DNA from: Patescibacteria group bacterium | GTDB lineage: Bacteria; Patescibacteriota; Patescibacteriia; XYB2-FULL-38-15 | Reading direction: 5' to 3' | Length of the DNA: 64,000 nt | Assembly: GCA_041650995.1 (NCBI GenBank) | Contig: JBAZJZ010000001.1 | Span: 363,302 to 427,301 of the forward strand | Position numbers and translations under genes: made by a program | The notes under the pieces: model-generated | What the model was told of the DNA's origin: nothing | What the model saw: the letters and a program-made list of their open reading frames with translations, nothing else | The model's database searches: none | Shown here: positions 1-64,000 of the stretch, in pieces | Layout of the letters: each line of letters starts with the position of its first letter | Numbering within the stretch: position 1 is the stretch's first letter

Positions 1-167
1 GCTTCTTCGCTGACTTCTCTTATTACAGTCGCCTCTTCATCTAAATCAGACTCCTCCGCTCTGCCGCTCGGCGGTTTCCAGAGGCCAAACATTAAATCAC
101 GGCTTTCTTTAAGCAGTAAAAATCTATTGTCTTTTTTTATAATTGCCGCAATACCGTGGCTTTTCAT
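1..167 (-). CDS. NUDIX hydrolase, N-terminal part (gene runs off window start)
   Basis: minus-strand translation from ATG at 167 contains a Nudix box GX5EX7REVxEE (G..AEESDLDEEATVIREVSEE). Confidence 0.55.
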   Translation of the reverse strand, partial: MKSHGIAAIIKKDNRFLLLKESRDLMFGLWKPPSGRAEESDLDEEATVIREVSEE

Positions 168-177
168 ATTTTATTTT

Positions 178-969
178 TTAATCTAAGATCTTCAACTGAA
201 TAATCGTTAAAAGTAATACAATTAGCATTAGACTATAGTTTATTGAAAAATTGCGTAGAGTAATATAGTTTTCACTTGGCGAAATATTTATCTTTTTTAC
301 AAATTCGTCGTTAGTAGTACCATAATTTCCAGAATGCATTTTCATTTCGCCCCTAAACCTATAAAGGGATTTAAAGCTATACTCCCCCCGGCTATTGAAA
401 ATTATCGTAGCCCTACCATTCAATTTTCCTGGCTTTATTTCTACTCCACCTGCACTTTGAACTCCCATGCGTTCGCCGAGCTCAATTGGATATTTGAAAG
501 AGTTGAACCATGCCAATGAAAATTCATCAAACGAATCTTTAAACACGGACAGAGTGTCAATTTCATCGAACTTTTTTACGGATGCCTTTATTCTTATTTT
601 TCTGCCAGCAATAAATCCTCCCCTTGCCTTAATTATTATTTCTATTGGAATGCCTCCCGGCCCATCTGGAAATTTATTAATTTCAGGACTATTACTGGGG
701 TGCAATATTAACATATTTTCTTTCACGAAGGGGATAAAAAATCCAATAAGCGCTAATCCTGCCCATGCAATAAAAATAAAAATTATATAATATTTTATGT
801 TATATATCTCCAAAAAGAATTTATCTACTATGAAAAGTAAAACTATTATTATTGGAAAAGCAAACTCTATGACTCTGCGTATAGAAAAATCATAATAAAA
901 TAAAGAATATATATAGCCAAAAATCTTATTACAAGGCTTTAAAAATTTACTTTTCTTAGAAAATTTCAT
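178..969 (-). CDS. hypothetical membrane protein
   Basis: 263-aa ORF with hydrophobic helices near the N-terminus; no recognised motif. Confidence 0.35.
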   Translation of the reverse strand: MKFSKKSKFLKPCNKIFGYIYSLFYYDFSIRRVIEFAFPIIIVLLFIVDKFFLEIYNIKYYIIFIFIAWAGLALIGFFIPFVKENMLILHPSNSPEINKFPDGPGGIPIEIIIKARGGFIAGRKIRIKASVKKFDEIDTLSVFKDSFDEFSLAWFNSFKYPIELGERMGVQSAGGVEIKPGKLNGRATIIFNSRGEYSFKSLYRFRGEMKMHSGNYGTTNDEFVKKINISPSENYITLRNFSINYSLMLIVLLLTIIQLKILD

Positions 970-1291
970 AGTTGTAAATGTTGGTATATTTTAATCATAC
1001 CCTATTTATCCCGGACAATAAAGCCCGCCATTTGAACCCCTCACCCTAACCCTCTCCCCCAAGGGGCGAGGGGATTTTTGCGCCTTTGCTAATTTTGCGT
1101 TTTCGCGATATCAAAAACAGCTTCTTCATCCTTGAACAAAGGTAAGAAGAAGCCGTTAGCTCGCAGTTTTTATCAGAGTTTGCCAAAGGGTTAATTCTTC
1201 GACACTACCTCCGGAAAAACTGCGAAATATTTTTTTATAAATAATGAAATCCTTCGACTCGCTGTGCTCGCTCAGGAGATAACATTACACA

Positions 1292-1654
1292 TTATTTAAC
1301 GGCGACCGTGCCGCTCGTTTTCGCGTAATCAACTTTCGCCACGCCAACCATGCTCAAACTATTGATTCTCTCCTGAATCTTAGCCGTTGATTGCATTTCC
1401 GCCACTTGAAACTCAATCTTCCTGATATTTTCTTTAAGCGCGGCTTGTTTATCTTCCAAATCTTTTATGGCAAAGCCCTTTACTGCCATGCTATTAATTT
1501 GGGCGAGATAGAGCACGCCGAATAAACAAATCAAAACAACGAGGGCTATATTTATAGTTTTAACATTAGAAAAAATCTTGTACCAAACACGCGGTTTGGC
1601 TTCAAGCCTTTCTTTTTTGTTTTTGTTTTGGATCAGCGCCAAGAATTTTGACAT
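1292..1654 (-). CDS. ftsL: FtsL-like cell division protein
   Basis: 120 aa, single TM helix then coiled coil; sits immediately downstream of rsmH as in dcw clusters. Confidence 0.5.
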   Translation of the reverse strand: MSKFLALIQNKNKKERLEAKPRVWYKIFSNVKTINIALVVLICLFGVLYLAQINSMAVKGFAIKDLEDKQAALKENIRKIEFQVAEMQSTAKIQERINSLSMVGVAKVDYAKTSGTVAVK

Positions 1655-1668
1655 ATTTTGATTTTCGG

Positions 1669-2619
1669 CTACTTCAATTTCTCAACGGCTCGAAGTTTCG
1701 CGCTCCGAGACCTGGGATTTTGGGTTGCCTCCTCCTCACTGGGTACTATTGGTTTTTTATTTAAAATTTTTAAAATCGCTTTGTGGCCGCAGGTGCAGAC
1801 TGGAATGCTTTTTGGACAAACGCAGTCAATTGATTCTTTTTTAAAATATTGTTTGACGATTCTGTCTTCCAAGGAATGGAAGGAAATTATCGCGAGCCGG
1901 CCGCCCGGCGGAAGAATTTGAATCGCTTGCGGCAAAACTTCGGTTAAATTTTCAAGTTCGTGGTTTACAGCAATGCGAAGAGCCTGAAAAACTTTCGTGG
2001 CAAAATGGATTCGGCCAAACTGAAACTTTTTCGGGATCACTTCAGCAATCGCGTTCACCAGTTTAAAAGTCGTGTCTATTGGATTATTTTTTCTAATTTC
2101 GCAAATTCTCCTGGCAATTCTTCCGGAAAATTTTTCTTCGCCGTATTCTTTGAAAATTCTTTCTAATTCCTCTTCGCGAGAATGGTTTAAAATATCCGTT
2201 GCCGTCATCCCCTCTTCGCCATAGCGCATATCGAGCGGCGCGTCGATTTGAAAAGAAAAACCTTTTTTCGGATCCGCGATTTCCATGGAAGAAAATCCGA
2301 GGTCAATCAAGATGCCGGAAATATTTTTAAAATTATTTTGAAGGACTATGTCCTTTAAATCTCTGTAATTACCTCTGACGGCAACTAACCTCGTGTCCCC
2401 GATTCCCGCCTTCAAAGCTTTTTGCTTGGCGACAAGAATCGCCCGCATATCCATATCAATTCCCAGAACTTTTCCATTCGGCGAAATGCGTTTTAAAATT
2501 TCTATCGTATGTCCGCCGGCGCCTAAAGTACAATCCAGAAAATTTTGGTTTGGTTTTGGATCAAGAAATTTTATGACCTCATTTAAAAGGACTGGTATGT
2601 GCTCGGATTTTTTTTCCAT
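1669..2619 (-). CDS. rsmH: 16S rRNA (cytosine1402-N4)-methyltransferase RsmH/MraW
   Basis: N-terminal HIPVLL...LDCTLGAGGH motif; mraZ-rsmH gene order. Confidence 0.9.
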   Translation of the reverse strand: MEKKSEHIPVLLNEVIKFLDPKPNQNFLDCTLGAGGHTIEILKRISPNGKVLGIDMDMRAILVAKQKALKAGIGDTRLVAVRGNYRDLKDIVLQNNFKNISGILIDLGFSSMEIADPKKGFSFQIDAPLDMRYGEEGMTATDILNHSREEELERIFKEYGEEKFSGRIARRICEIRKNNPIDTTFKLVNAIAEVIPKKFQFGRIHFATKVFQALRIAVNHELENLTEVLPQAIQILPPGGRLAIISFHSLEDRIVKQYFKKESIDCVCPKSIPVCTCGHKAILKILNKKPIVPSEEEATQNPRSRSAKLRAVEKLK

Positions 2620-2620
2620 A

Positions 2621-3052
2621 TTAAACCCCGAGCTCCCCTAACTGTTCGGCGATGTCACCGCTTGTTTTTTCCGTGCCGCTCTTGTAAGTATTCCATTTTA
2701 CTTCATCCCAAATTTCCAAACGATTGTAAAGTCCGGCGACGATAGCGTTTTTTCCAAGGCCGGCATACTTCCTTAAATAATCAGGCAAGACTACTCTTCC
2801 CTGTTTGTCTAAAGAAACGTCCATCGCGCCGGCGAGCATTAATCTGGAAAAGGCGCGAGTGTTGGCGCGGCTGATCGGCAGCTTGGCTAATTTTTCCGCC
2901 AAGATTTTCCATTCAGCTCCCGTGTACAAAAAAAGGCAGTTGTCTAAACCCCGAGTCACAACTGCGCCTTTAGAAAGTTTATTTCTAAACTTAACCGGCA
3001 CGGCCAGTCTTCCCTTCTCGTCTATTGTGTGATTGTATTCTCCGATAAACAT
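2621..3052 (-). CDS. mraZ: transcriptional regulator MraZ
   Basis: MFIGEY..DEKGRL..VP duplicated MraZ fold motifs. Confidence 0.9.
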   Translation of the reverse strand: MFIGEYNHTIDEKGRLAVPVKFRNKLSKGAVVTRGLDNCLFLYTGAEWKILAEKLAKLPISRANTRAFSRLMLAGAMDVSLDKQGRVVLPDYLRKYAGLGKNAIVAGLYNRLEIWDEVKWNTYKSGTEKTSGDIAEQLGELGV

Positions 3053-3257
3053 GAAAGTAGTTTTATGCTGTTTGAAAAATTTTACGTGATTTTGCCGAGT
3101 CCCGCCCCGTACGAAGTAAAGGTTTCAGGCGAGAAAATTTTTAAATAACCATCTTGCGCTCATTGCCCTGCTAGCTACATCGCCCCGCTTAAACTTCGTA
3201 TGGGGTGATTGTATTCTCCGATAAACATAATATTTTGTGAAAGAAACAAAAGTGGAG

Positions 3258-3300
3258 GACGGTGGGTTTTGGGTACTAATTTTTTTTGGTTAAAGTGGAA
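3258..3300. promoter_or_regulatory. candidate MraZ operator (AAAGTGG / GGTGGG / TGGGTA direct repeats at about 10-bp phase, plus a second AAAGTGGA)
   Basis: direct repeats resembling reported MraZ boxes (GTGGG-type) upstream of mraZ. Confidence 0.3.
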
Positions 3301-3535
3301 TTGGCGCGTAATGTCTTGGCCAATTAGCCGCGGAGCTGTTATTTGAACTTTTGATTAAGGAATTCTGAAGGTTTTCCTCAGGATCCTTTGGCTCAAAGCA
3401 ACTCCGAGTTATCCACAAAGAACCATGTCTATCCCCACTTTTATCCACTTTCATATCTTATACTTCCATTTTACTCCACTTTTCCCAACTTGTCAACCAC
3501 TCTGTCAACGAATTATTTTCCTTTTAAATAAAACA

Positions 3536-3580
3536 AAAAATCCACTGCTGTGTATAAGTGGATTTCTATATTTCAAATTA
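3536..3580 (-). terminator. rho-independent terminator after tsaB-like gene
   Basis: aaatccact...agtggattt stem followed by a T-run on the minus strand. Confidence 0.5.
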
Positions 3581-3604
3581 AGCTTGTGGATAACTGGCGC
3601 CAAG

Positions 3605-4033
3605 CTACAACTTCCACTTCTTGGGCTTGGTGATATTTGGCTCCTTGCCGTAAGTCGGCAAAACGATTTTCTCTCCTTCGCCTTTAATCATTTTTTCATA
3701 ACCTATTCTTAAAAATTCAATTTCACTTTTAAATTCCTCCTGTTTTAATCCAATAACCGGAATTTTAAGCAAACTTCCCAGAAGATTCGCCGCGACCACG
3801 CCGCCGCGCACCGCCGTAAAAGATCCCGGACCGGAGACCACGGCGATTCCCCCGATTTTCCCCACCTCTTTTTTATTTTTCTTAAAAATTTTATCAATCA
3901 AAAAAAGCAATTTATCTTTTGTTTCTTTTGTTGCCTCTTTTTTAATTTTTTTTCCGTCAAACAAAAAAACAGTTGCTTCGCCTAGAACCGCCGTATTAAT
4001 TCCTAATAATATTTTTTTATTTTTTAATTTCAT
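3605..4033 (-). CDS. tsaB: TsaB/YeaZ-like t6A biosynthesis protein (short form)
   Basis: VSGPGSFTAVRGG motif similar to YeaZ GPGSFTGLRIG. Confidence 0.55.
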   Translation of the reverse strand: MKLKNKKILLGINTAVLGEATVFLFDGKKIKKEATKETKDKLLFLIDKIFKKNKKEVGKIGGIAVVSGPGSFTAVRGGVVAANLLGSLLKIPVIGLKQEEFKSEIEFLRIGYEKMIKGEGEKIVLPTYGKEPNITKPKKWKL

Positions 4034-5448
4034 TATTGATGCACAATAACAGGCGTGCCTTTCTCAGCCCATTCAAAAACTATTTCCGCGTTGGAAAGCG
4101 CGAGCCGTACGCAGCCATGCGAAACCCTTTTTCCTAGATGATTTACTCCTTCATAAACAAACTTACTGCCGCTCTTCCAATATGGCAAGCCGTGGATGCC
4201 CGCGCCACCCTTGGTGAACAACATAAAATGCGGCATATAAAGTGAATACGCGTTGGAATACGCCACCTCTGATTTGGATAAAATTTTAAAAGTTCCGAGC
4301 GGGGTCGGCATTTTTGTCGTGCCGGTGGAAACTAGATATTCTCCAAGCTTAAAACCGTTTTCAAAAAATTTAAGCTTTTGCTCGCTGATATCAATTTCAA
4401 TATATTTATATAAATCCGCCCTGCCACTCGGTTCGGTTTTATTGGGCATGGCCACAATCTTATTTTCTCCATCGGCAAACTTCCCTACTCCGACAAGCGT
4501 CCCGCTTCGCGAATTTTTATCAAAAGAAAAAAATTGATTTTCTAAATTTCCTTCACCGTCAAAAATTCTGATATGCGGCCCGCCCGTAAACCCCGCGCCC
4601 AAAATAATTTCTTCCTGGCTATCTTCGTCCACATTGCCCAGAGAGACGTTCACTCCTCCGCGGAAACTTTTTCCATAAGCCAAAAATCTTTTAACAAATT
4701 CTCCATCTGAATTAAAAATTTGAACTTCAGGAACGCTCCCCCATCCCGGCGCGACAACAACTTCTTCTTCCTCGCCAGCCAAAATATTTCCCGCCGCCAC
4801 CCGAACGCCGCTCCATTTATTTATGCCTGTCGGATTAATTTTGAACAAAGCCACGCCTAAATTATTAAAAACTTTTATTTCCGGCTCTTGCCCGGGCCCG
4901 CTGCCCACGATAATTTCATCCTGTCCATCATTATCCAAATCCCCGGCGGCGAGATTCGCGCCAAATTCCAAATTTTTATCAAAAGCAAAAAAGCTTTGGG
5001 AAATTTCCATTTGGCCATAACCGTCAAAAATTTTTATTTCCGCCGCCGCACCTTCGGCCGGTGCGGTTATAATCTCACCCTTGCCGTCTCCGTCAAAATC
5101 TCCGGCGCCAACCGTGACGCCTCCTAAAAATTTTTCATCATAAGCCAAAAAGGAATTTACGAGCGATCCATCCTCCCGATAAATTTTTACTTCTGGTTTT
5201 TTACCAAACGGCGCGCCAACCACGATTTCGTTTACCCCGTCCCCGCCCAAATCAACCATCGCCATACTCGGCGCTTCGTCCATTTTTGAAAAAGAAATAA
5301 AAAATCCCTTCTCCGGGGTGAAATTCGTTGTATTAAAAATTTTTACTTCCGAAACCCCCGCGGCATGAACAAAATTAACCGGTAATATTAATAAAAGTCC
5401 GGCACCTAACACGAAAAATAAATTTTTTGCTCCGTTGGGCATAATCAT
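4033..5448 (-). CDS. secreted FG-GAP repeat protein with C-terminal L,D-transpeptidase (YkuD) domain
   Basis: signal peptide; repeated DxDGDGxxEI motifs; C-terminal HGCVRL catalytic motif. Confidence 0.65.
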   Translation of the reverse strand: MIMPNGAKNLFFVLGAGLLLILPVNFVHAAGVSEVKIFNTTNFTPEKGFFISFSKMDEAPSMAMVDLGGDGVNEIVVGAPFGKKPEVKIYREDGSLVNSFLAYDEKFLGGVTVGAGDFDGDGKGEIITAPAEGAAAEIKIFDGYGQMEISQSFFAFDKNLEFGANLAAGDLDNDGQDEIIVGSGPGQEPEIKVFNNLGVALFKINPTGINKWSGVRVAAGNILAGEEEEVVVAPGWGSVPEVQIFNSDGEFVKRFLAYGKSFRGGVNVSLGNVDEDSQEEIILGAGFTGGPHIRIFDGEGNLENQFFSFDKNSRSGTLVGVGKFADGENKIVAMPNKTEPSGRADLYKYIEIDISEQKLKFFENGFKLGEYLVSTGTTKMPTPLGTFKILSKSEVAYSNAYSLYMPHFMLFTKGGAGIHGLPYWKSGSKFVYEGVNHLGKRVSHGCVRLALSNAEIVFEWAEKGTPVIVHQ

Positions 5449-5470
5449 AATAAACGTTCGCGCGGTAAAA

Positions 5471-6154
5471 TTATTTCACTCCTAAATTATTTACCATCAC
5501 GATTTTTTTACCTTCTAAAATATTATATAAAAACTTGTCCGTAATATCTTTGCGATATTTAAATTCCTGGCGGCTCATCAGGGTATAATTAATTTCCCGA
5601 CCAAAATCTTTTTCGAAACCTTTAATTAAGCAAGCCACCTTCCGCCGATTAAACCGGCCCACCAAAAGCAAGTCCACGGAAATACCTGGCATGCCGACAA
5701 ACTGACCGGCTAAAACCAAATAATCCACGCTCCCGGCACGGCTAACGGCTTTAACAAAATTCTTTTCCAACAAAAAATCCGCTTTTAAGAGTAATGCTTT
5801 AAGTTCCGGAAATAAAATAAAACCGCTGTTTGCCTGAAAAAATTTCTTTACGACGTCCTTATTTTTAACTTTTTTAAATTTTCCGGAAAATTTTTTTTGA
5901 CTATCGACTTTGGGAACCAGATAACTTTCCTTCGGGGCTTCCACCTCTAAAATTATTCCCAAATCTTTTAAATTTAAAAGCTCTCGACGGACGGAATTAA
6001 TTTGAGAATTGATCGCTCTCGCGATTTCTCTCACGAAAAACATCTTCTCCGCGCTGTTCAAAAATAACTTTAATAATTTGACCCTGGTCTTTGAACCAAA
6101 TAGTTGTTCAAGGCCGGAACTGCGGCTGTTTTGATGTCTTTTTTTAGTCGCCAT
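5471..6154 (-). CDS. putative winged-helix transcriptional regulator with C-terminal nucleotidyltransferase-like region
   Basis: N-terminal HTH-like segment (VREIARAINSQINSVRRELLNL); otherwise unassigned. Confidence 0.35.
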   Translation of the reverse strand: MATKKRHQNSRSSGLEQLFGSKTRVKLLKLFLNSAEKMFFVREIARAINSQINSVRRELLNLKDLGIILEVEAPKESYLVPKVDSQKKFSGKFKKVKNKDVVKKFFQANSGFILFPELKALLLKADFLLEKNFVKAVSRAGSVDYLVLAGQFVGMPGISVDLLLVGRFNRRKVACLIKGFEKDFGREINYTLMSRQEFKYRKDITDKFLYNILEGKKIVMVNNLGVK

Positions 6155-6243
6155 AGATTACCCCTATAATCTTTACTTTAATCCTAAAAAACATTATACT
6201 TATTATAATACATAAAAGCCAAAAAGAAAAGCCATTAAACCAA

Positions 6244-8598
6244 ATGTCTAGAATTGAATATAGCCAATTAATCACTGACTCTGGAAACGGAAAGTCCATT
6301 TCCAAGAGTTTTGTTTTTGATTTGCCTGAAAAAGAAGAAGCTGCGTTAGATAAGCCGGAGACGGCCGCGCCAAGGCGGGCTTCCGGCCAAATTTTCGGCA
6401 TGATTGAAATTGAAGCGCCGTCGAGCAAAAAATCATTATCTTTTCTCGATGTTTTAATCAGCGAAATCAAGGAGGCCGCGGCGGGAAGTTTTGGAAAACC
6501 GGGACAAAAAACGCCCGAGGAAATTTTTGAAAATTTTATCCAAAAAACAAACTACCGTTATCTGGAGTTGGTAAGCAATAAATCTTCGGCCGCTTTTCTT
6601 GATGAAGAGACGGACGGCTTGCCGAAAATAAATGCCATACTCTCCTTTTTAGATGAAAAAAATCTTCATCTCGCGGGCCGGGGAAAAATGCTACCATTTT
6701 TAATTTATGAAGTAAAGCAGGGAAATTTCCGAATCATGGACATCACGGAAACCGCCACGGGCAAAGAAGCGCGATCAAGCAAACTTAGCCTCTTCACCAA
6801 TATTGTCAGCGGAAAAATCGGCGCGAATGATTATCTCTTTTTTACAACTGAGAGTATCTTGGATTATTTTTCTTTAGAAAAAATTTGTAAAACCGTTTCC
6901 GCGGCAACTCCGGAAGCGGCGAAAGAAACCTTAAAAAATTTGCTCGGAGAAACAGCTAACCCCGGAACATCTTTTGCTTTCATGGTTATAAAACTCCGGA
7001 CAGAACTTCCGGTAATAAAAGCAACTTTATCCCCCGCCCCGGCCGCGAGCTCCGACAACAGGGAAACGACTTCTCCGCAAAATTCTATGGATGGCTTGCT
7101 CAAAACCGCAGCCGACACGGAAAAAATGTTAACTCCGTCACTTGGTTTAAATATCGGCGGCGGATTTTTCTCATTCCTCGGCGGCCTGAAAAATATTTTT
7201 AGAAAAAATGAAATAAAATCTAACGCCCGGCTTGAATATTATTCTTCCCAGTTCCATCCCCCAACAAGCATCAATAAATTTTTTAGATCAATTTCTCTCA
7301 TTCTTTTGGCAATCCTTCGCATTCCTTACTTTTTGATCAGAATAATTTTTTCATTTCTCTTCAATCTCCTTAAAATTATTTTCTATTCAATCACAAACTG
7401 GAAGGGGCAAAGGAAGACGGCCTTTGCAAACGCCGCCGAAAGTTTCCAAAAAAGCTGGTCAGCTATTTTACCCAAAACAGAAAAACTTCCCAAACTTTCC
7501 AAAACCCTTCTGGTTTTTGCCGTAATTTGCGTCACTCTTTTTGTCGGCAGCACCGCTTTTCTTTATTTTAAATATCAAAAAGATGTTGCCACAAAGGCGC
7601 TTCAAGAAAAAGTTGAGGTTGTCCAAAATAAAAAAAGTTCTGCCGAAGCCAGCTTAATTTACAACGACGAAACTGGAGCGAGAACTGTCTTAACTGAAAT
7701 CGACGCGCTTTTATCCGCTTTTCCACAAAAAACAAAAGATGAAAAAAAGGCCTACCAAAATCTCCTCGCGGAAACAGAAAAACTTCGAGAAAAATTAAGG
7801 CATGTCGAAAAAATTGAAAATCCCGTTGCGGTAGCTAATTTCCCGAGTTTTAATCCCGACGCGGCAGTGGAGAATTTTATCGTCACTAATAATAATATTT
7901 ATGCTTTTGATCGCTCAGCTTCGGTTATTTACAAAATAAATTTACAAAATAATGAAGTAGCGAATAAAAGCGTTTCCGGTCTTAATTTCCAGATCGTTTT
8001 TATGGAAAAAGATGATTCGGCTTTTCTTTATGAATCGGGGGAAAAATTCTTTAAACTTGACTTGAAAGAAGATATTTTAAAAGAGCTTGAAGTGGTAATG
8101 GCAAGCAATGAAACAGAAATCCAAGATCTCGCGGTTTATAACCAAAAACTTTATGTTTTGGATCCGCGCGACGGACAAATTTTCAAACATTTAGCGACCC
8201 CGACGGGATTTGGCGGCGGCACAAACTGGCTTCGCGAAACAGTAGATATTAGCAAAGCTAAAAGCCTAGCCATCGACGGCGCTATTTATCTTGGAACGAC
8301 AGACGGAAAAATTTTAGAATTTGCCAACGGCCAACAAACAGAATTTTCAGTTGAAGTTGATCCTACTCTTTCTTCTGAAATAAAAATCTGGACTTCGACC
8401 GAATCTTCATTCCTCTATGTTTTAGAGCCGCAAGCTAAACGTCTTATTGTTTTGGACAAACAAGGAAAATTGATCATCCAATATTTTTCAGAAAAATTTG
8501 ATAATTTAAAAAATTTAGCAGTCAGAGAAAAAGAAAAGAAAATCTATTTGCTTTCCGGCGATTTTGTTTACGAAATTACCGCTACTCATTTGCAATAA
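6244..8598 (+). CDS. large hypothetical protein (784 aa) with central TM helices
   Basis: long ORF with typical low-GC codon usage; no confident motif. Confidence 0.45.
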   Translation: MSRIEYSQLITDSGNGKSISKSFVFDLPEKEEAALDKPETAAPRRASGQIFGMIEIEAPSSKKSLSFLDVLISEIKEAAAGSFGKPGQKTPEEIFENFIQKTNYRYLELVSNKSSAAFLDEETDGLPKINAILSFLDEKNLHLAGRGKMLPFLIYEVKQGNFRIMDITETATGKEARSSKLSLFTNIVSGKIGANDYLFFTTESILDYFSLEKICKTVSAATPEAAKETLKNLLGETANPGTSFAFMVIKLRTELPVIKATLSPAPAASSDNRETTSPQNSMDGLLKTAADTEKMLTPSLGLNIGGGFFSFLGGLKNIFRKNEIKSNARLEYYSSQFHPPTSINKFFRSISLILLAILRIPYFLIRIIFSFLFNLLKIIFYSITNWKGQRKTAFANAAESFQKSWSAILPKTEKLPKLSKTLLVFAVICVTLFVGSTAFLYFKYQKDVATKALQEKVEVVQNKKSSAEASLIYNDETGARTVLTEIDALLSAFPQKTKDEKKAYQNLLAETEKLREKLRHVEKIENPVAVANFPSFNPDAAVENFIVTNNNIYAFDRSASVIYKINLQNNEVANKSVSGLNFQIVFMEKDDSAFLYESGEKFFKLDLKEDILKELEVVMASNETEIQDLAVYNQKLYVLDPRDGQIFKHLATPTGFGGGTNWLRETVDISKAKSLAIDGAIYLGTTDGKILEFANGQQTEFSVEVDPTLSSEIKIWTSTESSFLYVLEPQAKRLIVLDKQGKLIIQYFSEKFDNLKNLAVREKEKKIYLLSGDFVYEITATHLQ

Positions 8599-8615
8599 AT
8601 AAATGGTATAAAAAA

Positions 8616-8643
8616 ACACCCGCCGATTGGGCGGGTGTTTTTA
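8616..8643 (+). terminator. rho-independent terminator
   Basis: acacccgcc-gattgg-gcgggtgt stem followed by a T-run. Confidence 0.6.
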
Positions 8644-8716
8644 ATTATCAAGCGAGCGAGGGAAATGAAATTATATTTCATTTCCGAGCGAGCGCAGATA
8701 ACACGAAGTCTTTTTG

Positions 8717-9124
8717 TTACTTTAAGGTAACTTTGGCGCCAGCGGTTTCTAATTTCTTTTTCATCTCTTCCGCTTCGGCTTTGCCTACGCCTTCTTTCAC
8801 GACTTTCGGTGCGCCATCAACCAAGTCTTTCGCGTCTTTCAAACCCATCTGGGTCAATTCGCGAACCGCTTTAATCACGCCGATTTTATTGGCGCCGGAA
8901 TCAGTCAATTCCACGTTGAAAACGGTTTGTTCTTCAGCCGGGGCTGCTCCCGCGGCTGGGGCTCCTGCGGCCACGGCCATTACTGGCGCAGCGGCGGAAA
9001 CTCCAAACTTCTCTTCCAAAACTTTTACCAGTTCGGCTAAATCCAAAACTGATAATTTCTCAATCTGCTCGACAAGCGCCTTAAATTTTTCCGGCACTTG
9101 CACTTCTTTTGTTTCATCTGCCAT
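8717..9124 (-). CDS. rplL: 50S ribosomal protein L7/L12
   Basis: Ala-rich hinge and conserved C-terminal domain ([21 protein letters not shown]). Confidence 0.9.
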
Positions 9125-9160
9125 ATAATTTTTTAAATTATTATTTAATTAAATTATTTT

Positions 9161-9688
9161 TTAAGCCGTTTTTTTCTCGGACGCTGCTTTCAAGACTTGG
9201 ACCAAACCGCGTAAATTTCCCGCCAAAACATTTACAAATCCGGAAACCGGTGAATTGATGCTACCGACTAATTTTGCCAAAAGTTCCTGTTTGCCCGGAA
9301 TATTGGCAAGTTCCATAACTTTAGCGGCGTCAATAAATTTATTTTCCAATGTTCCGCCGATAATTTTTAACGCTTCATGAGTTGCCCCAAATTGGTTCAA
9401 AACTTTTGCCGGCATCACTTCGTCTTCAAAACCAAAAACTACGGCAATATTGCCATCAAAACTTTTTGGATCAACTCCTTCTTGACCGGTTTTTTCCACG
9501 GCAAGCTTCAAAAGTGTTTTTTTCGCGACCTCGTATTCAATTTTTTCTTTACGCAAAATATTCCGAAGGGCAGTCACGTCTTTGACATTTAATCCTTGAA
9601 AATTAACAAAAACCGCGGCTTTACTTTTTTTAAAATTGTCTTCCAGCTCCGCGAGAGTTTGTTTCTTTTGTTCTTTAGTTTTAGGCAT
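9161..9688 (-). CDS. rplJ: 50S ribosomal protein L10
   Basis: L10 family sequence and position directly upstream of rplL. Confidence 0.9.
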   Translation of the reverse strand: MPKTKEQKKQTLAELEDNFKKSKAAVFVNFQGLNVKDVTALRNILRKEKIEYEVAKKTLLKLAVEKTGQEGVDPKSFDGNIAVVFGFEDEVMPAKVLNQFGATHEALKIIGGTLENKFIDAAKVMELANIPGKQELLAKLVGSINSPVSGFVNVLAGNLRGLVQVLKAASEKKTA

Positions 9689-9857
9689 ATTGATAAGAAA
9701 TTATATAAATAAAAAACTGTGGGATTACCACAGAACACGAATGAAAAACCGAAAAATCACGGTTTTTACCTCGGCAGGAAATTAAGCCCCGCCTAAGCGG
9801 GACGCCTGCTGTCTTTGGTAATTTATTTATACTACAACATCCCCCAAAACCTGTCAA
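9689..9857 (-). promoter_or_regulatory. rplJ promoter (TTGACA-17-TAGTAT) and structured L10 leader with attenuator-like hairpins
   Basis: TTGACA at 9857-9852 on the minus strand; leader has cagcagg..cctgccg, aaaaccg..cggtttt and ctgtgg..cccacag+T-run hairpins. Confidence 0.35.
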
Positions 9858-9882
9858 GTTTAATTTGTCCACAGGACTTTCT

Positions 9883-9918
9883 AATAAAAAAGCCCGCCAT
9901 CCAGAGTGAATGACGGGC
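9883..9918 (-). terminator. terminator of GC-rich cassette G1
   Basis: gcccgtc...ggcgggc stem followed by TTTTTTATT on the minus strand. Confidence 0.45.
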
Positions 9919-9953
9919 AGAGACGGGCGTCCTAGACCGAGCGAATCCCGAGC

Positions 9954-10568
9954 CTAGAACTTCCGGCAGGAGGCCGAACCGTGATTCGGAAGAGCGCTAC
10001 CGCCCCAGCGCCAATCAAGCACGGTCCGACCGCTGATCACACGAAGACAGGCCACATCCTCGCGCTGCTTACGACGAACGGAACCCGGCAGGTCCATGAC
10101 GTGGCCGTCGCGGCGCGTGGTGTCGCTCACAACCTCGGGGTACTGGATGTAGGCCGAAACGGCTTCGAGCACCGTGAGGCCGAGTTCGTTCTTTGCGAAG
10201 TTGTGGCGACAGTCGACCACCGAACGGTTCCGGTTTTGACGGCCATCCTGCATCCGAATCCAAAAGGGAACTTCTGGATTACTGTGCAGAGCGTTCCACA
10301 ATTCGAAGGTTTTGTCGCTGCCGTCGAAGTCGATGTTGCCGCAAGCGCAGAGCCTCTTGAGCGGCAGCCGCGACTCCACGAGCACGAGGAGCGGAAAATC
10401 CTTGTCCGGAAGACGAAGCTGCGGAGGAATCTTGGGAATGGTCGCGAGGTACTTCTCGAAACTCGGAAAATCGAGCTCATGGCCGATGCCCGGCTCGCTG
10501 TTTCTCAAACGCGCCGTCTGGATCTCGTGCAGTTGGGCCACGTGGCCAAGATCGAAAAGGTCTCCCAT
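9954..10568 (-). CDS. G1: GC-rich cassette protein of unknown function (about 204 aa)
   Basis: AGGAGAAAAAAG-ATG Shine-Dalgarno; third-codon-position GC very high on the minus strand; own promoter and terminator. Confidence 0.5.
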   Translation of the reverse strand: MGDLFDLGHVAQLHEIQTARLRNSEPGIGHELDFPSFEKYLATIPKIPPQLRLPDKDFPLLVLVESRLPLKRLCACGNIDFDGSDKTFELWNALHSNPEVPFWIRMQDGRQNRNRSVVDCRHNFAKNELGLTVLEAVSAYIQYPEVVSDTTRRDGHVMDLPGSVRRKQREDVACLRVISGRTVLDWRWGGSALPNHGSASCRKF

Positions 10569-10621
10569 CTTTTTTCTCCTTCCATCCCGCGGCAGTTCCG
10601 GAGACAGCGCTTTGGCCATAA

Positions 10622-10703
10622 CCGGAATAAACCGAAGGACAGCTCGTCGCCGAACCCATTCCGGCGAACATTTTATTATTGTCTGTTTAAACAAAAAAGT
10701 CAA
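10622..10703 (-). promoter_or_regulatory. G1 promoter (TTGACT-17-AATAAT) and GC-rich hairpin leader
   Basis: minus-strand TTGACT at 10703-10698 and AATAAT at 10680-10675; ccggaat..attccgg hairpin at 10622-10664. Confidence 0.4.
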
Positions 10704-10738
10704 GCGTCTTGGCGCTCGGCTTTCACAAAAAATTAAAT

Positions 10739-11416
10739 TTATTTTATCACGCTTCCCTTAAACTTTTCTCCCTTTAAAAATTTTCTAAAGTTATCTAAAT
10801 GATTTGCTTTCATAATTACAACTTCCATTCCCCATTTTTCCGCAAAACGCGAAGCAATTGGATCAAACGGCGCGTGCATGCGCGGAATCCATTTACTCCC
10901 GACCATTTTCCTGTACTCTGCCCATTTTAGATTTTTGATAGGCCTGGCGTTTTTAAACTTTTTAGGATTTTTATCATAAACGTAATCCGTATTGGTTAAA
11001 TTTATTACTTGTTTCGCACCAAAATTTTTTGCCCACAAAATCGCGTCTTTGTCTGACGAACACCCCGGCAACCAGCCAGAAGCAATTATTATTTTTTTAT
11101 TAGTTTTAATTTTCTCTGTCGGATTAATAGCCACTTTTTCATACGCGGCCTCGCTAAAAATCACCCTCACTAACTCTGCGTTCAATTTTGTCGCGGCAAT
11201 ACCAAGCCAATCTAAATCAACGTTTTTAATCTTTGCTAATTTTTTCGCCGCCGCGTTATATTTTTTATTTGTCCCTCCTCCGCCGGCCACTATTACCGCC
11301 CGCCCGCCATTTTTAATAAAATCCAAAATCGCCCGACGAAAATTTTTTAAAAAAATCGTGTCCACTTCGTCTGGCACGATAACTGATCCGCCGAGAGAAA
11401 CTATTAATGTTTTCAT
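10739..11416 (-). CDS. amino-acid-kinase family protein, archaeal-type UMP kinase-like
   Basis: MKTLIVSLGGSVI...VIVAGGGG glycine-rich kinase motifs. Confidence 0.55.
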   Translation of the reverse strand: MKTLIVSLGGSVIVPDEVDTIFLKNFRRAILDFIKNGGRAVIVAGGGGTNKKYNAAAKKLAKIKNVDLDWLGIAATKLNAELVRVIFSEAAYEKVAINPTEKIKTNKKIIIASGWLPGCSSDKDAILWAKNFGAKQVINLTNTDYVYDKNPKKFKNARPIKNLKWAEYRKMVGSKWIPRMHAPFDPIASRFAEKWGMEVVIMKANHLDNFRKFLKGEKFKGSVIK

Positions 11417-11678
11417 TTATTTATTTTGTGAATTGTTTATAAAGTTCCTCAAATAATCTTTTTTGTTCTGTCGGATCATAACCCTCCCGACGTATGCGGG
11501 CTTTCTCCCCACGAATAAATTTTTTAACACTGCGGCTAAATTTTCTTTTTGACATAAATTTTGTCTCTCTTTGCACGCTCGGCCGACATTACTTTAAAAG
11601 GCGACGGCGTACGGTATCGCGTTTTTCCCTTTCCACAACGTGCACACGAATATTTTTTCATCTTCTTACAAATAATTT

Positions 11679-12272
11679 TTAGAGCGCGTTCTCCACGCCG
11701 CCCACAGTAATGATTGCGCCACCAACTTTAGGAAATTGTTTCGCGGTTTGGGAAAGTTGCGCTCGAAACATTTGAGCCCGACAATTATCCGCGGCTAAAA
11801 CAAATATCTCTGGAGAAAAATCAACATAAGCCATGCCAATCATAATCTTTACGCTATGGATTTTTATCTCGTCTCCAATGTACGGCGCCTGGCCCGTTTC
11901 CCCTTTCTTTTGTTCGCGATAATTTATCATTTCTTCTTTGCTCGGTATGGCTGAATAATATCCTTGTTCTATCTCGGTAGCACTTGGACCAAATAAAATT
12001 TCTTCAAATGCCCTACGTTTCACAATAAGATCGTTCGGGACAGTCCGCTCTATCGGAAAAACTGCCTTGCAATCGGCCTGATTTTGATTTAAATTTTTAT
12101 TCCCAAAAAATATTTTTACAGTCGTCTCTTTTGCTTCAACTTTTTTTGCTTCCTGAACCGCGTCTTTTAAATCAGCGCTCGCCTCTTTCATTCCCCCAAT
12201 ATAACCAAAAAGCATCGCTGCAGCAGCAATTAGCAAAATAATACTAGCAAATATTAAGAGCTTCTTTTTCAT
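11679..12272 (-). CDS. secreted or lipoprotein, GerMN-like domain
   Basis: signal peptide; weak GerMN-like pattern. Confidence 0.35.
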   Translation of the reverse strand: MKKKLLIFASIILLIAAAAMLFGYIGGMKEASADLKDAVQEAKKVEAKETTVKIFFGNKNLNQNQADCKAVFPIERTVPNDLIVKRRAFEEILFGPSATEIEQGYYSAIPSKEEMINYREQKKGETGQAPYIGDEIKIHSVKIMIGMAYVDFSPEIFVLAADNCRAQMFRAQLSQTAKQFPKVGGAIITVGGVENAL

Positions 12273-12357
12273 AAAATTTTATTTTTTCTAGCTCTACAAT
12301 AATTTTAACCTCAAATCCGACTTTGAGCAACAGCTCGCAAATAAAGCTAACCGACTT

Positions 12358-14265
12358 TTATCCGGCGCTTGATCCGCCGCCGCCTCCGCCGCCGGCTCCC
12401 CCACCTCCGCCAAAACCGGACGAGCTAGAAGGATTACTATAATTCACAGCTGCGCCAACGCTTGTTTTCATTCCTGAAATAGAGTTAACAAAAATAACAC
12501 TATTAAATCCGCTAAGCGGCGTCGAACTTTCGTACCAATCTGGCTGCGCTTTATAAATATCAGCAAACCTCTCCGCCCATTTTCCTTCCACACCAAAAAC
12601 CATGGCATAAGATAAATATTTTTCAAAAGTTTCCGGCGTGCAAGCCCCGAGCCGGAATCTTTCCGCCACTTGCAAATATTCCTTGAAGCCGAGTGCGTGC
12701 CATTTTGCTTCAATCCCCTTTTCCGTGAGCGGCGGGGGTTTAATAATTAAATAAATAACCCACAAACCCAATGAAATTAAAATCGCGGCTAAAATAGAAA
12801 ATGAAAAATTTGGGAGTAAGGCCGTGACTATGGGAATAAAAATAGCGGCCACGGCAAGTGCCACAATAAAACTTGTCTCACGAGCAATCGGCATGGATCT
12901 GAAATATTCTTTTTCTTTAACTAATTTTTCTAAAATTTCTTTTGGTAATTTAGTAATCGTCCCCCTAAACGATGATTTTGTTTTTAAGTCGCCGAGCTCA
13001 ATTGTTTCGGCCGTTCCAAAAATCGCTTTTAAAAAATCTGCTTCATAATCGGAAAGACTGGAGTCACTCGAAAATTCTTTTTTCTTCACGAGCGAATATT
13101 TTTTACTTTTTATCCATAAAGTTTTTTCTTCTCGTTCAACAATTTTTAAATAACCGCGGTAAGCCAAATCAATAAGCGTAGCCGTAAAATCTTTAGAACG
13201 AACGCTGTTGTAAACAAGTCCGCCCATTTCGGCCGGCAATAATTTCGCTGGCGGATCGTATTGGGCAATAATTGTCTTTTTTAGTTTTGGCGCGTTTTTA
13301 TATTTCTTAAAAAGAAAAATGCCAAATAAAATCGGGAGGAGATAACTTAATTTATCTAAAACATAAAACCAGGTTGTCTTTTCCAGTTTAAAATCTGATG
13401 TTACAACTTTTCCCGTTTCCATCTTCACCATTTTTTCGCCATCACCTTCGGGTTCAAAGCCAAATTTTTCCACGGAAATTTTATGTTCACCAAGAGAAAT
13501 CTCATAGTTTTCTTCAAGCACAGCCGGCGTGCGAAGACCGGTTTTCTGTCCGTCTAAAATTACTTCCGCGCCCGCAGGATCGGAATTGATTTTTAAAACA
13601 CCGGCGGAAAAAACAATTCCTTTTGGCCAGCCGGCGACAATTGTAAAATTTTCGTAGGGAAGAATGTTATTTCCAAAAAATTTAAAAGTTTTACCGTCAA
13701 CAATTTGATATGTTCCGGAAAATTCGCGACTACCAGCCGCTCCGGTGTAAAGCGCCTGCTTTAGAGCGCTGATATTAGACGCTTCGGGCAAGTGAACCGT
13801 GACTTCTACTTCCCCAATCGCCACATCCCGATTTTCAGAAACTGCGTTCCAATAAAGTTCATCATAATCTTCAAAATATCCAAGCCCACCGGACACCCTA
13901 TATTCAAAAATTCGCGTCATCGAGGTATCCGTTAAATCAAAACTTAATTTAATATTAACCTGATTTATATCTTCGGTAATTTCCACTTCTGGTGGAACAA
14001 TTTCTTGGCCATTTTCATCAAAAACTTTTATATCACTTATCGCCCGCACCCTATTTTTAGGAATAAATCTTTGTGTCCAATGAAAATTTCCATGAAAATT
14101 AAAAATCTGCGTTTCGCGGACTATAAAAGTGCTATCTTCATTTACATTTATGTCTACCGACCACTTTTCAAAATCCCACCATTTTTCTTCTTGGGCTGAA
14201 ACTTGACTACCGGAAAATAAAAAAACTGCCAGAGCTACCGCAAGAAAAAATATTTTTTTAAACAT
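12358..14265 (-). CDS. DUF2207-like membrane protein with C-terminal poly-Gly tail
   Basis: signal peptide, large ectodomain, two C-terminal TM helices, GGGGAGGGGGGGSSAG tail typical of DUF2207. Confidence 0.5.
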   Translation of the reverse strand: MFKKIFFLAVALAVFLFSGSQVSAQEEKWWDFEKWSVDINVNEDSTFIVRETQIFNFHGNFHWTQRFIPKNRVRAISDIKVFDENGQEIVPPEVEITEDINQVNIKLSFDLTDTSMTRIFEYRVSGGLGYFEDYDELYWNAVSENRDVAIGEVEVTVHLPEASNISALKQALYTGAAGSREFSGTYQIVDGKTFKFFGNNILPYENFTIVAGWPKGIVFSAGVLKINSDPAGAEVILDGQKTGLRTPAVLEENYEISLGEHKISVEKFGFEPEGDGEKMVKMETGKVVTSDFKLEKTTWFYVLDKLSYLLPILFGIFLFKKYKNAPKLKKTIIAQYDPPAKLLPAEMGGLVYNSVRSKDFTATLIDLAYRGYLKIVEREEKTLWIKSKKYSLVKKKEFSSDSSLSDYEADFLKAIFGTAETIELGDLKTKSSFRGTITKLPKEILEKLVKEKEYFRSMPIARETSFIVALAVAAIFIPIVTALLPNFSFSILAAILISLGLWVIYLIIKPPPLTEKGIEAKWHALGFKEYLQVAERFRLGACTPETFEKYLSYAMVFGVEGKWAERFADIYKAQPDWYESSTPLSGFNSVIFVNSISGMKTSVGAAVNYSNPSSSSGFGGGGGAGGGGGGGSSAG

Positions 14266-14333
14266 AAAATTAAATTAAAATTACTTCTTATAATTATACT
14301 AAATTTTTTACCAAAATACCATTGTGCCAGCTC

Positions 14334-14362
14334 TTGACAAAATAAAAAAACAATGCCAAGAT
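14334..14362 (+). promoter_or_regulatory. G2 promoter (TTGACAAAA-17-CAAGAT)
   Basis: consensus -35 hexamer with 17-bp spacer. Confidence 0.45.
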
Positions 14363-14386
14363 GAGGCGAGGAAAAGGAGGTATTTT

Positions 14387-14758
14387 ATGGCCCAATCAGC
14401 GCGACCGGAGACTCCCAGACTGTATCGCCTCACGATTCGCCGCCCATCATCCGATCCAAAGACGCCAGAACTCATGGACATCGTCAGCGAAGCGTTTCTG
14501 TTCACCAAGCCGGACGGATTCCCCATGACCGAAGCCATCGCCAAACAGAGAGCCACGAGAGTCCAGGAAACACTGCCGCCGGGCTGGGAAGCCAAGGTCA
14601 CGGAAGAGCCCTTCCTTGTCACGCATGGCACGCCGGCAATCGTCGGCACCTGCCGACGCGCGACTTGCCAGAATTTCGGCATTGGGGCTCCAAATCGCTT
14701 CCGCTGCCCCGAGTGCGGCGAGCTGACCGCGATCGAGATGGTCGCAACCGTAGAGTAG
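14387..14758 (+). CDS. G2: GC-rich cassette protein (123 aa) with C-terminal Cys4 zinc-ribbon
   Basis: AAAAGGAGG-N6-ATG; C..C...C..C at the C-terminus; high GC at third codon position. Confidence 0.55.
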   Translation: MAQSARPETPRLYRLTIRRPSSDPKTPELMDIVSEAFLFTKPDGFPMTEAIAKQRATRVQETLPPGWEAKVTEEPFLVTHGTPAIVGTCRRATCQNFGIGAPNRFRCPECGELTAIEMVATVE

Positions 14759-14766
14759 CGACTTCA

Positions 14767-14821
14767 CCCGAACCGATTGACTGAGTTTAGGATAACTCTC
14801 CATCGGCTCGGGTATTTTTTA
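14767..14821 (+). terminator. G2 terminator
   Basis: cccgaaccgattg...catcggctcggg stem followed by a T-run. Confidence 0.5.
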
Positions 14822-14859
14822 TAAAAAATTCGAACCTTTAAAAATCCGAATTTTTAAAT

Positions 14860-15186
14860 TTATTTATTTTTTAACTCTTCTAAAATCTCCGGGGGGATAG
14901 GAATCTCTTTCACCGGACTAATCCCCGGATATCGCCAGGCGGCAATAATTTTTTTCTGTCCGTCTTTTTCCTTCTGCCACATTACCCAAATTTCCGTTTG
15001 TCTTTTGCCTTTTCCAACTTTTTGCATCATGGCCACTGTTCCCGGCGCAATCCCCTCTTCTGTCCGATCCGGAGCGCGAAAAATCTTTTTCACCCTGCTC
15101 GACGCGAGGCCGTAAAAAAACATTTTAGCAATCGCGTGTTTAGTCCAAAAAAATTCCTTAGTTTCTTTGAACTTGGTCTCGTCCAT
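14860..15186 (-). CDS. DUF4258-like putative toxin (RelE/BrnT-fold like)
   Basis: HAxxKM..G..SxxV motif region; tightly coupled to an upstream small acidic ORF. Confidence 0.3.
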   Translation of the reverse strand: MDETKFKETKEFFWTKHAIAKMFFYGLASSRVKKIFRAPDRTEEGIAPGTVAMMQKVGKGKRQTEIWVMWQKEKDGQKKIIAAWRYPGISPVKEIPIPPEILEELKNK

Positions 15187-15188
15187 AC

Positions 15189-15398
15189 TTAAACCTTTTT
15201 CTCTTTAAGATAATCATCCCATCTCACCTCAAGTGCTTCAGTGATCGCTTTTATATCCTCTTCTGGTGAAATTTTACCAAACTCGGTAAGTTCACCAATC
15301 ACAGCCTCGGCTTCTTCAATAAAGGCTTCACGACTTTCAGGTACAACATAATCAAAGCGCGCAAGCAATTCTTCCCAAATTGAATCTATGTCGGGCAT
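15189..15398 (-). CDS. small acidic protein, putative antitoxin partner
   Basis: 69 aa, acidic; stop-to-start gap of 2 nt to the downstream ORF. Confidence 0.3.
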   Translation of the reverse strand: MPDIDSIWEELLARFDYVVPESREAFIEEAEAVIGELTEFGKISPEEDIKAITEALEVRWDDYLKEKKV

Positions 15399-15428
15399 AA
15401 TTAGATATTAAATTTAAAATTTTATAAT

Positions 15429-15929
15429 TTACGGCACTGCAGTAAAACGGAAAGTGGAAATTATAAATTCCCATTCTTCAATCACGTCTGGATCCCCCAA
15501 ATCTGAATTATAATCAACTGTCACCCAATCTCTACCGTTTGGATGTTCCACGATGTAGGCCGGATCTCTTCCATAAGTTGCGCGAAATTCTCCCTCTGTA
15601 TCCCAGGTTTCAATCTGAGCCCGGTAAGACTGCGTGCCAGGGACCGCTTCAATAAAATGAATTAAGGCATGCGGCCAGCCGTAAGTGTCAGAAATTGTTT
15701 TGTATTTCGCTGGATATTTCATTTCAATTGCCCATGGAACATCTCTATATATTTTCCAACCAGTGGTCGGGTCCGCGGCCGCGTTAACGTTTTCAGCCGA
15801 CACCTCTTCGTTGACATTTGCCGACGGCACGTTCGTTGCCTCTTCCCTTTCAGCCGGAAACCAAGCGCACCCCGCCCCGAGAAGAGTCATTGTCGCCAAA
15901 ATTGAAACTCCCAAAATAAATTTTTTCAT
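15429..15929 (-). CDS. putative lipoprotein
   Basis: signal peptide with lipobox LGAGC. Confidence 0.45.
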   Translation of the reverse strand: MKKFILGVSILATMTLLGAGCAWFPAEREEATNVPSANVNEEVSAENVNAAADPTTGWKIYRDVPWAIEMKYPAKYKTISDTYGWPHALIHFIEAVPGTQSYRAQIETWDTEGEFRATYGRDPAYIVEHPNGRDWVTVDYNSDLGDPDVIEEWEFIISTFRFTAVP

Positions 15930-15951
15930 AATTTTATTATTTAATTACTAA

Positions 15952-16293
15952 TTATTTTGTTAGCGCGTTTGTAATCCACCCGACCACCCATAAAACCAGA
16001 GCTCCCAAAAACGCGGCGGCGAAATTTCTAACATCAAAACCTTTAACGATTGAAGCGACAAACCATAACATCAACGCATTAATTACTAACGTAAAAAGTC
16101 CGAGGGTTAGAATATTTACCGGCAAGGTCAAAAGGATCAAGAGGGGCCTGATTACGGCATTGACAAGACCCAAAATGAGCGCCGCAATAAGGGCTGAATA
16201 AAAATTTTTCACGGAAATGCCCGGTACAATGTAGGTTAAAAGCATAATCGCCACGGCATAAATTAACCAACGAATAATAATGCCCATTCCCAT
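15952..16293 (-). CDS. holin-like 4-TM membrane protein (DUF360/YvlD-like)
   Basis: 113 aa, four TM helices, matches phage holin 4 superfamily architecture. Confidence 0.5.
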   Translation of the reverse strand: MGMGIIIRWLIYAVAIMLLTYIVPGISVKNFYSALIAALILGLVNAVIRPLLILLTLPVNILTLGLFTLVINALMLWFVASIVKGFDVRNFAAAFLGALVLWVVGWITNALTK

Positions 16294-16420
16294 AAATTTG
16301 TGATTTATTTATTAACTCCTTTTTAATTTTACCGCTATTGACTTTTGGCGTCAATAAATAAAAAATAGAGACAGATGAAATTTTTTCCGAATAAGCCCGT
16401 TTTAAGATAAAAGGAACCAT

Positions 16421-16990
16421 ATGGATTACGAATTAGAGCGACAATTAATCAAAAAAGCCAAGGAAAACGCTGCCGCTTTTGAGGAGCTATACAACCATTA
16501 TCTCCCCAAAATCTACGGTTTTCTCCTAAATCGCACCGGCCAGAAAGAACTGGCCGAAGATTTGACGTCCGAAGTTTTTGCCAAAGCCCTGGCTAATATT
16601 TCTAAATTTAACGACCGAGGCGTTCCTTTTGCCGCCTGGCTTTTTAGAATTGCGCGAAATACTTTAATTGACTGGAGCCGCAAAAAGAAAGAGATTCTAA
16701 CAGATGCCGTAGAAATATACGAACCAAAACCTGACCGCGCGGAAGTGGGAGCTGTATCCGGACTTATACAAGATGAAAAAAAAGTACTCCTCAGAAAAAC
16801 CATGGGAAACCTTCCCGAAAAATACCAGACGGTTTTATCTTTAAAATTTTTTGAAGAGTTAAGTAATGACGAGATCGCGGATATCGTCGGTTGTCAAAAA
16901 AATGCCGTAGCTGTAAGAGTTCACCGCGCGCTTCGTTTAATGAAAAAACATCTGATCGGCAATCCTGAATTTTTAGAAATCAATTTTTAA
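16421..16990 (+). CDS. ECF-type RNA polymerase sigma-70 factor
   Basis: sigma-70 region 2 (FxxWLFRIARN) and region 4 HTH. Confidence 0.8.
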   Translation: MDYELERQLIKKAKENAAAFEELYNHYLPKIYGFLLNRTGQKELAEDLTSEVFAKALANISKFNDRGVPFAAWLFRIARNTLIDWSRKKKEILTDAVEIYEPKPDRAEVGAVSGLIQDEKKVLLRKTMGNLPEKYQTVLSLKFFEELSNDEIADIVGCQKNAVAVRVHRALRLMKKHLIGNPEFLEINF

Positions 16991-16995
16991 CAAAC

Positions 16996-18864
16996 ATGTT
17001 TCAATTTTTAAATAGAAAATCAAAAAAATTGATCACGGCCTGGGAAGAAAAAAAACCAGCCGAGCTTAATGCTGAAGAAAAAATGCTCTACGCCCTGGCA
17101 GAGAAAATCCAAAATGCGCGGCTCGCGCGGCCAGGAGAAATTTTTGTTTCCGAAACGGAAAAAAATCGCATCAGGGAAAATTTTTATCATAAATATTTTA
17201 ATCTTGTCGGTTCCAAGGCAACTGCTCAAAATCTAATAAAGGAGCAGGCCAGAACCCAAGACGGAAGAAAGGAAAAACTTATGACTCTGCCCTTTAATTT
17301 AAAGCGAGCCACTCTCGCGTGGGCTGGTGCGGCCGTAGTAGTGGTCGCCTTGGCGCTCGGAATTTATTTCACTCGCGGCCCGGCCGGAACGGGTGGAATT
17401 TTTAACGGAGCTCTCGCGGCACATTTATCGATCGCTGACGGACAAGTTGAAACCTGGAATGGCAGTGACTGGCAAGAGGTTGCTGTCGGGGCCACCTTAT
17501 CCGGTCAGTCGCAGCTTAGAACGGGTGAAAACAGCAAGGCAGTTTTAGAATTTGATGAAGGCAGCGCCCTACGGCTCGACGAAAACACTCACGTAATTTT
17601 AGAAGAAGTCAATAATAAAAATATTTCTGTCGCGCAAGTGGTCGGCGAAACTTATAGCCGCGTTAATAAAACTTCAGGCTTAACTTATAAAGTAAAATCC
17701 GGCGGCGCGGAAACAACGGCGCTTGGCACGGCTTTCGGCGTAGCCACGGAAAAATCAAACTGGGTTAAAAAGGGCGAGAAAAAAGTTATCGTTAAGGTGG
17801 TGGAAAGTAAAGTAAAAGTAAAAATTATAAAAAATGACGAAACCCTGGAAAAAGAAGTCAGTGAGGGCGAAGAATTAATTGTTGATATGACAAAACCGAT
17901 TGAAGACACTGCAAAAAAAGTTCCTCTGCCAAAAGAAGAAACTGCGCAAGACGGATTTTATGCCTGGAACCGCCAAGAGGATAGTGAAAAATCTTATCCT
18001 CTCGGAGTTTTATCCGATACCACAGCGCCAGAAATAAATATCTCTGAACCTTTAGACGGAATCACAACAGAGTTGGTTCGCGTCGCTGTACGCGGCACGA
18101 CCGAGACCGGAGCAAAAGTTTTTGTGAATGGCACCTTGGCGGAAAACAAAGACGGATCATTTGAAAAAATTATTGATTTGAAAGTCGGCGCGAATACAGT
18201 TGAAGTAAAAGCAAAAGATGACTCGGGAAACGCTACCACCAAAAAAATTACTGTCACAAGAAAAGGCGAAGCAGTCCAAGCCTCCCCTCTTTATCTCAAG
18301 GGTTGGGCTGATTCTGACGGCGTGCATCTTTCTTGGTCGCTTTCGGGAATTACCGCGCCAAAAGGATTTAAACTGGTAAAATCGCTCACGGCTTACCCGA
18401 CTTATCCTGGCAACTCGGCGGTTTACCTAAATCCCGATGTCAGAAGCTATCTCTGGCAAATCAATGATGGAAAAACCTGGCATTTCAGAGTCTGCGTTTA
18501 TGAAGGCGGGGCTTGCGGCACATACAGTAATGATTTAAAAATCACTGCAAAATCAAGCAGCGCGACAAACAACGAAATTTACGGGACATTGTCTTTGACC
18601 GGCTGGATAAAAACAGGAAAAATTGTTGCTCTCTCTTGGGCACTTTCTGGAAATTCCCCGTACGGATATAAATTGGTGAAATCCACAGAACCAAATCCTG
18701 TTTATCCCGGAAATGAATATGTTTACCTCTCTTCACCGGACTTGAAAGGAAGTTATGTCTGGGACATGAAAGAAGCCGGCACATATCACTTCCGCGTTTG
18801 TGCTTATAATGGAGGCGGCGGATGCGTCTTCTATAGCAATGACTACTCTATAACAGTGCAATAA
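16996..18864 (+). CDS. putative anti-sigma factor (FecR-like) with two C-terminal tandem Ig/FN3-like domain repeats
   Basis: single TM after a cytoplasmic N-terminus; internal repeat LSW.LSG...KLVKS...YPGN..VYL...HFRVC.Y.GG.C occurs twice. Confidence 0.45.
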   Translation: MFQFLNRKSKKLITAWEEKKPAELNAEEKMLYALAEKIQNARLARPGEIFVSETEKNRIRENFYHKYFNLVGSKATAQNLIKEQARTQDGRKEKLMTLPFNLKRATLAWAGAAVVVVALALGIYFTRGPAGTGGIFNGALAAHLSIADGQVETWNGSDWQEVAVGATLSGQSQLRTGENSKAVLEFDEGSALRLDENTHVILEEVNNKNISVAQVVGETYSRVNKTSGLTYKVKSGGAETTALGTAFGVATEKSNWVKKGEKKVIVKVVESKVKVKIIKNDETLEKEVSEGEELIVDMTKPIEDTAKKVPLPKEETAQDGFYAWNRQEDSEKSYPLGVLSDTTAPEINISEPLDGITTELVRVAVRGTTETGAKVFVNGTLAENKDGSFEKIIDLKVGANTVEVKAKDDSGNATTKKITVTRKGEAVQASPLYLKGWADSDGVHLSWSLSGITAPKGFKLVKSLTAYPTYPGNSAVYLNPDVRSYLWQINDGKTWHFRVCVYEGGACGTYSNDLKITAKSSSATNNEIYGTLSLTGWIKTGKIVALSWALSGNSPYGYKLVKSTEPNPVYPGNEYVYLSSPDLKGSYVWDMKEAGTYHFRVCAYNGGGGCVFYSNDYSITVQ

Positions 18865-18882
18865 AAAAATAAAAACATAAAA

Positions 18883-18915
18883 ACACGACCCCAGTACCCG
18901 GGTCGTGTTTTTATT
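18883..18915. terminator. bidirectional rho-independent terminator
   Basis: cacgaccc..gggtcgtg stem with A-run before and T-run after. Confidence 0.6.
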
Positions 18916-18924
18916 TTAAAATCT

Positions 18925-19197
18925 TTATTCTACTTTTCCCCAAAATTCGTCTGCTTCCTTTTCCATTTTGTCCAATCTTGTGTAATAATCCGAAAATTCA
19001 TTTAAATGGGCTAGGGCGATTTTTCCTGTCATAAGCGCGTCATCGTTCGTGACATTGGTGTGCAAATCACGCGCACCATGCTCCAATTCAACATCCATTC
19101 CTCTTCTAAACTGCTCGATATCAAATTTACTCCAATCGATGCCCAACTCTTCTCCGATTTTTTTCGCCTCATCGGCGGTAAAATTTTCTTTAGCCAT
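18925..19197 (-). CDS. hypothetical protein (90 aa)
   Basis: ORF with plausible start; no motif. Confidence 0.4.
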   Translation of the reverse strand: MAKENFTADEAKKIGEELGIDWSKFDIEQFRRGMDVELEHGARDLHTNVTNDDALMTGKIALAHLNEFSDYYTRLDKMEKEADEFWGKVE

Positions 19198-19198
19198 A

Positions 19199-19849
19199 CT
19201 ATTTTTTCTCCTTTCTATACATTAAATAACTATAACCTATTGTGATAATCGTGGTGATAACCACACTACCAATTAAAACAATAAAACTTACCATGCTGCC
19301 AAAAAAAGCGGCGACCAAGCTCGCCACGCCGGCAAAAATAAATACCTTGCCGCCGAAATCGTGCGTCTTTTTCCAATTTTCGTCAGAAACGAGGGTCCAC
19401 GGCGTCTTGATGCCAATAAAAAAATTTCTTTTAAGCTGCGGCAATATCCATCCAATAAAACATAAAAGCAGGGAAAAAGGAATCGCAAACATCAAGCTTC
19501 CCTGTGGCGGACTAAAACGTATTGAAGAATAAAGCAAAAATATTTCTAAATAAATAAAGAAGAACGCCAAGAAAATTTTAAAATATAAATACGGCTTGGC
19601 AAATTTTTCATAATTTTTCCGGAACGGATCAATCGCCGGCAAAAAAGACATTAAAAGATACGCCGCGAGAGCAATTGTCGGCATTAAAAATAAATTGATA
19701 TATTTTGAACCCCAGCCATCAACTTCTCCTCTTATATTCCAGTGTGTCGGCACTCGATCGGGCATATTCGGTGCCATATAAATTCCCACCGCAAAAATCG
19801 TAATAATAAACAAAACCATTAACCAGTCTACTTTTCCCCAAAGTTTCAT
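19199..19849 (-). CDS. SdpI/YhfL-family membrane protein (DUF1648 + SdpI domain)
   Basis: PTHWNIRGEVDGWGSK DUF1648-like motif followed by multiple TM helices. Confidence 0.55.
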   Translation of the reverse strand: MKLWGKVDWLMVLFIITIFAVGIYMAPNMPDRVPTHWNIRGEVDGWGSKYINLFLMPTIALAAYLLMSFLPAIDPFRKNYEKFAKPYLYFKIFLAFFFIYLEIFLLYSSIRFSPPQGSLMFAIPFSLLLCFIGWILPQLKRNFFIGIKTPWTLVSDENWKKTHDFGGKVFIFAGVASLVAAFFGSMVSFIVLIGSVVITTIITIGYSYLMYRKEKK

Positions 19850-19903
19850 AAACTTTAATTATTATTTAAAGTATCTTTCTGAAATTATATCACAAAATCA
19901 TGT

Positions 19904-19932
19904 TTGACAAAAATCAAATAATATTTTAAATT
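19904..19932 (+). promoter_or_regulatory. G3 promoter (TTGACAAAA-17-TAAATT)
   Basis: consensus -35 hexamer, 17-bp spacer. Confidence 0.45.
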
Positions 19933-19956
19933 TAAAATCCGGAAAGGAGGGGAAAA

Positions 19957-20400
19957 ATGGAAGACGGAACGATGCTGCTCGACAGGGAAAAGCGGAAAGC
20001 GGAAATTGGCGGACGCCTCCAAGAATACGAGCGGGAAAATCCCGAAATCTGGCGAGTCATCCTCAGGGTTTTCAGAGTAGAAACGACCTACTCCAAATAT
20101 GATTTCCTGGAGGCAATGTGGTCATTGTTCGAAGGTCTGCGAATGGTCACAGAACTGCTCGGACAACTACCACTGATCCCGGCCGAGTCAGCCGAAAGGG
20201 TCTGGACCGAACTGCACGAAGCGCCTTCCGACGTGCTAAACAGCGAGGACTTCGACCGTTTTCGCTGCATCATCGAGTTTGGTTTCAGGACAGCGCTAAA
20301 TGCAGTAGTCCGGTCACCTGACATCAAGAAGCGGACCGAACGCATCTTCGCCATGATTCTCCGGATGGTTCAAATCGAACTGGACCGAAAACCAGACTGA
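19957..20400 (+). CDS. G3: GC-rich cassette protein, helical, unknown function (147 aa)
   Basis: GGAAAGGAGGGG-N5-ATG; high GC at third codon position. Confidence 0.55.
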   Translation: MEDGTMLLDREKRKAEIGGRLQEYERENPEIWRVILRVFRVETTYSKYDFLEAMWSLFEGLRMVTELLGQLPLIPAESAERVWTELHEAPSDVLNSEDFDRFRCIIEFGFRTALNAVVRSPDIKKRTERIFAMILRMVQIELDRKPD

Positions 20401-20415
20401 AAAGGGAGGAATAGC

Positions 20416-20458
20416 AAAGAGGCACCGACACGGCAAGCCTCTTTTTTTATTTTTTTAT
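20416..20458 (+). terminator. G3 terminator
   Basis: aagaggc...gcctctt stem followed by a T-run. Confidence 0.55.
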
Positions 20459-20465
20459 TTTACCC

Positions 20466-20494
20466 TTGACAAAAAATAAAAATTAAATTAAGAT
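20466..20494 (+). promoter_or_regulatory. G4 promoter (TTGACAAAA-17-TAAGAT)
   Basis: consensus -35 hexamer, 17-bp spacer. Confidence 0.45.
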
Positions 20495-20521
20495 TCATTG
20501 TTCCCCGGAAAGGAGAATTCC

Positions 20522-20995
20522 ATGGAAACCACGAGCGCCGACAAGCGCCAAAATCCCGTTCAAAATCAGTTTGAGCGTCTGGTCGCTGCCTTGCGGATGG
20601 AAGAATCCGCCGTGGCCGACTGGCTCGAGGAAACGCGGGACGACTTGGCCGGTATTTTCGGCGAGACGGAACTTGCCCTGGCCTGGGAAAACATCTCTTT
20701 TCTCTCCTACATCTGGGTGATGCTCGGCACGATCGAAAAGATGAGGGAGAAGGGCCGGTTGCCCACGATCACCGTCAACTCCTACCTACAAGCCACTCGC
20801 GAGTGGAACGACCGGGAAATCCGCGCTCAACTGGAGTGTGAGATCCTCAAGGCCATGCAGACGTTCCAACGCGAATCTTACGAAGACTTCGAAACTCTCC
20901 TCAGCGGTTCTCCTTCCGAGAACCAGAGGGCAGAAAGCTGTTGCCGCGGGAAGCTAGCAAAGCTCCTGCGTTTGGTCAGACTCTCTCAGCAGTAA
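20522..20995 (+). CDS. G4: GC-rich cassette protein, helical, unknown function (157 aa)
   Basis: AAAGGAGAA-N4-ATG; start METTSADKR. Confidence 0.55.
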   Translation: METTSADKRQNPVQNQFERLVAALRMEESAVADWLEETRDDLAGIFGETELALAWENISFLSYIWVMLGTIEKMREKGRLPTITVNSYLQATREWNDREIRAQLECEILKAMQTFQRESYEDFETLLSGSPSENQRAESCCRGKLAKLLRLVRLSQQ

Positions 20996-21010
20996 GAAAG
21001 GAGGCAAAAC

Positions 21011-21050
21011 GAAAAGCATCCCCGCTTCACGAGGATGCTTCTTTTTTTAT
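21011..21050. terminator. G4 terminator (bidirectional with the 21059 gene)
   Basis: aagcatcc..ggatgctt stem followed by a T-run. Confidence 0.6.
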
Positions 21051-21058
21051 TTTTAAAT

Positions 21059-21472
21059 TTAAGCAGCTCTTTTTCCCAGGGCGTTCTTAATTCTTTCTCT
21101 GCGAATGTCTTCCTTTTCTTGCTCTTCACGCGACATTTCTTTTACTTTCAACATTCTCATCGCAGCACCATAAACCCCTTCTTCAAATTTTTCCGGAGTA
21201 AGTGTTCCCTCGTCAAGTTGCTTGAGCCAAAATTCTTTGATACTAAGAGTAGCCATTTCTAATCTCTTAGGATCCCCTCCTTCTCTATCCAAAACCGACT
21301 TCACAAAATCTTCTGGACTCATTACCCCAGCAAGCAAACTACCAACGTCAGTTTCTCTTTCCGCTGCGGCGGCAGCGCCTTCGTGTTTTTGTTCCATATT
21401 TTTTTCTCCTCCCATTTTTTCGTATTCCGCCGCGACTTCCGGCGGAACTTCACCTTCTCTAAACATATTCAA
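21059..21472 (-). CDS. hypothetical protein (137 aa)
   Basis: ORF; no motif. Confidence 0.4.
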   Translation of the reverse strand: MNMFREGEVPPEVAAEYEKMGGEKNMEQKHEGAAAAAERETDVGSLLAGVMSPEDFVKSVLDREGGDPKRLEMATLSIKEFWLKQLDEGTLTPEKFEEGVYGAAMRMLKVKEMSREEQEKEDIRRERIKNALGKRAA

Positions 21473-21529
21473 AAAATTAATTTCTTAACACTAAATAATA
21501 ACATAAATTCCAAATTTTGGCAAGATCCC

Positions 21530-22945
21530 CTAGGCGGCCTTTGTTTTTTTAGCTTTAGGTTTCTTTTCTTCCGGCTCTGCTATTTTAAACGCCGCCTCAA
21601 CCCTCGCCCTTCCCTTCTGCGCTCTTATCCTTTTCCCTTTTTCACGGAGACCTTCAATTTTCGTCTTGATGCGCTCTTCCCTGGCGCGGCTTGCTGCGGC
21701 GCCTTTTTCAAGCCATTCATCTCCAGCCGCCTCTGTTTTCCCAATTTTTTGCCATTTCTTTAACGCATTTAAATCAACATTTTTAAATATTGGTTCTCCG
21801 TCCTTATCCGTTTTGCCGAGAAGCATTGTTTCTTTATTTTTACCAAAATTCACAACCGCCCAACCGGAATCCAACTTACCTGAATCATCTACCACTACAA
21901 CCTTATCGCCGATCTTAAAGCCAGAATCACCCAAAAATTCCTGCGCCGGTATTGCTTCAAGTTCTTCTTCCTCGACCGACGGCAATTCCCTTTTCGCTTT
22001 TTTTCTTTTAACAAGGGAAACTGGTTCAACTTTTGCTTTTTCCATTTCTTCTTCGGCCGATTCAATAACTTCCTCGGCCAAAACCTCAACCGGTTTAATT
22101 TTCTCTATGGAGGGAGGCAATTTTTCTTCGTGCTCTTTGTCTATTGCCTCAAATTCTTCACCTGGCGGGAGGTCAACCATTTTCATTTTTTCTTCTTTCA
22201 CCTTAAACAAACTATCCCTTTCCGCCTTAATTACACTACGCGTTTCTTCCATCTTTTCTTGCTCGTCCTTGAGTTTATCCGATTTAAAAAACTTTCCACT
22301 TTTTAAACCCTGTTCAATCTCTTCGTGACGGACGTCTTGCGCCCGCATCTGATCTTCTAAAAATTTAATTCTCTTATCAACCTCTTTTAATGAAGCTTTT
22401 TCATACTTCGTTTTTATCTTTTCGGATATTTCCTCGAGCAACGGTTTTTGTTCAAGAATTTCTACATCTTCAATTAAACCCGTCTTCGCTGCTTCCGCTT
22501 CTTGTTCAATTGCTGCCTCTTCTGCTTTGGCTTCCGCAATGGTCGGCGCGGCCTCTTCCACGCTCGCACCGGCGCGCGCCGCGCTTTCTAAAATTTTTTT
22601 AGGAATTTCCTGCCCTTTAGCTTTTACGTCACTAACTTCTGTTTTGGCAGCGGCTTCAATATCCTCCGCGGTTTCCTTACTCGCCTCCCTTTCCGCCTCT
22701 TCTTTTTCCATTTTCTCTTCCTGCTCAAAATAATCATTCATTCTCTCCCAATATTTCCCAATGCCAAATTGATTGAAAAATCTAGAAACAGATCCTGGTT
22801 TTTTTAACTTTTTTTCCTTACGGACCGCTTCAAATTCCTTTTGCTCTTCCGCGCGAATCTCGCTCGGTTTTTCAGCTTCTGTTTTAGCCTCTGCTTTTTT
22901 ATATTTTTCTAATGTTTCATCTGATTCAAATTCTCTGGGTGACAT
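21530..22945 (-). CDS. highly charged Glu/Lys-rich coiled-coil protein with KOW-like C-terminal segment
   Basis: 471 aa, E/K/A-rich repeats; GDKVVVV motif. Confidence 0.4.
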   Translation of the reverse strand: MSPREFESDETLEKYKKAEAKTEAEKPSEIRAEEQKEFEAVRKEKKLKKPGSVSRFFNQFGIGKYWERMNDYFEQEEKMEKEEAEREASKETAEDIEAAAKTEVSDVKAKGQEIPKKILESAARAGASVEEAAPTIAEAKAEEAAIEQEAEAAKTGLIEDVEILEQKPLLEEISEKIKTKYEKASLKEVDKRIKFLEDQMRAQDVRHEEIEQGLKSGKFFKSDKLKDEQEKMEETRSVIKAERDSLFKVKEEKMKMVDLPPGEEFEAIDKEHEEKLPPSIEKIKPVEVLAEEVIESAEEEMEKAKVEPVSLVKRKKAKRELPSVEEEELEAIPAQEFLGDSGFKIGDKVVVVDDSGKLDSGWAVVNFGKNKETMLLGKTDKDGEPIFKNVDLNALKKWQKIGKTEAAGDEWLEKGAAASRAREERIKTKIEGLREKGKRIRAQKGRARVEAAFKIAEPEEKKPKAKKTKAA

Positions 22946-23224
22946 AATTTTAAAAAATTAATTTAAATTTAAATTTTTGCGTATTTTTTCTATCTGCTCT
23001 GCCTCTATCTTTTTTATTGCCTTTTCCAAAACCGCCCTCTGGCGGCGCGATAATTTAAACATAATATCAGAGAACTTTTTATAAGCCTCCTCTGCTTTTA
23101 AAATTTTCTCTCGTGTGGATAAATTTTTTCCTTCAGCCATACGCTTGTGGATAGATCTTTTTATATATTCTATCATATTTTTAAAAATGAGTAAAAAAAT
23201 CCGGCAGATGAAATATCCGCCGAA

Positions 23225-23551
23225 CTAGATTTTGGAAGGCCATTCCCGAAATTCGATCTCAACCCATCCTTCATCTCCGCCCACTCCGCCCTCAATTGGC
23301 TTAACTCGGAGATAAATTGGAGCATTGCCGCCAGCCTGAATATCCGCGCAAACAAGACGAACGAGACACCGCGTAGTAAGCTCCGGATCGACGAACAGCA
23401 AGTAATCCAACGGCGGTGCGAAACGGACAAGGGACAGGCGATTTACGAGGTGCGAAAAGGCGATCTCTATCGCCCGACGAATTTCGCAGTTGATTTCCGG
23501 AAACTCTCGCGCGAGAATTTTCCTGACTTGTCTTCCTGAAAGGCCGCCCAT
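23225..23551 (-). CDS. G9: higher-GC cassette protein of unknown function (108 aa)
   Basis: GGAGGTAAGGAA-ATG; TTGACAAAA promoter. Confidence 0.45.
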   Translation of the reverse strand: MGGLSGRQVRKILAREFPEINCEIRRAIEIAFSHLVNRLSLVRFAPPLDYLLFVDPELTTRCLVRLVCADIQAGGNAPIYLRVKPIEGGVGGDEGWVEIEFREWPSKI

Positions 23552-23602
23552 TTCCTTACCTCCTTTTTTAGAAATGATTCGGATGACCACCCCCTTAATC
23601 GG

Positions 23603-23631
23603 AAATTAACAAAAAAGACGACTTTTGTCAA
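23603..23631 (-). promoter_or_regulatory. G9 promoter (TTGACAAAA-17-TAATTT)
   Basis: minus-strand TTGACA at 23631-23626. Confidence 0.4.
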
Positions 23632-23676
23632 TAACCGTCGCCCTTTTGTTAAAAATTATTTTAGTTGTTGCCTTTG

Positions 23677-24702
23677 TTATTGTAAATATTTCGCCTTATT
23701 TTCTTTGTGTTCTTCAAAATTTATGCTATAAATTGTCTGACCATCTTTCGCGTGCAAAAAATACCAATAGTCGTTTGCCTTGGGATAAATTGCCGCCCGA
23801 ATTGCTTCTAGCCCGGGATTTCCGATCGGCCCCGCGGGCAAACCGCGATATTTGTAAGTATTATGTGGCGAATCAATTTTTAAATCATCAAGGCTCGGCT
23901 GAGTTTCGTATTTTCCGGTTGCGTAATTTACCGTAGCATCGGACTGGAGGGCAATTCCTTCATCAATTCTCCGCCAAAATATATCAGCGACCATAGCCAT
24001 ATCTTCTCCCCTCGCCTCTTTTTCAATGATTGACGCCATCGTTAAAATTTCAAAAATATTTTTTTTCTGTTTAGCAATTTCCGCTCGGAGATCGGCCGAT
24101 AATTTTTTATCAAAATTATCCAACATTTTTTTGATGATATGTTTAGCAACGGCAATTCCTTCATCCTCACCGTTTAAAAATTCTGCCGGAAATTCTCTAT
24201 AAATCCTATATGTATCCGGGAATAAATATCCTTCAAGCGTCGCGCCAGCCGGCCGATCACTCAAAAATTCGTAATTCTTAATTCCTGATTCATAATTATC
24301 TGCTGTTGCCAAAAAAATATCTTTAGAAACCACGCCTTCTCGTTCTAAATAATTTGCGATTTCCGTGTTGTTCCAGCCCTCGAGAATCTTTATGTCGCGT
24401 TCGTTTGTTTCACCGGCAGAAGTTAAGACTGGAACAATTTCCCAAACCCTCATATTCTGCCGCAGTTTATGTTCGCCGGCCTTAAAATCGCTTTGAACTT
24501 TTTTTAACCAAACGTAAGTTTCAAAAACAAATTTATTTTTAATAAAATTTTGTTCTTTCAAATGTTGGCTTATTTCATTAACCCCCTCGCCCTTTTCAAT
24601 AACAAAAATTTTTTCCGCGGTATCCTCGGATGGAGACACAAAAATAAACCAACTAAAAGTGACCAAAACAATAAGAATTACCAAAAAAACAATTTTTTTC
24701 AT
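23677..24702 (-). CDS. mltG: endolytic murein transglycosylase MltG/YceG
   Basis: N-terminal TM; YceG-like domain with conserved Y..INFEEH C-terminus. Confidence 0.75.
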   Translation of the reverse strand: MKKIVFLVILIVLVTFSWFIFVSPSEDTAEKIFVIEKGEGVNEISQHLKEQNFIKNKFVFETYVWLKKVQSDFKAGEHKLRQNMRVWEIVPVLTSAGETNERDIKILEGWNNTEIANYLEREGVVSKDIFLATADNYESGIKNYEFLSDRPAGATLEGYLFPDTYRIYREFPAEFLNGEDEGIAVAKHIIKKMLDNFDKKLSADLRAEIAKQKKNIFEILTMASIIEKEARGEDMAMVADIFWRRIDEGIALQSDATVNYATGKYETQPSLDDLKIDSPHNTYKYRGLPAGPIGNPGLEAIRAAIYPKANDYWYFLHAKDGQTIYSINFEEHKENKAKYLQ

Positions 24703-24838
24703 ACCCCGTTAGAAGTCTGCCACTCCAGAGCAGAACTTTTTAAAACAAATTAAATTATTTTTTGCCTAAACCCGGTTAGATGTTAAGAAAAAATTTAAAA
24801 AAATTTTTTCGCGGAGGACTTCTAACGGGGCATAATTG

Positions 24839-25900
24839 CTATAAATATTTTTTTAATCTCTTTTTCTCTAATCCATCTACAATTTTTTTAACCTCTCCCG
24901 CTCTGCCTTTCGAACAAACAAGCAACGCATCTTCAGTCAAAACAATCACGAGATCACTTAAACCGACTGCCGCGACTAACTTATTATCCGGACTATAAAC
25001 CAAACAATTCTTTGTGTCAATTGAAATAACTTTTCCCCTTGTCACATTTCCATTTTTGTCGCCAGGAAGCATTTTCGAAATAATCTGCCATTTTCCCAAA
25101 TCACTCCAAGTAAATTTTTCCGAAACAGCAACAGCAATTTTCGGCGCTCGATTTGTAATCGCCGTTTCAACGGAAATTTTTTCTAGTTTAACATAATTTT
25201 TTGAACTTCCTCCGGCTGCCAATTTTTCACAAACATCATACATTTTTGGCTGAAATTTTCTAAATAAATCAAGAATGGTTTTTAACTTCCAAACATACAT
25301 TCCGGTATGATAAAAATATTTTCCTGACTTAATCAATTTTTTACAATAATTAATATCTGGTTTTTCAACCCAACCACCAACTTTAAAAATTCGCGCTCTT
25401 TTTTCTCCTCCTATTTTTTCCCCGATTTTTATATAACTGTATCCCGCGTCCGGACAAGTTGGTTTCGCCCCCGGCGTTACTATATAGTCAGGATTTTTTT
25501 CTAAAAATCTTTCCGCTGCCTGAAGCATCGCGCGAAAAGACGCGGCATTGGAAATATAATCATCAGAGGGTAAACTCGCAACAATTGCATTTTCTCCAAA
25601 ACGACGCGCTAAAACACAACTTTCAAGACACATCGCCGGCCCGGTATTTCGCCCCGCCGATTCCAAAATCATATTTTTAACCGGCAACTCCCCTATTTCC
25701 TTCTTCAACCTGCGGATCATTTTTTGATTTAAAGAAATAAAAAGATCTTCTTTATTTTTAAGAAGCGGTTTTACGCGATTTACTGTGTCGCGGATAAGAG
25801 TATTTTCCCCAACCAAAGCCTGAAATTGTTTTGGGTTATTTTCGCGCGATGCCGGCCAAAGCCTTGTCCCCGATCCTCCTGCCCTAATTACGATTTTCAT
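24839..25900 (-). CDS. mannose-1-phosphate guanylyltransferase-like nucleotidyltransferase
   Basis: MKIVIRAGGSGTRLWP sugar-nucleotidyltransferase N-terminal motif. Confidence 0.7.
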   Translation of the reverse strand: MKIVIRAGGSGTRLWPASRENNPKQFQALVGENTLIRDTVNRVKPLLKNKEDLFISLNQKMIRRLKKEIGELPVKNMILESAGRNTGPAMCLESCVLARRFGENAIVASLPSDDYISNAASFRAMLQAAERFLEKNPDYIVTPGAKPTCPDAGYSYIKIGEKIGGEKRARIFKVGGWVEKPDINYCKKLIKSGKYFYHTGMYVWKLKTILDLFRKFQPKMYDVCEKLAAGGSSKNYVKLEKISVETAITNRAPKIAVAVSEKFTWSDLGKWQIISKMLPGDKNGNVTRGKVISIDTKNCLVYSPDNKLVAAVGLSDLVIVLTEDALLVCSKGRAGEVKKIVDGLEKKRLKKYL

Positions 25901-26424
25901 ATTTTAAATATTTTTTTCCAATTAATTTTATTTACCGCATAAGCCGCGAGCCCCGCCAAAATTATTCCACCCAAAATATCTAATGGATAATGCACTCCAA
26001 CATAAACCCTTGAAACGCTGACAAACGCCGCCAAAATTATTAAAACGGCACCCAATTTTCTGTTATAAAAATAAATTCCAAACGCCATAACAAAAGACAA
26101 AAATGTATGTGCCGAAGGAAATGATCCGTCGGATATTTTCCCTATCAACAAATTTACGTCATGAACGGAAAACGGGCGCGGCCGGAAATAAATTAAATTA
26201 ATTATAATTTTTATAAGATAACTGAAAAATGCCGCCAAAATAATTTCTAAAATTATAATCGTGTCCGCGCGCCGATTATTTTTATTAAAAATCGTCCAGG
26301 CGATAATCACAAAAGCCATGGCAAAAATTAAATATTCAGCGCAAAAAATTCCGAAAAAATCCAACGGCCACCATCTCCCTGCCAGATTGTTTATAAGTTG
26401 GAATAAATAAAAATCCATAATCAA
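25897..26424 (-). CDS. PAP2-family phosphatase
   Basis: SFPSAHT and GVHYPLD PAP2 motifs. Confidence 0.7.
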   Translation of the reverse strand: MIMDFYLFQLINNLAGRWWPLDFFGIFCAEYLIFAMAFVIIAWTIFNKNNRRADTIIILEIILAAFFSYLIKIIINLIYFRPRPFSVHDVNLLIGKISDGSFPSAHTFLSFVMAFGIYFYNRKLGAVLIILAAFVSVSRVYVGVHYPLDILGGIILAGLAAYAVNKINWKKIFKI

Positions 26425-26425
26425 T

Positions 26426-27244
26426 TTATTTTTGGCAACCGGGACAAAAGCTCGTCCCCCGCCCGGCCAATTTAATTGTTTTTACTTTCCCCTTGCAACT
26501 GATGCACGACTCTCCTCCGCGGCCGTAAATTTTTAGAAAGGGCATGTAGCTACCTTTTTCTCCCAGGGCGTTGACATAAGAGTCAACCGATGAACCACCT
26601 CGCGCGATCGCCGCGGAAAGAATTTTTCTAAGGCAAAAATAAAGATTTTTAATTTCCGACGCAGTCAAAGTAGAAACCTTTCTTCCTGGCAAAATTTTGG
26701 CGCAAAAACACGCTTCTTGCGCGTAAATATTTCCGATGCCGGCGATGAATTTCTGATCCATCAAAAGCGGTTTTATTTTTGCGTTCGGTTTTTTCCCTAG
26801 CAAATTTTTAAAATCTTCCACGGAAAATTTTTGATCAAGAATTTCTGGCCCGTAATTTTCTTTATCTAAAAAATTTTTTACCTCGTACGTTTCCATTAAC
26901 TTCGCGTAACCGAAAAGACGAAAATCATAATGTTTCAATTCATGGTCGTCGGAAAAAGTATAAATAATATGCGGCTTACCAATCCCCTCTTTTCCATTAT
27001 AAATCAGCTGCCCCGTCATTTTTAAATGAATTACAATACTCCGACTATTGGACAAATCTAAAATTAAAATTTTAGCTCGCCTTCTTAAATCCGTAATACT
27101 CGCTCCAATAATATTTTTTCTAAATTCCCTTACTGGCACATTGACCATTCTCGCCAGCCTCACTTCAACGGATTTTATTTTTTTACCTTTTATTTTAGCA
27201 AGTAATTGTCTTCTTATTGTTTCTACTTCTGGCAACTCAGGCAT
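26426..27244 (-). CDS. mutM: formamidopyrimidine-DNA glycosylase
   Basis: MPELPEVE N-terminus; C-terminal zinc finger C..C...C..C. Confidence 0.85.
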   Translation of the reverse strand: MPELPEVETIRRQLLAKIKGKKIKSVEVRLARMVNVPVREFRKNIIGASITDLRRRAKILILDLSNSRSIVIHLKMTGQLIYNGKEGIGKPHIIYTFSDDHELKHYDFRLFGYAKLMETYEVKNFLDKENYGPEILDQKFSVEDFKNLLGKKPNAKIKPLLMDQKFIAGIGNIYAQEACFCAKILPGRKVSTLTASEIKNLYFCLRKILSAAIARGGSSVDSYVNALGEKGSYMPFLKIYGRGGESCISCKGKVKTIKLAGRGTSFCPGCQK

Positions 27245-27252
27245 AAAAAAAT

Positions 27253-29871
27253 TTAATTAACTGAAGAATTATTTAAAATTCTCATCTCTTTTTTATGTCT
27301 AGTGATAAAAATAAATTTTACTAACTCAATCAACAAAAGATTTATCAATCCCAAGAATAATATAATTCCCCAGTCGCGGATACCTAATGGCACAGTTCTC
27401 AAAACTTTTTGAAAAAAAGGAACATAAAGTGCGATGAAAAACATTAAAAAACCAAAAATCACAGAAATATTTAAAAATTTATTTTTAAAAGGGTTCATGT
27501 GCCAAAGAGAAAACCTTAAACTTCTGCAACTCCAAACATAAAATAATGAATTAATCCCAAGCCCCACGAATACAATCGTCCTTGTATATTCAATGTCTTG
27601 GTATATTTCCCAAAAATAATAAAATAAACCAAAAAGTAACAGATCTGTAAAAATTCCTATAACAAAAATTATAATTTTCATTTCCGCATTTAAAATATTT
27701 TCTGTCTTTTTTCTCGGTTTTTCCCGCATCAATCCTCTTTCTTCTGGCTCAAAAGAAAGAGCAATGGACGGCAAACCATCTTCAATTAAATTAACCCAAA
27801 GAATTTGCGCCGCCAAAACCGGCAATGGCAGCCCCAAAAGCAAACTTCCACCAACCAAAATCATCTCCGTAAAACTATCAGACAAAAGGTATGTAATAAC
27901 TTTTCTGATATTTTCAAAAATTGCCCGCCCTTGCTTAACTGCTTTGACAATAGTAGCAAAATTATCATCCAAAAGAACCATATCCGAAACTTCTTTTGCT
28001 ACCTCTGTTCCAGAGCCAAGCGCAACTCCTATGTCTGCTTTTTTGAGGGCCGGAGCGTCGTTTACTCCGTCGCCAGTCATAGCGACCACTTCACCCTTTT
28101 TCTGCCACGCTTCAATAATTCTCATTTTATGTTGCGGCAGAACGCGAGCATAAACATTAACTTGCCTCAATATTGAATTAAACTTTTCATCATTCATTTT
28201 ATCTAAATCCTTGCCTTCTAAGATATTCTCTTCCCCCGCCGGCAAGCCGATTTCTTGGGCAATCGTTTTTGCAGTCAATCTATGATCACCAGTGATAAGA
28301 ATCGGTCTAATCCCAGCTTTTTTGCACGCCTCCATTGTGTCTCTTGCCTCTTGCCGTAAAGGATCTTTCAGGGCGACCAAACCAACTAAAACCAAATCTT
28401 TTAATTCCTCGAGATTTCCATCTTCCTTGTAGGCAACAGCCAAAAGCCTAAGTCCTTTTTGAGTTAAATCATCAATTTCTTTCTCAAAATTTTTAATTCT
28501 ATCCCCGCTGAATTTTTCTTTTTCGCCGTTAACCTCCAACCACCCAGACATTTCTAATACCACTTCCGGCGCCCCCTTTATAAAAATAACTTTTGAATTT
28601 CCGACGGCGTGTAACGTCGCCATATATTTTTTTTCTTCATCAAAAGGAATTTCATCAATTCTTGGTTTTTGTTTTTCAATTTCTTCTTTCCGCAAACCGG
28701 TTTGAAGAGCCGCTAAAAGCAACGCTTGTTCCGTGGCATCACCTAAAATAACTAAATTTTCTAATTCTTCTTCTGGATTTTGAATAACTGCGTTATTACA
28801 CAAAAGACCAATCTCTAAAACCCTAATTCTTGATTTCTCGCTTTTACTTTCAGTAAAAATATGATCCACCATCATTTTTCCAAGCGTGATAGTTCCTGTT
28901 TTATCCGAACAAATTACCGAAACACTACCCAACGTTTCTGCGGCGACTAATTTTCTGACAAGTGCCCTTTCCTTGAGAATCCTCTGCATGCCAATCGCTA
29001 AAATTACAGTAAGAGCAACAAGCAAACCCTCTGGGATAGCCGCTACCGCCACAGCTACCGCCGTTAAAAATATTTCAATAAACGGCCTACCCTGGACAAT
29101 TCCAAATAAAAAAATGCATAGACACAACACAGAAAAAACCACCGCAAGCCATTTGCTAAATTTTGATAACTGTTTTTGGAGCGGAGTCTTTTCTTCTCCC
29201 GCCTCTTTTACCATCAAAGCAATCTTTCCCAGCTCTGTCCGAACGCCAGTTTCTATCACGACCGCCTTCCCTCGCCCACGGACCACATTAGTTCCCATAT
29301 AAACTATATTTTCCCTATCCGCCAAAACAGTTCCTGCGGCTAAAATTTTTACGTCTTTATTTGATGGCGCTGATTCACCGGTTAGGGGAGCCTCAATAAT
29401 TTGCAAATTATGAGCTTCCACTAACCTAGCGTCTGCCGTGATTTTATCTCCCGCTTCAACTAAAATAATGTCACCCGGCACTAACTCCTCTGCATTGATC
29501 TCCATTTCCTTCCCATTTCTTATTACTCTTGCCTTATGTTCAATCATCATCCTTAAACGCTCAATAGTTTTTTCAGCCTTCACTTCTTGAAAAAATCCTA
29601 CGATTGTATTTAATAAAACAGCGGCCAAGATCACTCCCGTATCAATAAATTCATCCAAAAAAATAGTAATGATCGCCGCAACTAACAAAATATAAACTAA
29701 GGGGCTTTTAAACTGATTAAAAAAAATCTGAAGCTGCGTTAATTTTTTTTCTTCAGGTAATTTATTTGGTCCAATTTTTTCTAATCTTTGTGCTGCTTCC
29801 GTTTTATCCAAACCATCCTCTGAAACATTCAATTTAGTTAGTACTTCTTTTATTTCTAAACTATGCCACAT
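27253..29871 (-). CDS. cation-transporting P-type ATPase (P2-type, Ca/Mg-like)
   Basis: ICSDKTGTIT phosphorylation motif, TGDGVNDAPAL, ten TM helices. Confidence 0.85.
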   Translation of the reverse strand: MWHSLEIKEVLTKLNVSEDGLDKTEAAQRLEKIGPNKLPEEKKLTQLQIFFNQFKSPLVYILLVAAIITIFLDEFIDTGVILAAVLLNTIVGFFQEVKAEKTIERLRMMIEHKARVIRNGKEMEINAEELVPGDIILVEAGDKITADARLVEAHNLQIIEAPLTGESAPSNKDVKILAAGTVLADRENIVYMGTNVVRGRGKAVVIETGVRTELGKIALMVKEAGEEKTPLQKQLSKFSKWLAVVFSVLCLCIFLFGIVQGRPFIEIFLTAVAVAVAAIPEGLLVALTVILAIGMQRILKERALVRKLVAAETLGSVSVICSDKTGTITLGKMMVDHIFTESKSEKSRIRVLEIGLLCNNAVIQNPEEELENLVILGDATEQALLLAALQTGLRKEEIEKQKPRIDEIPFDEEKKYMATLHAVGNSKVIFIKGAPEVVLEMSGWLEVNGEKEKFSGDRIKNFEKEIDDLTQKGLRLLAVAYKEDGNLEELKDLVLVGLVALKDPLRQEARDTMEACKKAGIRPILITGDHRLTAKTIAQEIGLPAGEENILEGKDLDKMNDEKFNSILRQVNVYARVLPQHKMRIIEAWQKKGEVVAMTGDGVNDAPALKKADIGVALGSGTEVAKEVSDMVLLDDNFATIVKAVKQGRAIFENIRKVITYLLSDSFTEMILVGGSLLLGLPLPVLAAQILWVNLIEDGLPSIALSFEPEERGLMREKPRKKTENILNAEMKIIIFVIGIFTDLLLFGLFYYFWEIYQDIEYTRTIVFVGLGINSLFYVWSCRSLRFSLWHMNPFKNKFLNISVIFGFLMFFIALYVPFFQKVLRTVPLGIRDWGIILFLGLINLLLIELVKFIFITRHKKEMRILNNSSVN

Positions 29872-29885
29872 AACATAAATTTTAT

Positions 29886-31460
29886 TTAAATTAACGTTGT
29901 GCCAGTCATCTCCTCTGGTTGATCAATGTTCATTATTTTCAAAATTGTTGGGGCAATATCGGCTAAAACTCCGACCGGAGACATTAAACTAAGATCTGTC
30001 CCCGGAGGACAAGCCGCGCCGACCCGATCTTTCAATTCTCGCCCGGCCAGAATAAATGGCACGGGGTTTGTGCTATGCTCTTTATCCATTTCTTCGGTTT
30101 GCAAATTAACAATTTCTTCCGCGTTGCCGTGATCCGCGGTAAGCGCGAGTACCCCACCCATGGGCAGAATGATATCTGCCAGCTGACCGATACATTTATC
30201 CACTGTCTCCACGGCCTCCACCGTTGCTTTATAATTTCCCGTATGTCCGACCATATCGGCATTCGCGAAATTCACTACAATAAAATCATATTTTCGCGAC
30301 ATTATCTCTTTGACTAATTTTTCGGTAATAATTTTGGCGGACATTTCCGGCTTCTCGGCATAAGAAGCGACGTGCGGCGAAGGGACAATTATCCGGTCTT
30401 CCCCGGGAAACTCCTCTTCCTTCATACCATTAAAAAAGAACGTCACGTGGGCGTATTTTTCCGTTTCGGCAATGTGGAGTTGTTTTAATCCGGCCTCGCT
30501 TAACACTTTTGCCAAACATACTTTTATTTCTTCCGGCGGAAAAATTACTTCAACCGGCAAGCCGGCTTCGTATTCCGTCATCGTGGCAAAAAATAATTTC
30601 GGGGGGAAATTATCTCTTCCAAATTTATCAAAATCGGGAATGACAAAAGTTTTAGTCATCTGCCTTGCGCGGTCGGCACGATAATTGAAAAAAATCATTG
30701 CGTCATTTTCCGAAATCGTGGCTACGGGTTTTTTTCTCTCCAAAATTACGACTGGAACAAACTCTTCATCATAAACTTTTTTCGCGTATGATTTTTTTAT
30801 TGCTTCTAATGGATCAGAAAAATATTCCTCGCTTTTTCCCTCGGCAATAGCGCGGTAAGCTTTTTCCGTCCTATCCCAACGATTATCGCGATCCATCGCA
30901 TAAAAACGTCCAGAAATTGTAGCAATTTTTCCCACGCCGCACTCTTTTATTTTTCCCTGCAATTTTTCAATAAAATCCAACCCGCTATTGTAAATTGTAT
31001 CCCGCCCATCCAAAAAACAATGGATAAAAACATTTTTTATTTTTTGTTCTTTGGCAAATTTTAGTAATGCGTAAAGGTGTTCAATTGTCGTATGGACACG
31101 ACCATTGCTCACGAGACCCATCAAGTGAAGACTCGATTTATTTTTTTTAACATGAGCGGCGGCGTCACGCAAAACCTTATTGCGGAAAAAAGAACAATCG
31201 CTAATTGCCTTATTGATTCGGGGAAGTGTCTGATAAAAAATTCTCCCAGTCCCGATATTTAAATGTCCAACTTCCGAAGTTCCCATCTCTCCCCAAGAAA
31301 GGCCAACTTCTTCTCCTGATGCCCGAAGCGTCATCGCGGGATACGTGGCGATTAATTTATCAATATTTGGCGTTTCTGCTCCGGCAACGGCATTACCCTT
31401 TCCTTCCGGGGCAATCCCCCACCCGTCTAAAATAGCAAGCATTACTGGTTTTGGACGCAT
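29886..31460 (-). CDS. gpmI: 2,3-bisphosphoglycerate-independent phosphoglycerate mutase
   Basis: LDGWGIAP N-terminus, metal-binding motifs ADHGN. Confidence 0.85.
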   Translation of the reverse strand: MRPKPVMLAILDGWGIAPEGKGNAVAGAETPNIDKLIATYPAMTLRASGEEVGLSWGEMGTSEVGHLNIGTGRIFYQTLPRINKAISDCSFFRNKVLRDAAAHVKKNKSSLHLMGLVSNGRVHTTIEHLYALLKFAKEQKIKNVFIHCFLDGRDTIYNSGLDFIEKLQGKIKECGVGKIATISGRFYAMDRDNRWDRTEKAYRAIAEGKSEEYFSDPLEAIKKSYAKKVYDEEFVPVVILERKKPVATISENDAMIFFNYRADRARQMTKTFVIPDFDKFGRDNFPPKLFFATMTEYEAGLPVEVIFPPEEIKVCLAKVLSEAGLKQLHIAETEKYAHVTFFFNGMKEEEFPGEDRIIVPSPHVASYAEKPEMSAKIITEKLVKEIMSRKYDFIVVNFANADMVGHTGNYKATVEAVETVDKCIGQLADIILPMGGVLALTADHGNAEEIVNLQTEEMDKEHSTNPVPFILAGRELKDRVGAACPPGTDLSLMSPVGVLADIAPTILKIMNIDQPEEMTGTTLI

Positions 31461-31484
31461 ATCAAAATTAAAAAATAAATTAAT

Positions 31485-33047
31485 TTATAAAAGCAGACTT
31501 TTTTTTGTCATTTCTCTCGGGGTTGTTACATCCATTATATCAAGAACGGTCGGCGCGACATTTGCCAAAACTCCTTTTGGTAAAACCTTTCTCCTTAAAT
31601 TTTTAAAACTAGGCCCAACCACAATAAAAGGCACCGGATTTACAGAATGTTCAGTATCAACTTCTCCACTTTTTAAGTTTACCATTTCCTCAACATTCCC
31701 GTGATCAGCAGTAACAATCGTTGTTCCTTCTTTTCTCCAAACACCCCGGATAATTTTACCAACACATTTATCAACCGTCTGCACCGCCCGAATTCCAGCG
31801 AACAAATTTCCCGTGTGGCCAATCATGTCGGGATTACAAAAATTCACCACTATAAAATCATATTGTCCGCTGTCAATGTGCCTCCTAACTTCTGTGACTA
31901 CTTTTTCCGCGTTCATTTCCGGCCTATCTTCGTAATGCGGTGTTGCAAGCGACGGGATTCTGATGCGTTCTTCGCCGTAAAGCGCGTCAGCGTTACCGCC
32001 ATTAAAAAAATACGTGACGTGCGCATATTTTTCTGCTTCAGCAATGTAAATTTGTTTTTTATCGCGAAGAACCGCCGGTAGGGCGCTTAAAATATTACGA
32101 GACGGATAAGCTGTCAAAAGATAAGGAAGATCCGGACCAAAGTCCGTCATCGCCGCGAAAATAATATTTTTAGGAATTTTTTTTCTTTTGAACGAACCTG
32201 GATTTTTCCCCGTAAAATCTTTTTGCACAAAGGTTTTTGTGATTTCTCTCGCTCTGTCTGAACGTAAATTAAAGAAAATTATCACATCATTATCACCTAT
32301 TGTCGCGACGGGCTTATGATCATTTGTAATAACCGTAGGTATAATAAATTCATCTGTCTCGCCGCGATTGTATGCGGAAGAAATCGCCGCTTCGGCCGAT
32401 TCCGCCGTCGCTCCCTCGCCCGCGACCATTGCGTTGTAAGCCGCTTCAATTCTCGGCCATCGCTTAATGCGATCCATGGCATAAAAACGCCCCATAATTG
32501 ATGCGATCTTTTCGCCATTATGAAAATGCGTTTTTAATTTTGGCAACAATCTGATCGCGGCGAAACGCGAAGAATCGCGGCCATCGGTAAAAAGATGCAA
32601 GAAAACTTTTTTTATTTCGTGCCGACTCAATAAATCTAACACAGCGTAAAGATGACCTGGGGAAGAATGAGCGCTCTCGCCATTTGATAATAAGCCCATT
32701 ACGTGAACTTTACTCTGATACTTTTCTGCATATTTTATGGCTTCAAGGAAAGCGGTATTTTTAAAGAATGTCCCATCTTTAATACTTTCATTAATATAAA
32801 CCGCATCTTGCTTAACAACCCAACCGGCAGACAAGTTCATATGGCCCGCCTCCGAGTTTCCCTCCTGATTGTGAGGCAATCCAACATTTTTTCCGTGCGC
32901 CAAAAGAAGGGTGTGGGGAAATTCTTTCCAAAGCGCTGACATGGTCGGCGTCTTGGCCAACGTCACGGCATTGCCAGGGCCTGGCGGCGCGATTCCCCAA
33001 CCATCGAGAATAACTAAAACGATTGGCTTTTTATTATTTTTAGCCAT
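31485..33047 (-). CDS. gpmI: 2,3-bisphosphoglycerate-independent phosphoglycerate mutase, divergent tandem paralog
   Basis: same family motifs (LDGWGIAP, TADHGN). Confidence 0.85.
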   Translation of the reverse strand: MAKNNKKPIVLVILDGWGIAPPGPGNAVTLAKTPTMSALWKEFPHTLLLAHGKNVGLPHNQEGNSEAGHMNLSAGWVVKQDAVYINESIKDGTFFKNTAFLEAIKYAEKYQSKVHVMGLLSNGESAHSSPGHLYAVLDLLSRHEIKKVFLHLFTDGRDSSRFAAIRLLPKLKTHFHNGEKIASIMGRFYAMDRIKRWPRIEAAYNAMVAGEGATAESAEAAISSAYNRGETDEFIIPTVITNDHKPVATIGDNDVIIFFNLRSDRAREITKTFVQKDFTGKNPGSFKRKKIPKNIIFAAMTDFGPDLPYLLTAYPSRNILSALPAVLRDKKQIYIAEAEKYAHVTYFFNGGNADALYGEERIRIPSLATPHYEDRPEMNAEKVVTEVRRHIDSGQYDFIVVNFCNPDMIGHTGNLFAGIRAVQTVDKCVGKIIRGVWRKEGTTIVTADHGNVEEMVNLKSGEVDTEHSVNPVPFIVVGPSFKNLRRKVLPKGVLANVAPTVLDIMDVTTPREMTKKSLLL

Positions 33048-33100
33048 AAATTAAATCTTAAATCTGGAACTTTAACTTTCTGGAACTTTAACTTTTCAAT

Positions 33101-33916
33101 CTATTTTATCTCGTAACTCACAGTCACATTCACGACAATATCCATGCTGCCGCTTTCTACGGTAGGCGCAACTGCTTCTTCACCCCCTCCGCCATAACCA
33201 AGTGCGTCAAATGATTTATACGCCGAATATGGAGTTGACGTGTATTCGCTAAAAGATACTATTTTTCCAAGATCCACGCCAGCCACGCGCGCCAAGGCGT
33301 CTGCTTTTTCTTTCGCGTTTTCTAAAGCCTTCACTCTCGCTTCTTGCCGCAAAGCTTCAGGGTCATCAATATTGAAAGATAAGCCGCTCACTTGATTCGC
33401 GCCATTTTCACCAGCTGCCGCCAAAATGTCTCCAATTTTTGTCAAATTTCTAATTTTTACCGTAACGCCCTGGCTCACTTGGTAACCTCGTAAAATCTGT
33501 TTTCCGTTCGGCCAATCATACTGAGGATAAATATTGTAATAACTTGTTTGGATATCTTTACTCTCCACTCCTAAATTTTTTAAATTCGTGATAAGCCTGT
33601 TCATTTTATCAGTATTTTCTTTTTGGGCACTCTTCACGTCAGGTTTTTCGGTCTGCAGCCCCACGCTAATCGTAGCAATATCCGGGATGCCGGTAACTTT
33701 CCCTTCGCCGGAAATGGCAATTGTGTCTCGCTCCGCCGTCGGTTTACCGATGTATTGGTAGCTCTTTAGATTGTTCGCGACGAGCGTCCCTAAAAATACC
33801 AAAAATCCGAGTATCACGAGCGAGACAAACACCGCGAAAACTTTGTTGTTTTTCCACGATGGCCAACAACAATTTTCCATATTTTTGACAAACGACAGAC
33901 AGCTCGCGACGAACAA
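33101..33916 (-). CDS. SIMPL/DUF541-domain protein (YggE-like); start codon uncertain
   Basis: TM anchor then SIMPL-like repeats. Confidence 0.5.
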   Translation of the reverse strand: MFVASCLSFVKNMENCCWPSWKNNKVFAVFVSLVILGFLVFLGTLVANNLKSYQYIGKPTAERDTIAISGEGKVTGIPDIATISVGLQTEKPDVKSAQKENTDKMNRLITNLKNLGVESKDIQTSYYNIYPQYDWPNGKQILRGYQVSQGVTVKIRNLTKIGDILAAAGENGANQVSGLSFNIDDPEALRQEARVKALENAKEKADALARVAGVDLGKIVSFSEYTSTPYSAYKSFDALGYGGGGEEAVAPTVESGSMDIVVNVTVSYEIK

Positions 33917-33955
33917 TAAAGTGTTGGTCGTTAGTTGTTAGTCGTAAGTTGTTAA

Positions 33956-35152
33956 TTATTTTAATAATGGTTTAACTCCGGGCAAAATTTTCCCCTCCAG
34001 GAATTCCAACATCGCTCCCCCGCCAGTGGAAACATGATCAATATATTCGGACATACCGGTTTTTTCTATTGCTTCAATTGTTTCCCCTCCACCCACGACA
34101 CCAAAAACTTTTCCCTTAGATCGCGCCGCAATAAGCCGTCCGAGCGCAACCGACCCATGACTATATTTTGAAATTTCAAAATACCCCATTGGCCCGTTCC
34201 AAACAATAGTTTGCGCTTTTCTGATAATTTCAGAATATTTTTTAATAGTTTCCGGACCGATGTCTAAAAGCGCATAAGGTTTTTTACAAAGTACTGTTTT
34301 ATTTTTCAGCACACCAGCCACTCGCGCTTTCTTCCCTTTAAAATCCCCTACTACAAAATCTACGGGCAAAATAATCTTTTTGTTCTTCAAAAGTTTTTTT
34401 GCCGTTTTTAATTCTTTTGCCTCATACACCGAGGCGCCGATGCCATAGCCCTTTGCGGCAAAAAAATTATTAACCAGCGCTCCGCCCAAAAGAAGCGAGT
34501 TAACTTTTTTCAATAAATTTTCTATTACGGAAATTTTTGTGGAAATTTTTGCTCCGCCAATTAAGGCGACAAACGGTTTTGACGGCTTCCCGACCAGACT
34601 ACTTAAAACGCTGATTTCTTTCTTCATTAAAAGTCCCGCATAGCTCGGCAAAAATTTTGGGACGCCAACAATAGAAGCGTGCGCCCGATGTGCCGCGGCA
34701 AAAGCGTCATTTACGTAAAGATCTGCCAAACTCGCGAGTCCCGCGGCAAATTTTTTATCATTTTTTTCCTCGCCTGGATGAAAGCGCAAATTTTCTAGCA
34801 TCATCACTTCACCGGTCTTCATCGCGTCAATTTTTTTCAATCCTTTTTTACCAACCCAGTCGGTAGGCACTCTCCCTTTCATTAATAAAAATTTTCCGAG
34901 CACAACGCCAATCGGCTTCAAACTTAAATTATTCTTCACTTTCCCGCCCGGATCCCCCAAATGGCTCATCAATATTACCTTAGCTCCTTGCCCTAAAAGA
35001 TATTTTATTGTTGGCAAAGCCGCCCTGATTCTCGTATCATCGGCCACAACAATTTTTGTCCCGGATTTTTTAAGCGGAACATTAAAATCAACTCGGACGA
35101 GCACCCGCTTGCCTTTTAGACTTTTGATTTGGTCAATCGTTTTTAATCTCAT
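33956..35152 (-). CDS. pgk: phosphoglycerate kinase
   Basis: RVDFNVP and hinge motifs; start taken at MRLKTID. Confidence 0.85.
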   Translation of the reverse strand: MRLKTIDQIKSLKGKRVLVRVDFNVPLKKSGTKIVVADDTRIRAALPTIKYLLGQGAKVILMSHLGDPGGKVKNNLSLKPIGVVLGKFLLMKGRVPTDWVGKKGLKKIDAMKTGEVMMLENLRFHPGEEKNDKKFAAGLASLADLYVNDAFAAAHRAHASIVGVPKFLPSYAGLLMKKEISVLSSLVGKPSKPFVALIGGAKISTKISVIENLLKKVNSLLLGGALVNNFFAAKGYGIGASVYEAKELKTAKKLLKNKKIILPVDFVVGDFKGKKARVAGVLKNKTVLCKKPYALLDIGPETIKKYSEIIRKAQTIVWNGPMGYFEISKYSHGSVALGRLIAARSKGKVFGVVGGGETIEAIEKTGMSEYIDHVSTGGGAMLEFLEGKILPGVKPLLK

Positions 35153-35241
35153 AATATTTGATAAAAACAACCAATTACTTAATTACTACCAATTACTTAA
35201 TTACAACGAGGTAATTAGGTAATTGCTATTTTATTATTTTG

Positions 35242-35499
35242 CTATTTATCCCCCTCAATTTCTTCAAGTTCCCACGTGTCGGCTTTTATTTTTTTTACCA
35301 CCACCTCTGCGTTTTCCGCTTTTGTCCCACGCGCGAGCGTGCCGACGTTAAATTTCAAATTCTCCGGATTTATTTCCGAACCATGTTCAATCACGCTGCC
35401 AAGGCCAATGACAATTTTTGTCACCTTCTTCAATTTATTTTTCTCGGCATGATCCAAAACTAATTTTAAAATTCTATCTGCTTCATGTAAGTCGTGCAT
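35242..35499 (-). CDS. hypA: HypA-like Ni-insertion protein, N-terminal domain only (no zinc finger)
   Basis: MHDLHEAD N-terminal MHE Ni-binding motif; 85 aa; no CxxC pairs. Confidence 0.45.
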   Translation of the reverse strand: MHDLHEADRILKLVLDHAEKNKLKKVTKIVIGLGSVIEHGSEINPENLKFNVGTLARGTKAENAEVVVKKIKADTWELEEIEGDK

Positions 35500-35536
35500 A
35501 CAATAAATTACGTATTAATAAATTTAAAGTAACAAT

Positions 35537-36802
35537 TTAATGCGTCGCGCAAGTCATGCAAGGATCATAAGCGCGGACCATCATATTTATTTTCCATCTT
35601 CTGTCTCGTTCATCTTTAATGTCTGCCTCATTCAAATATTTTTCTAAATCATTTTCCAAATTGTCCAAAAACTGCGCTGTTGGCGTGACAATATTGCAAG
35701 CGCGAACAATGCCGTATTTATCAATTTTATAATAATGATAAAGCGTGCCTCGCGGCGCCTCGGTCGCGGCCAAACCTTCAGAATTTTTTAAAGTATGTTT
35801 CACCATTAAAATTCTTGATTTCTCACGCAAATATTCTTTAAGTAGTTTTCTAACTTCTTCAACGCAATGGACGAGTTCCACGGCCTGCGCGTAAATATTA
35901 TGGAAAGTGTTGTAAGTCAAAATTTTTCCTGATGGCTTGTCAAAAAAAGTTAAAAATTTTTTTGCTTCGGGATTCAAATAGCGATGGCTCAAATTCAATC
36001 GCGCAATCGCGCCAGGCATAAAACTTTTTCCAAGATGGCGCGCGCGTTTTGTCGGATCACCGCTTGTTTGCTTCTCCACAATTTCTTTATAAAATTTTTT
36101 CACCGGACGGGACGATTGCACAGTTGATCCAATTATCCCATCATAAAACGGATATTCCCGCGGCGCGACAAGCCCAGTGTATTCCGTTTTCCTCTCATAT
36201 TTTGGATAGTCAAGCGCCCGAAAAAATTTTGCCGCGCCAATCGCCGCTTCAAGTACCGACTCGGTTTCGTCAATTAATCCTCTAATAATTTTATCATCAA
36301 GCACTCTTCTAAATCCGCCGATCTCCGTCACAATCAAATGCATATCCCGGCCGCCGACCACATCTTTAATTTTATTCCCAAAATCTCGAATTAAAATAAT
36401 TTTTTGGGCGAGGTTTGGATATTTTTTTATTAAATCAACATCGCTTTCATATTTAAAAAAATCCCCGAGCGATAAAAAGAAAAGATGCGCCGCGTGGCTT
36501 TGAATCGGCTCGGCAAGGACCAAAACTTTTCGGAGCCGCTCAATCTGCGGATTAATTTTCACGCCAAGAGCGTTTTCAATCGCTTTAATGCTTGTGATAT
36601 TATGCGCCACCGAACATATTCCACAAATGCGCGAAGTAACAATCGGCGTCTCAATATAATTTCGATTTAAAATTATTGATTCAATCAATCGCGCGCCAAT
36701 CGTAACTTTCATTTTAGCGTTTTTAATGTCGCCAGCGAGCATGTCGGCAAAAAAACTGGCGTGACCTTCAATTTTCGCGAGATGGCTTATTTTTATTTTC
36801 AT
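35537..36802 (-). CDS. NiFe hydrogenase large (alpha) subunit, group-3-like
   Basis: RICGICSVAH N-terminal and DPCMTCATH C-terminal NiFe ligand motifs. Confidence 0.85.
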   Translation of the reverse strand: MKIKISHLAKIEGHASFFADMLAGDIKNAKMKVTIGARLIESIILNRNYIETPIVTSRICGICSVAHNITSIKAIENALGVKINPQIERLRKVLVLAEPIQSHAAHLFFLSLGDFFKYESDVDLIKKYPNLAQKIILIRDFGNKIKDVVGGRDMHLIVTEIGGFRRVLDDKIIRGLIDETESVLEAAIGAAKFFRALDYPKYERKTEYTGLVAPREYPFYDGIIGSTVQSSRPVKKFYKEIVEKQTSGDPTKRARHLGKSFMPGAIARLNLSHRYLNPEAKKFLTFFDKPSGKILTYNTFHNIYAQAVELVHCVEEVRKLLKEYLREKSRILMVKHTLKNSEGLAATEAPRGTLYHYYKIDKYGIVRACNIVTPTAQFLDNLENDLEKYLNEADIKDERDRRWKINMMVRAYDPCMTCATH

Positions 36803-36828
36803 ATTTTCTTATATTTACTGATTAGACA

Positions 36829-37014
36829 ATTATATCAAAAAATTAAAATTAAAACAAAGCCCCCGAGTGATGCCCGGAGTGACACGCTTTAGCGTGTTAC
36901 TTACCGAAATAACAGCCTAAAGGCTGTCAGTCCGATTTATTAAAAATAAAAAAATGCCCCGTTCCATTTCTTCGGCTTTGTGAAAGCTTCAGATTTGAAA
37001 CGGGGCCAAGAGAC
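36829..37014. repeat. conserved structured flank, copy 1 (G5 terminator hairpins plus outward TGATATAAT promoter)
   Basis: about 80% identical to 56973-57176; three hairpins; extended -10 on the minus strand at 36837-36829. Confidence 0.7.
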
Positions 37015-37080
37015 CGAAAGTCCAAGGATCCGAGTGACCCGGCCTTTTTGAAGGGCCGAGTTACCCAGGATCCAAGGACC

Positions 37081-37542
37081 CTACTTGCGACGGAGCACCC
37101 GGAAGCCGCCGCCCCAGTCGTAGCCGAGCCAGCGCCAGTCCTGGCACCAGCCGTCGTCGTGCCAGCGGACGCACGCCACGAGCCCGCGGTCGACCGGGAA
37201 CCGCCAGTCCGGGAAGACGAAGACGACCTTGCCGCGGAGAGCGGCAGGGACCTCGTCCTGGTGGGCGAGGAGGAACTCGCAGTCCTCCTTGCCGAGGTTG
37301 GCGCCGAGCCTCTCGGCGCGGGCGACCATCACGCGGCCGACCACCGAGGTCTCGCCCTCCCAGAGGAAGGAGAGGATCTCGTAGGTGCGGCCGCCGATGG
37401 TCATCTCGGTGGGGAGGGAGGACTTGACGAGCGTCTCGGCGAACTCCCGCACCGCCTCGGTGTTGTCCGAGGAGACGAGTGCCGAGAACAGTTCGTCGCC
37501 GATCTCGCGCTGCAGATGGGCCGTAGAACGCAGAGTATCCAT
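37081..37542 (-). CDS. G5: GC-rich cassette protein, paralog of G8 (153 aa)
   Basis: shared block LPTEMT.GGRTYEILSFL...LGKEDCEF.LAHQDE.PAALRGK.VFVFPD with G8. Confidence 0.55.
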   Translation of the reverse strand: MDTLRSTAHLQREIGDELFSALVSSDNTEAVREFAETLVKSSLPTEMTIGGRTYEILSFLWEGETSVVGRVMVARAERLGANLGKEDCEFLLAHQDEVPAALRGKVVFVFPDWRFPVDRGLVACVRWHDDGWCQDWRWLGYDWGGGFRVLRRK

Positions 37543-37784
37543 TGCCGTTTCCTTTTGCCTCCTCTTTCGAGAAAGCGCACTCCTCGCCGACCTGGCAAAG
37601 AGGAAGCGCCGGTTTCCCAGCCTTCTTTCCAAATTTTATTATTCTTCGAGCGGAACGGAGCGAAGTCGAGAAGCGGTTCTCGACACCCCGCCGAATTGGC
37701 GGGTTGCTCGAACAATAAAATAGAGAAAGAAAACCGGGAAATTAACCAAAATTTCGCTTAAAAAGAACTATTTACTAACAATTA

Positions 37785-37813
37785 AATATACCATATTTTA
37801 ATGGTTTTGTCAA
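37785..37813 (-). promoter_or_regulatory. G5 promoter (GGGGTTGACAAAA-17-TATATT), followed by about 230-nt structured leader
   Basis: minus-strand TTGACA at 37813-37808, TATATT at 37790-37785. Confidence 0.5.
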
Positions 37814-37827
37814 CCCCATTTTTCTAT

Positions 37828-37888
37828 GTCATTCCCGCGAAAGCGAGAATCCAGATTACTGGATCCCCGGGTCAAGCCCGAGGATGAC
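37828..37888. mobile_element. MITE-like double-hairpin repeat, copy A
   Basis: GTCATTCCCGCGAAAGCGAGAATCCAG-ATTA-CTGGATCCCCGGGTCAAGCCCGAGGATGAC; terminal inverted repeats GTCAT(T/C)CCC / GGGGATGAC. Confidence 0.65.
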
Positions 37889-37894
37889 AAAATA

Positions 37895-37925
37895 AAAACC
37901 CGACTTTCGTCGGGACTCCGCCTTT
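37895..37925 (-). terminator. terminator after hydrogenase small subunit
   Basis: cccgacgaaagtcggg followed by a T-run on the minus strand. Confidence 0.5.
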
Positions 37926-37942
37926 AAAATCAAATAAAAAAA

Positions 37943-38710
37943 TTATTTTTCAATTCTCAAAAAATCATCCTCCGCGCCATAGGTTTGCATAATTTCCCGG
38001 AGATATTTTTTTCCGACTAATTTCTGAATATTTTTCAAATGTTTTTTAATTTGCGGTCCGGCTCCGGGAAGCGGTCCGCGGCAACCATAACAAAATCTTT
38101 TACTGCGCAAACATATTGCTTTGCATCCGCCAAGAGTGATCGGCCCCATGCATGGCTCCCCTTTTTGCAAAAGACACTCATAACCTTGAGCCTGACACTC
38201 GAAGCACACCGGTCTTTGAGGAATTCTTGGCTCCCGTCCAAAAATAATATCTGAAATAACTCGATAAAATTCATCTTGATCAATCGGGCAGCCTGGAACA
38301 GTGTAATCAACTTTTACCACCTTAGAGAGCGGCACAACTCTGGAATTTTGAATGCGCTGATATTTTGGATAGACGTATTTGACCTTTTCGTTTTTCAATT
38401 GCTCTGAATAATTTTTTATCTCCTGAACTCCGCCCAAATGAGCGCAACTGCCGATGGCCACCAAAATTTTTGATTTTTTTCTCAACTCCTTTAAATATTT
38501 TATGTCTTCCTTGGTAAGCGGCGTCCCTTCAATCACGGCCACGTCATAACTCGGACGCTCCCGTTTTTCTTCCGCCCAAGAAAAATTTCCCAAATCAAAA
38601 ACCTGAAAAAGATCCAATAATCTTTTTCCCAAATTTAGGATTTCCACCTGGCAACCCTCACAACAAGTCATACTGGCAATGGCAAGTGTCGGCTTCGGCA
38701 TATGTTTCAT
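37943..38710 (-). CDS. NiFe hydrogenase small (delta) subunit
   Basis: N-terminal CCEGC cluster motif and further Cys clusters. Confidence 0.8.
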   Translation of the reverse strand: MKHMPKPTLAIASMTCCEGCQVEILNLGKRLLDLFQVFDLGNFSWAEEKRERPSYDVAVIEGTPLTKEDIKYLKELRKKSKILVAIGSCAHLGGVQEIKNYSEQLKNEKVKYVYPKYQRIQNSRVVPLSKVVKVDYTVPGCPIDQDEFYRVISDIIFGREPRIPQRPVCFECQAQGYECLLQKGEPCMGPITLGGCKAICLRSKRFCYGCRGPLPGAGPQIKKHLKNIQKLVGKKYLREIMQTYGAEDDFLRIEK

Positions 38711-38844
38711 TATAGCACTTTTTAAAGGGTATGAAAAACTGTATAATTTAATCAGGATTATGGCCTGAGCCTGTCGAAGGCCAACTTATCAATAGCACCC
38801 CCTTCGACTTCGCTACGCTTCGCTCAGGGAATAAATGGATATAT

Positions 38845-39486
38845 ATGATATTCAAAAATCGCGTGGAAGCTGGCCAAAAATTAGCCGAAACGCTCAAAAA
38901 ATTTAAAGACGCCCAAGGCACGCTTATTTTAGCGCTTCCCCGCGGCGGGGTTGTTGTCGGTTTTGAAGTAGCAAAAACCTTAAGCTTGCCGATGGATATT
39001 ATTGTCCCGCGAAAAATCGGCGCCCCGGGAAATCCGGAATTTGCCATTGGCGCGATTACCGAACAGGGCGTTGGAATTTTTGACGAGATGGTAATTGGCA
39101 CTTACGGAATAACCGAATCGTATTTACAAAATGAAATAAAAAAAGAAAAAGCCGAGGCGGAACGGCGGTTGAAATTATACCGCGGGACTCGTCCGCCACT
39201 AGATTTAAAAAATAAAACGGTCATTATTGTTGATGACGGATTAGCAACCGGAATGACAATGCGCGCGGCCATTAAGACGGCCAAAAAACTCAGAGCGGAA
39301 AAGATTATTGTCGCAATCCCCGTTACCTCGCCCGAAGCGGCAGAATTAGTTAAAAAAGAAGTTGATGAAATAATTTATCTTGAAGCTCCGGCATTTTTCG
39401 GCGCTGTTGGATCTTTTTACGAAGAATTCGGACAAACAACAGATGAGGAAGTAATAGATTTGTTAAAAAAATCGGAAAATTTTTAA
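38845..39486 (+). CDS. phosphoribosyltransferase-family protein
   Basis: PRPP-binding VIIVDDGLATGMT motif. Confidence 0.7.
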   Translation: MIFKNRVEAGQKLAETLKKFKDAQGTLILALPRGGVVVGFEVAKTLSLPMDIIVPRKIGAPGNPEFAIGAITEQGVGIFDEMVIGTYGITESYLQNEIKKEKAEAERRLKLYRGTRPPLDLKNKTVIIVDDGLATGMTMRAAIKTAKKLRAEKIIVAIPVTSPEAAELVKKEVDEIIYLEAPAFFGAVGSFYEEFGQTTDEEVIDLLKKSENF

Positions 39487-39588
39487 AAATAAAAAACCAC
39501 CTCGCCATATCAGTCGTTCAGGCTCGCGCAATGACAAAAAAACAAAACTCCGCCAACCAGCGGAGTTTTAAAATCTATTTTATTAAAT

Positions 39589-40308
39589 TTATAAATACTT
39601 TAACGTCCTCCCAGTCCAATATTCAAGCCGTTGCGCCGTTTCCCTTGAAATAATTTCGACCGCTCTACCCCAATGGTAAGAAACCGTATCCCCAGCTTTA
39701 ACTCGCGGAAGAATCAACGGGTCGCGTTTTATTTCTATCAATTTTTCCTTGCCGATTTTTGGTAAATATTTACCCCGTAATTTTATAAGCGTTTTTGCGC
39801 GTATAACAAGCGCGTCACCCTTAATCAACTTTACTTTTCCCCACCCGATACGGCAAAGTTCTTGGCCAATCGTACCGCGTTCTACCCTGCCGGTAATGCT
39901 ACCAACCACAAAAACGTGAAAGCTATGGTGCGGCCTATGCCTTTTATGAACCCGCGAAGCAATCTTCTCGGCCGCGGCAGCAGTCATTCGTCCTTGATTA
40001 GCAAAACTGCGTACAAGATCAGCTAAATCCTTAGAGCTAACATTTTCTAATAAATTATTTCCAATCCAATAAGCATCAAATACTCGCGGATCAAACCAAT
40101 CGGCGATTTTATTGCTCTCGGCGATAAGTTTAAGATAGGGAGCTAGGGCAATAAATTCTCGAAGAATTTTTTTTAGCTGTGCGTCACTGACTTTATCTGT
40201 CGTCAAATATCGATAAAGTTTCCCCTTCCCTGCTCCCTGCGGCCCGCAAAGACCAAGCTCGTGTGGATGCAGGGAATATTTAACTCCCCTTTTAAGATAT
40301 TTTTTCAT
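39589..40308 (-). CDS. hypothetical protein adjacent to hypC
   Basis: ORF; 4-nt overlap with hypC. Confidence 0.4.
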   Translation of the reverse strand: MKKYLKRGVKYSLHPHELGLCGPQGAGKGKLYRYLTTDKVSDAQLKKILREFIALAPYLKLIAESNKIADWFDPRVFDAYWIGNNLLENVSSKDLADLVRSFANQGRMTAAAAEKIASRVHKRHRPHHSFHVFVVGSITGRVERGTIGQELCRIGWGKVKLIKGDALVIRAKTLIKLRGKYLPKIGKEKLIEIKRDPLILPRVKAGDTVSYHWGRAVEIISRETAQRLEYWTGRTLKYL

Positions 40309-40541
40309 TTTTTAACCCCTCTATTTTTTATTTTTGAAGGCTCACGAAATAATGCCAAAAATTCCTTTGCTTCTGCTTCGGAAATTTTTTTAATCCCCAC
40401 ATCTCCCTGTACCAATATCCACTCTCCCTTCTTTGTCCCCGATAAAAGCGACGTATCAACATTAAAAACCTTGCCACCATTTTTTATGGTGGCCTTATTT
40501 TTAGAAATTTTTTCAATTTTACAGGGGATCCCAAAGCACAT
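40305..40541 (-). CDS. hypC: hydrogenase assembly chaperone HypC/HupF
   Basis: MCFGIP N-terminus (Cys2) typical of HypC; start taken at the internal Met. Confidence 0.65.
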   Translation of the reverse strand: MCFGIPCKIEKISKNKATIKNGGKVFNVDTSLLSGTKKGEWILVQGDVGIKKISEAEAKEFLALFREPSKIKNRGVKK

Positions 40542-40549
40542 AAAAAATC

Positions 40550-41461
40550 TCAAACCTTAAAACTCAAAACTTTTTCTTTTTTAAATTTTGACATCAAATC
40601 TACGACGACAATCACCCCCAAAAATATTATCAAGCTACCAAAGAAAATTTGCCAATCAAAAATTCCTTTCTGCGCCATTTCAAGTAAACTCGTTATCGGC
40701 GCGCCAAGCGCGAGAACGCAGGCCGCCGAAGAAACCGGGATATATTTTAAACCGGCATACCAGGTTAAAACATAGCCCAAGAGGAAAATCGCCGTTATCC
40801 AGACCCAACTTAACTCTGCCACGCTCATACTTCCGAGCAGTTTCATCTGCCCGGTCGCCGTCCAAAAAATAAAAATAAATAAAAATCCAAAAAACATTCT
40901 GCCCCAAGCAACAATTTTTGGAGAAATATTCTCCAATGCTTTTTTAGAAATAATTTGTTCTGCCGCCCAAAATAACGTAGCAACTAAAACTAAAAACTCA
41001 CCATACCCGAATTGTAATCCATTAAAAATTTTCAAAAGAAATATGTTGCCCAAAAGAAGCAATGAAGCACCAATCACTAAATTTTTACTTACTTTTTCTT
41101 TCAAAACTAACACCGCTAAAACAATTACATAAATAAATAAAGTTTTATGGATAAAAGATGTACTCGCCCCGCTTGTCGCGGCCAATCCCTTAAAAAAAAG
41201 TAAAAACGGAATACTGCCGCCAACCAAACCGATTAAAACCAACACCCCCCATTCTTTAATTTTCAATTTTGCCAACAACTTCCATTCCTTAAACCAAAAA
41301 ATTAAGCACAACAAAATTACGGCCACAACTATATTTTTCAAGCCGGTGAAAATATCTGAATTAATAACTTTAACACCGAATTGATTTATAAAAATAGAAA
41401 CGCCGGAAATTATTGCTGTTCCTAAAACTAACAAATATCCCTTCTTCTTATTAATGTTCAT
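40550..41461 (-). CDS. EamA/DMT-family transporter
   Basis: 10-TM, two EamA-like halves. Confidence 0.65.
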   Translation of the reverse strand: MNINKKKGYLLVLGTAIISGVSIFINQFGVKVINSDIFTGLKNIVVAVILLCLIFWFKEWKLLAKLKIKEWGVLVLIGLVGGSIPFLLFFKGLAATSGASTSFIHKTLFIYVIVLAVLVLKEKVSKNLVIGASLLLLGNIFLLKIFNGLQFGYGEFLVLVATLFWAAEQIISKKALENISPKIVAWGRMFFGFLFIFIFWTATGQMKLLGSMSVAELSWVWITAIFLLGYVLTWYAGLKYIPVSSAACVLALGAPITSLLEMAQKGIFDWQIFFGSLIIFLGVIVVVDLMSKFKKEKVLSFKV

Positions 41462-41476
41462 AATAGTTGTTTAATA

Positions 41477-42295
41477 TTAAATCGCGCCTTTGATATCCTT
41501 CAACTCCGCCCAGGAAAAAACCGGACCGTCTTGGCAGACGAAAAAACTGCCGACGGCGCAATGGTTGCAGACGCCAACGCCGCAATGCATCCGCCGTTCA
41601 AGCGAAAGAAAAATATCACTATCTAAAAAAGCTGATTCTTTTAATTTTTTGATAACAAATTTATACATCACTGGCGGACCGCAGAGAAATGCGACTGGAT
41701 TTTCGGCAAGAGGCTCCTTTTCAAACAAAACCGTAACCAATCCCTGGATTACCGGGCAAGATAATTTAAATTTATCCGTGGGTTTATCAAGACATAAATG
41801 AAAATCAATATCATTTTTCATCCACAGATCATATTCATTGCGGAAAAGTAGATCATCTTCAGTTCTCGCTCCGTAGAAAATTTGGACTTTTTTATATTGA
41901 TTTCGGTTTTTTACGATTTCAAAAATTGCCGTCCGAACCGTTTCAAGTCCCAAACCGCCAACAACAATAAGTAGATTTCTTTGTTTAGCCAATTCTAAGG
42001 GAAACGGCCGGCCATACGGCCCGCGCACCCCGACTTTATCCCCCACCTTTAGAGCGTGCATCGCTTCTGTCACCATTCCGACATTTCTTGCGCAAACCTG
42101 AAATTTATTTTTCAATGAAGCATCGGAACAAAGACAAAACGGCGCCTCTCCATATCCCGGCAGAGAAATTTCCACAAATTGACCGCTTCGAACCATAAAT
42201 CCGCGCGGGGCAACAAGGGTAAATAATTTTGAATTTGAACCCTCGTCCTCAATTTTTAAAATTTTTACCGATTGCGTTTCGTATTGATTTTTCAT
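41477..42295 (-). CDS. hydrogenase gamma subunit (FAD/NAD-binding, 2Fe-2S)
   Basis: oxidoreductase FAD/NAD-binding fold; C-terminal CGVGVCNHC. Confidence 0.65.
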   Translation of the reverse strand: MKNQYETQSVKILKIEDEGSNSKLFTLVAPRGFMVRSGQFVEISLPGYGEAPFCLCSDASLKNKFQVCARNVGMVTEAMHALKVGDKVGVRGPYGRPFPLELAKQRNLLIVVGGLGLETVRTAIFEIVKNRNQYKKVQIFYGARTEDDLLFRNEYDLWMKNDIDFHLCLDKPTDKFKLSCPVIQGLVTVLFEKEPLAENPVAFLCGPPVMYKFVIKKLKESAFLDSDIFLSLERRMHCGVGVCNHCAVGSFFVCQDGPVFSWAELKDIKGAI

Positions 42296-43257
42296 AACTC
42301 CGCCAACACTTTAAAAATATTTATATTTACCGGACAAACCTTCGCGCAGCGGCCACAACCGACGCAACCCATAATTTGAAATTGATCGGGAATTCTAACA
42401 AATTTATGGTAATACCAAAAATGAATTCTCTCGGCCGTAGTGCGCAAAAACTTATGCCCGCCGGCAACTTCCGAAAAATCATTATAAAAACAAGCGGACC
42501 ACGCGCGCTTGCGAACACCACTGCCATTGATTAAATTTGGCTGATCTTTTATATCAAAACAAAAACAGGTCGGACAAATTAAAGTACATTTGCCACATTC
42601 AATGCATCGCGCCCCAACATCTTCTTCCCAAATTTCTTTTTTATAAGTTTTCCGAAGCGCGTCGCGATATTTTACCATCATCGGATCTAATCCCTCTTCC
42701 TTAATCGGCCCGGCGTACGCGATATGTTCGTAATTCTTATATCCAAAATCCTCTAAAATTTTTTGTCCTTCTTCCGAGCCGGTATAAACAAAATATTTAT
42801 TATTCTGCACTTCCAAAAAGATATCAAACTGCAAATGTTCCAAAATATTTTCTTCATATTTAACCTGAAAAAGATTTTGCTCCACATTTTCCGGAATCAA
42901 ACTTTGGCCAATGATAAACGTCTGCCGCATTCTCTCCTGATACCATGGATCGCGTTCAAAAACTTGATTCAACAGTACAACCGCTTTCAAATCTATTGGA
43001 TTAATGCCAAATATTACCTGCTTTTCCGCTTTTTTAACTTCAGCCATTTTTTCCTTTTTATATTCAAAAAGAGTTTCCTCAGGCGGAACTAAAAATCTTT
43101 TGAATGAGTGTAGGGGCGGTTCAGAAATAAGTTTCACTTTCTTCGCGTCGTCAACTTCAGCGTAAACAACTTCTCCCGGCCGTTTTTCCGGCGCCCAAAC
43201 TTTATAACCGCGCTTCATTAAAAAGGCAATAAATTGTTGTAACTCGCCGTGGGTCAT
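42292..43257 (-). CDS. hydrogenase beta subunit (4Fe-4S ferredoxin-like)
   Basis: CIECGKCTLICPTC and CVGCGRCAKVCPV motifs. Confidence 0.65.
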   Translation of the reverse strand: MTHGELQQFIAFLMKRGYKVWAPEKRPGEVVYAEVDDAKKVKLISEPPLHSFKRFLVPPEETLFEYKKEKMAEVKKAEKQVIFGINPIDLKAVVLLNQVFERDPWYQERMRQTFIIGQSLIPENVEQNLFQVKYEENILEHLQFDIFLEVQNNKYFVYTGSEEGQKILEDFGYKNYEHIAYAGPIKEEGLDPMMVKYRDALRKTYKKEIWEEDVGARCIECGKCTLICPTCFCFDIKDQPNLINGSGVRKRAWSACFYNDFSEVAGGHKFLRTTAERIHFWYYHKFVRIPDQFQIMGCVGCGRCAKVCPVNINIFKVLAEL

Positions 43258-43337
43258 ATTTTGAAATTATAGCATAAAATCGCTCGAAAATAAAAATGGG
43301 CTCACAACGTCCCAATCTTTCCACGCGAAAACATCTC

Positions 43338-44024
43338 TCACAAATCGTTTGTCGTCAGTCGTTTGTCGTCAGTCGTTTTCAACCATTTTTTATTCCATTT
43401 TTCCCAATTTTTAAAAATTAAAACACAACCAGCAAAAACTCCGAAGACATCAGCCACTAAATCATTTGCAACATCAATCGCGATCGGCTGGTTGGAATCA
43501 AAAAACATCTCTGTCCCCCACCAAATATCCCCTTGCTCCTGAAAAATTTCCCAAAAAAACGATAAAGCCAAAATCAAAATACTGCTAATCAAAATAACCT
43601 TCACTTTATCCGACACACCATTTTTTATTTTTAAAATTTCATAAAACATCGCCGCCATCACCACAAAAGCAGCCGGAATAATCATGTGGACAAGAAAATC
43701 ATATTCAAAAAATTTTATGTATTTATAAAAATATACAGTGCCGAGGGATGTCGTAAAAAAAATTAACCCGCCGATGCCCAACAAAGTTTCCCCGAAGGCC
43801 TCGGAATAATATTTTTTGACCCGACTTGATTTTGAAATTAAAAATAAAATAAATAAAGAAAAGGCTCCCAAGAGGAAAGTAGTAACTAAATAAAAATTTT
43901 CAAAATACCAATAAACCCCGGCCAAAACAAAAGCCGAAAAGAAAACCGACCAAAAAATAACTTTCATTGCGCGATAAAACATATTCAGAAACATCAAATT
44001 TATTTTATTATAGCACAAAAACAA
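43338..44024 (-). CDS. hypothetical polytopic membrane protein
   Basis: multiple TM helices. Confidence 0.35.
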   Translation of the reverse strand: MFLCYNKINLMFLNMFYRAMKVIFWSVFFSAFVLAGVYWYFENFYLVTTFLLGAFSLFILFLISKSSRVKKYYSEAFGETLLGIGGLIFFTTSLGTVYFYKYIKFFEYDFLVHMIIPAAFVVMAAMFYEILKIKNGVSDKVKVILISSILILALSFFWEIFQEQGDIWWGTEMFFDSNQPIAIDVANDLVADVFGVFAGCVLIFKNWEKWNKKWLKTTDDKRLTTNDL

Positions 44025-44063
44025 AAAGCCGGCCTTTTAGACCGACTTCTGTTTTACCTAAAT

Positions 44064-45077
44064 TTATTTTAATTTTTTTCCGACCATTTCCGTAAATTCC
44101 ACCAGTCGCGTGCTGTATCCCCATTCATTATCATACCAGGCAATCACTTTCACCAAATTTTCACCGACTACCGCCGTCAGTTCGGCGTCAACAATTGAGG
44201 AATATGACGATTTTCTATAATCAACTGAAACAAGCGGTTCGTTTGAGACATCCAAAATTCCCTTTAATTCTTTTTTCGCCGCATCGGATAAGGCTTTATT
44301 CACTGCTTCAATCGTTGTATTTTTCCCAACCATCAAAACAAAATCCAGAAGCGACACAGACGGCGTTGGAACACGGATAGACAGACCGCTCAATTTTCCT
44401 TTCAAATCGGGAATAACTTTTTCTACGGCTTTGGTCGCACCGGTTGTTGTCGGAATCATGGAAAGCGCGGCGGCACGGGCTCGGCGCAAATCTTTATGTG
44501 GTAAATCCAAAAGGCGCTGATCATTGGTGTAACTATGGCAGGTCGTCATCGTGCCTTTTAAAATTTTAAATTTATCGTTCAAAACTTTAGCAACCGGCGC
44601 CATGGCGTTTGTCGTGCAGGATGCCATGGAAATTACAATATCTTTTTTGGGATCGTATCCTTTTTCGTTACAGCCAATCACATAAGTCGGAATTCCCTCG
44701 CCTTTGCACGGCGCAGAAATTATTACTTTCTTCGCGCCGGCTTTTATGTGCGCAGAAGCACCAACGTAATCCGTAAAAACACCCGTTGACTCAACCACAA
44801 TATCAACGCCTAGTTTTTTCCACGGCAGTGCCGCCGGATCCTTTTCCGCAAAAATTTTTATTTTTTCTCCGTCAACTTCTATAAAATCTTTTCCGGCCGC
44901 GACTTTGCCCGGATGCACGCCATAAACTGAATCGTATTTATAAAGATGAGCCAGGGTCGCCGGGTCCGTTAAGTCGTTAACTGCGACAATATCAATATCC
45001 GGATGGTCTTGGGCGATGGCAAAAAATTGTCTGCCAATTCGGCCAAAACCATTAATCACGACTTTGATTTTTGGCAT
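44064..45077 (-). CDS. gapA: glyceraldehyde-3-phosphate dehydrogenase
   Basis: [14 protein letters not shown] motifs; start at MPKIKV with AGGAGG Shine-Dalgarno. Confidence 0.9.
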
Positions 45078-45108
45078 ATTACCTCCTAAATTTATTAATT
45101 TTAAAAAT

Positions 45109-45900
45109 TTATTTTTTAATAGGAACTTCAATAATCGTCCCCTCTTCTAATTTTACATCAACTGACTGTTTTAGGGTATGCCAACCGATTACTTTTCCCC
45201 GACCGTGGTCGGTCCGGACATTCGTACCGATGGGTGGAAGTTTTTTTGCCGCCTCCTCATAATTTTTTTGCTCATATGCCAGGCAGCACATCAGCCGGCC
45301 GCAAACGCCGGTTAAGCGATCCGATCCGCGATGAGCGATTTGCTGGAGATCGGCAAGATCGGAAGAAATATTTCCTAAATCTTTTTTAAATTTTTGGCAG
45401 CAAAGATGACGGCCACAAGCCCCGACATCACCGGAAATTTTTGCTTCATCGCGAATGCCCAATTGCTGAAGGCGAATTGATTTTTGAAAAGTTTTGGTTA
45501 AGTCTTTTACCAAATCGCGAAAATCAACTCGTCCATCGGCCACAAAAGCAAAAGTAAGACGCCCACCATCAAAAGAAAAATGGGCGTCGATTAATTTTAT
45601 CGGCAAATTATATTTTTTTATCAGCTGTTTGCAAGCCGCGAGCGCTTCTGTTTTTTGTTCTTCTTTCTCTTTTAATTTTGCCAAATCAGCCGTGCTGGCT
45701 TTTCTGAAAATCGGTTTGATCTCAAGTTTTGCCGTTTCAATTTCTTTCGCGTCAATTTCTTTTACACCGACTATTTTTCCCATTTCCACTCCAAGGTCAG
45801 TTTTAACTACCACAAAATCCCCTACCGGAAAATTTAATTCCCCGGCGTCAAAATCGTAAACTCTCCCCCAGGGCGTAAATTGAACTTCAACAATTTTCAT
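45109..45900 (-). CDS. PSP1/RicT (YaaT)-family protein
   Basis: PSP1 C-terminal-like region with Cys cluster. Confidence 0.55.
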
Positions 45901-45906
45901 GGCGAC

Positions 45907-46497
45907 TTATATTTGGAATCTTACAAATCTCTTCACCTCAATCTTCTCTCCGATTTTGGCTATTTTTTGATTTATCAATTCCTCAATCGTCACGTCTTCA
46001 TCTTTCACAAACGGCTGCCTTATAAGACAAACATCTTCAAAATATTTTTCTAATTTCCCTTCAAGAATTTTTTCCACCACTGCCGGCGGTTTTTCCTGCC
46101 CCTGAAGCTCTTCAAGATACATTTGTTTTTCCTTAGCAACAACTTCTTCCGGCACATCTTCCGGTTTTACGTATAAAGGATTTGTCGCCGCGACTTGCAT
46201 CGCGATATCATGAACCAATGCCTGAAATTCTTCTGTGCGCGCCACAAAATCGGTTTCGCAACTTATTTCAACCATTGCTCCGACTTTGCCGTTCGCATGG
46301 ACATAGGCGTGAATCAAACCTTCTTTAGTTTCGCGCTCAGCTGATTTTTTCGCGGCTTTTATTTCACCTTTTTTTCTTAAAATTTCAATTGCCTTTTCAA
46401 TGTCTCCGTCTGCTTCATCCAGGGCATTTTTACACTCAACAATCCCTGCGCCAGTCCGTTCACGGAGTTGAACTACGAGTTTTGAATCGATTGCCAT
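45907..46497 (-). CDS. tsf: elongation factor Ts
   Basis: UBA-like N-terminus [16 protein letters not shown]. Confidence 0.85.
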
Positions 46498-46507
46498 ATT
46501 TTTGAAA

Positions 46508-46586
46508 GTAACGGGTAACGCGTAACGGGTAACGCGTACAAGCGTATCAAAAATTACCAATTACTAATTACCAATTACCAATTACT
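46508..46586. repeat. tandem heptanucleotide repeats (GTAACGS)x4 and (CAATTAC)x4-5 filling the tsf-rpsB spacer
   Basis: direct reading of gtaacgggtaacgcgtaacgggtaacgc and attaccaattactaattaccaattaccaattact. Confidence 0.8.
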
Positions 46587-47379
46587 CCGATAAATTATTT
46601 TTTTCTTCCTTCACCTCTTCTGCTTTTGCTTCTTCCTCTTCCACAACGACCGGGGCTGCCGGTTTTTCCGGAGCCGCACCTCTTTTTGCTTCAAACTCCG
46701 CCTTCCCTTCTTTCACGGCCGCGGCCACGAGCCCAACCATCATTTCAATTGCTTTTACCGCGTCGTCGTTTGAGGGAACCGGATAATCAACGTCATCCGG
46801 ATTGATATTTGTGTCACATAACGCGACAACCGGAACCTTTCTTTTTCTCGCTTCAGCCACCGCGGTTTTTTCCGCTTTGACATCAACGACAAAAATCGCT
46901 TCAGGCAATTTTTTTAAAGTTTCAATGCCGCCAACCAATTCTTCCAACTTCACGATTTCTTTTTGAAAATTCAGCTGCTCTTTTTTGGTGTATTTCGCGA
47001 GTCCGCCGGTCGCTGTCTTATTTTTCAAATCAGTGAAGCGGTCCGTTACGGTTTTGATGGTTTTGAAATTCGTGAAAGTTCCTCCGAGCCAACGTGTCGT
47101 GACATAAGGCATGCCGGCATCTTTCGCGTAGCGTTTCACAATTTCTTTGGCCTGCTCTTTTGATCCAACAAAAAGAACAACTCCGCCCGCGGCTGTTGTT
47201 TTTTTAATAAAATCTAGCGCCTCTTTTAATTTTTTTGCCGTTTCTTCTAAGTTGATGATGTGGATATCGCTCCGCTCTCCGAAAATATACGGCTTCATTT
47301 TCGGATGCCATTTAGAAGCCTTGTGCCCAAAATGAACACCGGCCTGGAGCATTTCCAACATTGTTGGGATCTCTGACAT
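46582..47379 (-). CDS. rpsB: 30S ribosomal protein S2 (acidic C-terminal extension)
   Basis: LEAGVHFGH motif; start at MSEIPT. Confidence 0.9.
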   Translation of the reverse strand: MSEIPTMLEMLQAGVHFGHKASKWHPKMKPYIFGERSDIHIINLEETAKKLKEALDFIKKTTAAGGVVLFVGSKEQAKEIVKRYAKDAGMPYVTTRWLGGTFTNFKTIKTVTDRFTDLKNKTATGGLAKYTKKEQLNFQKEIVKLEELVGGIETLKKLPEAIFVVDVKAEKTAVAEARKRKVPVVALCDTNINPDDVDYPVPSNDDAVKAIEMMVGLVAAAVKEGKAEFEAKRGAAPEKPAAPVVVEEEEAKAEEVKEEKNNLSE

Positions 47380-47581
47380 AAGTTTTCCTTTTCGCCTCTG
47401 TTTTGCCAAAACTTGCGGGTCCCGCCAGGGCGGGATCAGGAACAAGTTTTTAAGAGCAAAACATGTGGGATTATTTAAATTTAAGATTTTAGATTGTAGA
47501 TTGTAGATTTAAAACAAAAATCCATAACCCATAATCTATAATCCATTCTCGCACAAAACTAAAAATCGCGCAAGGGTTTAA

Positions 47582-47633
47582 TAAAAAAACGCCCTGCCGA
47601 GCCAAGCGTCGAAACACTTGACCTCGGCAGGGC
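47582..47633 (-). terminator. G6 terminator
   Basis: gccctgccgag...ctcggcagggc stem; T-run on the minus strand. Confidence 0.55.
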
Positions 47634-47639
47634 TGAAGG

Positions 47640-48332
47640 TCAGGGCCCGTCGTGACCGTAGACCCTGAAGCGCTCACCGGTCTCCGGCCGTTCGTAGGCC
47701 AGATACCAGGAGACGCCCACGCTGAGCGGATCCTCGCCCGGACGACGTGAACGTGTCGCGTCCACCTCACCGAGCATCAGATCCGTCGGTCGGACCTCCT
47801 CCTTGCGACGCGACGGGAGAAGGAGAATCTCCTCGCGCTTGAGTGCGGTCGGCAGCATGGGTGAGGTGTAGTAGAAGTCGCCCTGGGCCGTCACGTAGAT
47901 CTTGAGCGGCCAGAGCGACTCGCCGCCGTCGTGCGTCCGCAGAACCTTGATCTTGCGAACCAGGTGATCGGTCGGCTGAACCTGATCCATCGGACGGCCC
48001 GGCCGCGGACAGAGTCTGTCCCACTCATCGTCCGAGAGAGGGACATCACAGAAGAAGTTCGGGCAGACACCCAGGATAAGCGGACTGCCGCAGTTCCTAC
48101 AGCGTTCCGGCGTACCACCACAGGTGTGCAGCATCACGCCCCCGCCGATGACGATCTGGCTGGCCTGACACTGAACGTACCGAGCCACCTTGACCACTCG
48201 TACGAAGGGCTCCACGCACTCATTGCCGTAGATGCTGTTCTGGAACAGCACCCGGGCGTAGTGGGCCATGACGCGCCTCTCGGCCGCGAAGCAGCCGACG
48301 CAGATCTCGTTCTGGCTCATCTTCTCCTCCAT
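47640..48332 (-). CDS. G6: GC-rich cassette protein, Cys-rich (multiple CxxC zinc-ribbon-like pairs), 230 aa
   Basis: CVGC..C..C, CGGTPERCRNCG, CPNFFC; high GC at third codon position. Confidence 0.5.
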   Translation of the reverse strand: MEEKMSQNEICVGCFAAERRVMAHYARVLFQNSIYGNECVEPFVRVVKVARYVQCQASQIVIGGGVMLHTCGGTPERCRNCGSPLILGVCPNFFCDVPLSDDEWDRLCPRPGRPMDQVQPTDHLVRKIKVLRTHDGGESLWPLKIYVTAQGDFYYTSPMLPTALKREEILLLPSRRKEEVRPTDLMLGEVDATRSRRPGEDPLSVGVSWYLAYERPETGERFRVYGHDGP

Positions 48333-48380
48333 CCTCTGGCTGTTCCTCAGCCAAGGTCCAAGTCCATCTTGGAACTTATA

Positions 48381-48409
48381 AAAATATCACAGAAAATTAT
48401 TTTTGTCAA
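48381..48409 (-). promoter_or_regulatory. G6 promoter (GGGGTTGACAAAA-17-TATTTT)
   Basis: minus-strand TTGACA at 48409-48404. Confidence 0.4.
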
Positions 48410-48549
48410 CCCCGTAGTGAAATTTCGGATCTCCGCCCGAAGGCGGAAAAAAATATTTTAATTTTAGAAATATTTTAATTAGAAACACTGTTCCCTTGCT
48501 TGCTTAAACCAATTTTACCATTCCGAAATTCTACTACGGGGCAACCCCC
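48410..48549. repeat. 20-bp inverted repeats (ccccgtagtgaaatttcgga / tccgaaattctactacgggg) flanking a hairpin, overlapping the G6 promoter
   Basis: 18/20 complementary arms at 48410-48429 and 48522-48541. Confidence 0.6.
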
Positions 48550-48598
48550 TAATTAACCCTTGCTTTTTTAACGTATTTTTGCTAAATTAAATACACAA

Positions 48599-49033
48599 TT
48601 GTTCATCAAAAATATGAACCCGCTACAAACGGAAAAATCAAACGACAAAATCTGGAGGCAACTTTCCAATCTCTGGACTTTCGCAGCCATGGGATTTTTC
48701 ATGTTTGATTTTTTCACGAACGATAAATACAGCGGATACGCCGCGGCGATCTCAATTATTTACATTTCTATTCTCGGCCTTTACGCCGGAACCAAAGAAT
48801 TTGACCGCTGGCAAGATTCTCATTTTTCAAAACGCAAAGGCGAATTATTTGTTATTCTCTGGACAATTTTAATTTTTTTCTTTATCATTACCGCGATTGT
48901 CTCCGGCGGAAAATACAAAATGCCATCGGAATTCACGGCGACCTACATCGCGCTTTTATCCATTTTCGCCTTGACACAAAGGTCTAAATTCCTGCATAAT
49001 CAAAAAGAGAAAGATATTAATCAAAAACAATAA
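48599..49033 (+). CDS. hypothetical membrane protein
   Basis: four TM helices. Confidence 0.4.
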   Translation: MFIKNMNPLQTEKSNDKIWRQLSNLWTFAAMGFFMFDFFTNDKYSGYAAAISIIYISILGLYAGTKEFDRWQDSHFSKRKGELFVILWTILIFFFIITAIVSGGKYKMPSEFTATYIALLSIFALTQRSKFLHNQKEKDINQKQ

Positions 49034-49042
49034 TCAATAATT

Positions 49043-49300
49043 ATGAAAAAAGACATCCACCCTGAATATTATCCAAAAGCAAAAGTAACCTGCGCCTGCG
49101 GCAATGCTTTTACTGTTGGCTCAACCGTGAAAGAAATTAAAGTTGAGTTGTGTTCTGCCTGCCATCCGTTCTACACCGGCAAACAGAAACTTGTTGACTC
49201 AGCGAGACGCGTAGAAAAATTCAAAGAAAAAATGGAAAAAAAGGCGGCTATTTCCGCGACGAAAAAAGAAAAGAAGCCGAGAGCGAAAAAAACCAAGTAG
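49043..49300 (+). CDS. rpmE: 50S ribosomal protein L31
   Basis: MKKDIHPEY...C.C...C..C...FYTGKQ. Confidence 0.85.
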
Positions 49301-49376
49301 CTATTCCAATCATAAAAAACATGGTAACGTTTTTGTTATCATGTTTTTATGTTAGAATAAACTAATAATTTAATTT

Positions 49377-50414
49377 ATGATTCCTGAAATCACTAAAACC
49401 GAAGAAAGATTTAAGGAACTCGAGGCCGAACTTGCCCGCCCCGAGGTGGTTTCCAATCCGGAAAAATTAAAAACCGTTTCCCGAGAATACAGTGACTTAA
49501 AAGAAGTTATGGAAAAAATAAATAAATTTCATAAATTGAAAAAGGCCGAATTGGAAACAGAGGTTATCGCCAAACAGGACGTCGACGAGATGGCGGCCAT
49601 CGCTAAAGAAGAATTAGAAAAAATTCGGCGGGAAAAATCAACGCTTGAAACGGAAATTAAAGAAGAATTAACGCCGAAAGATCCGCTGGACAAAAGAAAT
49701 ATTATCGTGGAAATTCGGGCCGGCGCCGGCGGCGATGAAGCCGCTCTTTTTGCCGCGCAATTATTCAGAATGTATTCGCGCTTCGCCGAGCGCAAAGGCT
49801 GGCAGACAAAATTGATTTCCGCAAACCGGACAGACCTCGGCGGATTCAAAGAAATTATTTTTTCAGTTGAGGGAAAAGGCGCTTGGGGAAATTTAAAATT
49901 TGAAAGCGGCGTGCACCGCGTTCAGCGCGTTCCGGAAACGGAAAAAAGCGGACGAGTCCATACTTCAACCGCCTCTGTCGCCGTTCTTCCAGAAGCCGAA
50001 GAAATTGATATAAAAATTGAACCAAAAGATTTAAGAATTGATACGTTTTTATCCGGCGGCCACGGCGGTCAAAGCGTGCAGACAACTTATTCGGCCGTGC
50101 GTATTACTCATATTCCGACCGGTCTTGTTGTCGCCTGCCAAGACGAACGCTCACAGGCGCAAAATAAAGAAAAAGCCATGCAGGTTTTGCGTTCCCGGCT
50201 TTTTGTAATGGAGCAGGAAAAACGGCAAGCGGCGGAAGTCGCGGCGCGACGTTCGCAAATCGGTTCGGCCATGCGGGCGGAAAAAATCAGAACATATAAT
50301 TTTCCCCAGGACCGCGTTTCCGATCATCGCGTTAAAGAAAGCTGGCACAATATTAATAATGTTATGGATGGCGAACTGGATCAAATTATTGAAGTGTTGA
50401 AAAAGGAAGTGTAA
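49377..50414 (+). CDS. prfA: peptide chain release factor 1
   Basis: GGQ motif; RVQRVPETE (PxT-type, RF1-like); followed by prmC. Confidence 0.8.
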
Positions 50415-50437
50415 AAAATAATAAATATAATAAAAAA

Positions 50438-50462
50438 ACCGGCCGCAAGGCCGGTTTTTTGT
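50438..50462 (+). terminator. prfA terminator
   Basis: accggccgcaaggccggt followed by a T-run. Confidence 0.65.
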
Positions 50463-50469
50463 ATAGAAC

Positions 50470-50547
50470 TTGACAAATTAATCTTTTTATAATATTCTAA
50501 AAACATCAAACAGGGTGGCCTTTCGTTTTTGGCGCGCGCCGAAAACG
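50470..50547 (+). promoter_or_regulatory. G7 promoter (TTGACAAAT.. with TATAAT/TATTCT) and leader hairpin cgtttttggcgcgcgccgaaaacg
   Basis: -35 at 50470-50475; perfect palindrome at 50524-50547. Confidence 0.4.
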
Positions 50548-50622
50548 TGAAGGAAGGTGGCCCTAAATCTCGGCCCGACGGACGGGACGAGTTAAAATAG
50601 GGAAGGTTGAGGAGGATAGGGA

Positions 50623-50832
50623 ATGTTGAATCCGATTTGGGTCGACGGAATACGCCTCGTCGACGACAATGGCCAACCGCTTTGGGCGGATCGTGGCCCC
50701 ATCGAAATTTCGTCGAGGCGACCGCATCAGCCCGGTGGCGAAGGGAATGACGACATGTTCTTCCCGGACGACGAAGAAGCGGCCAGGCGGCGAAGCGACG
50801 CCCGGAAGAGAGACCGTCGGCGCCAGCAGTAG
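50623..50832 (+). CDS. G7: GC-rich small cassette protein (69 aa), acidic then Arg-rich tail
   Basis: GAGGAGGATAGGGA-ATG Shine-Dalgarno; followed by about 150 nt GC-rich untranslated region and a terminator. Confidence 0.4.
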   Translation: MLNPIWVDGIRLVDDNGQPLWADRGPIEISSRRPHQPGGEGNDDMFFPDDEEAARRRSDARKRDRRRQQ

Positions 50833-50987
50833 TATCCCGTCCCACCATCAACGTGAGAGCTGCGAGCTTCGCTCGCCCACTCTCCGTTTCAAGTTCGCGC
50901 CCCCCCTCCCGGAAGCGGCGCGAAGCCCGCGTAGCGGAAAACGGGGAACACGAGTTCCCCGCCCCCCCCTCCTCGCTACCGGGCCCC

Positions 50988-51050
50988 AGCCCGTGGATTG
51001 TTTTGGAGAGATCTCCCCTCCTTCAAGCAGTCCACGGGCTCCTTTTTTTA
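50988..51050 (+). terminator. G7 terminator
   Basis: agcccgtgga...tccacgggct stem followed by a T-run. Confidence 0.5.
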
Positions 51051-51065
51051 TGCTACAATAATCGC

Positions 51066-51950
51066 ATGACAATAAAACAATCTCTCATTTTGGCGACAAA
51101 AATTTTACAAAAAAATAAACTATCCTCCCCTGCTCTGGACGCCGAAGTCCTCCTATCTTTTGTTATAAAAAAACAAAAAGAATTTTTGTACGCACATTCT
51201 GAAAAAAAATTAACCGCGGCGCAATTTTTAAAATTTAAAAAACTGATCGCCCGGCGTTCTAAACATGAGCCTATCGCCTACATCATTGACCACAAATTTT
51301 TCTACGGCCTGAATTTTTTTGTTGATAAAAATGTTTTAATCCCCCGCCCGGAAACGGAAACACTAGTTGAAACTGTAATCGATAAAAATCCAACTGCAGT
51401 CGTTGACGTGGGAACCGGCAGCGGCGTTATTGCCATCTCACTCGCTTATCATCTACCCAAAACGAAAATTTTTGCCACGGAAATTTCGCCGTCCGCGGCC
51501 AAAATTGCGCAAAAAAATATTCTTCATCATAAAGTCACCATTACTTTGCTTCGCGGAAATCTTCTTGAACCTTTTTTAAAAAATTTAAAATCAAAAATAA
51601 AAAACTTAAAATCTTTAATCGTTGTCGCCAATCTCCCCTATCTCAAAACTCGTCAATGGAAAAAAACTCTGCCAGAAATAAAAAAATATGAGCCACGGCA
51701 AGCTCTGGACGGCGGTGAAGATGGTTTGAATTATTACCGCGAACTTTTACAGCAAATCGAATTACTAATTACCGATTACCAATTACCAATTACTTCAATC
51801 TTCGAAATTGATCCATCTCAAAAAAAAACCATTGCGAAATTGGTCAACTGCCGCTTCCCTGCCGCGAAAATTGAAATAAAAAAAGACCTCGCCGGCCGAG
51901 ATCGGGTTGTTATATTTAAAATAAATCCCAAAAAACAATCAATTACTTAA
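51066..51950 (+). CDS. prmC: release factor glutamine methyltransferase PrmC/HemK
   Basis: VGTGSG SAM motif, NLPY (NPPY-type) motif, C-terminal DLAGRDRV; start at MTIKQ after the G7 terminator. Confidence 0.75.
   Translation: MTIKQSLILATKILQKNKLSSPALDAEVLLSFVIKKQKEFLYAHSEKKLTAAQFLKFKKLIARRSKHEPIAYIIDHKFFYGLNFFVDKNVLIPRPETETLVETVIDKNPTAVVDVGTGSGVIAISLAYHLPKTKIFATEISPSAAKIAQKNILHHKVTITLLRGNLLEPFLKNLKSKIKNLKSLIVVANLPYLKTRQWKKTLPEIKKYEPRQALDGGEDGLNYYRELLQQIELLITDYQLPITSIFEIDPSQKKTIAKLVNCRFPAAKIEIKKDLAGRDRVVIFKINPKKQSIT
51759..51793 (+). repeat. five tandem heptamers (NAATTAC) inside the prmC coding sequence
   Basis: gaattac taattac cgattac caattac caattac. Confidence 0.8.
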
Positions 51951-52007
51951 TTACTATTTACCAATTACTGAAATCTGCAAATGGTAATTAGTAACTGGTA
52001 ATTACGG
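51939..52007. repeat. CAATTAC/GTAATTA heptamer repeats arranged as an inverted repeat in the convergent spacer
   Basis: caattacttaattac...tggtaattagtaactggtaattac. Confidence 0.7.
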
Positions 52008-52017
52008 CACTTAAAAA

Positions 52018-53118
52018 TTAAAACTCCACTTCAGTATTTATCGGCACCACTTCAACCCAGGTCACTCCCGGGTTGAATTTTATTTCCGCGCCTGTTGCGT
52101 CATAAAATCTCGTCCGCTCACCACGCGCATCTTTTCTCCAAGTTCCATCAATCCGAATTCCATCCTGAAAAATAATTGCCTCGCCACTACCAATCGTATC
52201 AATTTTTTTTCGACCAACATCATCTAAAACCACCATTTTAGTAAACTGCACAATAATATTTTTTGCCCGAACTTCCTCGCCATTTCTGTCTTGCTGGATT
52301 GCTCCCGCTTGATATCTCAAATAGTCATTTGTCTCGCGATCATACTGCCAACCGGCTTCGTAAGTTTTCGTGGAAAAATAAATTTTAACTCTTTTTTCTT
52401 CATCGGGTCGCGACTCTTCGGGTATTTCATTCTTAAACTGCCATGGCGTAAAATTTTTCACTTCACCATTTTTCGCCGTAAAAGCTTCATTTAATAATTC
52501 TGTTGAAGTGTAAAGATTGTGCGGCGCATATCTTGATTTTGATCGCCAAAAGAATCTGCCGTAAGCGAATTCATTCAAATCCAAAATGTCATATTGCGGA
52601 ATTAACCTCAGCGCTTCAGGACTGCCGCCGGAATGGACATAAAGCGTGCCAAACTCCTCCGCCCAATCAAGAAAATATGGCCGCGCGCTTCGAACTGGAC
52701 CGATTTCCGGGACATCGCTATCTGCTGTGTAAATTGCGAGCAATCTTGTAATCCCCGCTTCGGCTAAAGTTTCGTAAACCAAATTAGCGCCCGAGACTCC
52801 CGAAAGCGGCCGGGCGTCAATCATGTTTTCAATTTGCACGGCAAAAAGCGCGGGATTAATTTTTATTTCTTCGTCCACTTCCACTCCATCAACCAATCGA
52901 CGAAACCCAGGAAGAGATACTTCTTTATTTTCTTCATTGCTTTGCTCCGCCCTCGCCCGAGAAAAAAAATCCAAAAAAGAAGTCCTGGACAAAAGCAAAT
53001 AGCCGCCGCCGACCACCACAAAAACTGAAATTAAAAGCAAAGAAACAACCAGCCAAATACGCGGTTGTTTCTTCACAAAAACAATTATTTTTGAGAATAA
53101 TTCCTTTATTAACTTCAT
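52018..53118 (-). CDS. DUF3048 (YerB-like) secreted/anchored protein
   Basis: N-terminal TM anchor; architecture and length as in DUF3048. Confidence 0.45.
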   Translation of the reverse strand: MKLIKELFSKIIVFVKKQPRIWLVVSLLLISVFVVVGGGYLLLSRTSFLDFFSRARAEQSNEENKEVSLPGFRRLVDGVEVDEEIKINPALFAVQIENMIDARPLSGVSGANLVYETLAEAGITRLLAIYTADSDVPEIGPVRSARPYFLDWAEEFGTLYVHSGGSPEALRLIPQYDILDLNEFAYGRFFWRSKSRYAPHNLYTSTELLNEAFTAKNGEVKNFTPWQFKNEIPEESRPDEEKRVKIYFSTKTYEAGWQYDRETNDYLRYQAGAIQQDRNGEEVRAKNIIVQFTKMVVLDDVGRKKIDTIGSGEAIIFQDGIRIDGTWRKDARGERTRFYDATGAEIKFNPGVTWVEVVPINTEVEF

Positions 53119-53135
53119 AGCTTCGAGTATAATTC

Positions 53136-53834
53136 CTATTTTTTCTCTTCTTTTTTCTCGCCCGCAGCTTCGGGCGCGGCAGCTTCTTCTTCGCCCTCTT
53201 TCTTTTCTTTTTCCACAACTTCCACTTCGTCAACTTTTTCCGCGACTGGAGTTTCAAGTTCAGCTTTTAATTCTTCTTCAGTCAAAGGTGCTTCAACTGT
53301 GGCAATGGTCGCGTTCATATCATCTAAAATTTTCACTCCCTCCGACACCTTTAAATCTTTAATCTGAATGCTGTCTTCAAAAGTTTTAAGGCCGGAAATA
53401 TCAACTTCAATTTCGTGCACCAAATCTTGCGGCAAACATTCAATTTCTATTTTTTCCATACTATGGACAAAAGTACCGCCGAGTTCTTTAACTGCCGGCG
53501 CTTCGCCAATAAATTTCAAGAGCGCGTCAACTTTAAGTTTTTCCGTCATCTTAATCTGGCGAAAATCAACGTGAGAAAATTTACCTGTGCGAGGATCCAT
53601 TTGTACTTCCTGAACCAGAACTTTAACCGGCGCGGCTTCATCAATTTTTAAATCAATTAAAGTGCTTTCTCCGGCTTCTTTGTAAAGTTTGTTGAAAGGA
53701 AGATACTCCACAACCAAATTTAAGGACGGCACGTCTTTACCGTAAATAACGGCCGGAATAAAATTTTGTTTACGGAGATTCTTTACTCCCCTTCCAGTCA
53801 CCTCTCGCTTTTTGACATTTAGACTTAAGGTCAT
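53136..53834 (-). CDS. rplY: 50S ribosomal protein L25/general stress protein Ctc
   Basis: L25 N-terminal beta-barrel motifs plus acidic C-terminal tail. Confidence 0.8.
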   Translation of the reverse strand: MTLSLNVKKREVTGRGVKNLRKQNFIPAVIYGKDVPSLNLVVEYLPFNKLYKEAGESTLIDLKIDEAAPVKVLVQEVQMDPRTGKFSHVDFRQIKMTEKLKVDALLKFIGEAPAVKELGGTFVHSMEKIEIECLPQDLVHEIEVDISGLKTFEDSIQIKDLKVSEGVKILDDMNATIATVEAPLTEEELKAELETPVAEKVDEVEVVEKEKKEGEEEAAAPEAAGEKKEEKK

Positions 53835-53904
53835 AAGAATTCTCTGTTTAGAGATTAATTAATAATGATTAGATTCTAACAATAAACCCGAAATTAGTCA
53901 AGAA

Positions 53905-55002
53905 TTAACCGTTTCTCACCGCAATACTCTCTAAAATCCCTACCATTGCCAAATTTGTGACCAAAGCGCTTCCGCCGTAACTTATAAAGGGGAGGGAAAT
54001 ACCTGTTACTGGCGCCACACCAATTGTCATCCCAATATTAATAAAAATCTGAATCAAAAAAATAATTGCCGTGCCTGCCGCGAAAAATAAACTGAAATCA
54101 TCACGCGCGCGCCTCGCGATTCGGACAATCCGCCAAAAAATAATTCCAAATAGAGCAAGGATCAAAGCCGAGCCCAAAAAACCCAACTCTTCGGCCAAAA
54201 CGGCAAAAATAAAATCTGTTTGACTTTCCGGAACAAAGCGCAATTGACTTTGCGGCCCAAAACTAATTCCCCGTCCGAGCATTTGTCCCGACCCGACGGC
54301 GATTTGCGCCTGAGCAATGTTATAGCCGCGGCCGAGTGGATCGCGCGAAGCGTCCAAAAAACTTAAAATTCTTTCTTTTTGATAATCTTCAAAAATAAAA
54401 AACCATGAACCGGCAAGGAGAGTCGCGATTAAAAGTAAAAGGAGCGCGAGATGCGATCGTTTGATTCCTATTAAAAATAGCATGCCAAGCCACAGAAAAA
54501 AAAGAACCAAAGCTGAACCAAAATCCGGCTGAAGCAAAACTAAGCCAATCAGAACGCCCGAAAAAATACCGCTCACTGTGATATGCTTGAAATTAAAAAT
54601 TTCATGCGCCCCGCGGGAAAAATATTTCGCCAAAAAAATAATCAAGGCGAGCTTTGCCAATTCCACCGGCTGAAAATTAAACCATCCAAAGCCAAACCAA
54701 CCTTGAGTTCCTCGGATGACCTGGCCGAAAATTAAAACCGCAACCAAGAGCGCCGCGGCCAGACCATAAATGGGAAAACTATAAAATTTCAACCACTTAT
54801 AATCAATCATGCTCGCGGCAAAAAAACCAACCAATCCAATCAAAATAAAAATTGCTTGTTTTTTAAAATTCAAAAAATCCGGATTAGCTTTGCTTAAAGA
54901 AATGCCATAAAGCGCGACCAAGCTTAAAACCAAAAGCAAAAATACTGAAGTTACGAGCACCCAGTCAAAACGTCTTAAAAATGAAAAATACCGGGAAAGC
55001 AT
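53905..55002 (-). CDS. ftsW: SEDS-family peptidoglycan glycosyltransferase FtsW/RodA
   Basis: 10-TM SEDS pattern; listed ORF N-terminus comes from a repeat, so start set at MLSRYF. Confidence 0.7.
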   Translation of the reverse strand: MLSRYFSFLRRFDWVLVTSVFLLLVLSLVALYGISLSKANPDFLNFKKQAIFILIGLVGFFAASMIDYKWLKFYSFPIYGLAAALLVAVLIFGQVIRGTQGWFGFGWFNFQPVELAKLALIIFLAKYFSRGAHEIFNFKHITVSGIFSGVLIGLVLLQPDFGSALVLFFLWLGMLFLIGIKRSHLALLLLLIATLLAGSWFFIFEDYQKERILSFLDASRDPLGRGYNIAQAQIAVGSGQMLGRGISFGPQSQLRFVPESQTDFIFAVLAEELGFLGSALILALFGIIFWRIVRIARRARDDFSLFFAAGTAIIFLIQIFINIGMTIGVAPVTGISLPFISYGGSALVTNLAMVGILESIAVRNG

Positions 55003-55146
55003 AAAATAAAAAATCCAAATGTCAAAATCCAAATACCAAATCAAGCCCAAAATCCAAAAATTTAGTCATTTGGATTTGATTTGACATTTGAGCTTTGGGT
55101 TTTGGATTTTAAATAACAAAGACAGTAAAAAATCACTTAAAAACTA

Positions 55147-56013
55147 TCAATCCACCGGCATGTATACCTTTGAATCAAAGATATTCACTTCTGGTACGAC
55201 TTTCACTTGCGTAATAGACGGCAAAGTCTCAAACCAACTTACTTCAACTAAGCGGTTTTGTCCAGAACGAAACTCTTCAAGAGTTACATAATTCACACTG
55301 GCGATGGAACTTCCTCGATAAAGAAAAATTTCAAAACCAACATCCCAAAAACTGAAAGCCGAGGCATTTCTAACCGTAAAAGAGGCGCGGCTGATAGGAA
55401 TATTTTCCCCGACCGCGGCTGGCGTAAATTTTACATCAGAGACGGGAAAATTGAGGCGGTCTTCCTGCCAGGTCGCGTAATCGGGAATTTCATGAGCGTC
55501 AATTTTTTGCCATTTTAAATTTTTTATTTCCAAAGTCGCGGAGCGAGGTTTGGCCGCCGCCGAAACTCCAAGATCAAAAATATATTTTTCCTCGCCAGGC
55601 AAAATAAATCCGCTCTTCTCCAAACGCGATACCCCGTCAACTAAAAAACTGTAAGTAAATTCCGCTCGCCAATTAAGAGAAGGATTAAAAACTTTTCCGA
55701 CAAAATCATATCTTCCTTTTCCGGAAGAAAAAATTGTTGTCGTGCCAAGTTCAAGACTTTTTGGCTGGAGCGCGCTATTTACGGCCGAATAATCAATCCC
55801 GCGGCTCAACTCTCTCATTGCCAAATTAAAACTTGGTCCTTCAATAAAATAATAATTAATCAAGCCATAAAGACCAAACCCCCAAAAAATCACGCAAATA
55901 AATATTAAAAAACCAATAAAAATTTTCTTCAATAAAATTTTATGGGAAACATACCACGTGGCGAATTTTAATTGACCTTCAGTGAAGTCTGTCGGCTGAT
56001 CTTCGTAAGCCAT
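55147..56013 (-). CDS. hypothetical membrane-anchored protein
   Basis: single N-terminal TM. Confidence 0.4.
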   Translation of the reverse strand: MAYEDQPTDFTEGQLKFATWYVSHKILLKKIFIGFLIFICVIFWGFGLYGLINYYFIEGPSFNLAMRELSRGIDYSAVNSALQPKSLELGTTTIFSSGKGRYDFVGKVFNPSLNWRAEFTYSFLVDGVSRLEKSGFILPGEEKYIFDLGVSAAAKPRSATLEIKNLKWQKIDAHEIPDYATWQEDRLNFPVSDVKFTPAAVGENIPISRASFTVRNASAFSFWDVGFEIFLYRGSSIASVNYVTLEEFRSGQNRLVEVSWFETLPSITQVKVVPEVNIFDSKVYMPVD

Positions 56014-56031
56014 ATTTTTATATAGTTAAGT

Positions 56032-56871
56032 TTAATGCAAAGGCTTCGGCGCGGCCAAGGTAATAAATTGCAAAACATCCGCGTGATCTGAAACTATTTT
56101 TATCGTCTTTTCATCTAGATCTTCGTTGTGGCGCGCCATAAATTCCAAAACTTCTCCATAGTTTTTAAGGTCTCTTCCTTCGCCGAGAAATCCGCTGCGA
56201 ATCAGAATATAATTTATAAATTTAAGCAATTGCTTTTCAGCTGAAGCAAGAAATTTATATTTTTCTCCCGCGTCCTCTGTTAAATTCGGCTTTTCCACCA
56301 TTAATTTTTGCAGAGCAACTGTTTTTTCAGGACTAAGCGCCAAAACAACACGCGGCATTTGAACTTCGCCCGCTATTCCGTCCGGATCTTCAAAATATTT
56401 AATCGAAGCCATTTTTCTTCCGGCCAATTTTTCAAAATTTTTATCCGCCTTGCGGCGTAAAACCATTTCATCCGAAGAAGTCGTGGCATCAATCGCGAGA
56501 TTTATAAATCTGTCTGTGTCTTCATCATGAAAAGTTACGACAAAATCCGCGCCATTCATTACATCGTCATATTCTGAAGTTTTTTGGATTGAAAAAACAT
56601 TGTCACCAAACCAGCCGTGAACTTTTATCCCTTCCATCAAAACATACTCCAAAGCGACCGCCTCGCTTCCTCGTTCATGAATATACCTCGGCGATTTTTT
56701 AATTTCAGAAACTTTTTGCAAATCCGCGGCTACCTCTTCTCGCTTATACGGCCGATCAACAAAATCTTCCGGGACAAACGCAGAGTCTCTCCAAGACCGA
56801 GCAATCTCCCGATTAAAATTTTCGTCGTCGGTTTGACCCCAAACTCTCCGGCGATCCAGCGCCGCCACCAT
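56032..56871 (-). CDS. hypothetical protein; start taken at MVAALD after a GAAGGAAG Shine-Dalgarno
   Basis: ORF. Confidence 0.4.
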   Translation of the reverse strand: MVAALDRRRVWGQTDDENFNREIARSWRDSAFVPEDFVDRPYKREEVAADLQKVSEIKKSPRYIHERGSEAVALEYVLMEGIKVHGWFGDNVFSIQKTSEYDDVMNGADFVVTFHDEDTDRFINLAIDATTSSDEMVLRRKADKNFEKLAGRKMASIKYFEDPDGIAGEVQMPRVVLALSPEKTVALQKLMVEKPNLTEDAGEKYKFLASAEKQLLKFINYILIRSGFLGEGRDLKNYGEVLEFMARHNEDLDEKTIKIVSDHADVLQFITLAAPKPLH

Positions 56872-56972
56872 TCTTCCTTCAATTCCTACTGCCATAATTG
56901 GAATAGCAGGCTTTAGCCTGCGCTTATTTTTCTTACTTCGACGCGAGCTAAAGCTCGCTAATCTATTTTTAT

Positions 56973-57176
56973 ATTATATCAAAAAAATTAAATTAAAACA
57001 AAGGCACTCTGGCAAAAAAAATTCGGCGTGACACCCGGAGTGACACCCTTTAGGGTGTTATTTCAAACAACATTGTAACAGCCTAAAGGCTGTCAGTCCG
57101 ATTTATTAAAAAATAAAAAAACGGCCCCGCTTCATTTCCTTTGCTTTGTGAGCATTAGATTTGAAACGGGGCCAAG
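56973..57176. repeat. conserved structured flank, copy 2 (G8 terminator hairpins plus outward TGATATAAT promoter)
   Basis: about 80% identical to 36829-37014. Confidence 0.7.
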
Positions 57177-57189
57177 GAACCTTCTGTCT

Positions 57190-57250
57190 GTCATTCCCGC
57201 GAAAGCGGGAATCCAGATTACTGGATCCCCGGGTTAAACCCGAGGACGAC
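57190..57250. mobile_element. MITE-like double-hairpin repeat, copy B
   Basis: GTCATTCCCGCGAAAGCGGGAATCCAG-ATTA-CTGGATCCCCGGGTTAAACCCGAGGACGAC. Confidence 0.65.
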
Positions 57251-57264
57251 ATTGAGGTTGTGGG

Positions 57265-57789
57265 CTACGCGGCTTTGCGACGGAGCACCCGAGCGCCGTC
57301 GTCCCAGCCGACGTCGAGCCAGCCCCAGTACTGGTACCAGCGGTCGCCGCGCCAGCGGAGGTACGCCACGCACTCGCGGCCGACGGGGTACCGCATGTCC
57401 GGGAAAACGAAGACGATCTTGCCGCGGAGTGCGGCGGGAATCTCGTCCTGGTGGGCGAGGATGAACTCGCAGTCCTCCTTGCCGAGGTAGGCGCCGAGCT
57501 TCTCGGCGCGGGCGACCATGGTGTGGCCGTGGACGCGCTCCTCGCCCTCCCGGAGAAAGGAGAGGATCTCGTAGGTGCGGCCGCCGACCGTCATTTCGGT
57601 GGGGAGTTCCAGCTCCGTGGGCTTCGCGGGCTGCCTCGCGATGAGTGCGCCATCGAGCGTCGTGGCCAACAAATCCTGATGCAGAATCCAAAATTGGGCC
57701 AACTCCGGCTCCATGTCCCGCGGCAGAGAGCGCAGCACTGCCGCACCGAGTTCCGCAAACTGATCCGTTCCGAGTTTCTTCTTTCCCAT
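57265..57789 (-). CDS. G8: GC-rich cassette protein, paralog of G5 (174 aa)
   Basis: AAGGAGGAAGCG-ATG; conserved block shared with G5. Confidence 0.55.
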   Translation of the reverse strand: MGKKKLGTDQFAELGAAVLRSLPRDMEPELAQFWILHQDLLATTLDGALIARQPAKPTELELPTEMTVGGRTYEILSFLREGEERVHGHTMVARAEKLGAYLGKEDCEFILAHQDEIPAALRGKIVFVFPDMRYPVGRECVAYLRWRGDRWYQYWGWLDVGWDDGARVLRRKAA

Positions 57790-58045
57790 CGCTTCCTCCT
57801 TGGCTTATCCTGGTTCATCTCTTTAGGAGAGGCAGGACTTAAGGAGAGGCAGGACTTACCAAAAGCGGCTGGAACCCTTTCCCAGCCTTGTTTTGATTGT
57901 GCTCCCCTCTTAAGATAAGAGGGGCTGGGGGCGTTATGAATCTTTGTTTTTAAATCTACAACTCATAACCCCTCTTAATCTCCCCTTACCTTAAGGGGAG
58001 AAACCAGAGCACTGCCAAAAGAAAGGTAGAAACTTCCAACGTTTC

Positions 58046-58074
58046 ATAATATTCCATTATTACCTTTTTGTCAA
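58046..58074 (-). promoter_or_regulatory. G8 promoter (GGGATTGACAAAA-17-TATTAT), followed by about 270-nt hairpin-rich leader
   Basis: minus-strand TTGACA at 58074-58069. Confidence 0.5.
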
Positions 58075-58087
58075 TCCCTCTTTTGAT

Positions 58088-58154
58088 GTCATTCCCCGGC
58101 TTGACCGGGGAATCCAGAAATAGGAACTGGATCCCCGATCGGGTCGGGGATGAC
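58088..58154. mobile_element. MITE-like double-hairpin repeat, copy C (variant loops)
   Basis: GTCATTCCCCGGCTTGACCGGGGAATCCAG..CTGGATCCCCGATCGGGTCGGGGATGAC. Confidence 0.65.
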
Positions 58155-58197
58155 AAAAAACAAACTTCTGGCGAAGCTTGTTTTCTCAAAAACATTA

Positions 58198-58206
58198 TGG
58201 TATAAT
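58198..58206 (+). promoter_or_regulatory. gyrB extended -10 promoter TGGTATAAT
   Basis: TGnTATAAT; leader contains agctcaaa..tttgagct hairpin. Confidence 0.45.
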
Positions 58207-58294
58207 TAAGATAATAAAACTTAGCAAATTATACCCAATTTCCAAGCTCAAAATTCAATAGATTTGAGCTTTGAGTTTTGAGTTTATTTTTATT

Positions 58295-60328
58295 ATGTCT
58301 CCAAAAGTTAAAACCAAAAAAGAAGAATACGGCGCGAAACAAATTACCGTTTTGGAAGGATTGGAAGCAGTCCGTCGCCGGCCGGGTATGTACATTGGTT
58401 CCACCGGCCCGGAAGGTTTGCATCATTTAGTTTGGGAAGTTGTTGATAACTCAATTGATGAAGCCATGGCCGGACACTGCACGGAAATTCAAGTCCGTCT
58501 TTTGCCAGGAAATCGCGCCTCAGTTTCAGATAACGGCCGCGGCATTCCGGTTGAAATTCATAAACAAACAAAAAAATCAGCCTTGGAAACGGTTTTAACA
58601 ATCCTCCACGCCGGCGGAAAATTCGGCGAGGGCGGATATAAAGTTTCCGGTGGTTTGCACGGCGTCGGCGTTTCAGTTGTAAATGCACTTTCAAAATACA
58701 TGCGCGCCGAAGTGAGGCGCGACGGAAAACTTTGGGCGCAAGAATATGCCAAAGGAAAACCTCAGGGAAAAGTAAAACCGGTTGGAAACGCCCGTGGCAC
58801 TGGCACGACAATTATTTTTGAACCTGATCCGGAAATTTTTACCACAACCGATTTTGATTTACAAACTATCCTCACCCATCTTCGCCAGCAGGCCTATCTC
58901 ACCAAGGGCGTAAAAATTTTAATTTTTGATGAACGAACGGCGGAGAAAGGAAAAAAGAAAGACCAACCGACTTATGCTTTTTATTTTGAAGACGGCGTCG
59001 CTTCTTACGTTGGTTTTTTAAACCATCATAAAGAATTAAAACAGGAAAATGTTTTTTATGTTCAAAAAGAATCCGCGGGCGTTGGCGTGGAAGTGGCCGT
59101 TCAATACACTGCTGATTTTAAAGAAACTGTTTACGCGTTTTGCAATAATATTTTTAATCCGGAAGGCGGATCGCACATGGTTGGTTTTCGCACGGCTCTA
59201 ACTCGTGTTTTAAATAACTACGCAAGAACAAAGGGATATTTGAAAGAAAAAGATGAAAACCTGACTGGCGAAGATGTGCGCGAAGGTTTGACTGCCGTCG
59301 TCTCCGTTAAAGTTAAAGATCCGCAATTTGAAGGCCAGACTAAAGCAAAACTCGGCAACCCCGAAGTACGGCCGGCGGTTGATACAATTTTCTCCGAAGC
59401 TCTTACAACATTTTTGGAAGAACATCCGCGCGACGCCGAAGGAATTATTGAAAAAAGTATTTTGGCATCCCGCGCGAGAAACGCGGCTCGTGTCGCGCGC
59501 GAAACAATTTTAAGAAAAGGTGTTTTGGAAGGATTAACTCTTCCTGGAAAACTTTCCGACTGTTCAAGCCGCGAGTCGGAAAAAACTGAACTCTACATCG
59601 TTGAGGGCGATTCCGCCGGCGGTTCGGCAAAACAAGGCCGCGACCGAGATTTCCAGGCGATTTTGCCTCTGCGCGGAAAAATTTTAAACGTGGAACGGGC
59701 GCGCTTGGATAAAATGCTCGCGAACAATGAGATAAAATCATTGATCATTGCCATGGGCACAAACATCGGCGAACAATTTGATATCACAGGCTTAAGATAT
59801 GGAAAAATTATTATTATGACTGATGCCGACGTTGACGGTGCCCACATCCGCACACTACTTTTGACTCTTTTCTTCCGATATTTTCCGGACTTAATTACCA
59901 AAGGACATATTTTCATTGCCCAACCGCCGCTTTATAAAGTTCAATCCGGTAAAGAAGCCCACTATGTTTTCAGTGATGAAGAAAAAGATAAAGTTGTCGC
60001 CGAATTACAGAAGAATAAAAAACCTGATACTAAAAAATTAAAAAGGGAAACTGAAGAAAAAGTAGAAGGTGAGATCGCGGAAGGCGAAGAAGCAACCGCG
60101 ACTATTTCCGGCATCAATATTCAGCGCTACAAAGGTTTGGGCGAAATGAATCCTGAACAACTTTGGGAAACAACCATGAATCCGGCCAGCCGTCTTATGA
60201 AACAAGTAAACGTTCAAGACGCCGCGGCAGCTGATGAAACTTTTAGTATTTTAATGGGCGACGAAGTTGAGCCGCGAAAAAGATTTATTCAGACTCACGC
60301 GAAAGCAGTGAAAAATTTGGATATATAA
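58295..60328 (+). CDS. gyrB: DNA gyrase subunit B
   Basis: GHKL ATPase motifs, Toprim EGDSAGG, C-terminal GyrB tail. Confidence 0.9.
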   Translation: MSPKVKTKKEEYGAKQITVLEGLEAVRRRPGMYIGSTGPEGLHHLVWEVVDNSIDEAMAGHCTEIQVRLLPGNRASVSDNGRGIPVEIHKQTKKSALETVLTILHAGGKFGEGGYKVSGGLHGVGVSVVNALSKYMRAEVRRDGKLWAQEYAKGKPQGKVKPVGNARGTGTTIIFEPDPEIFTTTDFDLQTILTHLRQQAYLTKGVKILIFDERTAEKGKKKDQPTYAFYFEDGVASYVGFLNHHKELKQENVFYVQKESAGVGVEVAVQYTADFKETVYAFCNNIFNPEGGSHMVGFRTALTRVLNNYARTKGYLKEKDENLTGEDVREGLTAVVSVKVKDPQFEGQTKAKLGNPEVRPAVDTIFSEALTTFLEEHPRDAEGIIEKSILASRARNAARVARETILRKGVLEGLTLPGKLSDCSSRESEKTELYIVEGDSAGGSAKQGRDRDFQAILPLRGKILNVERARLDKMLANNEIKSLIIAMGTNIGEQFDITGLRYGKIIIMTDADVDGAHIRTLLLTLFFRYFPDLITKGHIFIAQPPLYKVQSGKEAHYVFSDEEKDKVVAELQKNKKPDTKKLKRETEEKVEGEIAEGEEATATISGINIQRYKGLGEMNPEQLWETTMNPASRLMKQVNVQDAAAADETFSILMGDEVEPRKRFIQTHAKAVKNLDI

Positions 60329-60447
60329 GTGTTAAAGACTTTAAACTTGCGTTATTTTTCCCCTGTGCTATACTTTAGATAAATAGCCCCCAGGGCTGTT
60401 TTAAATACCATAAATTTCGCTAAAAATCGTTTAAAATACATAAAAAT

Positions 60448-60645
60448 ATGCAAGTCTCCATTCCCAGCAACAAATTAACAAATTACTTTCGCGATTCTTA
60501 CAGAGAATTAAAGAAAGTTGTCTGGCCAACAAAGCGTGAAACCATAAACCATACTCTGGTTGTGATTGGCATAAGTTTGGGCGTGGCCATTTTTTTAGGA
60601 GCTCTTGATTTTCTCTTCACCCGGATCCTGGAAAAATATTTATAA
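60448..60645 (+). CDS. secE: preprotein translocase subunit SecE
   Basis: 65 aa, single C-terminal TM, KVVWP motif; upstream of nusG. Confidence 0.8.
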   Translation: MQVSIPSNKLTNYFRDSYRELKKVVWPTKRETINHTLVVIGISLGVAIFLGALDFLFTRILEKYL

Positions 60646-60703
60646 TAAATTTGAAAACATAAATTTTTAACTTTTAATTTGACTGAGCGGAGCGAAGGAA
60701 TAT

Positions 60704-61249
60704 ATGCCTAAACAAATAGCTCAAAGAGGTCGACTCTGGTATGCGATTCACACTTATTCCGGATACGAAGAAAACGTCGCCCATAATTTAAAACAAAGAA
60801 TTGAATCCATGGCAATGCAGGACAAGATTTTTAATGTCTTGATTCCTACCGAGAAAAAGATAAAAATAAAAAACGGCAAGCGCCGAACGGTCATTGAAAA
60901 AATCTTTCCCGGTTATGTTTTGGTGGAAATGCTTGTCACCGACGATTCGTGGTATGTAGTCAGAAATACTCCGAACGTTACCGGCTTTATCGGCACGGGC
61001 ACAATCCCCACTCCCCTTTCTGAAGCTGAGATAAAAGTTTTGCAAAAAAGAATGGGCGAAGAAGAACCGCAATATAAAATTGATGTTACGGTTGGCGCGC
61101 CGGTTAAAATCAATGACGGACCGTTCAAAGGTTTTGAAGGAAAAATTTCCGCCATTGACGAAGCTCGCGGAAAAGTTAAAGTACTGGTAAGTATGTTCGG
61201 CCGCGAAACTCCGGTGGAATTGGATTTCTTACAAGTTAAAAAAATATAA
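60704..61249 (+). CDS. nusG: transcription antitermination factor NusG
   Basis: NGN domain WYAIHTYSGYE; KOW motif. Confidence 0.9.
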   Translation: MPKQIAQRGRLWYAIHTYSGYEENVAHNLKQRIESMAMQDKIFNVLIPTEKKIKIKNGKRRTVIEKIFPGYVLVEMLVTDDSWYVVRNTPNVTGFIGTGTIPTPLSEAEIKVLQKRMGEEEPQYKIDVTVGAPVKINDGPFKGFEGKISAIDEARGKVKVLVSMFGRETPVELDFLQVKKI

Positions 61250-61316
61250 AATAAAAGTGCATTGTTAAATTGCTAAAGGCTTCTAGTTTAGCTCTTAACA
61301 ATCCAACTTAAAAAGT

Positions 61317-61739
61317 ATGGCAAAAAAAATTAAAACAATTATAAAATTACAAATCGAAGCTGGCAAAGCAAATCCAGCGCCGCCAATCGGCCCGGCACTT
61401 GGTCAACACGGTTTGAATATTGCTGAATTCTGCACGAAGTTCAACGCCGCGACTGCTAAAATGGCTGGTGATGTTATTCCCGCGGAAATCACGGTTTTTG
61501 AAGATCGCACCTACACCTTCATTCTAAAAACCCCGCCGGCAGCTGAACTTTTAAAAAAAGCTGCTGGAATTGAAAAGGGTTCGGGAAAACCGCTTCAGGA
61601 AAAAGTTGGAAAAGTGACAAAAGCCCAGATTCGGGAAATCGCCGAGAAAAAAATGCCGGACTTAAACGCGAATGATATTGAAGCGGCGATGAGAATTATT
61701 GAAGGCACGGCAAGACAAATGGGATTGGAAGTAGTTTAA
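61317..61739 (+). CDS. rplK: 50S ribosomal protein L11
   Basis: L11 N-terminal PPIGPALG motif. Confidence 0.9.
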
Positions 61740-61757
61740 AAAATTTAAATTTAAATT

Positions 61758-62198
61758 TTGACTATGGCTTTCAAATTTAGCTCAATTCGAACTGTCTATT
61801 TCTACCTTATTGCCCTGATTTCCTTGATGATGATTGTTTGGGGAACGGTTGATCTCGCGAATCTCGGACTTAGAACTTGGGTTTTTAAAAACGCTGATAA
61901 AGCTGATGACTGGTCAATGCCCGCTCCGTATTACATGACAGCTGAAATAAAAATGGGAGAAACAGCAGAACGCTGCGCGGAAAAATGCGATATGACTGCC
62001 GAGGAAAAACAACAAATTCAAACTTGGCTTGCCGATTACAAAAATTGGCAGGATCAAAATAATCTCCGAAATGCGAGAAAACAAAAAAATGCCGTTCGGG
62101 ATATCTCCATGCTCGTTGTTGCCATTCCCCTATTTATTTGGCACTGGAAAATGATTAGCAAAGAAACTAAAGAGGCAAAAGAAAAGATGGAGTCATAG
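61758..62198 (+). CDS. hypothetical small membrane protein inserted between rplK and rplA
   Basis: two TM helices. Confidence 0.4.
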   Translation: MTMAFKFSSIRTVYFYLIALISLMMIVWGTVDLANLGLRTWVFKNADKADDWSMPAPYYMTAEIKMGETAERCAEKCDMTAEEKQQIQTWLADYKNWQDQNNLRNARKQKNAVRDISMLVVAIPLFIWHWKMISKETKEAKEKMES

Positions 62199-62337
62199 GC
62201 TCCATGTTGTCTGCGACGCTCGGGAAAAGCGCAAGCGCTCTTTCCTCTCGCTATCCTCGACAATAATAAAAAGTTTAATTAAAAAAATAATTTCGTGGGA
62301 GTCCGCCAAGGGCGGACGTTATTACCACCAAAAACTT

Positions 62338-63015
62338 ATGCGCGGAAAACGTTACCAGGAGGCAAAAAAATCTATTGACCCCAAAAAGAGTTATTCTCTC
62401 GCTGAGGCCCTGGACTTAATTAAAAATGGCCCTAAAGAAAAATTTGATGCCGGTGTGGAAGTCCACATCAAACTCGGCATTGATCCTAAAAAGGGCGACC
62501 AGTTAGTGCGCGGCACTTTAGTTTTGCCGCACGGAATCGGTAAGACCAAAAAAATCGCGGCTTTCGTTGAACCGGCTTTGGAAAAAGAAGCAAAAGAGGC
62601 CGGAGCGGAAATTGTCGGTGGCGAAGATTTAATTAAAGAAATTAAATCTTCAGAAAGAGCTAATTTTGAAATCGCCGTGGCCACTCCGACCATGATGGCT
62701 AAATTGGCGCAAATCGCGAAAATTTTGGGTCCAAAAGGTTTGATGCCAAATCCAAAAACAGAAACCGTTAACCCAAATATCAAAAAAATTATTGGTGAAT
62801 TAAAAAAGGGCAAAATCAACTTCAAAAATGATGACGGCGGAAATATCCATCAATTGCTCGGCAAAGTTTCTTACGATAAAGAAAAGCTTTTGGAAAATTT
62901 AACTGCTTTTGTTGAAGCGGTGAAAAAAGCAAAACCCGCCGCGGCCAAAGGCGTTTACATTCAAACCGCGGTGCTTTGTACTACAATGGGTCCGGGAATA
63001 AAACTCAGTGTCTAA
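62338..63015 (+). CDS. rplA: 50S ribosomal protein L1
   Basis: L1 family. Confidence 0.9.
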   Translation: MRGKRYQEAKKSIDPKKSYSLAEALDLIKNGPKEKFDAGVEVHIKLGIDPKKGDQLVRGTLVLPHGIGKTKKIAAFVEPALEKEAKEAGAEIVGGEDLIKEIKSSERANFEIAVATPTMMAKLAQIAKILGPKGLMPNPKTETVNPNIKKIIGELKKGKINFKNDDGGNIHQLLGKVSYDKEKLLENLTAFVEAVKKAKPAAAKGVYIQTAVLCTTMGPGIKLSV

Positions 63016-63155
63016 TCAAAATTTATTTAAAAAACACCCTCTAAACCGGGGTGTTTTTAGTTTGTTTTTAGATGCCATTTTATTCCTAAAATTTTAATTG
63101 CCTATTCTTTTTCATTTTGCTAAAATGTAAGGGCTAACTAACATATAAAATCCAT

Positions 63156-63686
63156 ATGGGAAATTTACAAAATCCTAGAAAAAATCGTTTATCTTGGGAT
63201 GAAACTTTTATGAATATGGCGCTGATCTTGGCACAACGCACCGCCTGCAAATTTCATACCGCCGGAGTCGTCTTGGTTGATAATAACAAAAGAATTGTCT
63301 CGGTCGGCTATAACGGTCCGACTGCTGGCGACGACCATTGTATCGAAGTCGGCTGCGCCAAAGTTGACGGCGATCCGGTCACTGGAAAATTAAAGCGCTG
63401 CCGCGGGGCGCACGCTGAAATAAACAGCATTATCAACGCGCAGGATACAAGAAGATTAAACGGCGCGACGGTTTATACCGCGCTTTACCCTTGCTACGAC
63501 TGCATGAAGGCATTTAACAACGTCGGTATAAAAGAAATCGTTTATTTTGAAAAATATGAACGGATAAAAACTGGCGGCGAAGGAAAAGAAGAAGAAAACG
63601 AAGCGCAGGAGTTGGCCGACAAACGCGGGATTATAATTAGAAAATACGACGGGCCGGTTTATTGCAACATTGATTTTACTGTATAA
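63156..63686 (+). CDS. dCMP/cytidine deaminase-family protein
   Basis: HAEINSI and PCYDCMK zinc-binding motifs. Confidence 0.8.
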   Translation: MGNLQNPRKNRLSWDETFMNMALILAQRTACKFHTAGVVLVDNNKRIVSVGYNGPTAGDDHCIEVGCAKVDGDPVTGKLKRCRGAHAEINSIINAQDTRRLNGATVYTALYPCYDCMKAFNNVGIKEIVYFEKYERIKTGGEGKEEENEAQELADKRGIIIRKYDGPVYCNIDFTV

Positions 63687-63703
63687 ATACGATTTTTATC
63701 AAT

Positions 63704-63762
63704 GTCATCCCCGACCTGATCGGGGATCCAGTAATCTGGATTCCCGCTTTCGCGGGAATGAC
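63704..63762. mobile_element. MITE-like double-hairpin repeat, copy D (opposite orientation)
   Basis: GTCATCCCCGACCTGATCGGGGATCCAG-TAAT-CTGGATTCCCGCTTTCGCGGGAATGAC, reverse complement of the A/B type. Confidence 0.65.
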
Positions 63763-63769
63763 AAATCAT

Positions 63770-64000
63770 ATGATTCTTGGAATAAAAAAACTACACGAAT
63801 TAGTTAAAGAAATAAATTTAGTAGAAAATTTATGCGACCGGGAAAAAAATAATCCCGAAGGCGCCGGTTTTGATTTGCGGCTCGGAGAAATTTACGAATT
63901 GGAAGGCGACGGATTTTTGGGTGTGGAAGAACGCAACACGCCGACCATTAAACTTGTGGCAAAAAATGAAGAAGGAAAACCGGAGAGCGAAAATTATTTT
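63770..64000 (+). CDS. dCTP deaminase/dUTPase-family protein, N-terminal part (runs off window end)
   Basis: GAGFDLRLGE motif. Confidence 0.45.
   Translation, partial: MILGIKKLHELVKEINLVENLCDREKNNPEGAGFDLRLGEIYELEGDGFLGVEERNTPTIKLVAKNEEGKPESENYF

Follow-up and report, generated by a model that had tools for sequence, protein, structure and literature searches.

In the 64-kb window (the whole stretch of patescibacterial DNA analysed here), the genes for peptide chain release factor 1 (prfA) and release-factor glutamine methyltransferase (prmC) are separated by 651 nt. Among 69 loci of more distantly related Patescibacteria the median is 71 nt; the gap there is mostly 2–150 nt and does not exceed 150 nt in 59 of them. 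This raises the question of what the enlarged spacer contains and how prmC is expressed behind it. The initial annotation, which had called for this comparison of spacers, described a G+C-rich cassette inserted between the two genes, and its features were all found in place, small corrections aside. Taken as a whole, the observations are best explained, with a probability of about 0.6, by an acquired autonomous unit that encodes a small protein within a conserved RNA frame, is presumably under post-transcriptional control and is followed by a leaderless prmC.

Organization of the prfA–prmC spacer

The upstream flank is formed by prfA (49377–50414, + strand), a 345-amino acid ORF with the Pfam domains PCRF and RF-1, which is 88–94% identical to prfA of Falkowbacteria MAGs; near-whole or whole-length matches underlie these values across the clade. 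Downstream lies prmC (51066–51950, + strand), and the core genes in the neighbourhood of the cassette further include rpmE and rplY. The terminator reported behind prfA corresponds to a bidirectional intrinsic terminator (50433–50460, no strand assigned) with a 12-bp perfect hairpin (AAAAAACCGGCC/GGCCGGTTTTTT) and U runs on either side. What follows is a self-contained unit, as had been proposed, with promoter, leader, reading frame, long 3′ UTR and terminator; positions 50470–51049 probably constitute one autonomous transcription unit bounded by a predicted promoter and a predicted terminator. The region 50513–51060 has 61% G+C against 41.6% window-wide, the cassette differs in G+C (0.62) from its flanks (0.37–0.46), and the folding z-scores of the cassette region are −4.9 for the + strand and −4.1 for the − strand. 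A wider pattern of G+C-rich, self-contained orphan genes between A+T-rich core genes is suggested for this genome; a leader common to the other G+C-rich islands of the window was looked for and not found.

The predicted promoter is of the sigma-70 type (50470–50498, + strand) and matches the consensus at 10 of 12 positions. The TTGACA element that had been noted earlier occupies 50470–50475 and is followed, after a spacer of 17 nt, by TATTCT (50493–50498); TTGACAAATT and the −10 region are kept in all 19 homologous loci. Transcription would start near 50505, giving a structured 5′ leader of 118 nt (50505–50622) that comprises a long hairpin P1 (50512–50564), a hairpin P2 with a GGA loop (50569–50591) and a purine-rich ribosome-binding region, in which a strong Shine-Dalgarno sequence, GAGGAGGA (50609–50616), lies 7 nt upstream of the ATG. 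The palindrome reported for the leader is present within P1 (50524–50547) but is not perfect, as a G·T occupies one position, which gives G·U in the RNA of the + strand. The reading frame for the 69-amino acid protein G7 (50623–50832, + strand) is followed by a C-rich, structured 3′ UTR (50833–51049; 64% G+C, 40% C). The G+C-rich untranslated stretch and terminator described in the annotation are thus present, although the length is about 217 nt instead of about 150 nt. The 3′ UTR is predicted to fold into the hairpins H1 (50850–50888), H2 (50894–50924) and H3 (50925–50984) and a terminator hairpin (50988–51040), and transcription would end at the U7 run that follows (51043–51049).

The encoded protein

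Comparison of G7 with its 84%-identical orthologue from locus L083 gave a dN/dS of 0.16, with third codon positions accounting for 19 of the 31 differences, whereas the other five frames of the same region gave values of 0.3–2.8 or contained stops. Orthologues of this type, called class A here, have 67–72 amino acids (L083–L086, L088–L091, L003, L004 and L096) and include eight distinct sequences with conserved motifs; the ATG and the Shine-Dalgarno sequence are aligned and invariant in all homologous loci. The GC3 of the ORF is 0.70 as compared to 0.34–0.45 in the flanking genes. Judged by its substitution pattern, 50623–50832 is a genuine protein-coding gene, on which purifying selection acts in the ORF frame and in no other.

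This bears on the view that the unit is a non-coding riboregulator and the 69-amino acid ORF a chance frame in G+C-rich RNA. The ORF is indeed less conserved than the UTRs (see below), the folding z-scores are strong, several frames give long ORFs in such G+C-rich DNA, and the sources holding the G7 protein do not include NCBI. However, a low dN/dS confined to the ORF frame and the predominance of third-position differences speak against a chance frame, as does the retention of ORF, ATG and Shine-Dalgarno sequence in eight orthologues that are divergent yet share conserved residues, and where the ORF has been lost its place is taken by another intact ORF and not by non-coding sequence. We consider a purely non-coding unit very unlikely. 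The earlier suggestion that the RNA is the functional part holds insofar as leader and 3′ UTR are conserved and show compensatory changes, but the ORF is no by-product.

G7 is hydrophilic and highly charged and has no hydrophobic segment. In an AlphaFold2 model of modest confidence (pLDDT 69), an N-terminal β segment, a disordered acidic middle part and a basic C-terminal helix are predicted. Searches of Pfam, PHROGs and PADLOC with G7, with the class B proteins described below, with the product of a neighbouring cassette (cassette 3) and with all proteins of the islands gave nothing above threshold, and neither Foldseek with the AlphaFold2 model nor PDB sequence profiles revealed a significant match in the PDB. 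A search of 5.8 billion proteins found a single orthologue besides the protein of the window itself, and a profile search of 1.84 billion representatives added two true relatives. Giant Ig-repeat proteins, which also came up as candidate relatives, were rejected as summed repeat noise. G7 is a clade-restricted, fast-evolving small protein, and its ORF is the fastest-evolving part of the cassette.

The initial annotation also considered a toxin-like small protein. A type I toxin-antitoxin system or another locus for a small toxic peptide would agree with the small ORF, the long structured 5′ UTR and a secondary structure able to hide the Shine-Dalgarno sequence. The character of G7 and the lack of a PADLOC match do not fit such a function, however, and the consensus fold of the leader leaves the Shine-Dalgarno sequence predicted open. 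Furthermore, nothing promoter-like was seen in convergent or antisense orientation, and a scan of the DNA sequence from 49000 to 52200 gave no such site for the minus strand. A toxin locus is hardly to be expected here.

Conservation and structure of the leader and 3′ UTR

Among close relatives, nucleotide identity is 79–87% for the leader and 74–87% for the 3′ UTR, as compared to 84–86% for prfA, 72–77% for prmC and 58–69% for the ORF. By this measure the 3′ UTR is conserved on a par with prfA itself, and both leader and 3′ UTR are better conserved than the encoded protein.

The covariance analysis of the RNA proposed in the annotation supported the leader structure but led to no Rfam family. 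In 13 distinct leader sequences the consensus structure has 24 base pairs with 99% of the cells paired, and compensatory changes occur in 7 of the 24 pairs; none of 500 shuffles reached the observed values, and slid controls gave 26–46%. The G·U pairs in the leader are compatible with the + strand alone. Invariant segments, among them those containing GGUGGCC, are found in single-stranded as well as helical parts. A covariance model of the leader (R1) matched 19 loci with 87–147 bits, with exactly one copy per locus, including a single one in the window, and gave no other matches. The effective sequence number of this model is 1.2, and part of the apparent conservation reflects shared ancestry because the sequences are closely related. 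Rfam contains no match to leader or 3′ UTR at the gathering score in the window and six relatives, nor at relaxed thresholds of E ≤ 10 for 50380–51100 and E ≤ 0.05 for five homologous loci. The sole Rfam match in the window is an L10 leader at 9701–9836; a group-II D1D4 match (19.7 bits, E 0.11) was dismissed as weak.

In the 3′ UTR, H1 is conserved with compensatory changes in 2 of 9 pairs, and the terminator hairpin is conserved with such changes in 9 of 17 pairs. UCCCC and CCUCC tracts are located in the predicted loops, and these C-tracts are predicted to be mostly unpaired in all of 11 homologues, the probability of being unpaired commonly reaching 0.55–0.9.

Distribution and replacement of the reading frame

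All 19 loci with the leader are prfA–prmC neighbourhoods of a single Falkowbacteria clade, and the R1 model gave no match in about 75 Patescibacteria that are more remote (L007–L082). The insertion that had been ascribed to this genome is therefore not peculiar to it. An ancestor of the Falkowbacteria clade would have gained the unit within its prfA–prmC spacer.

If the cassette were a moron carried by a prophage, or had recently entered this one genome with a mobile element or by horizontal transfer, its anomalous G+C content would be explained, and the behaviour of neighbouring cassettes, which come and go between near-identical strains, would be in line with this. Nevertheless, the position is the same in the 19 clade loci at a prfA identity of 88–94%, and core genes lie on both sides. 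Inspection of the cassette ends revealed no terminal inverted or direct repeats and no target duplication, there is no transposase or integrase among the adjoining genes, and neither PHROGs nor the IMG/VR viral contigs yielded a match, the latter having been searched for the leader and for relatives of one island protein. A recent mobile origin is, in our view, highly improbable. Gain and loss of neighbouring cassettes is illustrated by L083 and L084, which encode the same G7 protein whereas cassette 3 occurs in L083 only.

In six loci, the slot of the ORF holds an unrelated zinc-ribbon-like ORF of 87–99 amino acids (class B). The most direct comparison is between L095 (class B) and L004 (class A): the leaders are 96% and the 3′ UTRs 84% identical, while the ORFs are unrelated, and hhalign gave a probability of only 0.2% for homology between the two classes. 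The break points of the swap lie within a few nucleotides of the ATG and, just past the stop codon, at CCCACCAACAACGTGAGAG (CCCACCAACAACGUGAGAG). Since the UTRs are kept while the ORF is replaced, they must be selected for a function of their own and be read by something besides the encoded protein.

The latter point also concerns the notion that the leader is an autoregulatory site for the encoded basic protein, as in the leaders of ribosomal-protein operons. Both ORF classes indeed have Arg/Lys-rich C-terminal tails, and the invariant single-stranded and helical segments of the leader suggest recognition by a protein. Because a 96%-identical leader precedes two unrelated proteins, the encoded protein is, however, unlikely to be the specific ligand of the leader, which leaves autoregulation of this type as a rather unlikely option.

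The UTR frame thus appears to act like an expression slot for small ORFs, and homologous recombination within the conserved UTRs would be the simpler explanation for the exchange. A more far-reaching and speculative proposal, which we would call possible but doubtful, is that leader and 3′ UTR form a dedicated slot in which recombination in the UTRs swaps small ORFs, as a chromosomal moron-like exchange in CPR bacteria, that the other islands work alike, and that the 3′ UTR is an anti-Shine-Dalgarno riboregulator.

Start and expression of prmC

The start of prmC at ATG 51066, for which the annotation saw no Shine-Dalgarno sequence, was confirmed. A predicted extended −10 promoter, TGCTACAAT (51051–51059, + strand), is located 6 nt upstream of this ATG. 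Comparison of the window with L003, L004/L088, L084, L086, L089, L090, L091, L096 and L009 showed that the arrangement of a TG(C/T)TA(C/T)AAT box, six variable nucleotides and the ATG is conserved irrespective of the sequence further upstream. The absence of a Shine-Dalgarno sequence is explained by this conserved TGnTAYAAT box, which prmC has of its own so close to its ATG that the mRNA is probably leaderless. The insertion was expected to break the coupling of prfA and prmC; the genes are indeed separated, but the loss is offset by the box in front of prmC. With two predicted terminators between it and prfA, prmC would be transcribed from this extended −10 element into a leaderless mRNA.

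A longer ORF (50853–51950) had been pointed out as a possible real prmC, in which the G+C-rich stretch 50853–51065 would encode an N-terminal extension. The frame is open from GTG 50853 to 51950, but the Pfam domains PrmC_N and MTS align only from residue 78 onwards, which places the beginning of PrmC_N in the product of ATG 51066, and the stretch holds the conserved terminator hairpin, the U7 run and the −10 box. In tblastn searches with the window's prmC, alignments extend to residue 1 in relatives, which have the prmC ATG at the same position, preceded by different, non-coding DNA of terminator or promoter type. The chance that the stretch is part of prmC is practically negligible.

Possible regulation by the UTRs

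Most likely, the conserved frame would serve to control the small ORF post-transcriptionally. Its 5′ leader would bind a host factor and/or stabilise the mRNA, and the C-rich, anti-Shine-Dalgarno-like loops of the 3′ UTR would pair with G-rich ribosome-binding sites, either that of the same mRNA, as described for icaR, or those of other mRNAs, as for RsaE/RoxS (see below). When the full transcripts of 10 homologues were folded, pairing between the Shine-Dalgarno sequence and the 3′ UTR was predicted for only 6. The energies of such duplexes are, however, −26.7 kcal/mol for cognate pairs, −26.7 kcal/mol for non-cognate pairs and −26.6 kcal/mol for shuffled 3′ UTRs, and no co-evolution was detected; the pairing potential therefore reflects composition only.

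The main product of the unit could also be the 3′ UTR itself (50850–51049), acting as a C-rich trans-acting sRNA that masks G-rich ribosome-binding sites of other mRNAs, with the ORF as a passenger in a dual-function mRNA. All 11 homologues have kept the looped C-rich tracts, the 3′ UTR survives the ORF swap, and its design is similar to that of RsaE/RoxS (PMC6158497, PMC5419742); CsrA and Hfq were both absent from the 64-kb window, which says little about the whole genome. On the other hand, there is no promoter-like A+T-rich stretch from the stop codon to H1, Rfam gives no match to RsaE or any other family, the pairing potential is purely compositional and the targets are only presumed. We regard an sRNA as the main product as unlikely, though worth bearing in mind, and favour the acquired protein-coding unit with its own UTR frame.

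Significance and comparison with known systems

The genomes of CPR bacteria (Patescibacteria) are small and rich in unannotated short genes, and their post-transcriptional regulation is almost wholly unknown; a literature search on structured RNAs and on G+C-rich cassettes of CPR bacteria yielded nothing relevant. On the present sequence comparisons, the locus adds a clade-specific small-protein family, with NCBI not among its sources, and two candidate RNA motifs that have covariation support and are absent from Rfam. The occurrence of one UTR frame with two unrelated ORFs in near-identical backgrounds is a natural experiment, which shows that selection acts on the UTRs themselves. The locus is also a worked example of a core gene pair, prfA–prmC, that has been uncoupled, with prmC re-equipped with a probable leaderless promoter.

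Similar to integron cassettes and to allelic 'idiomorph' loci, unrelated ORFs share a slot between conserved flanks with sharp break points. Unlike integron cassettes, which are promoterless, the unit carries a consensus promoter; there is no integrase among the neighbouring genes, and no attC-like site was apparent. Phage morons are inserts between conserved genes that form transcription units of their own (PMC3594210). The cassette resembles these in that a single small gene is enclosed by a predicted promoter and a predicted terminator belonging to the unit, in that relatives have the two flanking genes next to each other, in a composition unlike that of the flanks, and in that units nearby are gained and lost between strains. 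It differs from morons in that it is part of a bacterial chromosome, with core translation genes on both sides, and not of a phage or prophage, lacks PHROG or viral-contig relatives and is vertically kept across a clade, and its long, conserved, structured UTRs fall outside the moron definition.

With respect to the RNA, one parallel is the icaR mRNA of Staphylococcus aureus, in which a UCCCC motif in the 3′ UTR pairs with the Shine-Dalgarno region of the same mRNA (PMC3868564; reviewed in PMC5502269). In an interaction of the icaR type, repression of translation and processing by RNase III depend on this pairing. The cassette likewise has a 3′ UTR of more than 100 nt (217 nt) with C-rich, anti-Shine-Dalgarno-like motifs and a G-rich ribosome-binding region in the 5′ UTR. 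There is no sequence homology to icaR, however; the cassette has several C-loops instead of one motif, and its pairing is no better than that of shuffled or non-cognate sequences. RsaE and RoxS are sRNAs of Firmicutes with C-rich loops (PMC6158497, PMC5419742). In contrast to these, the cassette RNA comes from a different phylum (Patescibacteria), matches no Rfam model and is the 3′ UTR of an mRNA and not an independent gene, whereas it resembles them in having two to four C-rich tracts in hairpin loops, an intrinsic terminator at its end and, by analogy, G-rich ribosome-binding sites as presumed targets.

Organization of the cassette between prfA and prmC

The flagged region lies between prfA (49377-50414), which follows rpmE (49043-49300), and prmC (51066-51950), in a window that is A+T-rich overall (41.6% G+C). 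On the evidence of prfA, the window derives from a metagenome-assembled genome of Candidatus Falkowbacteria (Patescibacteria/CPR), ENA ERZ27247363, contig k141_2401970. By its predicted signals the inserted cassette appears to be an autonomous unit with its own promoter and terminator. In agreement with the initial annotation, prfA is followed by a terminator, a 12-bp perfect bidirectional hairpin at 50433-50460, and then by a promoter-like TTGACA at 50470 with a 17-nt spacer and TATTCT, a promoter predicted from the consensus. The palindrome is found at 50524-50547, but it was called perfect and contains one G·T position. The G7 ORF (50623-50832, + strand, 69 aa) starts 7 nt downstream of GAGGAGGA. 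The G+C-rich untranslated stretch reported behind it is present and ends in a long terminal hairpin with U7, although its length is 217 nt instead of about 150 nt; this 3' UTR (50833-51049) has 64% G+C and 40% C. The RNA of the region folds far more stably than its shuffles on both strands (z-scores -4.9 and -4.1). The leader also contains a direct repeat, AAAACATCAAACAGGGTGGCC (50500-50520) and AAAACGTGAAGGAAGGTGGCC (50542-50562), 42 nt apart, which puts GGUGGCC on both strands of hairpin P1.

G7 represents a new small-protein family

Judged from its substitution pattern, the G7 ORF is a real gene and appears to be translated. Searches of 5.8 billion clustered sequences and 1.84 billion cluster representatives gave only a few relatives, and the sources of the protein do not include NCBI. 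Comparison with a relative of 84% identity reveals 31 differences, of which 18 are synonymous and 13 non-synonymous (dN/dS = 0.16) and 19 lie at third codon positions; the five alternative frames give dN/dS values of 0.3-2.8 or contain stops. The eight distinct orthologues (class A, 67-72 aa) share the pattern DG.RL..DG.P, P..IS.RR, an acidic D.EEE segment and an Arg-rich helix. The AlphaFold2 model (pLDDT 69) has a small N-terminal β segment, a disordered middle part and a C-terminal basic helix. Searches of Pfam, PHROGs and PADLOC and of the sequences and folds in PDB gave no match to G7, which we consider a new small-protein family.

Conserved structured UTRs surround exchangeable ORFs

Sequence comparison of the window with its relatives indicates that the UTRs are the best-conserved segments of the locus. 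Nucleotide identities are 79-87% for the leader (50505-50622) and, among closer relatives, 74-87% for the 3' UTR, as compared to 84-86% for prfA, 72-77% for prmC and 58-69% for the G7 ORF, the closest relative excepted. Both UTRs appear to be structured and under selection. The leader, scored with 13 distinct sequences, folds into hairpins P1, which has three helical segments, and P2, together comprising 24 pairs with 99% of the cells paired and compensatory changes in 7 of the 24 pairs. None of the 500 shuffles matches the observed values, slid controls pair at 26-46%, and the G·U pairs are compatible with the + strand only. In one locus (L005) a different hairpin replaces the P1 apex. The 3' UTR has a conserved hairpin H1 (AACGUGAGAG...CUCUCCGUU) with compensatory changes in 2 of 9 pairs and a conserved terminator with such changes in 9 of 17 pairs. 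Its middle part varies in length, and in 11 of 11 homologues it carries UCCCC/CCUCC tracts in predicted loops, commonly with a predicted unpaired probability of 0.55-0.9. Neither UTR matched Rfam 15; the two are new candidate RNA motifs.

In six loci (L005, L006 and L092-L095) the G7-type leader precedes a different ORF, class B, which encodes 87-99 aa with the motif RRCQEPGCGTILRSGN..C.LH, a zinc-ribbon-like Cys-x4-Cys...Cys-x2-His arrangement and a basic tail. It is unrelated to G7 (hhalign probability 0.2%), with only three relatives in the 5.8-billion-protein collection. Between the class B locus L095 and the class A locus L004 the leaders are 96% and the 3' UTRs 84% identical, with identity lost a few nucleotides 5' of the ATG and regained at CCCACCAACAACGTGAGAG directly 3' of the stop codon. 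Since the same UTRs surround unrelated ORFs, the UTR frame is maintained independently of the ORF that it expresses, and the encoded protein is an unlikely partner of the leader. Such exchange of ORFs is unusual.

Distribution and modularity of the spacer

The insertion is not peculiar to one genome; it is a feature of the clade. Among 69 more distant Patescibacteria, prfA and prmC are separated by a median of 71 nt, and the gap is at most 150 nt in 59; in close relatives (prfA identity 88-94%) it is G+C-rich and spans 0.65-3.1 kb. A leader-derived pattern search added ten metagenome loci, and the leader covariance model detects 19 loci with a single copy each (87-147 bits), all within the prfA-prmC neighbourhood. 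The leader of L096, absent from the training set, scores 117 bits. The model has no match in the more distant loci L007-L082, and within the window it matches only once. The spacer of the clade is modular: L083 and L084 encode identical G7 proteins, and only L083 contains a third cassette.

This third cassette (L083 3455-4130; L003 5704-6306; L006 5689-6324; L093 7719-8285; L096 2030-2533) combines a promoter of its own (TTGACA-17-TAAACT) with a structured leader and encodes a protein of 167-211 aa with an acidic tail. A G+C-rich unit of ~370 nt, absent from the window, separates prfA from the G7 leader in L083 (2500-2860, minus strand), L003, L004, L006, L085 and L093. It has its own terminator and only junk-like ORFs, its divergent TTGACA promoter forms the palindrome AATTTGTCAA-N5-TTGACAAATT with the G7 promoter, and an Rfam search gave no match; it is probably a minus-strand ncRNA. 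A ~63-nt element (ATTATCAAGCGAGTGAGAGAAATGAAC...GCGCAGATAACACGGAGT), located 3' of the G7-type terminator and 5' of the prmC promoter, is tandemly duplicated in L004 (5535-5680) and L088, occurs once in L090 and L091, and is absent from the window. In L093, prs (PRPP synthetase, 5885-6868, ~60% G+C) is located between prfA and the leader, and prmC carries an in-frame G+C-rich insertion (8801-9000); prs is also found in the prfA-prmC neighbourhood of L007 and L096. A 26-nt exact match, GGCCTGAGCCTGTCGAAGGCCCTTCG, between an unrelated place in the window (38757-38782) and a site upstream of prmC in L083 (4159-4184) may be a small dispersed repeat.

The prmC start and its probable promoter

A longer ORF starting at 50853 could have been the true prmC. 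This extension is spurious: PrmC_N aligns only from residue 78 of the ORF, and the stretch before it holds the conserved terminator. The start at 51066 indeed lacks a Shine-Dalgarno (SD) sequence, as noted initially. In ten distinct loci, whatever the upstream context, prmC is preceded by TG(C/T)TA(C/T)AAT, six variable nucleotides and ATG (51051-51066 in the window, with the box exactly 6 nt 5' of the ATG). This spacing fits an extended -10 promoter whose transcripts would begin with the A of the ATG, and a leaderless prmC mRNA is the best explanation for the missing SD sequence.

Other G+C-rich islands in the window

The cassette is one of at least seven islands with 58-66% G+C (9877-10625, 14386-14812, 19957-20995, 36996-37618, 47565-48376, 50513-51060 and 57184-57817). 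Each holds a plausible orphan gene (GC3 0.6-0.9) between A+T-rich core genes, and most have their own TTGACAAA-type promoter and hairpin terminator; the genes have no matches in Pfam, PHROG or PADLOC. Those at 37081-37632 (-) and 57265-57789 (-) are paralogues, with 78% identity over 526 nt and a codon-like substitution pattern. Their family is restricted to Patescibacteria, the 43 named relatives all being 'hypothetical' proteins of Patescibacteria, Falkowbacteria or Parcubacteria. Across the window, only a ribosomal protein L10 leader (9701-9836 (-), 62.7 bits) reaches the gathering score of an Rfam model, and the whole 64 kb contains no tRNA genes.

Possible mechanism and comparison with known systems

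In the leader, segments containing GGUGGCC are invariant, a GGA-type loop is present and the SD sequence is predicted to be open; the leader may be an element for binding or for stability. For the 3' UTR, the C-rich loops could function as anti-SD sequences, either in cis, for which icaR is a precedent (PMC3868564), or in trans, as with the C-rich loops of RsaE/RoxS (PMC6158497, PMC5419742). The composition (36% G in the leader, 40% C in the 3' UTR) agrees with this model, and in full-length folds, pairing between the SD sequence and the 3' UTR is predicted for 6 of 10 homologues. We hold the anti-SD mechanism at low confidence because pairing showed no specificity, with cognate, non-cognate and shuffled duplexes all at about -26.7 kcal/mol.

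Unlike phage morons (PMC3594210), the cassette is chromosomal and no phage link was found. Similar to morons, it carries a promoter and a terminator of its own, is of odd composition and is inserted between genes that are adjacent elsewhere.
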